A DNA stretch of 64,000 nucleotides from Parasitella parasitica NRRL 2501. Lineage: Eukaryota; Fungi; Mucoromycota. This document shows positions 1 to 64,000 of the stretch, in pieces (within the stretch, counting starts at the first letter, position 1; every line of letters starts with the position of its first letter). Position numbers and translations under genes: made by a program. Location of the stretch: positions 1 to 64,000 of the forward strand of contig MU619296.1 in NCBI GenBank assembly GCA_025201805.1. Direction: 5' to 3'. The notes below the pieces were generated by a model that searched no databases, was not told where the DNA came from, and saw nothing but the letters and a program-made list of their open reading frames with translations.

Positions 1-572
1 CGTACAATCTGGGTATCAGCAGAATAGGAGGGAAAGCCTTTGATGTAAGTGCCATCAGTGAGGCATATGCCTTTGTCGGTAATTGTGTGATACGAAAGTG
101 AATTAGGGGCCCACATGGTCTCCATGAACACATGATTCAGATAGGTGCGAGTTTTCTCACAACGCCCCAAAAATTCATTATATCCTCGACCGTCAACATC
201 TGCGTCTTTATTGAAGTCATCTAAGGCATCTCTAAGTATACTGAGGTCCTTAACATGAGTGATATCAATGAGGACAGATCCTTGTTCAAATCCTTTAATG
301 AAAGGGCGAACAAGTTCAATAGGATCTGGTTGGGTTTGGCTGTTAGTTGCTTGGTTGGACTCGGAATCGTTCAGTACTGGTTGAACAATTGTGGGTGATA
401 AAGAGAGATACTGTTGTTTGGCTTTGCCTTTTTTTCCTTTTCCCGCAGCAATGACTGACCAGGGAACGTTAGGTTTGATAGTTGGAGAGGGCGAACTGGA
501 AAGTCCAGGTCGCGATGAATTTGCTAAAGTACGGGTAGTGTTTACCATGCGAAAGAAAGCTGAATGTTCCAT
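1..572 (-). mobile_element. 5' part of a probable non-LTR (LINE/L1-like) retrotransposon ORF1, running off the window edge
   Basis: Uninterrupted, intronless minus-strand frame read by hand from ATG at 572 (or 548): MEHSAFFRMVNTTRTL...PWSVIAAGKGKKGK...GSVLIDITHV...KGFPSYSADTQIV. It resembles the gag-like ORF1 N-terminus of Mucorales LINEs and is absent from the ORF track because there is no stop inside the window. Confidence 0.55.
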
Positions 573-3500
573 TTGAGAGTGGATGAAAATAAAATTGGCT
601 TTGTCCAATAAAGAATTGAAATACAGTCTGCCATTTGCAGTTTCTGAAAAAAAAAAATTCAAGTAAACGATGAAAGTCATGGTGATTGTGATAATATATA
701 TTAAGGTTTCCGTTAATAAATTTATTTCTGATAAAAGCAAAGAAGTTTCTGGGAGAAGAGAAATGCCTCCGTAAAAAGATTTCAAGTGGGGATTTCCATA
801 TTTAGAGAAAAAGACTAATTGCTTTGTTTTATTCATAGTAAAGATACGAAGAGAATATTTTGTCTTTAAGTTCAAGGTGATCTTTAAAAAAAAGGTTACG
901 GTTGTCTATTGATAAAAATTTGTGATTCTGGGCGTAAATGTGTTTGTTGACTTTAGATCTAAAACCTTTAATTGGATTCAGGATTCAGGAACGGAGAGCA
1001 AGGTTGAAGATAAACACAATTATGTCCTTGGGATTTCATAAATTTATATACAGATAATTTTAATGAATAGGTGTGTTATCACGGTAGCAGATTGTTTCCT
1101 TTTTTCTGGCATTTTCTTATACCTTCAGTTGACCCGGCGTCATTTAGTGCAGAAGGTCTTGTCAGACAAGTACCAAGCTGGATTCTCTATATCCAGATTC
1201 ACAGTAGAACAGCTAGTCAAACCTGTGCCATCTTTTCCATTATATTGGAATGGTTTAAATATGTGTGTCTTTGCAAAGCCAACATAGATTTTAGTCGCCT
1301 GATTTTTTTTTTTTTTTTTTGGCCTGTGCGAACCTCAGAAAAAGACAAAGACTGTAAAAAACAATGTTTAGCAATCTCAAGCACAAAAACAAGAAATAAA
1401 AAGTAAAGCATTAGGCTATAAGGCACCTTTTGATTACATATTTGCGTAGCTTAGAGCAAGTTTTTGTACTTTTTAAGTTGACATCAGATGAAGATAACGA
1501 CTTTTTGACTTTTCTTCGGAAAACTAATTTTCAAAATCGGAGCGTAAGATCGTCAGGCCATGTACAGACATGCAAGTGCTACCATTAGAAAGGTAAGAAG
1601 CACAACATTTAAATAAATTAAATTTCAATTGTTTTTCTCTTGAATTGGTTAAGCTATGGTTTCTCAAAGATAATGCTTTCTTCAAAAAAAAAACACCATT
1701 TTTCTTTGATAGCGGAGATTAAACACATCCAAAATCAGGAAGAAAAGATTCTTTCAAAAACTCCATTTGGACATTTCGAAAACAAAATTACTACTTTGAG
1801 GCGGGATATCATCTTCCGATACTATGCATACCACAGCTGTCCGTCTATGGTAATAGCTGTATTTTTGGGCGCTCTACACGCTGGTATCATTTCATAGTTG
1901 CCGTATGCTTATGGAAGGAATTATGTTAAGAAAACCTCGAAAACAGATTAAGAGGGAAAAGTCAACATTCTGCTTAATCAGAGCCTATTTGCAATCTTTC
2001 AGATCAAGGAATGATCTTTTACGATCATTTTCTTCCAATATATGCTATAGTAAAAAGTTGCATTTTTGAGGTCAAAATCGAGGATAATGCGTAATCAATG
2101 ATTTTGAATGGGTGGATACAAGGAAAAAATCGAAAAAATCCGTCATTTTGCATCGAAAAAAAAATCATGTTCAAATTGCACTAAAATCATATATAATATA
2201 GTCTTTTCCCTTTAGATACTACTTCCGATGTTTTCAGGGCATTGTTGATTATAAAAATCAGTCAAAAAATGGCACACAAAGCTCAAGTTCTTGCATTTAA
2301 GCTGTAAAAAATCTCTATTTGGAGATGATACCTCTATAAAATAAGTATTTTTGATATCACAAGTATACCTTTCTTCATATTTATATGATACAACAGGTGT
2401 GGCTTATTGAATTGGAAGCAGAAGAGGATAATTATTGAATATTTAACTGCAATAAGCCCTTCTTCTTTGTGAATAACTCATAAGTTGCTAATTGCTAGTG
2501 ACAGAGAAGCCCTATTACCATTGTTGCTTATACTAATACTTAATATCAGCTCAATAGTTCCTTTTTTTTGTGATTCTAATGCTAAACATGTAACAATAGA
2601 AAGCAAAATAGAGGTTAGGATTGAGGTTGAGGGTAATTTTACCAACAAAAATTAAGCTTCGTATAAGCTTCTGGTAGATTCAAGGCTCCAGGCACTGTAC
2701 TATAGAGTATCAAATTCTTAATATAGGGGTTAACTCACTATATCAAACACAGTTTTGTACACCAACCCGTCCGTTATAATGAATCCCAACTGTATATTCT
2801 TTTTTGATATTGGATATGCTGACTTACTCATCAGATGTAACATAAAATGATAATGTAAAGTTTTAAATATAGAGATTGCCATTTGCTTGAATATGCTATG
2901 ATTTTTGAAAAGGCATATGATTAAAGGAGGAAACAGAATGAAATAGTCGGTTTAAACTTAGATTCAGGGATAAACTGCCATAGTGTAAATGCATAATTTG
3001 ATGGATACGTGCAACTTAATGCCTTACTAGTATATGCACTTCGATACTTTGATACTTTGATGGCTTTATAATTTAGTTTAAATACCTTTAAATTTATATT
3101 AACTTGTCTAAATATTTGAGCTTACTTAGATGTCCAATATCTCACGGCTATATCTAAAATAATTTATCAACATTTAAACATTATGAAATTCAAACAATTT
3201 TGTATTGTGGCCCGTTGGTGATTGTTCAGTTTCAGGTTCTGAAGTAAATGTCGATAGTGTTGATAAGGAATTTTCAATGTGTTGAAAAATGGAATAATAA
3301 ATAACCCAAATGGTCATTCATTTAAAAAAAAAACTCTTGCTCCTGCACAATGGCTGTTTGATCAAAAATAAAATAATTAGAGCGTCGCAATTTCGCATAT
3401 CATCATAAAATGCTCTTTTCTTGGGCATTTTTAATCTAAAATAGAAATCTAAAAGATGTGATCGTATTTAATACTTCTTGTCCCTACTCGAAACATTCTT

Positions 3501-3612
3501 AGGGAGACATTTCCCTTCTCTCAAAAACTTGTCAGCTTTTATCAGAAATAAAAGGTTTGTCATCGAAATCCTAATATATTATCACAAACACCGTGGCATT
3601 TATCATTTACTT

Positions 3613-3641
3613 NNNNNNNNNNNNNNNNNNNNNNNNNNNNN
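3613..3641. other. Assembly gap (N run)
   Basis: Run of n characters. Confidence 1.
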
Positions 3642-3668
3642 TTTTTCAAAAACCATATAAAGACTGTA

Positions 3669-3770
3669 GTCTGTAAACATCTGAGGTTATCCAAAGTTAA
3701 AATTGAAATCGTCCGGAAAAAAAAAGAGATGGTCCAAAAAAATAATGAAAACGTCCCAATATTACCCCTA
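3669..3770. repeat. Putative DNA-transposon end: GTCC motifs with 21-bp period ending in CCCCTA
   Basis: GTCC at 3711, 3732 and 3753, each followed by A-rich tracts, then ATTACCCCTA. The same layout occurs at 13841-13899. Confidence 0.35.
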
Positions 3771-3918
3771 AGAAATCCTCTCACTATTACGCCTTCTTCA
3801 CGCATTTGAACTGTCCGTCTCCCAGCTCTTAACCACCGCTTGCGATAATTTTCTACAGGAACACCCTCCTTTTGCTCCACATAAATTTTAATTTTTTCTC
3901 TCTCTTTATTTACGCAAC

Positions 3919-5357
3919 ATGTTGGAATCTATTCCCGGCAAAGTGTTTGTTGTGGGAGTAGTGTTGCTGATATCATTTATCGCTTATTCATCCCAACTAG
4001 TCATATTTCTGCCTGCATATGGTGGGTGGAATTCTTCCAGCCTTGCTACTTTATTGCCTCTGAATCTACTGGTCGCCATGGTGTTTTACAACTATTATCT
4101 CTGCGTAACTACAGATCCTGGAAAGATACCAGTGCATTGGGTAAGATTGGAAATGCGCTTTTTCTGAAAAATGCATTTATCGCTGTTTTGTGATTTCAGG
4201 AACCACCTTCCTCTCTAGTTGTATCAAAAGAAATAACTACAGAAGGCATTACTGGACCAAGGTTTTGTAAGAGCTGCAACGTTTATAAACCACCGAGAAG
4301 CCATCACTGTCGATACTGCGGTCGTTGTGTTTTGAAAATGGACCACCACTGTCCTTGGATAGACAACTGCGTTGGACACGACAATCACGGTCATTTCATG
4401 CGATTCGTTATTTACGCAAACGTTGCTTGTTCCTATGTGATTATTTTATTGATTGGAAGAGTAAGAGCAATTATGGATGCAATTCGACATTTTCAGGTAT
4501 ATATATTTGCACGTTGTATTATCGACCTGCTGATTAAACGAGGAAACCTTCACAGTTTGATGCCGAGCCCGACACAGCTCAAATCGTATTCATGGTCCTA
4601 AATTTTGTATTTGCTTTTATCGTAGTGTTTTGTGTTGGCATTCTCGCTTGCTATCAACTGTACTGCCTGTCGAAAAATCAGACAAATATCGAATCTTGGG
4701 AGAGGGGCAAAGTGGAAGGGCTTGTAAAGAGAGGAAAAATCTTGCCTGTAAGAATAAAAGAAATGCGAGAAATAGCGTCCCAGCTTCCACTGACATAGAG
4801 ACACTCTTTTTGGATAGGTAAATTATCCATTTGACGTTGGGTTCTACAGGAATTTGTGTGAGGTACTCGGTCCAAACCCATTGACATGGCTGTGGCCTCA
4901 ACAGATGCAAGGCGATGGATTGTCCTTCCCCATTACTCCAGAGACAGACCCTCGTGTACCTTATTATTGGCCACCTAGAGATCCAGATGATCTTCGTCCG
5001 TCGATTTTCTCTTCGAAATACAAAAGACGGCAAGAAGCACAGCGATTGCTAGCAGAGGACCCAGATGCAATTTTAGAAGAATCAGATGGCTACTATGATT
5101 CTGGCAGCTTTGTCACAGACAGCGAAGCAGAGTACTCGATCGACGATGAAGAGGAAGGGATGCGACATTTGGTCAACAATCGTTTATATGATTTATCTGG
5201 CTCCTATTTGGACAATACCCCACCAGCAGGTCAGCAGCATAGACGCAATCCTCATGGATTGCAACAATTAGATGATAATTTCGACAGTGATACTGATACG
5301 ATGCCTCTATCTGCATTTGCCTCCAAAAAAAAGAGCCCCTCTTCAAAAGAGGATTAG
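3919..5357 (+). CDS. PFA4: DHHC palmitoyltransferase (multi-exon)
   Basis: Exons encode TM helices, [52 protein letters not shown] and WPPRDP. GT-AG introns, e.g. 4141-4199. Confidence 0.9.
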
Positions 5358-5497
5358 GCTAAAGATCGTCTATTTTATTATAATCCTTCTAAATAAATCA
5401 ATTGCGTAATGTATACTACTCAAATCAACTTGTCGCTTGTAGCCATGTATAAATAAAAAGCGTATATAATTTATATATGTATATATATATAATGCAG

Positions 5498-6154
5498 TTA
5501 TCCAGCCAAGACATCAACCAACACTGTCCAAGCACCAGCGACACCAGCACAGACCGCTGCAGAAATACCTGCCACACGAGGACCAGATGTGCACTTGAAA
5601 ATAGCGCCTGAAATAGCACCAGCAGCCAGACTATTGAAGATATCATGGGAACCTCTTGAATAGTCAATTAGCGAATTGGTACCATTGTAAATCATGGCAA
5701 TCACACCAACGGCGTTACCAACACCGGGGCCTCTGCGTGTTATTGAATTAAGAGTAGTATTTAAACGTACTCTAGAAGCACCAGAGCTCTTTTTAAGGCC
5801 TTCCATCATACCATATGCCCCACCCAAAGTTAAACCTGCCAAATAAGTGGTGCCTGTACCGTAACATAGGTCGTCAGACCAGCCACGAGAAGGTGCAAAC
5901 CCACTAGATGTGCCAACAGGAGCATCCTCTACCTGCAAAAAGTCGAGGCCTTGTAAAGACATGGGTTGAAGTCGACTAGCGTCAAGGGTTATGCTTGACA
6001 TAAAGTCTGGCATCTTTTCATAGCCGCTGTCATCTGTAATGTTGAAGCTGCTTTCTTCAAAAGAATTGGAAGAAGGCGAATATAAATCATCAGCCTCTTG
6101 CTGATGTTGTTGCGCTACAGGTGCAGTGCTTGATCCAAATCCAAAGATTCCCAT
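5498..6154 (-). CDS. TIM23: Mitochondrial inner-membrane translocase subunit Tim23
   Basis: PSRGWSDDLCYGTGTTYLAGLTLGGAYG...RLNTTLNSITRRGP is the Tim23 signature. Confidence 0.95.
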   Translation of the reverse strand: MGIFGFGSSTAPVAQQHQQEADDLYSPSSNSFEESSFNITDDSGYEKMPDFMSSITLDASRLQPMSLQGLDFLQVEDAPVGTSSGFAPSRGWSDDLCYGTGTTYLAGLTLGGAYGMMEGLKKSSGASRVRLNTTLNSITRRGPGVGNAVGVIAMIYNGTNSLIDYSRGSHDIFNSLAAGAISGAIFKCTSGPRVAGISAAVCAGVAGAWTVLVDVLAG

Positions 6155-6247
6155 TTTGCTTGTGTGTGGTTTTTTTTTTTTTTTGGTTGTTTTGCGGGGG
6201 TGGAAGAAAAGGGTAAGGTAGTATTACAAAAACGCTTCGTCTTATAT

Positions 6248-7481
6248 TCTGTAAAACTAAAAATTGAATACCGGACCACCGGCGCAGCCGGCAATGGGGA
6301 GAAACCCCTCCCCCAAGGATCTAAGTCATGAAGTTTTTGACATTTACTTTCTTCTACTATCAATATGCCTCCTGTTGAGACTAGAAATTGCACAAGCTGC
6401 AAAATTGCTCTTCCTGAAACCACTCCGAAAATGTGATTCATGTCGTGTAAATAAAAATTGTTTGCCGAAAAAAACTGTGAATTGAGCAAAGTTTTTTTTC
6501 CAGGAACGTGCCCGAAACTACGCCAGACACAGAGCTGCGTCAAGGCCGACAGCACCAGAGCACCCAGAGCACCCAGAGCACCCAGAGCATCCAGAGCTTT
6601 TGTTTCTGAATTGGCAATAATGCGAATCTCTGATCTGGGGACGACGAATGTTGATTGTGATGGTTGTGGTGCCTTGCATTGGGAAGCAGAAAGAGCTACC
6701 AATCAAACGAGAAACGACAATCGCTTCTATGCTTGCTGTAAAAAAGGAAAGGCTTTATTGCCCTTATTACAAGAACCGCCTGAGCCTTTGAATGGATTGA
6801 TCAACGGAAGTCATCCACGCTCAGCGCATTTCTTGCAGCATATGAGACAGTACAACACTTTGTTTGCGTTTACCTCATTTGGTACTGACGCCACCCCTGA
6901 GCAACTTCAATGAGAGAGACAAGAAGAAATCAGAGGTGGAATCACTCCAGTTCGTGTTCGTCCAAATATACAAGCACGCTCACGAAATTTTGAGAGAGGA
7001 AGAGGAGCGACAAGCCCAAAATGGTATTAACGAGGATGCTCATATCAGGCACAACCCTCAGATGCGAATGGAGCTAATTGTTGGTGAAGACAGACGCACC
7101 CAAAATCTGCCAACTCTCAACGAGATTGCGGCTATTATACCCAACGAATATGCTGACAGGAGTTTCAGAGATAATTTAATTACATATCGAAATAGCTCCT
7201 CCACCAGTGCTCAGGGTCTTTTCAAAAGAATTAATGAAACGCATGCTGCCTATATGCTTCTTCATTGTGTCTTGCTTTTCCCTAGAGGCGAATATCCAGT
7301 AGAGACGGGTGGGGTGGGGGCTTCAAGGGGTATACCTTCCCCCTGACTATTATGTAAACTTCTCCATTATCAAAGCTTGATTGCTTAATCTACTTGATTT
7401 AACTAAATTTTTGTTGTAGTGTAAATTATACCTTCCCGCAGAGCGACGCCGTCATCGAGCGTATCGAGATCAAACGGCTAG
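6248..7481 (+). mobile_element. Internally deleted Helitron (Rep/helicase N-terminal remnant, frameshifted)
   Basis: ORFs 6458-6913 (CDGCGALHWEAER...ACCKKGKALLPLLQEPP...FLQHMRQYNTLFAFTS) and 6864-7346 (NLPTLNEIAAIIP...RINETHAAYMLLHCVLLFPRGE) match the Helitron N-terminal region. The 3' end has a GCCGT...ACGGC inverted repeat running into CTAG (7478-7481) followed by T. TC at 6248 is a possible 5' end. Confidence 0.8.
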
Positions 7482-8280
7482 TAGGCTCTTACAGCAATCA
7501 CGGCCACAGCATCAATAAGTACATCATCAACAACCGCAGCATCTTCAGACGGAACATCAGTAACCACAGCATCAGTAGCCACAGCATCAAAGACCTCATT
7601 ATCAACGACTGAAGCATTAAATATCCAAAATAAAAAATTTAAGGTAAAGAATTCGTGTTTGCAGCTTTATAGCCATTAATAAACATAATTATAGCTCTCT
7701 GCAAAAGACAATGTACATATTGGCAATTTAAGAATAACACTAGGAGAGTTTCTAATTAAATACTATGAAAATTTGTTAATCGAATCACCTAAGGACAAAT
7801 ATTTTTCGTAGTAAATATCATTGAAGACTTGAATCCATGGTATCGCAACAACATATTTATTTTCTTTTAGCCTTTCTCAAAACTTCATCATTGATATCTC
7901 CAACGAATCCCAGAAATCACAGTTGAACTATTTTGGTGTTGAAACGACGACTATCATCAAAGAAAAATATACCAGAAAACTTACTGAATGTGTTAATCAT
8001 AACATTACCGAAATTACAGATTTATTAAAAATAGTAAGTTTATAATAGGGCCAAATTTATATCTGGATTTCTAACTGACCTATTTATATATATGTATAAA
8101 GTAAGTAGATGCCCAAACTTTGATAAAGACTAAAATAAGGCTTGATTTACTCAAACCCGATAATATCCGTACAAGAGTATGTTTGTAGCATAGTTGCGAA
8201 AAAATCGACCAACGGAAAGGGAAATATTCATTAACCACTAAAACTACTCTCTATTCAAATTAAACACAAATAAGAAGTAT
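7482..8280 (+). pseudogene. Degraded, 5'-truncated intron-containing gene fragment with Ser/Thr/Ala-rich repeats
   Basis: Roughly 15-bp periodic ACAGCATCA repeats (7500-7620) read TATASISTSSTTAASS..., followed by GT..AG-bounded coding-like blocks with stops. Confidence 0.35.
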
Positions 8281-8400
8281 GAGCGTCATTTTTACTAGAG
8301 TTTTCTATGTTGGTATGAGGCTAATACAAACTGTAGTCTATATCAAACAATAAACCGATTTTAGCTACCACTATGAAAACGTCTAGCGAAATAATAACTA

Positions 8401-8450
8401 CAGTCATGAATACGATACGGATACGGATATGAATTTACAGCCATGGACAT
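8401..8450 (+). repeat. Inverted copy of the GATACG array motif (candidate outer left end of the nuclease cassette)
   Basis: CAGTCATGAATACGATACGGATACGGAT and CAGCCATGGA resemble the reverse complement of the array's right end (AGCCATGGATACGGGTACG). Confidence 0.6.
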
Positions 8451-9345
8451 GAGGCGTAAACACAAGATCTGATATTTCAGAGTGCATAAAGTTAACACAC
8501 TCTGAGTTATTTATTTGAGGGTAGTATTCTTCGTTGATTTGAAGCGTGTTACTATAAGGAAAATTGATGATTTTGACTAAATCAATTTTCAGGCAAACGC
8601 TTTCTTATATGATAAATATAAAGACTAAACAATTCTACATGCTAAATGTCTGCATAGAAATTATTTATTTAAACTTTCTCTACATAATTTGTTCTGACTT
8701 TTCCTCATAAAATCAAATTTTCTATTTATTGGAACTACACTATACTCTTTATTGTATTTGTAACGTCTACAATTCCCAGGCGTTGGCAAACAATCAAGAC
8801 AAACACTATGCGTATTGCAAAATTTAGCTTTGAAAAACGTTTATTCACATCCGAATTAATTTCACAAGCATGCTTTGCTCGAGGCAATTGAATAGAACAA
8901 CTTGAAAAGTTTAAAACTACAGTAAATAATGAGACTTACATCTTATTTGCAGCTGCTATCTGTCAACATCGGATCAAAAATGGCAAAGCTTATTTGTTAG
9001 CCGTAAAAAATAAAAAATAAATTCGAGTTAGCAAAGAAATAAGGCGTATGTAAATCAACCTTGCATATAAAAATAGGCATGCTAATTTCATCCAATATGC
9101 TTATAAGTGATATTGCATCATGTTGCTTATAAATATAATTGCTTGGACAGAAAAAATCACGTAAAAATGGGAAAGTGCCCTCTAATTTAACACAATTATG
9201 ATAAATGCCGACTATAGATCAACATATTGACTCTTTTCTTAACTTGAACGTCTCCATAACAACTCTTTACAATTTTACCCCTCGCAATATACGCTGATAT
9301 ATTAGTCTTGATAGGAAACACTTTTTTTTGAAACCAGAAATAAAA

Positions 9346-9392
9346 GTCAGTCTTTTTTATAAGGGTACCGATACGGATACGGATACGATACG
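9346..9392 (+). repeat. Inverted copy of the array motif and flank, directly upstream of the nuclease gene
   Basis: GTCAGTCTTTTTT (9346-9358) is the reverse complement of AAAAAAGACTGAC (11884-11896). It is followed by CCGATACGGATACGGATACGATACG. Confidence 0.65.
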
Positions 9393-9422
9393 TTTCTTTA
9401 TTCTTTCTGAATTTCAGGAATA

Positions 9423-10554
9423 ATGTCTGACTATTTCAATATTGAAAATGGTAAGCGAATATACTATAGAGTTGTAAATACTTTCTTATATAACTTTTTT
9501 AGACTATACTAATTGCGCTTTACCATACAACTACAGACCAGGAACTGATCTGATCAGTAAAATGGTTTTAACCGACACTCAAACCATCAACATGCTGATA
9601 AAAGTTCTCGTACCAGAAGTGGCAGAAGACCACTATGCTGCAACACCAACAGAGTTTATAAACAAAAACAAATGTGATGTCCTTTATACTCCTCACGATC
9701 CTTTAAGCGCATTTCCGCCTGTACTTATTGAAGTTCAAAATCAAGTGGATGAAAAATTCTTGGTACGCGCTATTCATTACAGTACACTCATATACGAAAG
9801 ATACAAGAAACGCCCTATATTAGTGATAATCGGAGTCGCAAGTGCCACTGCGCAATTTATGAGCCTGACGGCACCGAATAGCGACTTTCTCTTCGCCAGG
9901 CACATATCATGTATAGGTTGGGCAAAACGATGCCTTGTACTGACATCTTCAACATTAAAAGTAAACGAACACAACACCGATGAAGAATTACACCCTTTAC
10001 AAGCATTAGGTCACTTCATTTGCTCACAATCATTGTCATTGAGTACGTTGGATTATGGAAAAAATGACAAATGGGTGAGATTGCTGTATTCAATTGCACA
10101 CGCCAATCTTGAGCAACTAAGTGGAGAAGAAGATGAAAAGTTGGAAGCAATTAGCAACATATGTACCAGTAGTCAAATTCAACTCCACAAGATAAAAAGG
10201 TGCCTCGAAAATGGAGAAATTGAAAAGGCATTAATCTATACGGACGATACTTTAGGATTCTTACAACGACAAAAAAGAAAATACTGCGAAGCTATAGAAA
10301 CAACACCCATTGAAGAAGCTCCTCCCTTGGTCTATTTAAACAAAAACAGGAAGCTCACAAACTCTGTTGATTTCAATGACGAGAGGAATAAAGCAGAACT
10401 GCACCAATTTGTACAACGATTCAAAAGTATCGAATCAGGAAGAATCAGCTGGAAGAAGTGCTTTGAGCAAGGGCATCTTGATGACATAAAAATAATCAAG
10501 CATTTTAAAACTAGTGAAAGTTTAAGATGCCACTATAACAGATCCTTTAAATGA
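9423..10554 (+). CDS. PD-(D/E)XK nuclease-fold protein (Rpn/PDDEXK_2-like) with C-terminal helical extension
   Basis: Exon 1 at 9423-9450 (MSDYFNIEN) plus a phase-1 intron at 9451-9502 joins in frame to ORF 9562-10554. Motifs are PTEF...KCDVLY...PPVLIEVQ...FLVRAIHY. The C-terminus ISWKKCFEQG...SESLRCHYNR is a possible Myb/HTH-like domain. Confidence 0.7.
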
Positions 10555-10594
10555 AGAAAAAATATTTTATTACTGTCGTTAAAAAGAGTACCAT

Positions 10595-11244
10595 TTAATC
10601 ATTCAAGTCATTATTACATAATATGGCTTTGTCATTGCTTGTAATAGCTATGATAATTTCCAATAAAGGGTGATATTTTAGTTTACTTTTGTTGATCCTA
10701 CTATCCTTCGATGAAACTAATAAACACTGCCTTGCCCAAAATGCACATGGTATTTCTCTTAGGAATGAGAGCTCTTGATGTACCGAGCTTAGTTCAACGT
10801 TGCTCTCATCAAGTTCTTGGGCAACAATAATCACGCAGATAGGGGCAATATTATATAGTTCGAAAACGTTGGTGCATTGTTGGATGATTTGATTAAATTT
10901 TGCGTCGTCAAAAGTCTCAATAGTGTTGATAACTATGGGAGGTAAATTATTTGGAAGATTACACGGAACATATAGGACAGAAAATACATGTTTATGTATA
11001 AACTCTAAAGGCTCAACATAATATGAACCTTTTGATGCTTTAACAAGACTTGCAGTTATATTGTCAAGGATTTGTTCGTCAGTCAAAATGATCTTGCTAA
11101 TCAAGTCAATTCCAGGATAATACTCAGTTGGTACAGCAAAATCATGACAATATTGATCTTCTTCTAAAATATTATTATGGATGTAAGAAAGAGTAAATAT
11201 TAACATTTCTAAACTGTAACAAACTTACCAGTATAATCACACAT
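10595..11244 (-). CDS. Shorter paralog of the adjacent nuclease with catalytic residues replaced
   Basis: Exon 1 ATG at 11244 (MCDYT) plus a phase-1 GT-AG intron. It aligns with the neighbour: YPGIDLISKIILTD/RPGTDLISKMVLTD, PLEF/PTEF, SVLYVP/DVLYTP, PPIVINTI/PPVLIEVQ, CAFWARQCLLVSS/CIGWAKRCLVLTS, HPLL/HPLQ. Confidence 0.7.
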
Positions 11245-11297
11245 TCCTTTCTCACAAAAACACTGTATTACTTTATTGAAAGAAACTGAATATTCTA

Positions 11298-11866
11298 TCC
11301 GTATCCATACGTCGTCATTCGACAACCGGTGTTCTAATTTCTTGTATCGTACCAGTATCGTACCCGTATCGTATCCATAAAAATAACCGTATCATGTATC
11401 CATATCCGTATCGTGACAGTATCGTATCCGTAAAAATAACCGTATCATGTTTCTAAAACCGTATCGTATCCGTATCGTACCAGTATCGCATCCACAAAAA
11501 TAGCCTATCATGTATTTGAATTCGTATCGTACCAGTATCGTACCCGTATCGTATCCATAAAAATAGCCGTATCATGTATTTAAATTCGTATCGTACCAGT
11601 ATCGTATCCGTATCGTATCCATAAAAATAGCCGTATCGTGTCTCTAAATCCGTATCGTATCCGTATCGTATCCGTAAAAACAGCCGTATCGTGTTTCTAA
11701 ATCCGTATCGTATCAGTACCGTATCCGTAGCGTATCCGTAAAAATAGCCGTATCGTGTCTCTAAATCCGTATCGTATCAGTACCGTATCCGTATCGTATC
11801 CGTAAAAATAGCCGTATCGTGTCTCTAAATCCGTATCGTACCAGAATCGTACCCGTATCCATGGCT
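11298..11866. repeat. Higher-order tandem array of about 9 units of 53/64 bp built from an 11-bp CGTATCGTATC subunit
   Basis: AAAAA(T/C)A(A/G)CC anchors at 11379, 11432, 11496, 11559, 11623, 11676, 11740 and 11804 (spacings 53, 64, 63, 64, 53, 64, 64). Confidence 0.95.
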
Positions 11867-11899
11867 TTTGTACATTGTATGAAAAAAAAGACTGACCTT

Positions 11900-12960
11900 A
11901 AATTCAATTCACATCGAGCTGAGCCCTGCTATATTAGTATTTATACGGTGAAATAGGAAATAGTGTGTAATTAGAGATTGTACTGCCGTTAAAGGATGGC
12001 TTCAGTATAGACGATATTTCTCGTGCAATTGGGTAGAATTCGTTGTTGCTTCTCATCTTCAGATTGCTCAAAGAGAACTTTCTAGAGGTAGTAGTTTGAA
12101 CTCTCGAAAGAGCAACATATAATAGGCCATGAGAAAATACAGACTTTAAGAGGTATAAACCATCTTTTGCAAAGTTTGTTCTTGAGTCATGTTTACAGAC
12201 ATTGCAAAGGCAAGCCTAATTGGAAATTGATGTCTTTGGAAGTTGATAGGTGATTCATCAGGAAAATTTAAAGAGATTTTTGGAGTAAGAACCACATCAC
12301 CAATTTTTCGAACCTGAGATTCTTGCAAAAATGGCAATTTGGGTTTTGTATCTGTAATGCTCTTCAAATGGAACTACCTCATGCATCATTTCTTGTAGTC
12401 TTCCCGATGTATTTCTCGAAATATGGCTTGCGTGAGCATGACGATTGTCCAAATCATAATCAGCATCATAAATGAAAATCTGAGAGAATGCTGAACTTTC
12501 TCCAGCCGCAGGTAAATCACTACCCATTAAATGGTACGTACTTCCGTGTAATTTGAAGATATATACACCACCACACCTCGAGTTTCTTGTTCTCTCGAGA
12601 TCCCTTGCTCTCGAGCAGTCTGATTAGTTTTTTTCTCAACTCCCAATGAAGGAAAACTCAATGCACTATTATACGACCTTATACTGTTCCTGAACTTTCT
12701 ACATTCGCTTGTTGAATGCTTTGATTGCTGACATGAGGCACATTTAGTTATACTGACTTGAGGTGTGGGGTTACTTCGCTTTCTCTAACAGATTGAGCGT
12801 ACGCATTTGTATTATCTGTAGGGGTACCACTGTTTTTTTGGATTGTTAGGACATGAATTATGTGATTTTCTCGAATCACCCAATTTACGGCACGAAGCAC
12901 AACGATTGTTTTGCCAGTGGCTAGGGCCTACTATATTTTGAGGAGGGACGCTTTGGCATA
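11900..12960 (-). mobile_element. Second degraded, internally deleted Helitron in opposite orientation
   Basis: Minus-strand fragments: zinc knuckle CASCRKLGDS..HNSCP, IRSYNSALSF, YIFKLHGSTYHLMGS..AFSQIFIYD, then directly the PIF1 helicase C-terminus QFPIRLAFAMSVN..Q.QTL and VFSHGLLYVALSRV. Confidence 0.8.
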
Positions 12961-13379
12961 CTACAAGTTATTATAACACTTGTGTTTTCTAAAAAAATTT
13001 GACCAAACCCTTGGTACCATTATTTAAGATTTATTATAAGGTGTAATTTGAGGAATCTCTTTTGAGGGCAATTGTTATTAACTTTGATTTTTAGTTTAAT
13101 ATATGAACCAACTTTAAATGTTATTATTCATATCAATTGGGATTGTTGGCAAAAATGGGAGAAGGGTACGATAACAGTGGGGAGGGTGGCATTTATACGA
13201 TGGTTGTAGATCGCAATGTTGTACCACATATTGGCTAAATACCACAACTTCAGCAATTCGTAAAAACATCATTATTTTGTTACATAAGATCTTCAGTTTT
13301 TTTATTTTTTGGCGAGTGGGCCGGTAGCACTCAAGTGTGCCGTATTAGCGTAGCCAGTTTTGAAGATATAATGTGAATA

Positions 13380-13810
13380 AAGCCCTCACAAGAGACAAGA
13401 GGGAGAAAAGAGAAAGAAAAGGAAAATTAAAAAGGGCAAAATGTAAAAGAAACAAGAAAGAGAAAAAAAAAAGGAAAAGTAGGAGTAAACAAGAAATCAG
13501 AGGAGCCTCTTTATAATGGATAATTAGAATTCATCACTCTGCATTTGTTGTTGACCTATCAATAAGAGAAGGTATAAACCTTGCTCATGCCCCCTTGCTC
13601 TCCTTTTTTGAATCCATTGAATAGTGCTGATCATAAATAAAGAGCAATATCAAGAGGAACCCACTTGATAAAGAAGATACTCTGACATCTCGCCTTCCTG
13701 CAGCTTGTCAATCAGTTACTGCTCAGGGTTGTCAAGGCTGGTTAAAGCATGCTGAGACGTTATGGGATAGGTGCATTGAGAATGAATTAGGCTTAAGGTT
13801 GATGTTATCC
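13380..13810 (-). mobile_element. Probable degraded retroelement 3' fragment
   Basis: A purine-rich tract on + (pyrimidine-rich UTR-like on -) next to broken coding-like sequence. No clear motif. Confidence 0.25.
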
Positions 13811-13840
13811 CTACATATTATTTTTTACTTTACGTAGTTC

Positions 13841-13899
13841 GTCCTAAATAAAAAATCATTTTGTCCTAAAGTTTATTTCGTTTGTCCCAAAAATCTCTA
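13841..13899. repeat. Putative DNA-transposon end: GTCC motifs with 21-22-bp period ending in TCTCTA
   Basis: GTCC at 13841, 13863 and 13884. Same layout as 3669-3770. Confidence 0.35.
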
Positions 13900-14328
13900 A
13901 AAAAAAGTTTCTCAAATTTATTTAATTAAGACTTAAATCCTGTACAGTGATCCGGTATATTCATGCATACAATACTGATGAATCTAGTCAACGTGCACGT
14001 GTGGAGCTATGTAACTACTGTGTTTTAAAATTCTAGAAATGCCCAAATGTCAGCTTAAAAAGGCAGGTTGAATGTAATTAACGCCTTTTGTTGTCTGGAC
14101 CGGGAGTCGCGGTACATGTAACGGATCTTGTGTAATGTGTAAAAATAATAAAAAATCTGTCAGTTCAGTCAGGAACCCACTGTTTCTAATTGTATTTTTG
14201 TTCTAGCCTTTGATTTTTGCCCAATTACCTCGGAATACAATGATAATTGATATATATATATATAAATATGTAAATATGCATTCAAAAGATTTGTTCTCTT
14301 TTTTTCTTTTGTATATTCATATTCAATC

Positions 14329-15123
14329 ATGAACCGAAAAACAAAGCGCAACTCTCCTCCCCCTCTTCGGACAACAACTGCAGCTATACTAGATCATAAA
14401 TTTACGGACACTGGCTTCGCAGAATGGTCCAAGGTACTTCAACTGATATCACCGCCTAATAAAAAGAGAAGGGCGGTCGCATTGATTGGACAATCTCGCG
14501 AGGACAGCGACGAAGACGATGAAGCAAACGATGGTGAAGACGACGATGAAGACATTGAAGATAATGACCATAAAATTAGACTGAAAAAAGTTCAAGAGCA
14601 AAATGATACTAGCAAGCAGAAGCTGATGAAACGAAGAGCCATGTATATACCAAATCCGCTAGAACAATGCAATGATAGCCCAAGAGATGCATGGCACAAA
14701 TGGACACTCTATCGTGCAACCTGGCAAAAGCTCCGTAGAAATTCATTGCCACTTGCGGAAGTTGTTCATTTAAGACGAATGCTTTTCAATCTACAACGAG
14801 AGAAATCCGTCCACGAGCAGATTAAGCAGCATCAGCAGCAACAACAAAAACTACCAAAAAATCGCACTAAAAACTCACAAAATGATGATGAAGACAATAT
14901 TCCATTAGGCACACTGCTTGAAAACAAAAAATTAGCAACGACTCCCGCCAGGTCATCGTCTTCTCCACCCAACATGATGAAAAGGGCAAAACAGACAAAA
15001 CAGACAAACGCATTTTATCAGCATATTGTAGTTAGCCCCCAATCTGCTGTTTTGAATGTATTTTATCGGCAGCCATGCTATTATTACAATAATACGCAAT
15101 CATTTCCTGTACATTTTATCTAA
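14329..15123 (+). CDS. Hypothetical protein (acidic tract, DDEDNIPLG motif)
   Basis: Intact 264-aa ORF with low-complexity segments. No family recognised. Confidence 0.65.
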   Translation: MNRKTKRNSPPPLRTTTAAILDHKFTDTGFAEWSKVLQLISPPNKKRRAVALIGQSREDSDEDDEANDGEDDDEDIEDNDHKIRLKKVQEQNDTSKQKLMKRRAMYIPNPLEQCNDSPRDAWHKWTLYRATWQKLRRNSLPLAEVVHLRRMLFNLQREKSVHEQIKQHQQQQQKLPKNRTKNSQNDDEDNIPLGTLLENKKLATTPARSSSSPPNMMKRAKQTKQTNAFYQHIVVSPQSAVLNVFYRQPCYYYNNTQSFPVHFI

Positions 15124-15309
15124 TAATAAAATTCATTTGTAAATACATTACAATAGTAATTTAGAGTATCCACCCTCCTTTTATAGCCAATTAACTGGCT
15201 TTTTCGTACTACATACTTTGATAATGGGGATCTTCCTCATATAGATCAATCCACATTTTCATGTAATAGCACTTTTTTATTATTCGTGTCATTGATAATG
15301 AATAATACA

Positions 15310-16034
15310 CTAACATGATAAATTTGTATCGTTTTTGTTAGATGGTGAAGGAGGGTGAGCGGAAGAAGATGTAGCTATTGTTTGCTGCTGTTGTTGAGAT
15401 GGCGAAATGGAGTCATTATTTTCGTAAAATTGAGGTTGATTTGTCATGCCTGCATTAGGAGGAGAATACATCATGTAACCGCTGCCATTGTAATGCTGTG
15501 GTTGTAGCTGTGGCGATACAGAATTCGTTCCAGTAGCAAACCCGCCGCCACCGCTAGGATACTGTGGGTAATGCATTGGCTGTTGTTGCATATATTGATA
15601 ACCTGGTAATACACCATAACCAAAAGATGACGCATAAGGATCCATCATAAAGCCTTGCACAACGGAAATTTATTTTTCTTGTTGCATATGTTATACAGCT
15701 GAAATATACGCTTACCTCCACTATTATAAGGCCCTCTTCTATTGTTGTTATTGTCGTAACCTTGCTGGCTATGTATATAAATAGTAAACCATAAATATAA
15801 ATTAAAATTTCATGTAAACACATACAGCTACTTTACTTGGGATAATATTGACGATGGGGTCGAGAATCTCCTTGAACTGCTACACCTTGAGGACCTGTTA
15901 CATTAGATGCTTGCATGCCTTTTGGACCTTGAGCTAAAACATATTCAACCTATCATTATCATTGTATATAAGTTATACTTATCAGGCGTAGTGCTCTAGG
16001 TGTATGTGTTCGAGTGCTCTTTTTTTTTTCCTTT

Positions 16035-16070
<36 letters not shown>

Positions 16071-16486
16071 TTATAAATCCACTATCTTCTTTTAGATGTT
16101 GAATTTTAGTCTCCAAACCACACAGATAAGTAGATGTTGCATTAATTTACCGACAGCAATATCTCTTTAAACCTCTTCGCCCTAGCAAAGAAGATGCATT
16201 AAATTATTTGTGCAGTAATTTTTGCCTCAACACTCTTTAAATCTGGAACTTTTTTTTTTTACCTCTGCTAAGCTCTTGAATCCACCATTGTTATGAATTG
16301 CCGTATGGTGCACAAAAACCTCTGGAAACATGCCCAAATTACAAAAACTCATCTTATCAGCTCAATATCACACAACATACCTTGGATATCGTTGTTGTCT
16401 TCTGTGGAATCGGGTAAAATAAATCCAAATCCTTTTATTGAATTGAAAAACTTTACACGACCCTTATGACGAGTAGCGCTTTCCAT
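15310..16486 (-). CDS. Cold-shock-domain protein with Q/Y/G/P-rich C-terminal tail (multi-exon)
   Basis: Spliced read: MESATRHKGRVKFFNSIKGFGFILPD...EVFVHHTAIHNNGGFKSLAE-GEE-VEYVLAQGPKGMQASNVTGP. RNP1 (KGFGFI) and RNP2 (VFVH) are present. Last exon is ORF 15310-15660. Confidence 0.9.
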
Positions 16487-16635
16487 CTTTTTTTCAAGGG
16501 AAATATAAAAATGTGAAAAAGAAAAGCATTGTTTGTCAATTCATGATTTTTCTATTTTTGAGAATATATGTAGGGCCAATAGAATGATCCAACAAAAACC
16601 GGGTTATTATGAGTGCATGATTTTCCGTCTGAATT

Positions 16636-19087
16636 TTATTTCTTTGATAGCAATCCAAATTCAACGTGCAATGTCTCTAACCATGCATCGCGTTCTTGCT
16701 TGCTTCTGGCCTTAAACACCCAACAGGTTCCTCGGTTTCCTAGGCGATGCCCCAGCTTGAACAGTGACAGGTACTCTCGAACATTGGGCACAAACCGTCT
16801 TTTCGCTAATTGCCAGATTACAAAGATGCAGTCAGATGTCTTGTTTCCGCCAGTGATGGTTCCGTCTTTATAGAACCTTGGAGGTTCTACTTTCTCGTAG
16901 TCATATTTGTCTAGAATGCATTCATCTCCAGAATAAACATAGGCATCTTTCAAATGCAACAGTACTCGCTTTTTTTGATACAAAACCATTTCTTTGCGCT
17001 GTTGCATTTGCTCACTATTTTTCGGTTGACGTATGCAATTAAATAATGTGTTGTGGTGAGGGTTCTTTTGAAGCGTGTCAAACATAATCAGTCCATCGTA
17101 ATTCTCGCTCTTGCTCAAGATGCAGTATTGTGTTTGAAATGTTTTTTTGAAATTTTGCTTTACATATAAAAAGCCAGATTGCTGTAATGTATACAGTGTT
17201 ACATGATAGTACACAATAAAAGCTTCACACACTGTCACAAACTTACTAGAATACGCCTGTTTCCATCGTATCCTCGATGATGTCGATATGAGAGCGATGA
17301 GTTCATCCAGAGGTAGTCCACTTTGATCGCATTATTTATCAGGGTTATCCATTGTAACATGATTTGAGTGTTTGGCGCCTCATAGTACAAAATGTTGTTG
17401 CCCATGTGGATTTCAAATGTGTTGGGTGTCGCATGTTGGGTGCCCTTTTGCAACATTGGCTGCACCCGAGTCACTCTATGTAGATCCAAAACTAAGTGCG
17501 CATTGACCAGTTTTGTAGGATCGGGCAAAGCAACCAAGTCTGCTGATGATGTGTACTTGAAATGTGGTGATGATTCACTACCTAACTCATAAATACGTTT
17601 CTTGTTTTCCTTGATTATCGAGAGTCTCCTCTGTTGCAGTAGCAACCCTGAGGTCGCTGAAAACCAGTTGTGATGTTTCTTTTGATCAAATTGCTCTTCC
17701 CGCCGTCTTTGATTTTCTAGGCGTTGTGCTTGTCGTTTATAATAGTAGTAATATAACCCATCAAAGAAAAAGAGATGGTTTCCGTACAATACAACATAGA
17801 AATGAGATCTCCTGCATTTGATCTTTTGTTGGGTGTTGGTTTTAGTCCATGTCTCGTTAATTAATAAGCCGTCAAACGTAATAATCTATCCATATCATGG
17901 TCAATCAAGGCCATCACCTGTCCATTGGCCCAACTTACTCGTTTTTGCAACTTCCATTTTTCCGTTGGTTCTTCTGAAGTATGCAGTTCCAACACATGTC
18001 TCTAATAATTATTCTCGATTGTTTACAAGCAAGGTTCAATTTCAAAATGGCTCATATTTTTTTCTTACTTGTTCTATCAGTTGAGGTCCAATTAGCTCTG
18101 AATTTTCAGCAAGCCATTCAATCTGGTCACCTGAAGTCATTACAGTTGCTTCTCGTTTGGCTGATACATTTGCTGGTCGCCAACAAAGACGGAATTCATA
18201 ATTTTTCCAATCTACATTGCGTAAAAATGCATCTTTTTGTAGTAATTTTCTTATTACTGGCTTAATATCTTCAATACGAATATTGAGGAGGGTATTTTTT
18301 TTCTGTTCAAACATGTAGTCTAGGGGTAGTCGGATCTGTATTGGGGTATCAGTCATAACGTGAATGTCAACAAACGATGGAATTGGGTTTTTACAAGCTG
18401 GTGATGCAGGTAATATATAATATATGGCCATGTACCAATCTTGCGCATCTGATATATTAGCGCTTTGAAAGTGAAATGAAATGATCGATTTGGTTTCGTA
18501 ATGTACAAATTCCAGGTACCAGATACAATCCTGTGCTGAAACTATTGATAGACGCACTCTTTTATAGGGATATGTGTTATCGAGATGAATGACATGTGCA
18601 ATACGTTGTGTATGAAGAAAGGTGGTCTATGATATACACATTTAGTCTCGACGGGTTAAAACACTTTACTACATACTGTCACGTGATATAGTTCGATTTT
18701 GTCTCGCCTCAACACTGCTTTAAACCGTCTCCATCGTAGGCGAGTTTTTCGCAATTGCAATTCACCTGTTGTTGATTTTCGCTTTGCGTACCATTGAGCT
18801 GTCCTTGTGCACAACACAAGGCCCTGTTTAACGACCGAATCGTCTTGGATGGCGTATCTAGGCTCTTCTATAACAGGCATGATGAGATCATCCTTATGAG
18901 TATCAGATGCTTTTGTTGCGGTTGTTGCAGCATCCGTTGGTGATGCTGTGAACGGTGAAAGAAACCCTGATTGCACGGTTTCGCTGGACGAATCGAGAAC
19001 TTTTGAATGAGAGCTAAGCGAATCTATTGAAATGAGTGGTATAACTGTTGAACACTCTTCTAACGTATGAAGAACTTGATCAGGCAT
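16636..19087 (-). CDS. SPO71: Spo71/Mug56-like multi-PH-domain protein (multi-exon)
   Basis: RLRWRRFKAVLRRDKIELY (PH start), FQSANISDAQDWYMAIY, and C-terminal PRFYKDG...CIFVIWQ...WVFKARSKQERDAWLETLHVE typical of the Spo71 family. Confidence 0.7.
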
Positions 19088-19739
19088 AATGAAACAGGGG
19101 GGAAATATTTCTCATTTTTGAGAAAAGAGATTGAAAAAAGGAATAATAATGCTCATATTTATAGCAATTAAACTTTTTGAGTTTTAAACAAGTGCTTGCC
19201 TTACCTTTGGTTTTGCGATGTATTTAGTACATAACCAGCAGCGCCAAGTACGTTCAAATCTGATTAAATGGGTCTCGCCACACAAACTTGCCACAAAAAG
19301 AAAGAATACCACAATCACAAGTATAAATTAAAATTAACAAGATCAAAAGCATTCACGGCGTCTTCTCTAGTCGCTTGATCTTCTTGCTGTTGAGATGCTT
19401 GGTGATTTTGGGCACGAATTAAGGTGGTTTCATGTTGGTTTCAACGGCAGTGTCTTGAAAACATAGGCCATACATTATTTATCATCTTTCTAATTATCTT
19501 ATAAAAAAGAATTTTAATATGCTTATGCTATATCAAAGTATCTTACATTAGAGTGTTGAGTAATGTAAGTGAATATTGTGATGTTTATATTCAAAATGAT
19601 TGATAACAAGAATCCTTAAGTGATAGGGTTACTATTAGTAGGAGATGCCTCTACTTTTTTGTTTGCCACGCATTTGTGAACGTTCGGACTTGTTAGACCA
19701 AACGAAGACTGCACGAATATCTGCCAAAGGTTATATTGG

Positions 19740-20140
19740 TACTTTCATTGATACCTATAAATTTACCAGCAGAAACTATATGAAAATTGCAAATAAAAGC
19801 TGATAGATTAAGATAAATTCCAACATAAAGCCTGTTTCATGCTTTATTAAAACGAGCATGATCTTCGCTATTTGAGTATTACTTGCTTTCCACTAGGCGA
19901 TGCGTCTTTCAAAAGTTATGTGTGAAAACAGTTTTCTTTTTATAACATTTATAGATTATGAAAATACGATAATAATGTGATATCTATTATTATGATAATT
20001 TATAAAATTACAAACACTGATAAGCTGCAATAAAGAGCAAAATAAACTGATTCGTTTATACGCCATTAAAAAAGGCATGATCTTCGTTATCTGAGCATAA
20101 TTTGATTTCCACTGGGCGATGTGTCAATCAAAAATTAGGT
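19740..20140 (+). repeat. Two tandem degenerate copies (about 220-bp period) of a dispersed non-coding repeat
   Basis: GCATGATCTTCG(C/T)TAT(T/C)TGAG...TTTCCACT(A/G)GGCGATG at about 19856 and 20075. An inverted copy lies at 57515-57690. Confidence 0.7.
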
Positions 20141-20906
20141 GCAAAAACATTATTTGTAGTGTACATACCCTAAATAAATTCAAGCATTTTGTCGTGGTAA
20201 CAAGCCTTAGAAGTCGTCTCATTACTTCATCATGATTTATACTGAATACAGATTATAAATTCAAGCGAGAGTTTGGGATGGTAACAAAAAAAAAAAAGAT
20301 ACAATTCACTGATATAAAGAATCTTAATTCCTAAAATATATGTGAGAGAAAAAAGTCATATTATTATCATTTAGCATCCATATTATGTACTGTCGTGTTA
20401 TATTGCTTACAGTACAACAAACTATTTCTCAAAGTTACATATTTACCTGATGATCATTGTTCATTTCTCATCGACGTTTCATTTGAGAATTGTAAAACGC
20501 AAAAAAAACAATTATCTCTTAATCAATTTCTAGTAAGCATAATATTTAAAGAGGATGACATTGGCTCTAAACCTGAACCCAGAAATAAAAGTATTGTTAT
20601 GTGACCCCAACCAAGATGGGATCAACATATTCAAATCTTACGTGGATTGCAAAATAAAGAATTTTAGATGTTTTCAAAAAACGTCAATTGGTCCCGGAGA
20701 TTTCCACTATGTTCTAATGGCCATAATTAGATTCATCTGGTCTATTTTCATATAAATACATTAAGATTGGCACGTCTCAAAATACTATATCATGTGGAGT
20801 GTGTTTCTTGAAAGATTTGCATAAATGTACTACAAGGCTACGTCACTCATGTTGTATAAATATGAGCTTTTCATCTGCTTCTTTTTTTTTCAACATTTGC
20901 TTAACG

Positions 20907-22341
20907 ATGGCAAAAAAGGCAACGAATTCAGTTAATATCTAATACTCATCTAATTCCTACTTATTCTAATTTACTTTGCATAATATTAGGGACAAACTCT
21001 TGCGGACATAGCTAAAAAATACGAAGACCAGCAAGACTGGCATAATGCTCTCAAGACGCATAGAAAGGCGGCAGGTTTGTGATTTATGTATTAAATACAA
21101 TCAAAAAGTTAACCTATCCTTTTTACGGACTTAAGCTCACTACGGACGAGCTAGTTCCAATGAATCCAATACCTTGGTAAGATATATTTCATGCTACGCC
21201 ATCAAGTTACTGTCTCTCAAATTTTACCAATACGTAGGCAAGGAAAACTTTGGATGACTTGAAAAGATCACACGAGGAAAAGATTAATATTCTATCACGG
21301 AAGTTGCGCCAACCATCAGATAATGTATTTGATATGAAAATGCTGGAAGACGAGATTTCCGCAATTCAGCAAAGAGGAACCACTGGAGATCCTTTTGCGA
21401 CAATGCAGGCAATAAAAGAGGGGGAAGACGACGAAGATGGTGCTGATCCCTTTAATCGTTTCTGGGGTGTCGTAGAGCCTATGGTAAATAGGCTTACACA
21501 AACCTCATCACCACCACCATCATCACCATGGCAACAACAACAGCCTGTATTGTATGACACATCCTTTAATGAGGCAGAAACAAATCGCATACAACATGAA
21601 ATGTCTTTTATAAACGAATCATTTTTTACTGTTCCAAAAATATTTAATGTTAACCAAAGCAACCATACCCTATCTGCCCAGCACCAAACGACATCATTAC
21701 GTGACCAAAAAAATGACCTAGAGCAAGAAAATAATGAGTTGAGATCCCAAATTTTAGATATTAAAAACGAGATACAACGCTTACAACAGGTATGTTTACA
21801 TCTATTGTTATTCTTACTCGAATAACTGGTAAAATAGAAATCTGTAGATAGTACTGCTTTGAAAAGTAGTATTATTCAATTTAAAAACGATGTCCAAAAA
21901 CAAGCATTGCGTATTTTACAAACACAAGAAAGCACTGTAATGACACGATCAGCAATGACAACTGGATCCCATTTATTAAAAAATACTCGCCATGTAGGAA
22001 CGAGTACAGCAGAAATAATGAGCAGAATTAGAGAGTTGGAGCAGTCCAATAAGGTCTTGAGATCTCAAAATAGAAAGCAAGATGCATTGGCGAATAAGTA
22101 TAGAGAAAGATGGGAAAAGTTAAAAGAAGGGGCAAAAAAAAGGCAACCTTCGTCTACTGAACCAGCAGTATCGCCTACTGGCATAACATTAGCACTGTTA
22201 CCGTCTAGTAATAACTCGACCCTACTTGGTAACTTGGCATCAGCTAATCCGCCAATGACTACTACTTCTGAACTTGCTTCACCAACCGCTCTGCTACCAA
22301 CAAGTTTGAATGAGGAAACTTCACAACAGAATTTAGATTAG
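20907..22341 (+). CDS. Hypothetical coiled-coil protein with MIT-like N-terminus (multi-exon)
   Basis: Short exons (ADIAKKYEDQQDWHNALKTHRKAA) join ORFs 21250-21825 and 21859-22341 (KYRERWEKLKEGAKKR). Confidence 0.7.
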
Positions 22342-24307
22342 TACAGTGTATCATTTCTTACAGACCATAAAGCAAAGGCAGCACATTAGGGGACTGTAAT
22401 TTATGATTTCTGCTTGTAAATATTACCTGAACGACATCCCCGTGGTGAAATGTCAGCTTGCCGTCCTTAAAGTTAATAGCACAATTTCAATATGTTATGT
22501 GCTAGGCAAAAAGGTATTTAACATCAATAAAAGATACTCTCTTGTATACCTTATGAGATAATAAAAAAGAAAGAAAGAGAAAGGTGCTGTTTGATTAAGG
22601 GGTGTCTTACCCAACTTGACTTCTTGCTGTCAGACGCAAGTCAATTCTCTCAATTGTAGTACTGTTGGGATAGCAGATAAAGCCGTCGATATATCATATA
22701 AGCTACGCAGAAAGTAGAAAGAGCGCATCTTAATCATCAAAAATAGTAATGGCGCAACAAATTCGATTTTGTATACATCAAAGTCGAAGCCTGATCTTAA
22801 ATAATTAGCTGATTGCTCTTTGCAATACTGGCACATAATTTTACCTTGCCCAATGACTTCGTATACAATGAGTTTATCATATTTATTCGTGATCAGTCGA
22901 TTTAGCAGCAGCTGTAGTCTTCTTTCACAACTGAGCAAAGACACTTGTTTTCACAGACCAAGAAATCGTACGTTTGGGAGCCAATTTTGGCAGAAAACTT
23001 AACTGTCTAGCGTCAGTCTATTATTTCCGAGTAAATACGTGAAGTGTCTTCACAACGCAAGTATTATGAGTTTGTATCCTATAAATATTGTTATCTCTAC
23101 CCACCCTTTTTCAAAGTTCTGCCTATAGGGAATATTACATTCTAATAAGCAATGATTCATTTCTTTGATATACGCTTTCAGCGTGATTATGATTGCTCAA
23201 TCTATCATGGAGAAATTCGAATTACTATTATTGATTGGAAATCGAAAAAAAATTGATACTTACACATTATTTATAACTTTAGCCACATGATTCTTATTAC
23301 CCTTCATCATGTGTTTCAAAATTACACTCGTAGCCTTTCTTTACAGCCGACACTGACATTATATTAATATAGTAAATTAACTAAGGAAACATGCCTACTT
23401 GAGCATACCTCATTGAAGCACTTATTTCGATCGAGGAGCAAAACATGAGCTCCACAAGCAATCTGGTTATGTCTTGATATAAATCAATAGTCAAGATGCT
23501 GTAAGATATGAACTCAAAAGCTATTTTTACATAGCTTCTTGATATGGTTGATATAAATGCCACTAATCATGACCATCACCTTTTCGCAACGTAAGGGCAT
23601 AATTTACAATCTCTAACATTTTTGCAAAGTAATAAGCGATAGAGATACAATCTTCAGCTAAAATCTTTTACTTTGCATCATTCTGTAACATATCCGAGTC
23701 TCATGCACCTCTGACCATTTTACAGATTTTGCTCTGTCTGGTTTGATACGCTATTTTTTTTTTTTTACAGATTTGACCATCCGATAACGAACTCCTGGCA
23801 AAGCTGTGTGCTAGAAAAGTCTAAATAAGGAGCTAGGGCTGGTCAAGGAAGAACTATAACTAAAGCAACCTTCGTAAAGATTACTGGTCTACAACCGCCC
23901 TTGAAAAGTGCAATTAGACAAAAAACATGCATGCACTTTGTAGATATCATCCAAATCTATCTGAAGCAGCTTAGATCAGTTGATGTGCCGTACAGAGGAT
24001 CACTTAAAGAACCTTAAGCAGTAGGGCAGACGCAGGATGTATGATTAAGATTTACATTGGTCTTTGTTTCATACAAAAACTCTAGACAAGTAGTATTGGG
24101 ATCATTTTGAGAATGTATGTACATTTGAAAGTTAGCAGGAGAATAACAGATTGGCAATGCAGGTTCCAATTACTTTGCTGCTCACCAACAATGTTACTGC
24201 CAAGCGTCGAAGCTCTCAGGTTACACGCGATATACAGAACTATATCTATAAAAGAGACTCAATTCAGACTGCTTCGTTTTTGGTATTATACTATCCTTCA
24301 CCAAATC

Positions 24308-25725
24308 ATGCAGCCTCCTTCTACTATTGTAGCCTTTGATGAAAAAGAACTTTTTCTTCCTTCAAATGGCCAACCTATCATTGTGAATAATCAAAAATCA
24401 AGAGCAAGAGTTTGGTATAAAATATATATTCTCTTGTTTGGCTTATTCTTTTACATTTTCTTCAATTTGATGAATAAACTCTACACCCTACGCGAATCAG
24501 AAGACCAGAATGTCAATACCGATAATATCTATCAATTAGAATCATTAAAGAATGAAGATGTGGTATGGAAAAATAATCCGAAGTGGACAGTTGTCATTAA
24601 TGCTTTATAGCTTCATACAGGAATATTTGCCAGTTGCCAAGGCACCAAGGGACCGACAATTCCGTATAAAGGTCAATCCGACTTCCAATTTGATCAACAA
24701 GCTTTCTCTCATCTTTCGATTGACCAAAGGACAAACACTCATAGAGGCACATTTCTTCAAATTACTGTAATCTATACTATTTCTGACAGCTACAAAATAG
24801 AGCATCTCACATTTTTATTGCTTAGAATGGAAACACTGTCGTTTCTATTGATGAAACTATCTCTAGGACTTCGATTACTTTTGACTTGAAATTTGATCAT
24901 GAAGAATTACAAGATGTCTTTTGGATAGAACAAACGGAAGATAAAGTTCAAGGTGTCTATTCACTGATTATTCGAGCAAGTAGAAGCATTTAACACACTA
25001 TTGATCTTGCCTTTAACTGTATGTGCTTAGGCTGATGAATCTTACAGCTATGATGGTTGCATCTCTATTAATATTGACATCCGCGTACCTAATCTCACTG
25101 CTTTGACCACACTAACTATTAGTCTCGCCAACAATGGGATTTCTCTCAAAGAAGGTTTGATACTTGAGAAACTGGCTGTCTCGGTCGCTAATGGTTATAT
25201 TGAATTTGAAGAGGTTGGCAGTATTATTTATATGGTAGTTCTAACGTGTATAATTAATCATGAAGCAGGGTATTTCTTCAGGTAATGCCGTATTCACTGT
25301 TGCCAATGGACATGTTTCTGGCAAGATCAACACCTTGAGCAATGATCTTACCTCTTCGGTTGCCAATGGATATACAGAGATCGCCATCAAGCAAATCGAA
25401 CAAGCTACTAACGAAGATATTTCTATCCAGGCCGCTGTTGCTAATGGTCATAATGATCTTAGAGTGGTAAGCAAAACCCAATAGTTTTTAAACAAAAGAA
25501 GTTATTAAAGCATTCTTTTTTAAAAAGCCTTCTTCCTTCAACAGTCAATTTCAATTGGAATCTTTTGCTGGAAGGCATATCATTGAATCAACCTATCCTC
25601 AGAACATTCATCGCCGTTCGGGCAGATGGGGTGCCATATTTGGCTATTATGGCAACGATAAGGATACTCGAAATTCTGTAATTTTAAAAACCTCCAGTGG
25701 AGGTCTGAAATTGACTTATGTTTAG
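24308..25725 (+). CDS. Single-pass membrane protein with DUF4097/adhesin-like beta-strand repeats (multi-exon)
   Basis: N-terminal TM (VWYKIYILLFGLFFYIFF) and repeated xx(V/L)ANG motifs (ISLANNG, VSVANG, FTVANG, SSVANG, AAVANG). Ends KTSSGGLKLTYV*. Confidence 0.6.
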
Positions 25726-25752
25726 ATGCAGTCTTTTTTCTTTTTTCATAAG

Positions 25753-27769
25753 CTAAAATAAACTATTGATCTCTTCCAATGTTTTTCCCTGTAAATAAGT
25801 GCACATTAGTAAACATATATTATCAAACATCTGGTATGAGCCCACCTTTGTTTCTGGCACAAAAATGTAGCAAAATATGCTTGATGCAATGCACCAACTA
25901 CCAAAGAATACATAAGTCCAAACGACGCTGGAAGCCAGCATGATAGGACTGACTTTCCCAATAATGGCATTGAAAATCCAGTTAACTGCTGTTGTCAGAG
26001 AGGTACTCTTTGCTCTTGCACTATCCATAGGCAGTCAGGACGTGATATGCTCATACATGCACGTATTTACAAGCAGTGGTGTTACCTCATAGGATAGATC
26101 TCGGAACAGTACAGCCATGGACAAGGTCCCCAAGATAGAGCAAAAAATACGGCATAGCCTGTTGACAACTGTCATCTATATGATCATTCTATGAGAACTA
26201 TAATTACCCACTTACTGTACATAAACATTATACCCTGGAAAGAGTCGAATCATGTTACTGAAAACGCTTCATTTGAAAATATCGTACTTACTAAAATAGC
26301 AGCTGCAGGTATAGGCGATCCTTCATTGTTTTGCGGTTTTTTGTTGGCTATGGGATTTGATGCCACACAAATGGAGACAGCATACATGCAAATGCCCATT
26401 GCGCATCCACCGCCAATCAGCAATGGTCTTCGTCCAAAGCGATCAATCAATGACGAAAAACCTATCAATACAACAATCATCTTTAATATGCCATATACGC
26501 CTGTAGCCAGCAGTTCAGCTTCACTTGAGGAAAGACCGATTGACTTGAATATGATGGGGCTGAAGTAATTGATAAGGTTTGTACCGGTCATCTGTTGTAG
26601 TGCTTGCAATGCGCATCCCAAGAATAAACGTCTTCTATTTGGGCTAGCTAATGTTTGCTCCCAAGATGTATTCTGAAATTGGAGACTCAACGAGTTTTGT
26701 ATCTGCTCCATTTCTTCCTTTACATCGTGCATATCACGAATTTTACAAAGCACTCGAGAGGCGTCTTCTGGCTTGCCATGAGAGCATAGCCATCGAGGAG
26801 TCTCGAATAACAGTGTCATACCAAGGAGAAGCAGCACTGATGGGAAGATTTGGATGATCAATGGGATGCGCCACAACAAATTATCATGCTCGTCGACAAA
26901 TTTTCGTACAATATAATGAGACCAGTACGACGCAGCAAGTCCTGTAGCGATAAAGAACATCCACAGCCCACCCAATAAACCTCTGTGTCTCTGATGCGCG
27001 ATCTCTGCTACATAAATCTGCAATCTGAATAGTAACGAGATCAACATCCTTTTTTTAATTTGATACTCACGGGAACCAGCATACTCAACGCGCCTACCCC
27101 TGGTTGACAGAAGACTTTTAGCGACACAAGCATATTAATATGTATACGAATCTGTATGTACCAAGTCCAGAAATGACTCTTCCTAGATACAGCACCATCA
27201 AGTTGTAACCTATAATCTGAAATACGCCCCCGATCGTAAATACGAACGCAGCTGTCATTATGCTGTATTTTCGACCCAAGGCATCTTGAATTTCTATTAG
27301 CTAAATCGCCAAGCATTCCTGTATCAATGGACTAGTCTACCTGCTGTACTGGTTGCCAACAGGCTTCCACACAAGCATCCAACCTGTAATACAGACACTA
27401 TGTTCCCGTTTATCTCAGCCTCTTGGGTTGCGTTGTTTGGGTCAATGCCAAAGTAAATTTGGAATGAAGGTGCAATCAGCATGCCGCCCACCACACCCAA
27501 ATCATAGCCTTTACATTATTTTTTTTTTAATTATCAACAGCAAGTGTTTGTAGCATGTCTTGTCAGTTACCAAACAAAAATCCCCCTAAACAAGCAATGC
27601 AGGTCGCAAGAATTGACCATATTGTCATTGTGTGGTGCTTTACAGTTCTTTGATATATCAATGGTTCCAGCTGTTGTTCAACTTCGTCTTCGTCGTGGTC
27701 AATGAACGGTATGGAAGAGGATGACACTCTATTGCTGACACATGCGCCTCTGTTGGACAGTCTCTTCAT
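25753..27769 (-). CDS. MFS sugar porter (quinate/hexose permease-like, multi-exon)
   Basis: ACLGGFLFG, IYVAEIA..HRG, ETPRWL, QQMTGTNLINYF, DRFGRRPLL, PETK/GKTLEEI. Confidence 0.92.
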
Positions 27770-27905
27770 ACTTTAATCAATAATTGTGGGTATTCCAAGC
27801 GTAAAAAAGATTGAAAAACGTTATTTTATTTTATTTTGAAAGGTAGTCGTACGTGTAACGTAACTCATCAAGTTTTCTTTCGGGTATATGCATGTGCAGT
27901 GCTTA

Positions 27906-29033
27906 CTACAGAATGTTCTCAAGGCCTTGGATCTGCTCTGGTGTCAATGACTCGGGAAACACAACCTCAAACCCGACAATTAAATCACCTCTCTCGCCTG
28001 TTTCTCCATTTGGCATGCCTTCGCCAATGAGGATTTCTTCTTGACCAGTTTGAATAATGCGGTTCTGGGCCTCTACGGTAATCATTGTTTGACCGTCCAA
28101 GCGAGGCACCATTTTCTGGAAGCCTGTAAGAGCCTCTTTCAATGAGAGTTTGACAATAGTTTGCAGGTTGTCGCCTTTTCGAGTAAATGTATCATGTGGT
28201 TTCTCTTGAATTTCAAACACGAGATCTTGCTTTTTTCCGGGAAATAATGCATCGTCTTCGCCAGGAAGTTTAATGAGGCTGCCAGTTCTTAGCCCAGGCT
28301 TGATATCGACGCTTACTATTTTGTCTGTTGTCTGGTTTGAAAGAGTGCGAGTAGCCTTCAACTTCTTGGTGGCTCCAGAATATAGATCCTCTAAAGATAC
28401 AAGTAGTGGTTGCTTCACATACTGAGGCTTTTCTTGAGATAGGCTTGTGGTTCTAGCAGTATGATTATTGCTGAATGACGAACCATAAGAGTTGCTCTCC
28501 GGAGGTTGTTTTTTTGTAGGTTTCCATTTCTTAGTGCCAGTCGTGTACGGAGGAGATGGAGGTGTATAACCGTGGTTGCGGAATAGATCGCTAAAATCCT
28601 CGTCTCCAACACTTGGTCCATATTTTGTAGAAGCTGAAAAGAAGTGCGAAAAGAGATCTTCCGGGTTATTGCGTGCCCCTTTTGTAGCAAAGTAAGCATT
28701 GGAAAAAAAATGAGTAAAGGTTTCCTCTGGATTAACAAATGTACTGAATGGCCGCTTTCCACCAGATGCAGATTGCTTATCGTACTGCCTTCGTTTGCTC
28801 TCATCACTCAAGACTTCGAAAGCTTCGCCCAGCTTCTGAAATTGCTGCTTTGCAGACTGGTCTTTGTTTCGATCAGGATGATATTTCAAAGCTTGAATCC
28901 AAATATCAATGTCGTATTCACATGATGCCTTGTACTTTGATTACTTACCTTTCTTACGATATGCCCATTTGATTTCTGTTCCGGAAGCATTTTTCGGCAC
29001 GCCGAGAATTTCATAGTAATTGCTACTTTCCAT
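27906..29033 (-). CDS. Type II Hsp40/DnaJ co-chaperone (Sis1/DNAJB-like)
   Basis: Exon 1 [25 protein letters not shown] motif (KYHPDRN), G/F-rich region, C-terminal VSLEDLYSG...[10 protein letters not shown]...GEGMP. Confidence 0.9.
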
Positions 29034-29454
29034 TTCGACAATTCAAAAAAGATGTTGGAACAAAAAAAGAACAGACCTTGGTGAGCATTTTTTTTATAGT
29101 GATGGGGGATAGACTGTTTGTTCTTTTTCTCAATCATTCTGGCATGTTCGAAAAATTTATCCTGCAAGGCAGAGAGATTTGAGTAGCAGATCCCAATAAA
29201 AATCCCAGACAACGGCCTTTGCTTTCTTCAATCAAAGCTTAGAGGATACTATAGTGCTTGAATCCTATTTTGGGAGGGCCAATATTCTTTCTTGAATTAC
29301 AAGCCAATTCATTTGCGAGTGTTAGCTACTCTCATTCCTTGCAGGTAATTTCACTGCAATCATCACTTGGCAAAACAAATCATCAAATCATATCCATTGC
29401 TTTGATTTAGCTAGTGAGATGTGCAAAAATGGAGTTTTAATGAAATAATGATGA

Positions 29455-32400
29455 ATGGCATTTCTCTCTCAAGATACTGGTCATATCTTTTGCTTCTTTT
29501 TACTCTTACAATATATGCATCTTTCACGACAATTATTAATACATTCATTCATTATTTTACCTCTGGTGCTCTCAGCAAAGACAACTTACAAACCAAAGCA
29601 ATGTTTGCGCTATCGTGACAATGATATTTTTGCAGAAACCTGCCCTACCTATTCGCAAGAAACAGTTGATTTTTCTGCTGCTCTCTTCCCGGATGCTGCT
29701 GTAATATCGGGTTTAAGCAAACCTCACATCATAGAAAAGTCAGACCACGACCATACAGTAACTGAAACTGTGGATAACGGCATAGACAGCCCTATTCAAT
29801 TACCAGCTTTACCTCAAACAAAAGAAACCGATGCTAGCCAAAACCAACCCTCTCAACATAATAACGATAGAACCAATTCAAATGTTAATTACACTGGACA
29901 AGAAATCCAACAAGAACAGGAAGCAATAGATGATAAGCGAAAGCCACTAGTGTCATTTGAGGAATGGCAGAAAAAGATTGCGCAAATCGAGAATGACAAG
30001 GAACGGCGGCATAAGCGAAAGACTCTGGAGGAAGAGGAAGGGTCAATGAACAAAAGACAGCAAATGGTAGACAGCATAGATGGTGGATTTGCTGACGATT
30101 TTGGATCCATGTTTGAAGATTTGCTGGGTGGTGTTGGAGGAAAAGATAAAAAGAAGCCGAACGTATATGCAGAGGGCGAGTATATCGCACCAAGCCAGTC
30201 TGGCTCAGAGAGCAAAAGCAAAAAGAAACAGCAGTTTGCTGATGTCCGTATGAAATCGTTAAAGGAAAGGTTCAACTACGCGTCAACAGATTGTGCAGCT
30301 ACAGTAAGAAAGGTGAATAAGCAAGCCAAAGGAGCACAGTCTATCTTGTACGAATCAAAAGACCAGTATTTGTTAAACAAATGCTCTGCTGATAAATTCG
30401 TAATCATCAACTTATGCGAACAGATTGTGGTGGATACTATTGTGATGGCAAATTTCGAGTTTTTCTCTAGCACATTCAAGGATTTCCGTGTGTACGCTTC
30501 ATCTAAGTATCCATCGAAAGATTGGAGGCTCTTGGGTCAGTGGCAGGCTCGAAATACAAGGGATCTTCAAGTTTTCAGAGTACCTGATAGTGGATTTGTG
30601 GAATATATGAAGATTGAATTTATTACACACTATGGGCACGAGTATTATTGTCCTCTCAGCTTAGTCAGAGTGCATGGCATGTCGATGATGGAGTACTACA
30701 ACACTGTCGAGAGTCAGGATCAGAATCCAGTATTGGAAGAAGAGCATTTATGGCCTGCAGAGGTCCGTGAGCAAATCATCCAGCCCCAATTCGACATTAC
30801 AGACTCTGCTGAATCGTTTCCTGTGAAAAATGATATAGATGAGGACGATATAAAGCCAATCATTCCACCTATCAACATTGCGACAGAAACATCGCTGTCT
30901 TCCGATTCTGATGATTTACCGTCAAGGAGCGCGGAAACTACGGTGGAAATAGGACCTGTTGAAACCAGCCTTGAGGCGCCTTTGGAAGACATCGTTACAG
31001 ATCAAACCTCGGGTGAGGAAACCGGGATTTTAGAAACCACTATAGATCATATCAATGCAGAGCAGGACGAGCCTGCAACGACTACTTTCATCGAATTGTC
31101 AATAACGCCAACTGATGTAGATGAGGTAGACCAGACTCCTGTATCATCTCCAATATCGCAAGGAAAGCCTTCCTCAAGCAAATCAAAGGCAGAAAAGATT
31201 AAAATTACAGTCAATAAAGGAAAGCAAACTGGTGCCCCATCTCACACTAAAAGAAAAGCCAGCAGCGTAAGCACTATAACTAACAGCAGTAGCACAAGTA
31301 TCCAGGTTGACAATACTATTAACCACAGCAAGAATGCTAACGAAGTAGGCAACGGAAACAACAACAACAACAACGCTAATAGCGATACTATTGACAACAG
31401 CACGGGTACTGTAGTCAGCGATGACAGCGCCGAAAGCGATGAAATGCTTGCTATTGAAAACAATGAAATAGCTAAAGATGTCAAAAGCGATGCTACTCGA
31501 GATAATGCCAACACAACTATTTCATCTGCAACAACAGCCGTATCACCTCAAAGTTCTGTACCAAATTCACCATCATCACCGCCGTCGCCAAAAGTGGTTA
31601 TACCTAATGCCCATCAAAAAGACGGCAGTACACAAGAATCCATCTATAAAACTATCATGAAACGATTGAATGTACTCGAAGTCAACGTGACACTATCACA
31701 GCGATTCCTTGATGATCAAAATAAAATCCTCAACAATGTATTTATGGACATGGAAAAAAGACACCAAGATCAATTGATAGTTCTCATTGGGCATTTGAAC
31801 GAAACTGCCAGTTATAAGATTGACAGCATGGTAAGGCCAACAAGCGACATACAACATTTAATGCTAATGTGTAGCTGCCATAGAAACGACGCTACGAGCA
31901 ATGGTATGAGGAACTGAAAGATCAAACCGAAAGTGATATGAGAGAGATGACAGCAAAGATTAGTATATTAGCTGATCAGGTAAGCTCTATACTCCAAATT
32001 TTAGCGAAGCTATGGTTCTCATGAACATGTGTGCAAGTAGCTATCATTTGAAAGAAGAGTATCAGTATCTCAACTTGTCATTATGATTACACTGTTTGTA
32101 TTTATGGCATTATCAAGAGGGACATTTAGTACCCTTTCTCCCGTCATGGCTGCACAGCAAGAAGAAAGGAAACGTAGAGAATCTATAGATCAATCATCAG
32201 CTGTATCTAAAGAAATATTAGATATTGTGCAAAAAGCAACGGATAAAACTACAGATGCTACAGTGCCGTCGAGTCCAGCAGCCACTACGGAAGACCCAAA
32301 ATCATTAATCATACGAAGGCTAAATGAAATCCCAAAGAAGCCGAATAATCCTAGAAGACACAGTGATAGTCCATATCATACAATGAAAATCAGGGACAGC

Positions 32401-32613
32401 AATCAAGTGGATGTTGTTCAAAAATCAAACTATGCGTCGCTGGGTATTGAGATACAAAACGAATTGCTGCATAAAAAATTAGACGACTTATCTCATCAGC
32501 TAAATAATACATCTAGAAAATCAAGCTTGGAGGACCTCAAGGAATCATTTTCAGTGGCTAAGACTCGTGAAAGATCTAGTACAAGCCCACTGTTTTCTGA
32601 CATTGTTCTATAA
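29455..32613 (+). CDS. SLP1: Mid-SUN domain ER protein (Slp1/SUCO family)
   Basis: KERFNYASTDCAATV...KDQYLLNKC...ANFEFFSSTFKDF...HYGHEYYCPLSLVRVHG, coiled coil QESIYKTIMKRL, and a C-terminal TM in the last exon. Start may be at 29515. Confidence 0.9.
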
Positions 32614-32734
32614 AGTCAATAAAATGCACAGCTCTATTGCCGTCAAACACCCTTTGGGTCTCAGCTTTTTCAACAGTAAATTTTTTGCGACCAAAATCTG
32701 CATTTGTTTCTTTCATTAATTACAAAATTTTACA

Positions 32735-33699
32735 ATGAGTTCACTTGCTGGCCTTGTGAATTATTCCGATGACGATGAAGGATCCTCTTCTTCAAGTGAC
32801 GAAGCGCCAGGTAACGATGATTCTTAACAATATGCTTGGTATAATCTTCCCACTCATGCACTGAAACAGTTGATATTCTCAAAGTAATCTTTAACTAAAC
32901 GATGAAACACGTCCTGACCACTGATTTTATTTGATTAGAACATAAAAAAGACGCAATCCCAGGTACAAACAACGAAACCAGCTATAAAACCTGCTTGCAC
33001 TCAACCGATAAAGCCAATATTACCAGCTGTAGTGCAGACACCAACAATAGCAACGAGGTCGAGCGGTGCGATCAGTGAAAAAAACAAGAGATTAATGGCT
33101 GCCCTAGCGGCTAGACCTATCGAAGGTGTCGATAATTGGGGAATTCCTGATGAACCAGACACAGCATGCGACGCAGAACGACTAGTAATTCTGAACATGT
33201 AGCATGCCACTCAAGTAAACAGCTCTAATTCATGCATTTTTTATAGGAACGTATATCGCATTTCTTGTCTTTACGGGCCTCTGGACATCGACTAAACGAG
33301 CATTTACAGCACAACAAAGCATTTCGAAACCCTCGTATCTATACAAAGCTTGTAGAATTTACAGAGGTCGATGAAATCGGCAGTAACTTTGATAAAAAAG
33401 AGTTTGACCCTCATGGATTTCCACCAGAAATGTACATTGATGGCATATTAGAGACACAGAGGAAGCTTGCTGAGGAAAAGGCAGCGCAACAGCACAACCG
33501 AACGTCGGTCAACTTTGTTCCACAGCAGCCAGCAGTGAAACTATCTCAACAACAATCGACCGCCATGGCTCAAGCTATGGCAACTGCTGCCAAGGTAGCC
33601 AACCGAATCGCTAAACCACCTACTCAAGATAGCAAGGCTATTGTACCTGAAAAAAGAAGAAACAAATGGGACGATGATCAGCACACTTCCAAGAAATGA
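32735..33699 (+). CDS. SAP30-binding protein/HCNGP-like (multi-exon)
   Basis: MSSLAGLVNYSDDDE start, FRNPRIYTKLVEFTEVDEIGSNF...FDPHGFP and KRRNKWD. Confidence 0.85.
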
Positions 33700-34562
33700 T
33701 TTTTTAGCTGGTAAAGGTTATCCGTTCTGAAAAAAATAAAATAAAATAAACGGGCTTGTCAGTTCTATTATAAGTGTGATTGATTGCTGCAATTTTGGTA
33801 CCAGGATTGTCAATCATCACAATGGACGGAGAATATCCAAATTGATCTCTCAGTCATTCCAGCCAGAAGCGAACAGGGTATTGGCACTCATTATTTGTTA
33901 CCATCCAAGCAAGAGGGTTTATTTTCCCAGGAATGTCACATCTTGCAACCAAGGTAAACAAGTATCAGGGCTTGTTGGAGTTATCTACGCTAGCTCTATG
34001 TGTAGAGTTTAAGCAGACCAAATCGCCATTTTTTCATCAACAATTGCAATTGTCATTTAGACAAAAATGCTATAAAAATCATTCCTATTTGGTACGTATT
34101 AAATTTTTGGAGAAAGAAACCATGAATTGGGTCCTCTTGATTGGTAATCTTGAGGAGCCACTTGTTTGTAGTAGGAACAAAATCTGTGTGAAGGCGAGAT
34201 CGAAGACAACAACACTTTTTTTTTATTCCATGATATATTCGATTAATTGCACAACATGGAAATTCAAGTCATTAGCGTGGCTGATGCTTATAAATACTTC
34301 ATCAGCGAATAAAGGCTCTCAGTTCTAGGAGAGTGCCCCTCCTCTAGACCTCCTTTAGCTCAATTGGAAAGTATTTCTTTCAATGTCGATTTTACAAATT
34401 TTCATGAGTTTCGTCGCTGATGGGCTTCAATAGAGTGCCAAATAAAGCCTATTTTATACTTTATAAAAACAGGCATGATCATCTCTATCTGTATATAACT
34501 TGGTCTATACCGGTTAAACGCGATATTCTAAGGATACAACAACCATGACTCTTTAAGCTATG

Positions 34563-34585
34563 TGGGTTCTGGGGGGAGTATGGGA

Positions 34586-34623
<38 letters not shown>

Positions 34624-34672
34624 TACCAGGAGTGAAGCCTGCGGCTTAATTTGACTCAACACGGGGAAACTC

Positions 34673-34703
<31 letters not shown>

Positions 34704-34885
34704 TTGAAAGCTCTTTCTAGATTCTATGGGTGGTGGTGCATGGCCGTTCTTAGTTCGTGGAGTGATTTGTCTGGTTAATTCCGATAACGAACGAGACCTT
34801 ATTCTGCTAAATAGGCAGGTCAACTTTTTAGTTGATTAAATAGTTTTATTTATTCTGGCTTCTTAGAGAGACTATCGGCTTCAAG
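34563..34885 (+). pseudogene. Isolated 18S rRNA gene fragment (about 320 bp, V5-V7 region)
   Basis: GGGAGTATGG..GCAAGGCTGAAACTTAAAGGAATTGACGGAAGGGCA, TTAATTTGACTCAACACGGGGAAACTCACCAGGTCCAGAC and GGTGGTGCATGGCCGTTCTTAGTT...GATAACGAACGAGACC. Flanks are non-rDNA. Confidence 0.95.
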
Positions 34886-35514
34886 TATTATTGATGGTAT
34901 TTAGAAACATTTTAAAACAGCGACATAATCACGTGATTTTTATTTCATACTCCGACGGTGAAAGCGCGAAAGAGATAACTTTTGATAGAGGCATTGCTGT
35001 TGTGCCAGTGTCAAAGGGCGCAGCGTAATGTTATGTAAATATGATTTGTATAAAGTAATAAGACTTTTCTGAATAAAAACAGATACAAAACTGAAGACTT
35101 TTATTGACATAAGATATGATCTCTATTTATACTAAAATATATCCCAATCAATGTTTATCCACATAACATCTGATGTTTGACAAGAAGTGTCAAACCTTAT
35201 TAAATCACAGCATTTCCAGGACAGACCTATCTTTCTATTTTACATCAAAGAGAAGATTGGGTAGGATGTCTTCCCGACATCCCGCGATCTGATCTAGATG
35301 TATTCTTTGAATAAGCCTGGAACCTTGCATGAGGTCCAATTACAACTTGTAGCTTATTCCTTATTTGTAAAAGAATTACCAACAATTAATATCATGATCC
35401 GTGCATTATGAATAAGTTAGATATGACATATTTAGCCTTTATATGGATACAACAAAATAGTATAAATAAGCAGAAAGTTATAGATTTAATAACAATACAA
35501 AAACAATATAAGAA

Positions 35515-36819
35515 TTATTCAAGTTTTGCTTCGGACGGCAATTGTTTTTCTTTTGCGATCTTTGTGCTAACCAACTCAACCTTTTTCCAAACACGCAAGA
35601 GATTTCCACCTGCTAAGCCGATCAATTGCTCATCAGACCACCCACGACGGATCAATTCAGCAAACAAATCAGGATACTTTGAAACATCTTCAAGACCAGT
35701 AGGCGTTACTTCAATGCCATTGTAATCAGCACCGAGGCCAACTCGATGATACCCAGCAACAGAGGCAATGTGCTCAATATGATCAGCAACATCAAACAAA
35801 CTAGCTTGCTTATCAGGATCGCATTGAACAAACGGGTTATAGAAATTGATTTGGACTACACCGTCAGTTTCATCCAAACGCTCAAGTACAGTATCAGGCA
35901 CATTTCTCTCAATGTCGCAAAGGGCATTGCTGGAAGAATGAGAGAACAGTACGGGAGCACGAGTGGTGTTTAGGACAGCATGCATAGTTGCGTGAGCAAC
36001 ATGCGATATGTCAACCATCATGCCAAGTCTATTCATCTCCAAAACGATTTCTTTGCCAAAATCAGTTAAGCCTAGTCCTTTATCGAAGGGAGGTGGGTTA
36101 GCATCGCAGCATGATTCGGCCCAGGGAGTATGGCAATTATGAGTCAGCTATAAAATACACGGTCAAAGCACCACATTACTAAGTATAAACTAAATAGGTC
36201 AAACTGCATGTACTTACAGTCATATATCTAATACCAAGGTCATAAAATTGACGAAGCGCAGCCATAGAACTGTCGATCATTTGGCCACCTTCGATCCCCA
36301 TGGCAGAAGCAATTTTACCATGACGCCAGGCATGATGAAACTCTTTGGTATTTGTGGCGATTTGAAATGTTTCAGGGTACAAGTTGACCATTCGCTTGAC
36401 TACATCAATCGCTTCCATTGCTTTCAGCAGTTGATTAGTTTCAGTCTCCTCGCACTCGTAATAAATACTCCAAAATTGGCCCGCTAAACGGCCTTGGTGA
36501 AGGCGGGTGATGTCAGTGTGTCCCCAGTCAAAATGAGTAAAGTTCATTTCATTGATTTTGCCATCATAAACGAAAGCGAGATGCCTACGTGGACCAAATC
36601 AAATCAATAATATTATTTATACAAGTGTTTTCTAATTACTTACATAGGTAGATCATTGTGCGTGTCAATAAGGGGATTGTGGTGGAGAAGCTTGTGTGCA
36701 TGATCGAGCGCATCCTTTTTGTGATGGAAACGTTGAGAAAAAGGGATTTGCTCTGCTTGCAAAGCCATGGCTAAAGGTAGTGCCAAAGAAACAGCTGCCA
36801 ATCCTGACCAGTAAACCAT
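35515..36819 (-). CDS. Secreted membrane dipeptidase (peptidase M19, multi-exon)
   Basis: Signal peptide [72 protein letters not shown]. Confidence 0.93.
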
Positions 36820-37044
36820 TATATCTTGTACTTGTTTGCTTTACGAGATGAAGAGAGATGAGTAAGAAGAAACGCTCAGTGTTACATAGAGTATGATAGA
36901 TACACAACTATTGACGTCACTAAATAATGAACCATTTATATTAGCTGAAGAAATACAAAAAGGAATGAGAACAGCAGAAAATTTTCGCTCGCCTCTTTTC
37001 TTTTTTCTCCTCTTAATTATTTTTTTTTTTCTCTCTCTCTCAAA

Positions 37045-38739
37045 ATGTCTGACAACTTTGACGATGATTTATACAATGTATACAATGGAGCCGGAAAGGA
37101 AGACACATACAACGACGAAGATTTGTATGGAGAAGACCCTGTAGAGTTCAAAGAGGAAGATGTGGAAGTAAAGGTAGAGGCGTCACCAGAACCAGAAAAT
37201 GACGACAATGACGACAATCAAAACGAACAACAGTCAACTCAACAGAAACATCAACAACAACAACAAGGTAATTGGGGTTATCAACCTAATGCATATCAGC
37301 AGTATATGGCAGCCTACCAAAGGAGTTTCCAACAACAAATGGTAGCCAACCCATATCAGATGCAGCAAATGATACAGAGACAAATGAGACAGCAAATGCC
37401 TCAACAGCAACAGCAACAGCAACAGCAACACTTCAACAAGTCTAAGCAGCAGTATCAACAGCACGACGATGATGATACCGGCGAGAGTAGCGATGAAAAA
37501 TTAAACAAACCAACAGCGTCCAATTCGGATGAAGGGTAAGTTTGCATCACGTTACAATTCGAATAACCTGCGGTATGTAAATGTACGTTAATTAGTAAAA
37601 TGTTCATTGGAGGACTCAATTGGGAGACAACGGATGGTAAGATAGTTTATAGTTGCAATTTACATCATTTAGTGTCCAGTATAGTATTTAGTATTAAGAT
37701 TTTTATTTTAATAATAAAAAAACAAAACATTGGTAATAGAAAACTTGCGTCAATACTTTTCACAATTTGGTGAAGTCCTTGATTGTGTTGTGATGCGCGA
37801 CCCAACAACACATCGTTCACGTGGCTTCGGTTTCTTGACAATGAAAGACAACTCAGCTATCGACAAGATTGTCAGTCAAGATCACCACAACCTAGATGGC
37901 AAAAGAGTAAGTTTTATTTGTGATGCATATGAAAATGACACTCATGTATTACATAGATTGATCCCAAGCGAGCAATTCCCCGAGACGAGCAAGACAAGAC
38001 AGAAAAGATCTTTGTGGGTGGCATCTCTCCTGAAGTCAATGAAGAAGAATTTCGTGAGTTCTTTACACAATTTGGTAAAGTATTAGATGCTACTCTCATG
38101 ATGGAGCGTGACACAGGTAGACCTCGAGGCTTTGGGTTTGTTACGTTTGAAGACAGCAAAGGCGTAGAAGAAGCTTTGAAGAACCCCAATTTATCTATCA
38201 AGGATAAAATTGTAAGTATATTTCTTATCAGCCACCCCCCCCCTCTCCCATCTTTGCGGTAAACACTTAATGCTTTTTCCATAGATTGAAGTAAAGAAAG
38301 CTATGCCAAAGGGAAAGCAAAACCGCCAACACAATGGCCCCGTATTCAATCCTAACTTCAGACCTCCCTATATGCCAAATAACAGATATAATGGGAACGG
38401 AAACTTCAATAGCATGCGTGGTAATTTCAACATGTATAACAACATGTATCCAGGTGGTAATTACAATATGGCAGCAGCCGCAGCCGCAGCCGCAGCATAT
38501 TATGGCCAACAGCAGCAACAAGGTGGAGGATACAACAATAATATGTACAACAACATGCGTCAACAGCATCATCGACAAGGTATTCTTTAGTATAAATGTC
38601 TTATTATCTTAGTACTCACACAATGCATATAGATGATAATCGAGGAGACAATAGAAGGAACTCTAGAGACCGCCACCAGAACAATGGCGCTATCCATCCT
38701 TCTCACTCCAGAAGCCAGCAGCATCATCGTCCTTATTGA
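37045..38739 (+). CDS. HRP1: Two-RRM RNA-binding protein (Hrp1/Musashi-like)
   Basis: KMFIGGLNWETTD, RSRGFGFLT, KIFVGGI and RPRGFGFVTF, with Q/N-rich termini. Confidence 0.85.
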
Positions 38740-38910
38740 GCAGATTCCATGCCATCTTTTATGACGCGTTTTCGCCGCGTTTTTTTTATTCTCGTTTGAA
38801 TTAATAAATACATGTTAGAAATTAAGGCTTTCTCCTCTTTGATTTCTTTAATTTGTAACGTAGAGTTAATTGTTATAAAGCTTTCAATTTGCTAATAAAA
38901 ATTGTAGATC

Positions 38911-40461
38911 ATGAGGGAGATTATTCATTTACAAGCAGGTATGTATTTAAACATTAGGACGTGTAATCAGAAAATGTTACTAATGTATAAACAAATATGT
39001 AATGTTACAAAAAGGACAATGTGGTAATCAGGCAAGCAAAGATTTACACTGGTAGATAACACATCAGGTATTTACTATATTTTATCTTGTATAGATTGGC
39101 CAAAAATTCTGGGAAACCATCTCACAAGAGCATGGTATTGATACCAATGGCAATTATTGTGGAGATAATGACCTTCAATTGGAACGCATCAATGTATTTT
39201 ACAATGAGGGCACTGAAGGGAAATATGTCCCAAGGTGAGAGCCTCATGCGAACTCATTTGCTCCGTTGTTACTAACTTTTTCATTAGAGCTGTATTAGTT
39301 GATCTTGAGCCTGCGACTATGGATAGCATTCGTTCCAGCCCCTATGGTAAAATATTCAGGCCTGACAACTTTGTAAACGCTCAGTCAGGTGCTGGCAACT
39401 CTTGGGCCAAGGGCTATTACACTGAGGGCGCTGAATTAGTCGAAACTATTATGGATGTTGTCCGTAAAGAGGCAGAAAACACTGATTGCTTGCAAGGTTT
39501 CCAGTTGGCACACTCTCTTGGTGGTGGTACTGGCTCTGGCCTTGGATCCCTCTTGCTCTCAAAGATTCGCGAAGAATACCCTGATCGAATTTTGAGCACC
39601 TACTCTGTTTTACCCTCTCCCAAGGTTTCTGACACTGTAGTTGAGCCTTACAATGCTGTATTATCAGTCCATCAGCTCGTTGAAAACTGCGATGCTACTT
39701 TCTGTATTGACAATGAAGCTCTTTATGATATTTGCTTCAGGACTCTTAAATTGACCAATCCTGGATATGGTGATCTGAATCAACTCGTTTCTGCTGTCAT
39801 GTCTGGTGTCTCTACTAGTTTACGTTTCCCTGGCCAATTGAACAGTGATTTACGCAAGCTTTGTGTAAACATGGTCCCTTTTCCTCGTCTTCATTTCTTC
39901 ATGGTTGGCATTGCTCCTTTAACCGCTTTTGCTTCTCAGCAATATCGCAATTTAAGTGTTCCAGAGTTAACTGCTCAAATGTTTGATGCTCGTAATATGA
40001 TGGCTGCATCTGATCCTCGACATGGCCGCTACTTGACTGCTGCTACCATCTTCCGTGGCCGTCTGTCCACTAAAGAAGTCGAAAATCAAATGTTGGCTGT
40101 TCAGCAAAAGAACTCGAACTTTTTCGTAGAGTGGATTCCAAACAGTGTCAAGACATCCCTTTGCGATATTCCTCCTGTTGGTCTTGAGATGTCTGGTACC
40201 TTTATTGGAAATAGCACAGCAATCCAAGATTTGTTCAAACGTGTCAATGAACAATTTACTGCCATGTTTAGAAGAAAGGCTTTCTTGCATTGGTACACTG
40301 GAGAGGGCATGGATGAAATGGAATTCACTGAAGCTGAATCCAATATGAATGATTTGGTGTCTGAATACCAACAATACCAAGAAGCTACTATTGACGATGA
40401 AGATTACGAGGAGGAGGAATATGGAGATGAAAAGCCCGAAGATGAATATATGGAAGAGTAA
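38911..40461 (+). CDS. TUB2: Beta-tubulin (multi-exon)
   Basis: [63 protein letters not shown] and an acidic tail. Confidence 0.98.
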
Positions 40462-40853
40462 AAACGAATGAAAATAAAAGCTGTATTGCATATATATTTG
40501 TATCATGTTTATGACAATAACCATGTGGATGTAAATCAATCTTTGGTATAAATACCGTCTTGTGCAAATGCTTGAAATATAATTTTCTCGCAGGTACTGT
40601 CTACATTGCTTATTTCACTTTCTTCTTTTCCTTTGCTTTTGTGAAATTCTTCAATTCTAAAGGCCAACTTCTGAGTCAATTTTTTACTCGTCTGCATCCA
40701 CGGTACAAGACAGCTTCTCGGTTTGATCTGCACGATCAACGCATTTAGTAGAAGCAGTCCATTTCCACGGAGTTTAGTGCGAAACAAAAGCTTGCTATCC
40801 ATTATCTATTGATACATATCAAGAGGCCTCCCCTTTTTTCTGTTCAGTATTGA

Positions 40854-42243
40854 ATGATGGGTGAGTAATTGATAGGTTGATAGAGAGCTAAAACTAAAAC
40901 CAACACTAGATAATCTAACCGGCAACATAGAATACAGCCTGCAACAGTATGCAGCAATGACACAAGCTCAATTATTGAACTCTCCACATCTTGAACAACA
41001 ACAACAACAACAGCACCAGCACCAGCACCAGCACCAGCACCAGCAGCACCAGCAGCACCAGCATCAACCACAGCATCCAAACGAAGAGAGGCAACAAAGT
41101 ACTACACATTTAGAAGATCCGAATGCTACTTTTAATTTAGCTTATCAACCATTTCCTTTGATTCGTATGGCTCCTCCGCACCTGCATCAACCTACGTTGG
41201 CAAAGGAACTTACTCCTAGTTGTTCCCCTTCAACTAGTTTGAACGTTACCATGAACGATAAAACGGTTCGGCCTACTAGAGTCACTCGACCACCAAATGC
41301 TTATCTACTCTTTAATAAAGAAATGAGAAGGATCTTGAAAGATCAAGACCCTACAATGAAGGTTGCCGATATCAGCAAAGAAGTTGGTTTTCGTTGGAAA
41401 AACATGCCCAAGGTATGCCATTTAGAAGAATTTTAATGTAAATATTTCCTAAAAAAAACAATACTTTTCATGTAGGAACAAAAAGATCGATATGTAAATC
41501 AAGCAAACAAGTTGAAAGAGGAACAGCGAGCTTTGCATCCTAATTCAATGTACATTCGTCGTTCCAGAGCAGAGTTGCTTAAAGCTGGTCATTTCACAAA
41601 AGGAAGCGCAGATCAGGCTACAGAACCGCAACTGAAGCGTAAACGACCTAAACGAGATAAAAACAATACAACGCCCAAACACCCTTTATCCGCGTACATG
41701 TGGTATCTAACAGAAGTTAGGCCTGACGTTATGCGACAATATCCCGGTTCCAACGTTGGACAGATCAGTAAACTATGCGCTGATCAATGGAATGTGATGT
41801 CTGAAGAATCCAGGTTGCCATGGAAAACTAAGGCACAAGCAGACAAAGATCGTTACGCAAGAGAAATGCAAATATATGCAATCCAAAACGATCATGCATT
41901 GGGTCGTGGCACAAGACAGAAATACCGTTCTGCGGCTGCTGCCACTGCTGCTGCTATTCAAGCAGATACAGACGTGTTTTTAGACCCCACAAGGTCGTTG
42001 TTTTACGGCTCAGGAAAATCGCAACCGTACCTGACAGTTCCTACAAGTCCAACTTCAATTTTGCAAGCTGCATTGCCCATGACACAACATGCTTTAAACC
42101 CAAATACGTTCCTTCAACAACAGCAGCAACAACAACATGCCAACAATCCCAGTGCAAGCACATCAACATCATCAACGTCCACATCAACAAATTCCTCGAC
42201 CTCAACCACCGCAACAGCGTATAGTGATGCCCATCATTGTTAA
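40854..42243 (+). CDS. Double HMG-box protein with poly-Q/QH tract
   Basis: Micro-exon ATGATGG (40854-40860), intron to 40930, then box 1 RPPNAYLLFNKEMR..ISKEVGFRWKNM and box 2 PKHPLSAYMWYL..ISKLCADQWNVM. Confidence 0.88.
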
Positions 42244-42331
42244 CATACATGAAAATACGTGTGATATATTTGTACATAGTATACCATTCAAAAATGCATA
42301 CTTTCCTTGATACACAGACACTTTAAGCTGT

Positions 42332-43682
42332 TTATAGTACTGAAATGCAAATGATATAAGCCAAAATGCCAACCCAAGCTACATCTCCAATTGAATAAAA
42401 AATTGCCATAATATTTCGTTTTGCTGATTTGATTTGAGTATGGCGCACGCCCATCTCCTCTTTTGCCAAATGATAAGTTGCATTGCTCGAGCTGTTCTTG
42501 AACACACGTTGGTGTGCATGCCAAATCAACAGTAGTGCCAATGTAAGCACCAGCAAATAACCGTACCGTAAAAACAACCCAATTTGGTCCGGTAACCAAC
42601 ACAGACCTGCTATCAATTGACCGTTGTCGATGTATAGTGTCATGGCTCCAGGGTTCCTAACACCTTGAGCCATGCTAAAGGTTGGCACAGTTATCTCAAT
42701 AGCAGTGTGGTTATTACCAAACTGATGGACGACTTTGCAATAGTCGTGGTCGTCACCTGAAAACACAGCAACCGGATCAACCTTGTTCAAGATGAAGCGT
42801 GTCAGATCTTCTTCGACCAAGTTTTGATACTGATAGCCTGCTCTATTGGCAATAGTCTGTGAAGCTGACTGTCGATGGGGCCCGCATGTCTGATCAGGGG
42901 ATCGGAACAAGGGAACGTGCGTCATAAGAATCTTTGGCCTTGCTGCAATGGATGTGTTGGCGCCAAGAGATTCCAGCATGCTCAATGAATCAGCGCGTAT
43001 AATTGGATCCCTGGAGCTGAGTGACACGGTGTCCAGGATAACGAAAACAAAGCCGTATTTCTCAAACGTGTAGGAGGTTGGACCGAAATGTCTTTGAAAG
43101 CGCTCTAACGAATGTTTTTGTATGCCGTTGCCAAAGCCAACATCATGATTCCCAACCATATAATAAGCTTTGGAAGGAAATATACGACGAAAACGGTCTA
43201 CTTCTGCTGCATATCTACATAAAACGATGCCAATTTCAATGTCGCATCTCTTTTAAAAAGTATTGTAATATTACTTGTTATCATCCCAGTCTCTACCATT
43301 ATCCATCAAATCCCCCAAAATGACGGTATCTGTAGGCCTTATTGCACGGTGCAAACGATAGAAATTTCTCTTCATGTAAAGCTCACTGTAAAACTTTGTT
43401 AACTGCATGATAATATATGGTCTATCATAAGAATTGTCGTCTGTCATCTGAGGGTCGGCGACTAACATCAATTTGTCTTTATCCTGTATAAGTTTGTACA
43501 GTTAGGGAATTAATCAGATTTTGCTGGCTTAAACTTACAAAGGAGGGCACTTTGGCGTGATGAAAGTGCGGCCTGGAAGCGCATTTTTTGGCAGAAAGGA
43601 TGTATACAAAGTATTCATTGTTCAAAATCAATAAAATCCACGAAAGCCGCAGTAATTGAACAATTAATTTTGTTTTCATCAT
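42332..43682 (-). CDS. CDC1: Cdc1/MPPE1-like Mn-dependent metallophosphoesterase (GPI remodelling)
   Basis: LVADPQ, ILGDLMDNGR, VGNHDVGFG, MTHVPL, VFSGDDHDYC and C-terminal TMs. Confidence 0.88.
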
Positions 43683-44220
43683 TTAGAATAATAAAAAAGC
43701 AATACATGTAAAAGAAACAAACAAAAAAGAACGAAAAAAAAAAAATCATAATGTTTGTGCATACTATATCCATCAAGATACGAGTTATACTACTCAACTG
43801 TGTCTGTAGTCGGAGGAATAGAATAGCCAACATATTAGATAAGAAATGTCTATCGGTCTGTAATGATTAGAGTCCTTTAGTCTGAACTAAATAATAAATG
43901 TATACGTTATCTAGTTGACTTCCTGTTTTTTATACTTTTTTTCGGTGAATATCCTGTACATTAAGCATATCCCACAGTTTTTCCTGACGGCTGGTTATAA
44001 TGGAAGTTGCAGGATACAACAAAGAAATTTTTCTGCTAATGCCACCTTAGGGGGGTACTAGAAAAGGGGCCGAATCCTACTTCAAACATTTATTTTCTGG
44101 CAGGAAACGTTACACTTAATCCTGAACACAAAAAAAAAAAAAAAAAAAAAAAATCGCAGATAGACATGGCTGTGTAATGGTAAAGGATGATTGATAAAAT
44201 AAAAGAGGGAATAATTAGAA

Positions 44221-45742
44221 TTAAAGGCACGATATAAAGCCGCATGTAACAAAAGATATAACTTGTTGCCAAAAGCCCTTTTTCCGCGAAGAGTCATCAT
44301 ATTCATGGGCGCCACCAGTGGGATTGGGAGGGGAGTTAGCATTCATTGGCGGTTGAGTGCGGCCATAAGGGTTCTCTGTTAGCTGTGGTGTAGGCGCTTG
44401 CTGTTGCTGCTGAGAGGAATATGCTTCTGTAGGGTTGCGTGTCCCTATGGCTGTCTGGCGCTGTGATTGATGGCGGTTTGCTCGCTTTTCTATGCCTTTA
44501 CCATCATTCAGTAACATCCAGTCGTAGATTTCATCGTTTTCATCTCCATTGTTTTCGAGAGCTTTAGTGAATAAATCTCGCAGAAACTCATAGTCAGGTG
44601 TTTCCTCAAATCCTAGTTTACGAACGTATTGCAGATAGATACCAAATTCCTCTAATAAAATAACATACGTGCATGATTTAGAACGACGTTCAGGCGATCT
44701 TTATCACGCATCTTACTTGGAAACCCTGCACACAAATCCTTGATTGGGGTACTCTGCTTCTTTTCGCCGATTTTCTCATACTTTTGCTTGTTGGTAGCAG
44801 CTTTCAATCCTTGCCATGGCAACGAGCCTCTCAAAAAGTACATGAATACATGGCCTAGAGATTCCAAATCATCTCTTCTAGATTGCTCTCTCCCCAAATG
44901 CGTATTAATACTCATATATCTTGCTGTTCCTGAAAGACTTTTTCTTTCACGATAGGGAATATGTTGCTTTGTTTTGGGATCTCTATACTGTTTGGCCATA
45001 CCAAAATCAATCAAATACACTGTGTTTGCATCCGATGTTCCTTGGCGTCCAATTAGAAAGTTATCCGGTTTGATATCACGGTAAATCAAATTCTTTTCGT
45101 GGACTGACTGAATACGAGTAATCTTTTTGTTTTTGGGCGCATGTTAGTATCTTTGCGTTGTGATTTGGTCTTAAACAATATTTACCATATGGCGGGCTAA
45201 GGTGGCCACTGTTTTCACTCTAAATTCCCTTGAGCATGTATCAAATAAATCCTCGAGACTAGGACCAAGAAGATCAATGACGAGAATATTATGCAATCCC
45301 TCTTGACCAAAATAATACGCAGAAGGGATACCGACTATTTAAGGAGGTGGGAGGGGTTTTGGTATTTCATAATCAATTGGGACTTGAAGCAACTCACCTA
45401 TGTTGGTCAGCAGCTTGTACGCCCTGTACTCTTCCCTAAGCTTAAAGATGAATGTTAATTAGAAAATGTTTATAGTTTTTTGATACGGAACTTACTTGAG
45501 GTGCATCTGATTTTCTAGGCTCAAATTTGATTGCCACTTGAAGATTATTCAAGAGATTGGTGCCTTAAATATATGGTGAGTAATCCACCTGACAAAAAAA
45601 AAACTGCAACAAAACTACCTTCATAGATGATTCCAAAACTTCCCTCTCCCAGTTTTCTACCCACTTTATAATGAACGCCGACTACGTTTGTGCTGCTGCT
45701 AGACATGTTGCTTGGTGAACTTCGTTGTTTATTCGTTGCCAT
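44221..45742 (-). CDS. Casein kinase I (Yck/Cki-type, multi-exon)
   Basis: [57 protein letters not shown] and C-terminal cysteines. Confidence 0.95.
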
Positions 45743-46221
45743 AGCAACCTGATAATGAAAGGCAAAGAAAAGACAAAAGAAAAAGGAGAAATGCAAAATG
45801 CAATATACGTATTTAAAATATTTAATATATCTCTAATAAATACAAGAAAACTTTTATATGATAATCTAACGCGCAACTATACACTAGATGCTCGTTTTTT
45901 ACCAGAAGGAAAAAAGACAAGTGGAGAAAGAGTGGAAAAAAAAAAAGGAAAAAAGGAAAAAGAAAAAAGCCAGAATATACATTCAAAAATACACCCACAT
46001 GCATCATCTTAAGCAAACTATTGTTTTCACAAACTATTGTTTTCGCTCGCTTTCAATAGTGGATGCTTTATTTTTTATCAAAACAATAGCACATGTACGA
46101 GTTTTATAGACTTGAAACAGGTATTTTATACAGAGTTAAATAAAATATTTTGAGCGTTACAAAATGTATTTTATTACTATTTTTATAATTCAACTGATAA
46201 TGCATAGCACTGTTTATTTCT

Positions 46222-48041
46222 TCACAATTCGATTTCAGAAACTTCATACAAATAAGCACCTAATAATTGAGTACCCTTGACATAGTTGTCTCTGTCCAAC
46301 TTTTCGTTAATAGAATGAGCACCCTATTTTCAAATATCAGTAAAAAGTAAACTCACTATATTCATAAAAAAAAAAAACTTACATCGTCACCACGACCCAT
46401 TGGCAATAGCAAAACGTTCTTCTTAAGGGCTTCTTGGAACGATAAAGTGACAGGAATAGATCCACCTTCACGGGTTAAGTCAGGTTCAACACCATAGACA
46501 GTTTTTACGGCTTTTGCAGCAGCAACTAAATGCAAAAAGCGTGTTAAAATTATCAATGTGAACTATCTATTGAAGCATAACTTACCATAGTTAGGATGGT
46601 TGGGACTAGAGAGCCAGTGGTTGCCATCATGAGTAGCTTCAACTACAAAAGTATTCTTGGATCCCAATTTAGCAAATTCATCTTTACAGTACTTGACAAC
46701 CAACTTGGAGATATCCTCAGGGACCATATCAGGAACAGTACGGATAGAGAATTTACCTGTGACTTGAGCAGGAATGACGGTCTTATCTCCAGGATTATAG
46801 AAAGCACCCTCAATACCATGAAGAGAGAGAGATGGGTTTCTCCAACGGTGTTGAAGAGTTTTACGAATGGAGTCATGAATATTAATTTCATTACCAACAG
46901 CATCATGGAGCTCTTTCATCTCGAAAGCCAAGTTGTTATATGTCTTTTCTTCCTCAGCTATTATGCGGGTTACTCTTCCAAGCTGATTGAATAAGAAAAT
47001 AAAAAAAAAAACAAAGGACTTACCATCTAAAGGACGAACTTTATCACATATACCAGGAATGCAGATCGTACCATCAGGGCGAACAAGTTTGCTCATAACA
47101 GCAATAAGATCAGTCATAGGTTCATGAACAGTACCACCAAAGACACCTGAATGGAGATCAGCACGCTATATTGTATGCAAAACGAGTGAGAAACGATGGC
47201 CACGTCATGTTGTAATCCGCACAGAGTTGATGGTACTTACAGGACCCTTAACTTTCATGTGGAAGTAAGACACACCACGAAGACCATAAGTGAGACAAGG
47301 CTTAGTAGTGCCAAGCCAGTAGTTGTCAGAGATACACACGGCATCAACATTCTTAAAGTACTCGGGGGCCTCCTTGATAATGAGGTCATCCAATCCTTCA
47401 GAGCCAGACTCTTCCATACCTTCAAGACAGAATTTGAGGTTGACAGGTAGCTCAATTCCAAGAGCCTTGTGAGCGTCAACTACATTGATCCAACCAAGGA
47501 CAGGGCCTTTATCATCAGTAGAACCACGGCCGATCAAACGATGTTTTTCATCTTCAACCAATTCGAAAGGACTGGTGTTCCAACCATCCTCTAAAAGAGC
47601 CTAATGTACACACACACACATATAAATATTACACACACACACACACACACACTGCATGATGCAAACAAACTTACAGGCTGAACATCATAATGGCCATAAA
47701 CCAAAATGGTCTTCTTTTCAGGGTTGTTGCCGATAGTGGCTAAAACAACGGGAGGCAAATCCAATTCTTGGCCATGCCAGTTTTGCTTACCAAGATCACG
47801 AGTCTCGACATCGGCACCAAGGCTCTTGAGTTCATCAACTAGCCATTCAGACATGCGGAAGACGTCAGGACGATGAGCAGGATCACCGCTTACACTTGGG
47901 AGAAGCTTACGCGTTAGATGTCTCTCAATTGACATTCTTAGCACCCTTTTCAACAATTTACCTGGGAATCGCAACAGCTTTGCGAAGTCTATCGACAAAG
48001 TCGTTTTGGTGTTCATCAACAAACTTCAAGAATTTATCCAT
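46222..48041 (-). CDS. DUG1: Cys-Gly metallodipeptidase (M20 family; CNDP2)
   Basis: [59 protein letters not shown]. Confidence 0.95.
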
Positions 48042-48239
48042 TTTTCAATCAAAATAAAAAAAAAGAAAGAGAGAGAAAAAAAAGAAGTTTTAAAAATTCA
48101 CCCTAAAAAACTTTAAATAGAGCACACGCTCACACATTACTCACGCCAACATCATGATATCATGATAAAAAAGATTTCAATTTTTTGTTAAAGTCTCGAT
48201 TTTATTGAGCGAAACTTGTTATAAAGGCCACAAATGTGT

Positions 48240-48915
48240 TTTTGGTGTTTTATAGTTTTCTGGAGGAGAGGGGGTTTGGCTGGTTTTTTCTTTTGTCTTT
48301 TTTAGTCATTTGAATGTTTTTGAAATTTGCTTATGCATTATTATTTTTTTTTGGGTGAGAAGGGGTTGGTTATTGCGTAATAGCTGAGGTGGCAATGACG
48401 AGTAGAACTGGATGATCAAGAGTGGCGTGTGCGCAGAAGGTGGTGAGCATTAAATGGAGGTGGAGAGAAGTGAGAGGGGCCGAGAGATCACCCAGTTGTT
48501 CACGGTGAATATGATGCTACACAGCCAACTTTTGGGGGGGCATGAGAATAAAAAGTGGTCCAGTAAGTCAAGAGGGTGCTGATAGATAGCACAGGATGGA
48601 GAGGGAAACATCTCAGGGAGGAAACGATTGAGCAATGATTTGTGGGGGGGGGGGGGATCTTGCGATGAAGGGATCGATACCAAACAATTCGGCAGAAATG
48701 GGAAATGACTAGTGGCCAGAAATCAGACCAAGACGGGCGGGTGTTGGGGTTGGATGGAGGAGGAAGGAGCGGAAGCAGTGGGGTATTTCTACCAAAGATG
48801 CCAAAGGAATCTCGAGGCAGGACGATAGAAGGGTGAGACTTACTGAGAAGAGGTTCTACCCAGCGAAGCTGTAGTGCGCATTGTTGCAAATCCGGCCTAT
48901 AAAGGGACTTCAAGC
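48240..48915 (-). mobile_element. 5'-truncated, frameshifted LINE ORF2 3' end (RT-associated zinc-binding region plus UTR)
   Basis: ALQLRWVEPLL, WSDFWPLVISHFCRIVWYRSLHRKIP and FPSPSCAIYQHPLDLLDHFLFSCPPK (degenerate CCHC). Confidence 0.75.
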
Positions 48916-50140
48916 TAATATGTTCGTGCGAAAAACCACTGAAAAAGTCACACGATCAGGACACAAGGGCTTAGACAGATAATTATGTAAACGTTGGGAT
49001 CGAAGAAAGCAAAAGCGATGATGATCTCGAAACTGATTGTAAAAAAAAAGAATTAAATTACATCGGATGGTTCAATTGTGTGTGAAATTTACTGAAATAA
49101 TGCTTACCGATGTTTTGTTCAGGGCTGGCGCTGTGCCAGACTCTTCTCAAAATGATTGTTGAATGCGAAAGAAATGTGATACCACTAAACCATTTTCCCT
49201 GGGTAAAATGATTGTATAGGGTCACACGACAAAACTTTTATTCATGTTTATCCAAGCACAGTTTTGAATGCCACAAAATTGTGTTGATTTTGGTTGTTTT
49301 TCGCCCAAGAAAATGTCTATGGTGGAGAAGAGTGAGAATCATATCATCAATAAAATTCTTTCCGAGGAAAGCGTTTCCAAAAGATACATGACACGAGAGC
49401 AGAAATTAGTCAGATAGTCATATCGTCAAAAACCCGAATTTTCATTTTGCTGTGTTAGCTTAAATCTCGTTAACATGGACACCCTGCTTGGTGAAATTTG
49501 AATTTTAAATCAAGCCTCAAAGAAATGGTTGCAGGCATTGTTTACATGTGTACGACTGAAATGACAATTTACACCCCTTTTCGAGAAAGGGGTTCTGTAT
49601 AAATAGAGATTATGCAGACATATACTTGGGCATAATACATTTTTCTGATCAAAGCTTTTGTACAACGTTAACCTTAGAAATTATTTTGTTAATGATATTA
49701 CACTGTTAAATTGCTTCAGTTGTTGCACGAGGAGAGCCTAGGTGTACGAACACCAGTTTTTCTCAAATATTTGGCTTTTCAAGTAGCTATGGCAGTTTTA
49801 ATGGGAATCAAATGGTACAATTTTCAGTACGACAATCCTTAAAACTGATCATAAATCTTCAAAAGCCAACTTTAGGCGTAAATGAATAATTACATACATG
49901 GCCATCTTTTCATGGATTCCATCGTGTAAATAATTAAAATATACTTGCACTGCACATAATAATGTATATGCTGATTGATTCACAAACCTTGAGGGAATTT
50001 AGAATTCAGGGACATCTTTGAATATAAAAGAAGCCGAGGAAGTTATTAATTGTTTTACCAAAGAATTGGGTTCAGTGGTGCCACTGTTCAACAGTTTGTT
50101 TTTATTTGCCGTTCATAGTAAAATTTGTTTTGCTTGTGAT

Positions 50141-50929
50141 TTATTGCTTCTTGGCAGCCTCCTCAGCTTCTCTAATACGTCTACGCTTGATCATGGTATT
50201 CATATAAGTACCAAAGACTATTGCGAAAAAAAAAAAAAAAGTATTGTCAATATTGATCACACATTTTAATTTCATGAGAATTCGGCATTGACTTACCGAA
50301 AGCAACCAAGTTGAAGAAAGGAACCCAAGTAGTAGGGGCCAAAAAGTTTTGAGCAAAGGTCATGCTTAAGGGAGAAATAACCCAAGAAACCTTTTGCATA
50401 GGAAAGAGGCCATTCTTGATGTTTGCCTTTAATTGTGCGGGTGAACGAACACCAGCCATGATGGTCATAGCGGTTAAATAGACTAAGGCAATGTTAATCC
50501 AAGTCTGTTTCTGCCAAACGCTAACCATATACACTCTGCGAGATAATGCACTTACCCGAGTTCATAATAGGTGAGATGATCAAATTAGAAAAGAGAAGTT
50601 GGCCAATTCTGACGCTAGTGCCGGTCTTTCCAGCAAAGACCTTGTTCATGATTTCGTACATGAAATGGCTGAGGGGTCCAGAAACGAACAAACCTGTAAG
50701 GCGTTATCTATAATGTATCAATTTAGGTATTGGTTGACATACCATATGCGGCCATTTGAATGATTCTTTTGTCAAATTTCTTTGCACCAGACAGCTTTTG
50801 TGCTGTCAATTCTTGAAGCCCAGACAACACACCAGATGTGCATGCCTTTGTGCGAAGAGGAGAGGCAGCAAGGTTGGAGAGGTACCATGCAAGGAATACC
50901 TTTGCGTTATTTGATAAAGGAGACGACAT
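50141..50929 (-). CDS. Mpv17/PMP22-family peroxisomal membrane protein (multi-exon)
   Basis: YLSNLAASPLRTKACTSGVL..LQELTAQ, GLFVSGPLSHFMY and WVPFFNLVAF. Confidence 0.88.
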
Positions 50930-51139
50930 TGTAAGAGAATGGATTTAGAAAGAGAAGAGAGAGAGAGGAAAGAGAAAGATGAAGAAAACTCACGTTATCT
51001 AAGCAAATATAGGTTTATCTACAAAAATATACTCTCCCCCAGTTTTTTTTTTATTTTTTTAGCGTCGGCTTCAGAAAGCTATATACAAAATGACAATGTG
51101 AGAATTGCTGTAGATTTTTGTTACACACGCAATTAGTTT

Positions 51140-52276
51140 TTATTTCTTCTTGTACAAGCGAATAAAGTATCTCATGTTCTGAACATCTATAGGATATTTT
51201 AAGTGGTCCGGATGTCTAGTTGCCAAACGTTTAGTCAAAACAAGCACACGATAGCAGAATAGCATTACGTACCGATACCAGCGAGAATCCTCCCTCACTA
51301 CTATTTCCAAATCTTGGATAGCATCCAGTAGCATGTACACCATATATGTCTTGTCTCCAACTTTTAAATGTGAAAACGACCCAGCCGATTCAACCACCTG
51401 ATATTCGATATTGATTGGGAATTAATAGCCATTCACACACTTGAAAAATACACACAGACTTACCAGCAAATATGCCCCTTTCTTCATCGTATTGACCATC
51501 TTTTGTATTAAAGCCATCGCTGCTGCCTTCTTAACAAACAATTCGTTCATCACAAACATAAATGTGATCAAATCGGCTTCCTGTAATCTTGCGTCGATCT
51601 CTTGATTATCAGCATCCAGCACATCGCTCTGCTCATATGTGCATTGCAATTGCTCTTGACTCAGTAACCATTTTTCTCGGATTGTCTTTTCCAGCGAATC
51701 TAGCACAGTTTTGTAGTCGCCAATGTCCTGCATTATTAAATTGACTTGCTGACGTTCGGCTGGCACTCTAGTCATAGCAGCGGCAATGGCTGTTAATTCC
51801 GAACCCGAGCCAGAGCCGATGCAGTATATTCGGCTTCGCTTGGTAAGAAATTTCAAAAGTTGAGGTCTACAGAATATCTCAAAATAGCACAATGCTCTTC
51901 CGGGTACGTAGGCTGCTGTATACACTTCCAGGTTGATTGCTTCTGTGAAAATCCCCTCGTAATCACGCTGAACAAAACTGTGCTTGATCAGCTGCAGGAT
52001 TTTGAAGAAATCTTTACGGGCGAATGTATCCATACATGCCTTGCGGATCATTGATAATATGCCTTTTTAGGATGCGTGCGTTCAGCTTTTACTATTTGCT
52101 TTCCATGCACATATTCATGCCTTACTCTGCTCGGGATCAGTGCCCAAAATCTTCCAACGTTCTCTGAGAGCAACTTTATCATAGGTAACCTTGGGCTTTG
52201 ATACCCTTTTAGGCTCTGTAGTTATGCTTTCCAAGGATAAATCCTTTAGTGAATCAGTTAGTTCCTTGGTGCTCAT
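51140..52276 (-). CDS. BMT6: 25S rRNA uridine-N3 methyltransferase Bmt6-like (DUF3115)
   Basis: IKHSFVQRDY..IF, YTAAYVPGRALCY, CIGSGSGSEL, LITFMFVMNELF, VESAGSFS and YPIDVQNMRYFIRLY. Confidence 0.8.
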
Positions 52277-52446
52277 TCAGATCACTTTGTTGACACTGTG
52301 AGACGAGAGAGTAAAAAAAAAAAAAAAGGCATCCCCACTTTTAAGCCACTGCTATCATTTTTGACATGCAATCGACGTAATCTGAGGTTCGGAGTGATGA
52401 TCACTGATCGATTCATGATCAACTTTCTCTCTTTTATTATTCAATT

Positions 52447-53864
52447 ATGCCAGAGATAGCAGAGGTAAAAGTATATGAAGGATCAAAGTCTCTTGGTCAA
52501 AACGCTCAATTGTTCTTAGGTAGAGCGTGCTCGTCTTCGTATCCATAGACAATGCATAAATTACAAGATCACACATGTAGAAGCGGTAGGCACTAAATCT
52601 AACCGACGTAGACAGTGTTCATAACTGGTTGTCATAGCAACCTGATACGAATATCTTTAAAGGAATCTCCCCTGACGATTTTGAAAAGACCATCATGAGC
52701 AAAACTCTTGTTGATACCAAACGATGGGGAAAATACTTCATTTTGAGTAAGGGCATGAGAAATACATAGATTACTCATCGCATTGGTGCTAATCTACAAT
52801 TTAGTCTTCGATAAAGAACCCCATATAGTTGGCCATTTAGGCATGACTGGAGGTATCCGTGTAAAGTACTTTCTTAATCTAACAAAACAATATACAGTGG
52901 CGATATACTAATGGCAAATGCTGCGGTAGTTTAAGCATGAGGAGCTCGATAAAGGTTTAGAATGGCCGCCTCGTTTCCATAAGCTACTGGTAACATTTAC
53001 AGACCCAAACACTAGGAAACAAATTCACTTTGGCTTCAAGGATCCTCGTCGATGGAGTCGACTTCGACTAGTGTCTGGGGATCCCTTTACATCTGATCCA
53101 ATTAACAAACTAGGATTCGATCCTGTATTAGCGCTACCTGATTTGGAAACTTTCAAATCAATGGTACAAAAACGTTCAATTCCTGTCAAGGCATTACTAT
53201 TAGATCAATCTTTTTCTGCTGGCGTAGGTAATTGGGTTGCAGACGAAATTCTATACCATGCCATGATTCACCCCGCTCAATATACAAATACATTGACCGA
53301 GAAAGAGTTGAGTGACATGTATCGCAAGATGAAGTTTGTCTGCGAAACTGCTGTAGCCGTAGAGGCAGACGAAAGCAAGTTCCCTGAAGATTGGTTGATG
53401 AAATATCGATGGAACAAGGGCAAAAAGAATGAGGATAAAGGGAAATTACCCAATGGCCTTTTGCTAAAATTCGAGACAGTAAGGCAAATGCTATATTATA
53501 TGCTAAATATACAGTTTTTGCTGATGTCAACACAAATATGCTCGTTATGTAGGTTGGCGGAAGAACATCTGCATTCGCTCCCGCAAGGCAAATTTTGCGT
53601 TTATCTGGAGGAAACACAAAGATATCTGTCAAAAGAAAACGAGTAGTTGGCGCAATAAAAAACCAAGCTTTCGACGACGACGATGATAAGTCTAACGTAG
53701 CGGCAGATGAGTATTCTGTCTCCGTCTCAGCACCGAAAAAAAAGAAGACTACAGCCATGAAAAGAGTGCATGTTAAAGCCGAAGTTGAGGAGGAGGATGA
53801 TACGGAAATCTTGACCAAGAAATCTGTTCGCTCAGTTTCTTCCAGATATAATTTTAGACGTTAA
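52447..53864 (+). CDS. fpg: Formamidopyrimidine-DNA glycosylase (plant/fungal type, multi-exon)
   Basis: MPEIAEVE N-terminus, RWGKYF, HLGMTG, FKDPRR, H2TH motif VKALLLDQSFSAGVGNWVADEILY and VGGRTSAF. Confidence 0.93.
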
Positions 53865-53982
53865 ATGTTGATTTTATGGAGGATGGCCATGGACTTGCTT
53901 TTTGAATAAAAGTGTCAGTTTTTTCTTTTTTTGAAAACGCTTCTACTCTTGCTTTACATATTTTCTTTCGGCAAAGTATCAT

Positions 53983-54951
53983 ATGCAAAAAGAACTCGCA
54001 GCCTTGGCAGTAGGCATTATTGTAAGTCATTATATATTCAAGCAGAAAAAGGACCGAAAGCGCATTTTGAAACCGCAAAGTGAGCGCGTTGTTATCTTGG
54101 GTTGTTCGTCTGGTATTGGAAAGGAATGTGCTCTTAGTTATGCAGCTCGAGGAGCCAGACTTGTACTGTTTGCTCGTAGAAAACAGTTATTGGAACAATT
54201 GAAGCAGCAGTGTCAAGATGCAGGATCGCCTCAAGTGGAATTGCTCGCAGGTGATGTGACGATACAGGATGATCTTGCGAAATTAGCAGACTTCACCAAG
54301 GATACGCTGGGCGATATTGTAGACACAGTTATTTATTGTGCAGGCATGATCTCTGTGAGGCCGTTTTTAGACGCTTGTGGCATTAAAATCACCAAAGAAT
54401 CAACTGATCAGCAGCGGTACACAGTGCAAGACAACGAAACAGGGCAGCAAATTGGCAGCGCATTGCTAAAAATCACTACCATCAACTATTTCTCAGCAGT
54501 TTGGACAGCACGTTTATTTCTTCCGCTATTGCTGAATTCAGCATCGCCGAATTTTATCGTGGTCTCCTCAATGGCTGGCAAAGTGGGAGCACCCACTCGT
54601 GGGCTGTATTCAGGATCCAAACATGCACTTCATGGCTTTTTTGATTCCATTCGAGTGGAGCTTTCTCCGTACAACATTCACATTGGACTTATTTGTCCAG
54701 GCACAGTGGACACAGAGCTGCGTCAATCAGCAGTAGACAAAGCTCTGGGTGGTTCTGGTAATGCCGGGATAGCGGGATCAAAAAAGAACAAGTTGTCGCC
54801 TTCGACCGTTGCGAGGCGTATTATTCAAGCATCCGATATGAGAGAAAGAGAAGTCTATATTCCAGCATGGTTTGGCCATGTTGCCATGTGGGCCAAACTG
54901 ATCGCTAGTCCGCTAGTCGAATATGCTGCTGCTAGAAAGTATAAAATCTGA
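53983..54951 (+). CDS. Short-chain dehydrogenase/reductase (DHRS7-like)
   Basis: GCSSGIG, VSSMAG, YSGSK and CPGTVDT, with an N-terminal anchor. Confidence 0.92.
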   Translation: MQKELAALAVGIIVSHYIFKQKKDRKRILKPQSERVVILGCSSGIGKECALSYAARGARLVLFARRKQLLEQLKQQCQDAGSPQVELLAGDVTIQDDLAKLADFTKDTLGDIVDTVIYCAGMISVRPFLDACGIKITKESTDQQRYTVQDNETGQQIGSALLKITTINYFSAVWTARLFLPLLLNSASPNFIVVSSMAGKVGAPTRGLYSGSKHALHGFFDSIRVELSPYNIHIGLICPGTVDTELRQSAVDKALGGSGNAGIAGSKKNKLSPSTVARRIIQASDMREREVYIPAWFGHVAMWAKLIASPLVEYAAARKYKI

Positions 54952-55109
54952 AGCTGGCAGTGCACGTGCAAATCGGTAAAGATTCCACTCTGCTTCTTAG
55001 TTTCTTCAGCACGTGCTTTCATTAAAGTTTATTACTCTTAATAAAACGCCTCTCGCTCTCGCCTTTCTCTTTCTTTCCTTTACAACTCTTCCCATTGTAA
55101 ATATATACC

Positions 55110-55797
55110 ATGGACACATATATTTCAAATTACAGCAGGAACAGCAACATGTCAAACGAATTGGTTGCTCCCAACGCAAGCCATCCTATCAGGTTACCAG
55201 AGTTATTTACAAGCACCAACAATAGTCCTGCAGGTTCCCAGCAAAATTCAAGGTCTCCCTCCCCTTCTTCTTCATTTAGACCTTCTCCATTGGATCATAG
55301 GCCTGATCTAACTGGTAGACAGTCCTGGAGGAGAAGAGAATCACTGCCCTCTATTGCTTATATCACACAACAGCAGACGGAAGATCCAATGGAACGTCGT
55401 CATTCTATAGCAACTCGCACTTCGACACCGCCATCATCGTTGCAAGAAAGGCGCCACAGTACCAATGGATCCTATTCCAGATCTCCAGAGCTACGCATTA
55501 GCCACAAATTGGCAGAGCGTAAAAGAAGAAAAGAAATGAAGGACCTATTTGATGATTTGAAAGAGCTGTTGCCGATGGACAAAAGCTTGAAATCAAGCAA
55601 GTGGGAAATACTGAGCAAAGGTAATTGTTTTAGTGGCTTTGGGCAGCATGCAATTGACATAATTTCTGCGTGTTTCAGCTGTGGAGTATATTGATCGATT
55701 GCGTGAAAAGGAAGTACGCGCTTCGCATGAAAAAGAGGAATTACAGAGGGAATTAAGCAAATTGAAGGAATCCTCTTCATCTTCTTCTTTTCACTGA
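55110..55797 (+). CDS. bHLH transcription factor
   Basis: [44 protein letters not shown], intron, then AVEYIDRL with stop at 55797. Confidence 0.9.
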
Positions 55798-55871
55798 GAT
55801 TCCCCTTTAATCCCTCTCTTGTTTGTCTGATTTCACCCCTTATCAACTTTTTTGCCCCTTGTAATCATTGA

Positions 55872-55902
<31 letters not shown>

Positions 55903-55952
55903 TCTTTTCTTTTTTCTTTTCTTTATATTGTATTCAACAAAAATACTCTGCA

Positions 55953-56408
55953 ATGCATTCCCATTACTATATAACGATAATATCTTTAATTTTCATCTTG
56001 TTTCATCAAGCGCAAGCACAGCAACAAGGCGATGGTATAATGCCGACACCTACAGCGACAATATTTACTGTATCAAACACAACATCGACGACGACAACAA
56101 CGTCGACCACATCTACGATGGTAGCTAGCAATAATGCAACTGCAACAGGAAACACAACCACTTTATCACTTACTTTATCGCCTTCCCCCACATCTTTTGT
56201 TTTCACCCATTTTCCTTTTCCAATGCATACGGGATCGAGCTCTTCAATGATGTCGAGCGCAAGGCCTTCGCAATCAGCTCCTCTCCCAGATGATACAATT
56301 GGAAAATACGGCCGGTTGCATGTTTCCGGCGCCCCTTCTAAACCATTTTATTCAAGTATTACCCTTTATTTTGCTACTCTGTTTGTTTGTTACTGTTTTT
56401 TGGTCTAA
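55953..56408 (+). CDS. Small secreted Ser/Thr-rich, probably GPI-anchored, protein
   Basis: Signal-peptide-like N-terminus, Thr/Ser-rich core and hydrophobic C-terminus. Confidence 0.7.
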   Translation: MHSHYYITIISLIFILFHQAQAQQQGDGIMPTPTATIFTVSNTTSTTTTTSTTSTMVASNNATATGNTTTLSLTLSPSPTSFVFTHFPFPMHTGSSSSMMSSARPSQSAPLPDDTIGKYGRLHVSGAPSKPFYSSITLYFATLFVCYCFLV

Positions 56409-56460
56409 AATAGCACTCGTGTTTACATTAAAACAGCAATTTACAAATATTCTAAAATAC

Positions 56461-56462
<2 letters not shown>

Positions 56463-56523
<61 letters not shown>

Positions 56524-56533
56524 NNNNNNNNNN
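56463..56533. other. Poly(T) of at least 61 nt ending in an assembly gap (N 56524-56533)
   Basis: Directly visible. Confidence 1.
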
Positions 56534-57050
56534 ACCTTGGTTTTTAGTGTTTAACGAATATGGGTATTTGTAACTTGCATAGGTCTGTTTGGGGCATTGA
56601 TATTTAACTCAACTTAATAATAAAAAGAAGAAGAGAAGGATACTAGGCGCTAACTGGATAGAGACACATAACGGAAAGGGACACAGAATGGTGGTAGTGC
56701 AAATATGAAGGATATCAAGTGGTGATGGTGATGAGTAAAAAACAACAGGAAATACAGGAATTTATATCCAGTTCTTTGTTTTTTGATGTTTGACCAGATC
56801 AATGTCAGTATCTCTTTGCTGTTGGAAACGGGAGTGCCAAAGCATTTTTAGCTGCGGTATGAGGATGATATGATATTTACTGTAGTAAGAGATTGTGCAA
56901 GGAGTATTTAAATCTGTCGTAGCCGAGGTAGTAGCTCCCCTTTCACTAAGAAGATCTCGGATTCTTTGGATAGTGATATTTAATGAATAAGATGTCTCTT
57001 TGTTTCTGTTTACCCTAGATATGTAACTCAATGATGTGCCCGGAAGTCAA
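56534..57050 (-). mobile_element. Probable LINE 3' remnant
   Basis: Minus-strand coding fragment (CTISYYSKYH..LKMLWHSRFQQ) followed by a pyrimidine-rich UTR-like stretch leading to the poly(A). Confidence 0.35.
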
Positions 57051-57514
57051 ACTTGAGTAAACTCAATTATACTGAACACAATCAAGGAGCATATCTCAGT
57101 AAACCATGAATGCTCCATAACATCCATAACTCATCAACATGACATGTTCATGGACAATAGAATACCGGGTACAATATATCGTCACATTCTCTAAATCACA
57201 CCATGTCTCACACCTACACCTTACCCTTCCATCAGTTCACTAAGATTTACTAGCACGGTACATAAACTATCCTATTTTCCATGTAATAAACTAGATTTTT
57301 ACCTGGTTAATTGACGACCGTTTTGTTTCATTCTAAATAAATCACTCATAGCGTCTTTAAACCGAGGATAATATTTATCTTGTTGGTCTAGAATGACTTT
57401 AAGCGAGATCGCTTTCAATTCTGTAGTAATTAATTAAACCTGAATACGCTACCTTTAATTGCCAACCCATTCACATCGAAAATGCGAAAATGTTATTGCA
57501 GATAGCTTTGGATA

Positions 57515-57870
57515 GACCCATCGCCCAGTGGATATTAAATTATGATCAGATAGCAATAATTATGCTTTGATTTAATAAAGCGTGTAAGACATGCTTTGAT
57601 TTGCTTTTTATTGCAGCCAGCAATCAGTGTTTATGTTCAATTTCCATATGGTTTCTGCTGGTAACTTTATGGGTAGTATCAATATAAAAAAAAAATGGTT
57701 GCAAATGTTGTAGTCAGATAGTATCAAGTCAACACCAAGTTTTTCAAGTTAAATCGCGGTTCTGCGGTCATTTCAGCCCAAATTGTGAGCAAATATCTTA
57801 TTTTATGATATATATTGAAAAGTAAGAATGTTTTTGCAGCTCAGATTGCGATAATCATGTCTGTTTAATC
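57515..57870 (-). repeat. Inverted copies of the dispersed repeat at 19740-20140
   Basis: Reverse complement contains TTACCAGCAGAAAC(C/T)ATATG(G/A)AAATTG and TCCACTGGGCGATG, matching 19763 and 20108. A second partial copy lies near 57840. Confidence 0.7.
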
Positions 57871-59818
57871 AGGCCTAAAAGTATGGAATTCAGTGTTATA
57901 TCAAGGTTATCTCATAGTCCTTATTATACAAGGTTTCACTCTTTTATAGTACCGTGTATTATTTTGGAATCTGAGGTAAATCATGGGTAATCCTGATTTG
58001 CACTTCACAGGCGGTTCTAGATAGTAATGCTCTTTGTTATAGTCCACATTATGCTAATCCTAGCATAATATCATTGTGTATAAATACATCTATAGGATGT
58101 ATTCGTAATAAAGTGTGATTCTTTGACAGATTATTATTTCTATTTGACTTTTGACATAACATTCTTCCGGAGCTTCCTCTTAACAATAATGCCTTAATTT
58201 TATTATGCGTATTGAAAACCCCTTTTATTTGGAACTTGGTTATAAACAAAAGTATATACAAAAGCTATCGACTATGAAGTGCGAAAAAAGATAAATGTCA
58301 TCACATGATCGACGGCCCCTTTTCTCTATGCTTTTACAACTCTTCCTTAAGTCTCATAATTAGTTGCAATGAGGCACACAATATATGCAGTATGTTTTTT
58401 CTCTTAAGCCGAAGAAGGTGCCAATGATGTACATTTAATCAACTAGAAGAGTTACGGTTGCTGGATGGCCTCATGGGCACAAGATAATGCCTTAAAACCA
58501 AATCCTTCTTGGCAATGTGGCTGTTGGGATGGAAAAGAGTATTGCTCTTGACCATCGTCGTCGCAGGTTTTGTTCGCATCGTTCATATGTAAAATGTTGT
58601 GTCAACAACATTGTTGCACACTCTTGCGGGTTTACCTTTATTCTACCATTTTATTCTTACAAGAACATCCTTGACACATAGTTGTTTAAAATCCTAATAC
58701 AGAGAATTTGATAAAATGCTTTCTTTAAAGAACGAATTAATTTAGGATTTGCTTTTATATATATATATTATCATTAAATCAACATGTATAATACACAGCA
58801 AAAAAACTAATGCTATAGTATACTAGCATATACAGAATTTGTCCTTAATTTAACATAAATACTATATGATTCACAATGAAAACCAAATGAGAATGTTTTA
58901 TGGTTGAAGCTGCTAAAAAAATGCCTTAATAATTCTGAAAAATTCAAGATAGCATTATACAACTAATATGAACAACTGTCCGTCGATAAAATATACTCTT
59001 GTGTAATATATAGTATACAGTTGTTATGGAAACTGCTCTCGCTTCTTTATTGCGAAGATTTTATTCAACAAGTGTCGCTATTTTCTCACCCGTCTATGTC
59101 AAATATTGTACCTATGAGCAAGGCAAATGCTACCAAACCATTTATTACGGGTCAAGGACATCCGATCAAATACACGAGTTCCTTCCTTCATTTGTATGAA
59201 GTTTTCAATGTTCGTTCTTGTCAAATCAAAATCAATGACGAATAAACCACTGCTTCTAACATCCAAGTTTAATTCATACATTTGATCTGTAACCAATCAA
59301 ATCACTGTGGCAGGAAGTCGCTGTATAATTGGAAAATAAAATACTTTCGAGTATTAGTGAAGTCAATATGTCGCTTACAGGTGCTTTAACATATGGCACA
59401 GTTTGACGCTAGCTGAATACGGGATCCCTATATGGCGTTTTGTGAGTAAAAGAATTCCACATTTGCATAAAGATGGAAGATTGCTTGGTTTGCATATTCA
59501 AAAAGATCACATCGTCTCACGTATATGAAATTATCATACTAAAATCATGTGAATCCAATAAAATAAATAGCATTTTTTTTTTTTGGAATTTACTTGTTCA
59601 CAGCTTGTCAAACTCAACCTTGATACTACAATATTGCGTCAAAATCAATATTGGCAATTTCGTTTATTAAATAAACATGTGTATATTTGGGATATGCAGG
59701 AATTAAAGGAAAAATAAAAAAAAGAAGGAGGTGATAAGAAAAGATGTTTACAAATAAATTAGGTAAAATATTAATATTCTGTCAAATACGACACATGTGT
59801 ACAACTGATTCCAGCAGC

Positions 59819-61060
59819 TTAAAATAAAATCTCCAGTTGTTTTTGATTCAGAATATCCTTGTAGCATCTAAGTTTGATCAATTCATGCAAAATAAAGTGT
59901 AATTTTTTGTCCCAGTTAGTCAGTGCCTGCATACTATTTACACATGCTCGATGGCCAACCCCAAACTAAAGAGGTCGATAAGTTTTTTCTGCAGTTATGG
60001 CAAAAGCAATTTCTTATATTGTATATGTATATGTACCTTCTTATCAACAGAAAGTTTCAATTCACGATGCTCGTTTAGCTGCTTGTTCAATTGGTTGATT
60101 TGCACCTCAATGTCCATGCATTGATCGTGGATATCTAATGTGCTGTTTACCATGCAAGGAGTTGGCGAATGCCACAAGGGAACATCAGTAAATTCTTGCG
60201 TAGTATTGTCCCATTTGGCTCCCCAGCCATAATCAATATTGCATATCGCTCCAGGCAAAGGCCCTTTGCTAATTTTAGCGGCTGTTAGGTTGCATGCCTC
60301 GACCCACGCTTGAACAGCAAACAGATCAAGCGACTCAAATAACCACAGCCCACCATCTCCTGTCTCTAAACGAAATACATGTGGTCGTTGTGGGTTCCAG
60401 CCTGGCGGAGGGATGGCAGTTGCATAAGTGTGGTTCATTTCCAATGTAGCTAACGGAGCCTGCTCTTCATCTGCTTGCCAGTGAGGGTGCTGATGCATGA
60501 TGTCTTGGAGAGACGAAAACGAGGCAGATGGGTTCCAAAGCATCATACTGGTGCTCTTTCTTCGTCTGCCCTTTTCAGAATCGTCTACCATATGCTGTTG
60601 CGTAGGCTTGTACATAACCAGCTCTGTATCCTTGATAACCAGATAGCACAATTGCCATTGTCGGTTACGCGCTCGTTTATCTGAGCTTTCCATGACGTGT
60701 TTGCGCATAACAAGGCCTTGTTTGAATAGTTCCTCTTTCTTCATGGGAACCAAAGGCAAATCTTTGACCTTTAAGAAATCATCGAGCGGGTTGTGGTTGT
60801 GGTTGCTGTCCATGATAACAGATTGTCCCCGTCTTCTTCTAGAACGGCGAACAGAACCATCTTGTTGATCAAGCGTATTTTTTGGCAAGGTTCTTGATCT
60901 TTGTATTGGGGTGGCCGCCTTTCCAGGGATAGCCGGAACGGCAGGGACTGCAATCTCTGCTTGGTCAATGCGATGAGATTTTACAGCTGCATACATTTCC
61001 TAAATACATGAAGCAATTAATTTAATGAAACTAAAGCATGATAATAAAAGAGTCTCAACT

Positions 61061-61107
<47 letters not shown>

Positions 61108-63007
61108 GTATGTATGTTTATGTACCTTTAGTAATACTTCAACATCTGCGAGCCATGTCTTTTGAGCTCTTGTCAGACCTTCGGGCACACTGCTGCTTTT
61201 GCGAGATATGTTTGATTTGAAAGCATCAAATTTTTGAGACAAGTTACTGATAGGAGTAATTGGACTGCTGGCACTGCTGATACTATGGCTACTGCTTTCA
61301 CAATTATCAGGAGATTCGTCATCATTCAAATACGATATGGTTGAAGGGGAGCTGTCGTTTCTTTTAAGATGATAAGATGACGAATCAATGCTTTGATGGC
61401 TAACAAGGGATGCGCGACGTTTTCGTTGTTGCGAGAAACTGCTATCCACCAAATGAGGGAACACTAGTGATTGAACGGTTTCCATGGTATTCTTTACAAA
61501 ACTTGATCTAGTCATTTTATTTGTCCAATCATTAACAACGTGCAGATCGGTGTTCAGCAGCAGCAGCGAGTAGGCAACGGCGTAAACCACATCAAAGCAA
61601 TGCAGCATGGTCTCTGGATTGCATTCGTAATATCTCTTTGCGAATGCTTCGATGATCCGATCTAATTGCTGAGATTCAGCCTTCAAATAGAGCTTAGAGC
61701 ACAATGTACGAAATGCATTGTCTAATCTTTGATTGGCGAAATCAAAATTGTTCATGTAAAGCAAAAGCACTCTTGACCTTGAGGACCTTTTTTTGCATGC
61801 ATCATTAATTTCAATTAGAATTAAAATAAAAAATGTGTCTTTCTGATATACATTACTTTGGCGACCCAAGGAATTCCGCAATCTCTTCTTTAGGGCATAG
61901 GGTTGCATCTTCAAGCCATAGTCTTTTTTGTAGCACTTGTTCGTCTTTCTGCACTTGTGGATCCGATCGATTGTCGACGACTAGTGCTGATGTTGCTGCT
62001 AATGCTGTCGATGCCGCTACCCCTTCATGTTTGCACTCGTGCTTCTCAATTTGTTGTGCTTGCTGAGAATAATCTAGAGCAGAAACGATTTCTTTATCAT
62101 TCGATATGCAGGAGGAAGATGTCGACAATGATGCAGATGATGCTGATGCTGATGATGATGATGCTGACGATGCATTGGAAGATGAAAATGTTGCGTCGAT
62201 ATGTTGCGGGGATGCAAATGTACTGTAGATGGAACTATTGCATAAACTGTTTGCCCTTCTCAAAACCTGATGATCCAAGACTCCTGAATCAATGGTGGAA
62301 AAATCTAACGTGTGACGATTACACCTCCTAAAGGTGCCATTGTTATTGGCAGCGGTTGGAATCATTGGTGAACGGTAGCTCTTGGTAATTGCGGTAGATT
62401 TTGATACCATCTTTTTCTGCTTTTTGGATCTATTAATACGGATGTGTGATGGACTCTGTTTGGAATGCGACGATATATTACAAGGAACCAGAATTCTTCT
62501 ATCTTTGATGCCGCCAGAAGAAGAGGGAGCGGGAGGCAAAAGGGATTTATTGTCATTCTCTTTCTCTGTTTGTGTTTGTGTTTGTGTTTGTGCCGCTGCA
62601 GCTGCTGATGGCTGCGTGTTTGTCTAAAATTAAATAAATATGCAACATTTTTAGTTTGTGTGGCCCAAACAATCTTTTTTTTTTTTTTTTGGCTCTAATA
62701 TACTTTACACCTCTCAATTTCATAAAGAAACTTTTCAATGACTGTAATTATAAACTGTGATTAGTTGCTAGGAAAAAATGCTGCTTCAGTGGTCATTGCA
62801 TACCTTGGATACTGGCTGTTTTTTTACATTTGCATAATTTTTGTTATTGTGGTATCTTTTTCTAACAATAGCCTCTTGCTCCTTGTGTGTCAGGCCGATA
62901 GAGTAGTCAAATTGATCATCGTCTTTGCTTGTTACAAAGCCGCCTTCTTGAAGATACTCTGCTGGAGAAACGCCGTTCAATTTTCTTGAATTTGGCAGTA
63001 TACTCAT
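59819..63007 (-). CDS. Sec7 + PH domain Arf guanine-nucleotide exchange factor (Syt1/Yel1/EFA6-like, multi-exon)
   Basis: IAEFLG, FDFANQRLDNAFRTLCSKLYLKAESQQLDRIIEAFAKRY, AYSLLLLNTDLH and PH motifs KQGLVMRKH...RPHVFRL. 5' exons from ATG 63007 splice in frame. Confidence 0.9.
61067..61110. repeat. (TG)n microsatellite in an intron
   Basis: Directly visible. A similar (CA)n lies at about 47630-47651. Confidence 0.95.
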
Positions 63008-64000
63008 TAATAATCGAACCAAAAAGAATGAAGAGAAAAAAGAAAGAGTAAAAAACGAGGGAATCCTTGTAATCTGTATTTATGCTTCAAAAGGAGGGGG
63101 GGGGGGGAGTTATGAAAAAATTCTTTAATTGTTCAAATGCCAAATTTGGTGATTGACACGACATTGCTTCTATTGTTGTTTTATTGGATTTGCTTCCTGA
63201 GCGTTATACTGGTGCCAGGTTGAACGAATAGCTTTGCTAATCTACTCTGAAAAAAGTGCGTATGTATGGTGGTTTCAATGGGTGGAAATTTTGAGCAAGA
63301 GCCCATTACTAACAGAGTTTCATGCAAGTGTGCATTCTCAATTGAACCCACTGACTTTGCCAATGCAAAAGAAGTTTTCTTTTAGGACGACTTTAGGCAA
63401 TTAGGAGAACCTTTAAATAAAAAAAGGAATTTTTAATTATTCGTATAACGAGTAATATCGTCCACTATGATCGTCTTTATCGTCAGAATGATCTTCCAAA
63501 TGACTGTCTTGCTTTTTAGGATCAGGCACATTCATGTTCAAGGGTTGCGCGAAAAGACCAGATCGCAAACACACTCCTTCCTTTCATTGTTATCGACTTC
63601 TAAATGTGGTTTCTAGAGATTATTAGTAGCTTGAAATTAAACTATCTTCTGAACTGGAGGATTCCAAACAGCTAAATTTAGCTGCAGAGCGAGCTCACAT
63701 TGTTAGACCCCTTTTTGTCAGCACTACCAAAGAGGCTCTTGAAGGGTGCACATTGCTTCAATGCTTTTTAGGATTATTACATCACCTAGCCAGAGCACGC
63801 CGGCCCAAATAACTGCAGATTGAACAGACCTTGCGGCTTGCAAACTTGATCGTGTTCGCGATATGTATCCACCATAAAATCAAATCACCAGATAAATTAA
63901 AATGAGACTCAGGAATGAAATAACTGACTCTCTTTTTTTTTCTTTGAAAAAAAAAATCAAACTCTAGTAAGCGTATAGGTTTTTACTTTCTTTTATTTAT

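Follow-up and report, generated by a model that had tools for sequence, protein, structure and literature searches.

Bacterial recombination-promoting nucleases of the Rpn/YhgA-like type (Pfam families Transposase_31, PDDEXK_2, and DUF2887) typically have an E-x-Q catalytic variant. These nucleases are toxic, and a small partner protein restrains their activity. Toxin-antitoxin pairs are also carried by Tn3-family transposons. Tc1/mariner transposons (the IS630-Tc1-mariner superfamily) are about 1.3–2.4 kb long and encode a DDE_3 transposase with an N-terminal helix-turn-helix (HTH). We know of no eukaryotic transposon that moves by a PD-(D/E)XK enzyme alone.

We analyzed a window of 64,000 nucleotides from the fungus Parasitella parasitica NRRL 2501 (contig MU619296.1, positions 1 to 64,000). 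We are fairly confident that there is a family of transposons with a nuclease gene pair at its core. Positions ~9321–11942 of the window, together with an arm remnant at 13297–13893, are probably the core of a copy that has decayed and become non-autonomous and that belongs to this family of large DNA transposons in Mucoromycotina (Table 1). The transposase arms of this copy are lost, and both of its genes are intact, expressed, and under selection. The hosts in what was sampled are Mucoromycotina (Mucorales and Umbelopsidales), including the mucoralean moulds. These large cut-and-paste transposons have apparently not been described before; we found no relevant description in the literature that we searched.

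Table 1. Features of the locus, by position in the window
Feature	Position	Strand	Details
Left segment	8214–9320		97% to a second genomic copy (contig C39), by blastn
Isolated single array unit	8401–8450	+	GATACG x3.5 plus spacer; 88–90% to Helicostylum array units
Conserved box upstream of the proximal motif	9321–9358	+	Inverted copy of 11862–11905
Proximal mini-array	9366–9392	+	GATACG x4.7 (TRF); ~30 nt before the gene 1 ATG
Gene 1 (long paralog)	9423–10554	+	359 aa; intron ~9450–9501; RNA contig, NCBI match, fold model
Gene 2 (short paralog)	10595–11206	-	203-aa ORF; convergent to gene 1
Distal array upstream of gene 2	11290–11859	-	TRF 11344–11859, period 64, 8.4 copies
Right box beyond the array	11862–11942		Inverted partner of 9321–9358; kept in Helicostylum
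Nested, unrelated multi-copy repeat insertion	11943–13296		Dozens of genomic copies, 76–86%
Arm remnant	13297–13893	+	Holds a broken DDE_3 C-terminal fragment (13592–13795, 3 stops)

A preliminary description of this locus reported two intact convergent paralogs, with a GATACG array to the right and inverted copies of its motif to the left. These features hold up: the two products are 29% identical over 146 amino acids (E = 5e-19), and the arrays were recovered both by TRF and by a motif scan. Gene 1 is 100% identical to the hypothetical protein BD408DRAFT_433503 of P. parasitica at NCBI. The open reading frame at 9562–10554 (+ strand, 330 aa) is its second exon; searches used either this exon-2 ORF or the database protein (P0001) as the query. 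An RNA-derived contig, which is spliced, has a depth of 774, and starts at 9279 or further upstream, confirms the first intron (GT..AG joint 9449|9502) and places the mini-array inside the transcribed 5' leader.

Gene 1 encodes an N-terminal PD-(D/E)XK domain (Rpn/YhgA-like), a coiled-coil hairpin (~199–271), and a conserved C-terminal helical domain (~300–359). The putative catalytic residues are D68, E86, and Q88 (D...ExQ; the motif reads SDVLY...PPILIEVQ). In an alignment of 32 family members, E86 and Q88 are each present in at least 90%, and most members have D68. The long paralogs of Parasitella keep the E and Q throughout; most have the D, and three have N. In VIA-align comparisons, the AF2 model of gene 1 (pLDDT 87) matched the nuclease domain of NucS (Z = 8.0, rmsd 3.1, 105 aligned), AF1548 (Z = 7.5, 116 aligned), and McrC (Z = 6.6, 116 aligned); these matches span residues ~16–207 of the model. 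The top Foldseek matches are also PD-(D/E)XK enzymes, although they are weak (E = 0.02–0.5). As modelled, the product of gene 1 has a restriction-endonuclease-like alpha/beta fold with D...(E)-x-Q and belongs in the PD-(D/E)XK superfamily, as first suggested; we predict that it is a nuclease.

The only Pfam matches of the gene 1 family are repeated hits to the three Rpn/YhgA-like families, always below the gathering cut-offs. P0001 scores 14.1 bits against Transposase_31 (cut-off 21) and 15.7 against DUF2887 (cut-off 24.1), and among the 32 members there are sub-threshold matches to Transposase_31 in five (best E = 1.7e-4), DUF2887 in seven, and PDDEXK_2 in one. By these scores the family resembles the Rpn/YhgA-like proteins (PF04754, Transposase_31; PF12784 and PF11103 of its clan) and is not filed as a member. 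Sequence searches of NCBIfam and the PDB with gene 1 or the family profile returned nothing useful. For the C-terminal domain (~60 aa, domain model with pLDDT 86), the best Foldseek match had E = 2.6 and the best VIA match had Z = 5.9, which is within noise and gives no support for DNA binding by this domain. Myb, TRF1, Tbf1, Rap1, and R2-Myb gave Z = 4.3–5.2, in the noise range for this tool, and the ESM Atlas had no usable match to the C-terminal part.

Gene 2 has the same fold as gene 1, has S/N/I at the D/E/Q columns, and is without the C-terminal domain. Judging from these residues, it is a catalytically dead paralog of gene 1, as had been proposed. It is transcribed (RNA contigs with depths of 1600–2400). 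There is also a candidate for a short upstream exon near 11229–11244. In four diverged pairs, all of the short convergent partners lack the catalytic D (S/N/I, F/T/Q, F/E/Q, and R/N/Q) and the C-terminal domain. The short partners cluster together, apart from their own long partners (78/80; 84% of bootstrap trees), but this may be long-branch attraction. The suggested dN/dS check gave 0.21–0.29 for gene 1 and 0.31–0.34 for gene 2; by this measure, both are under purifying selection.

The motif GATACGGATACG, with at most one mismatch, has 14 matches in the window versus 0.07 expected. They lie at 8414–8431 and 9370–9387 on the + strand and throughout 11359–11859 on the - strand. Across the 32.8 Mb genome of P. 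parasitica, 12 of the 17 occurrences of the exact 12-mers are in the window unit or its duplicate, and the 18-mer is found in these two places and nowhere else. (The idea that GATACG might be a centromere or telomere repeat was dropped, given that the motif is restricted to two loci.) The distal array (516–570 bp, units CGTATC/GTATCG) reads GATACG on the strand of gene 2, which is the polarity of the mini-array relative to gene 1. The arrays are internal to the element, one upstream of each gene and with equal polarity; they are not its ends. Across the family, the 600 bp upstream of the gene include a CG-containing tandem array in 11 of 20 cases, versus 5 of 89 for background tiles, and the polarity of the array relative to its own gene is constant. 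The array unit changes with lineage: GATACG in the window, GGTAC for the orthologs in Mycotypha and Rhizopus, and a GGTACC-based unit in Umbelopsis. Other Parasitella paralogs have GTAGCG, GACACC, or an 11-mer. The lengths on the two sides also vary (27 vs. 570 bp in the window, 1.2 kb vs. none in Mucor flavus, and 1.5 vs. 1.25 kb in Mycotypha).

In other Mucoromycotina, the long gene, the dead short gene, and lineage-specific inverted arrays sit within elements of 10–13 kb, whose kilobase-long arms encode a DDE_3 transposase and end in conserved, TA-flanked termini. We propose that an intact member would run from TA through a short conserved terminus, an arm with a DDE_3 (Tc1/mariner-superfamily) gene, and a tandem array to the long PD-(D/E)XK gene and the convergent short dead paralog, and then through the inverted tandem array, an arm, and a terminus to TA. 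Umbelopsis nana has four copies of ~13 kb that are 97–99.8% identical, lie in differing contexts, and have sharp TA-flanked ends. The terminal motifs on the two sides of the U. nana copies are related and imperfectly inverted, and the TA flanks here and in Mycotypha are candidate target site duplications. The termini of the intact relatives begin with C(T/A)G, with TA on both sides. One of the U. nana transposases (L056 2243–3274) matches DDE_3 with E = 1.1e-26 and has an N-terminal HTH. In Mycotypha, the inverted arms (955–3767 and 10843–8019) are 95.7% identical, and each carries a DDE_3 gene. The Mycotypha terminus is present only at the outer ends, which are identical and adjoin TA. We considered a composite of two complete Tc1-like elements, and dropped it because there is no inner terminus next to the Mycotypha DDE_3 genes. 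Three other Parasitella pairs (C68, C4, and C45) are flanked on each side by DDE_3, in inverted orientation, another DDE_3 homolog lies beside the M. flavus array, and there was none in ~96 kb of control DNA. From the architecture and the structure of the copies, we think it most likely that the DDE_3 enzyme mobilizes the element.

The preliminary description had taken the inverted motifs for termini or transposase-binding ends, with mobilization by the PD-(D/E)XK enzyme. That would make the unit an autonomous element, excised and inserted by this enzyme itself, and its inverted GATACG arrays would be subterminal binding sites, similar to foldback or hAT ends. The arrays do resemble foldback ends in their inverted arrangement, their variable length, and their differences between lineages; the window lacks an intact transposase of any other kind; and several Parasitella loci have family genes and arrays but no DDE_3. 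However, in the four U. nana copies and in Mycotypha, homology runs 3–3.8 kb past the arrays to the TA-flanked termini, so the true ends are kilobases outward, and the arms in between encode DDE_3. Both Parasitella copies of the unit also extend past the arrays, with no terminal inverted repeat (TIR) or target site duplication (TSD), and there is no precedent among the eukaryotic transposons known to us. We consider self-mobilization by the nuclease to be very improbable.

Aligning copies had been expected to define the termini, but the duplicate on C39 did not yield any. Positions 8214–9178 and 9218–11338 of the window match C39 (blastn), and the right box is the last stretch in common (to 11936). 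Homology does not stop at the arrays, and there is no TIR or TSD at the edges of the duplication (8214 and 11936). Because the C39 copy carries 1.1 kb that resembles the native flank in C60, segmental duplication is a better explanation than transposition. The left segment is probably, at least in part, native intergenic DNA and not element DNA. Within it, 8527–8725 is weakly colinear with intergenic DNA of a close relative that has an empty site (74 bits, versus at most 37 in shuffles). As the preliminary description had hoped, such a site does exist: the flanking genes are 2.9 kb apart in the relative versus 7.85 kb in the window, with no family gene or GATACG in between. Only 8527–8725 aligns clearly, two further colinear blocks being at the level of the shuffled controls, and the intergenic DNA is too diverged to resolve exact breakpoints.

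The boxes that adjoin the two arrays match each other in inverted orientation (22 nt at 86% and 29 nt at 72%), and the left box is also kept in Helicostylum. The Helicostylum copy is without the nested repeat, and its arm remnant is contiguous with the array box (87–94% nucleotide identity). The locus had been described as surrounded by decayed transposon debris, which was overstated: a Tim23-family gene (5501–6154, Pfam E = 2e-28) and a PH-domain gene (16639–17789 and beyond) are nearby. There are no tRNA genes near the unit.

It is correct that there is no DDE transposase within 8401–11896, but a broken one lies just outside, and the relatives have intact ones. The window copy's own DDE_3 gene is reduced to a 68-aa C-terminal fragment, and neither positions 1–30000 of the window nor the loci of Helicostylum and M. 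flavus contain the conserved core motif of the termini. So the window copy is a remnant or non-autonomous, and it has no definable terminus or TSD. By sequence, it is close to the second option of the preliminary description, a non-autonomous element that carries a putative nuclease and an inhibitor-like partner, for which an addiction role would be a further postulate. The DDE_3 fragment belongs to a repeat family that is also present elsewhere in the genome, so its link to the unit rests on shared adjacency: it adjoins the array in both Parasitella and Helicostylum. With closer queries from M. flavus, Mycotypha, and Parasitella C45, neither the left side of the unit nor the surroundings of the C39 copy showed any trace of DDE_3. 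The proposal of a discrete mobile unit was right about membership in a mobile-element family, but the inverted motifs at its edges are not element ends.

The pair and its arrays do co-occur in other genera, as was predicted: they are kept in Helicostylum, M. flavus, and Mycotypha, and in Rhizopus there is a mini-array and only gene 1 of the pair. The host-gene context of the Rhizopus ortholog is the same in three of three cases among the matches listed, with 13 further similar places (18 R. arrhizus contigs), and four of four lone long genes in Parasitella (C10, C150, C136, and C99) have no DDE_3 within 10 kb. Because of these lone loci and the constant Rhizopus context, part of the nuclease family may be domesticated host genes. 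So might the window unit itself be a host gene pair, ordinary or long domesticated? The arrays would then be promoter or leader elements that were copied along with the gene when it duplicated tail to tail long ago, and the DDE_3 neighbors would be coincidental insertions of an abundant transposon. This would fit the expression of both genes, the purifying selection, the position of the arrays (always upstream with constant polarity, the proximal one in the 5' leader), the stable place of the Rhizopus ortholog among normal genes (among the matches listed), and the four lone loci, but it does not fit the DDE_3 genes, which are symmetric, inverted, inside arms of 95–99.8% identity, in one block that is repeated in four U. 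nana copies, and which number zero in the control DNA. Also, the close relative does not have the unit at the orthologous site, and flank synteny is lacking between genera (the window, C39, Helicostylum, and M. flavus have nothing in common beyond the unit and a transposable element). Many family copies are interrupted by stops, and dS to Helicostylum is anomalously low. A host gene pair is quite unlikely.

For the unit, dS between Parasitella and Helicostylum is 0.20–0.23, versus 0.49 for actin and 0.66–0.75 for Tim23 to the nearest relatives; three calibrator genes were used in all. Non-coding identity inside the unit is 86–88%. (We did not use the Helicostylum neighbor gene as a calibrator because its best Parasitella match is 41% identical and is probably not an ortholog.) The unit is closer to Helicostylum than the housekeeping genes allow, and it was probably transferred horizontally between Parasitella and a Helicostylum-like lineage, in one direction or the other. 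Parasitella is a laboratory model for gene flow via fusion parasitism (PMC4807231, PMC3734967), and this low divergence is a concrete candidate for gene flow tied to it.

What might the gene pair do within the transposon? The heterodimer of gene 1 and gene 2 is predicted with an ipSAE of 0.79, versus 0.54 for the best control; 51 of the 78 solved complexes reach this mark, as do 2 of the 108 mismatched pairs. The contacts agree by at least 91% between runs, the partners' pLDDT is at least 72, and the predicted pairing uses equivalent helices of the two paralogs. So gene 2 is predicted to heterodimerize with gene 1, but the prediction may reflect only a homodimer mode that is common to the family. 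We propose that the pair and the arrays form a conserved internal module of the transposon. The long protein would recognize the arrays, possibly via its C-terminal helical domain, and would pair with the dead paralog; as a heterodimer, the two would be an attenuated or nicking enzyme that acts on the element's own inverted arrays. The outcome might be recombination between arrays (flipping of the core, changes in array length) or autoregulation of the two genes. We put forward this array-directed action only tentatively.

A different function in the same transposon frame would be a toxin-antidote cargo: the long nuclease would be the toxin, the dead paralog would neutralize it by heterodimerizing, the arrays would be operators for autoregulation, and the module would stabilize the transposon or drive it in a coenocytic fungus. 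Bacterial Rpn proteins with their small partners and the pairs in Tn3-family transposons are precedents; the active and dead pair is conserved across lineages, with purifying selection on the dead partner; and the heterodimer prediction passes its controls. On the other hand, this reading has to postulate toxicity, differential protein stability, and drive, Rhizopus keeps the long gene without the partner, and the prediction may merely mirror the family's homodimer mode. We think a toxin-antidote role is unlikely.

If the array-directed module is taken further, it would define a new class of eukaryotic transposon, with a permanent coupling between a Tc1/mariner-type transposase and a heterodimer of active and dead PD-(D/E)XK proteins that is directed to the element's own arrays; in this full form the idea is doubtful. 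The heterodimer would nick or cut the internal inverted arrays and so cause recombination, flipping the core and maintaining the palindromic arms, and break-induced copying or homing might occur too. Protein and array specificities would co-evolve in each lineage, and the element would pass from one mucoralean species to another, perhaps carried by Parasitella, a fusion parasite.

If the architecture holds, this is, to our knowledge, the first eukaryotic family of cut-and-paste transposons with a conserved second nuclease module. That module would comprise a restriction-enzyme-like enzyme, a dead paralog that selection has kept in place, and cognate arrays that span kilobases and have a different repeat unit in each protein lineage. 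It would be a natural system for co-evolving protein-DNA specificities, a possible source of programmable, array-specific nickases, and a eukaryotic parallel to those transposons of bacteria in which a DDE enzyme is paired with a PD-(D/E)XK protein or which carry toxin-antitoxin modules. For genome annotation, it accounts for a family that comprises at least 458 clusters when sequences are grouped at 50% identity (E up to 0.001), in which 25 of the 25 names that we looked up are uninformative ("hypothetical", "uncharacterized", "predicted", or "partial").

Compared to the known systems, the gene 1 family has the N-terminal restriction-endonuclease-like fold of the Rpn/YhgA-like nucleases and their D...E-x-Q, with Q instead of the usual K. 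Unlike these bacterial proteins, it is eukaryotic (only in Mucoromycotina, in what was sampled), and it adds a coiled coil, a different C-terminal domain, a dead-paralog partner, and cognate tandem arrays. The predicted pairing of active and inactive paralogs of the same fold recalls heterodimeric restriction or nicking enzymes such as BbvCI and BspD6I; both are among the weak fold matches (E = 0.2–0.3), and the likeness is by analogy alone. Foldback (FB) and similar elements also have inverted arrays of short tandem repeats that are unequal between sides and copies, but here the arrays are internal instead of terminal, and each is upstream of a gene. Tn7 (TnsA/TnsB) likewise combines a DDE enzyme and a restriction-enzyme-like nuclease in one mobile element. 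However, TnsA works at the transposon ends and has no sequence relationship to gene 1 beyond the superfamily fold, and we do not favor a TnsA-like role because the arrays, which are the presumed nuclease sites, are internal. The intact relatives share with Tc1/mariner elements the HTH-containing DDE_3 transposase, the C(T/A)G termini, and the TA on both sides. They differ in being 10–13 kb long, in having kilobase-long arms (in Mycotypha, inverted duplicates that each carry a transposase gene), and in having tandem arrays that are internal and inverted, with a pair of PD-(D/E)XK genes as a conserved core.

The unit formed by gene 1 (the long, PD-(D/E)XK-type paralog), gene 2 (the short convergent paralog) and their GATACG-based arrays is probably the core that remains of a decayed, large Tc1/mariner-superfamily element, of a kind that is apparently undescribed. 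The parts named in the preliminary description are all there (see table): two intact convergent paralogs, whose products are 29% identical over 146 aa (E 5e-19), a GATACG-based array to their right, and inverted copies of the motif to their left. Allowing up to one mismatch, GATACGGATACG occurs 14 times in the window (0.07 expected), on the + strand to the left of the gene pair and on the - strand to the right. Across the genome of Parasitella parasitica (Mucorales), the 18-mer motif is confined to this unit and to one duplicate of it, and 12 of 17 exact 12-mers are at one or the other. The surroundings had been described as nothing but decayed TE debris, which is overstated, as two normal genes are nearby. 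One of these, the Tim23-family gene, has its nearest database relatives in Mucor atramentarius (93% aa) and in a Logan assembly (92%); the two annotated Tim23 proteins of Parasitella are merely 65-66% identical to it, so it is a second, diverged paralog.

Features of the unit and its surroundings in the window
Feature	Position	Strand	Details
Tim23 paralog	5501-6154	-	normal gene near the unit
Mini-arrays	8410-8429 and 9366-9392		found by TRF
Exon-2 ORF of gene 1	9562-10554	+	100% identity to NCBI hypothetical protein BD408DRAFT_433503 (359 aa)
Gene 2 ORF	10595-11206	-	convergent; 203-aa paralog of gene 1
Distal array	11344-11859		CGTATC-type units, period 64, 8.4 copies (TRF)
Nested multi-copy repeat	11943-13296		dozens of copies, 76-86% identity; exactly between array box and arm remnant
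PH-domain gene	from 16639		normal gene near the unit

The protein family comprises 458 clusters at 50% identity (E up to 0.001) and, among the sequences sampled, has members in Mucor, Helicostylum, Rhizopus, Mycotypha, Cokeromyces, Lichtheimia, Phycomyces, and Umbelopsis. We looked up the source names of 25 members, and each is a "hypothetical", "uncharacterized", "predicted" or "partial" protein. Across 32 aligned full-length members, there is a conserved block (S-D-V-L-Y ... P-P-I-L-I-E-V-Q, corresponding to D68, E86, and Q88 of the window protein), and a C-terminal domain of ~50 aa is also conserved. Pfam matches were sub-threshold throughout and were always to Rpn-type PD-(D/E)XK families: DUF2887 (7 of 32 members), Transposase_31 (5 of 32, best E 1.7e-4), and PDDEXK_2 (1 of 32). 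Because the Pfam threshold was unmet, we did not assign the gene 1 protein to Transposase_31. In its AlphaFold model (pLDDT 87), residues ~16-207 resemble the nuclease domain of NucS (Z 8.0, rmsd 3.1, 105 aligned), AF1548 (Z 7.5), and McrC (Z 6.6); the Foldseek list was weak and mostly restriction enzymes. We accept the earlier prediction of a PD-(D/E)XK fold with an Rpn-like motif. The C-terminal domain is modeled as a small helical bundle (pLDDT 86). In structure comparisons, its likeness to Myb or HTH domains was within the noise, so DNA binding by this domain is something that we infer.

As previously claimed, gene 2 is a "dead" paralog: its three catalytic columns read S, N, and I, and it lacks the C-terminal domain. 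Both genes are under purifying selection. Comparison with the orthologs from Helicostylum pulchrum and Mucor flavus gives dN/dS values of 0.21-0.29 (gene 1) and 0.31-0.34 (gene 2), which implies that selection maintains the "dead" paralog. Both genes are also expressed, as seen in contigs from one public run that cover the stretch. One contig runs from 9279-9449 straight into 9502-10932, skipping a GT..AG intron. It therefore stems from RNA, and it confirms the model of gene 1, whose leader contains the proximal GATACG mini-array. The contig depth over gene 1 is 774, and that over gene 2 is 1600-2400. A minor RNA joint at 10933-10987 (- strand, CT..AC on the + strand; depth 21 versus over 700) would remove 55 nt from within the gene 2 ORF and shift the frame; possible explanations are a rare splice variant and an error in assembly.

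Structure prediction supports binding between the N-terminal domain of gene 1 and gene 2: ipSAE was 0.79, versus 0.54 for the best control. (Among solved complexes, 51 of 78 attained that mark, as did 2 of 108 mismatched pairs.) Agreement between runs was at least 91% of contacts, and the partners' pLDDT was at least 72. The predicted interface uses equivalent helices (93-108 and 145-149 of gene 1; 101-121 and 152-157 of gene 2), and the complex may mirror a homodimer mode of the family.

The preliminary description suggested checking whether the pair and an array co-occur elsewhere, and they do. In six-frame translation, gene 1 has at least 43 matches in the Parasitella genome, and many of these contain stops. 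Other paralogs (25-30% identical) have the same architecture, each with its own repeat unit: on contig C68, (GTAGCG)n to the left and its reverse complement to the right; on C4, an 11-mer repeated 36 times to the left and 3.9 times, inverted, to the right; on C153, GGTGTC-type arrays on both sides; and on C45, inverted arrays with differing units, (GTATCG)n on the left and (TACCGC)n on the right. C10 and C150 have single genes with arrays upstream. Overall, there is a CG-containing tandem array in the 600 bp upstream of 11 of 20 family genes, versus in 5 of 89 background tiles, and the polarity of the array unit relative to its own gene is always the same. On two short contigs, C182 and C225 (L005 and L006), there are identical copies of a further family member whose sequence has one TAA stop; these may stem from duplication in the assembly or in the very recent past.

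Among orthologs, Helicostylum has the pair (89% and 85% aa), the mini-array, and a GATACG array of ~0.8-1.2 kb, with an insertion of 6.2 kb between this array and gene 2. In M. flavus, the pair is accompanied by an array of 1.2 kb beside gene 1, and in Mycotypha (45% aa), by arrays of 1.25-1.5 kb whose unit is GGTAC. Rhizopus arrhizus has only gene 1, preceded at 40-90 bp by two (GGTAC)3 blocks. The repeat unit thus varies with the protein lineage. The long members in Parasitella retain E and Q, most retain D, and the full-length ones have the C-terminal domain. The short partners of four pairs all lack the catalytic D, and three of the four also lack E. In the tree, the short partners form a group of their own (78/80; 84% of bootstrap trees), and none joins its long partner. 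Barring long-branch attraction, this suggests that the pairing is old and that the two genes spread together.

Whole elements are found in multiple copies in Umbelopsis nana, whose long gene has four copies (at least 90% identity) on four contigs. Each lies in a repeated block of ~13 kb, 97-99.8% identical, with sharp ends and in four different gene contexts. From left to right, the block comprises an arm of 3.45 kb, an array, the pair, an inverted array, and an arm of 3.76 kb. A DDE_3 (Tc1/mariner-type) transposase with an N-terminal HTH is encoded in the left arm (Pfam E 1.1e-26), and TA adjoins the element end at all 8 junctions. In one of the four copies (L058), the pair is inverted relative to both arms (core 6958-9610 in L056-L059), as if by recombination between the kb-long inverted arrays.

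In Mycotypha, the module sits between inverted arms (955-3767 versus 10843-8019, 95.7%), each with a DDE_3 gene. We considered that two Tc1-like elements might flank a cargo. However, a terminal sequence related to the right end in U. nana is present only at the two outer ends, beside TA, so these are single large elements. This Mycotypha element (L046) also contains two more small genes without Pfam hits, at 4182-4733 (-) and 5297-5812 (+), between the left array and the mini-array that precedes gene 1. The Parasitella pairs on C68, C4, and C45 are flanked on either side by DDE_3, in inverted orientation, and the arms on C4 and C45 are 98-99.8% identical; ~96 kb of control DNA had no DDE_3 match. 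In M. flavus, DDE_3 is 1.2 kb outside the array. The inverted motifs that had been taken for element ends in the window are therefore internal arrays: in U. nana and Mycotypha, the ends are further out, beside TA.

The reported interval does lack a DDE transposase, as claimed, but a broken DDE_3 fragment (13592-13795), the sole match within the 64 kb, lies just outside it. The stretch that holds this fragment (13297-13893) directly follows the array box (a short conserved stretch at 11862-11942, beyond the distal array) in Helicostylum, with 87-94% identity. Other copies of the nested repeat's family are longer, with their pieces spread apart. The arm remnant contains a purine-rich 340-bp insert (13363-13702) that is absent from Helicostylum. 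RNA contigs cover 13067-13450, and one stops at 13478 and continues into a poly(A) tail that is missing from the genome, so something there is transcribed and polyadenylated.

The duplicate on contig C39 matches 8214-11936 of the window, with 97% identity in the genic part and 76-84% in the array. Aligning the copies did not yield termini, as had been hoped: there was no match beyond this range, and no TIR or TSD. Past its right end, C39 has extra GATACG array pieces in the opposite orientation (182430-182581 and 182904-182980), so part of its array region is palindromic, and the region is longer than the window's. In a close relative (a Logan contig, Tim23 92% aa), Tim23 is 2.9 kb from the homolog of window gene 14034-15148, versus 7.85 kb in the window, and we found no family gene or GATACG at that locus. 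The relative's intergenic DNA has a weak, colinear match to 8527-8725 (74 bits; shuffles reached at most 37). Given this shorter, unit-free interval, ~9210-9337 to ~13900-13978 is an insertion in Parasitella or a deletion in the relative. By sequence comparison, 8214-9320 is probably local DNA of the locus, so the C39 copy looks like a segmental duplication.

Between Parasitella and Helicostylum, dS is 0.20-0.23 for both genes of the unit, and its non-coding parts are 86-88% identical, while the dS of actin is 0.49. For Tim23, dS to the nearest relatives found is 0.66-0.75, and for an arrestin gene (Parasitella versus M. flavus) it is saturated. With these few calibrators, the low dS of the unit points to horizontal transfer. 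This is plausible because Parasitella is a fusion parasite and a laboratory donor of nuclei (PMC4807231, PMC3734967).

We propose that the DDE_3 enzyme moves the elements, and that the long protein recognizes its lineage-specific arrays and forms a heterodimer with the dead paralog that is attenuated or acts as a nickase. Acting on the element's own inverted arrays, this heterodimer could cause recombination or flipping and array turnover, or it could autoregulate both genes. Alternatively, the module might be a toxin and its antidote, which would be compatible with its residence in an element. We also considered that the nuclease might have a TnsA-like role at transposon ends. However, we do not favor this, because the arrays are internal.
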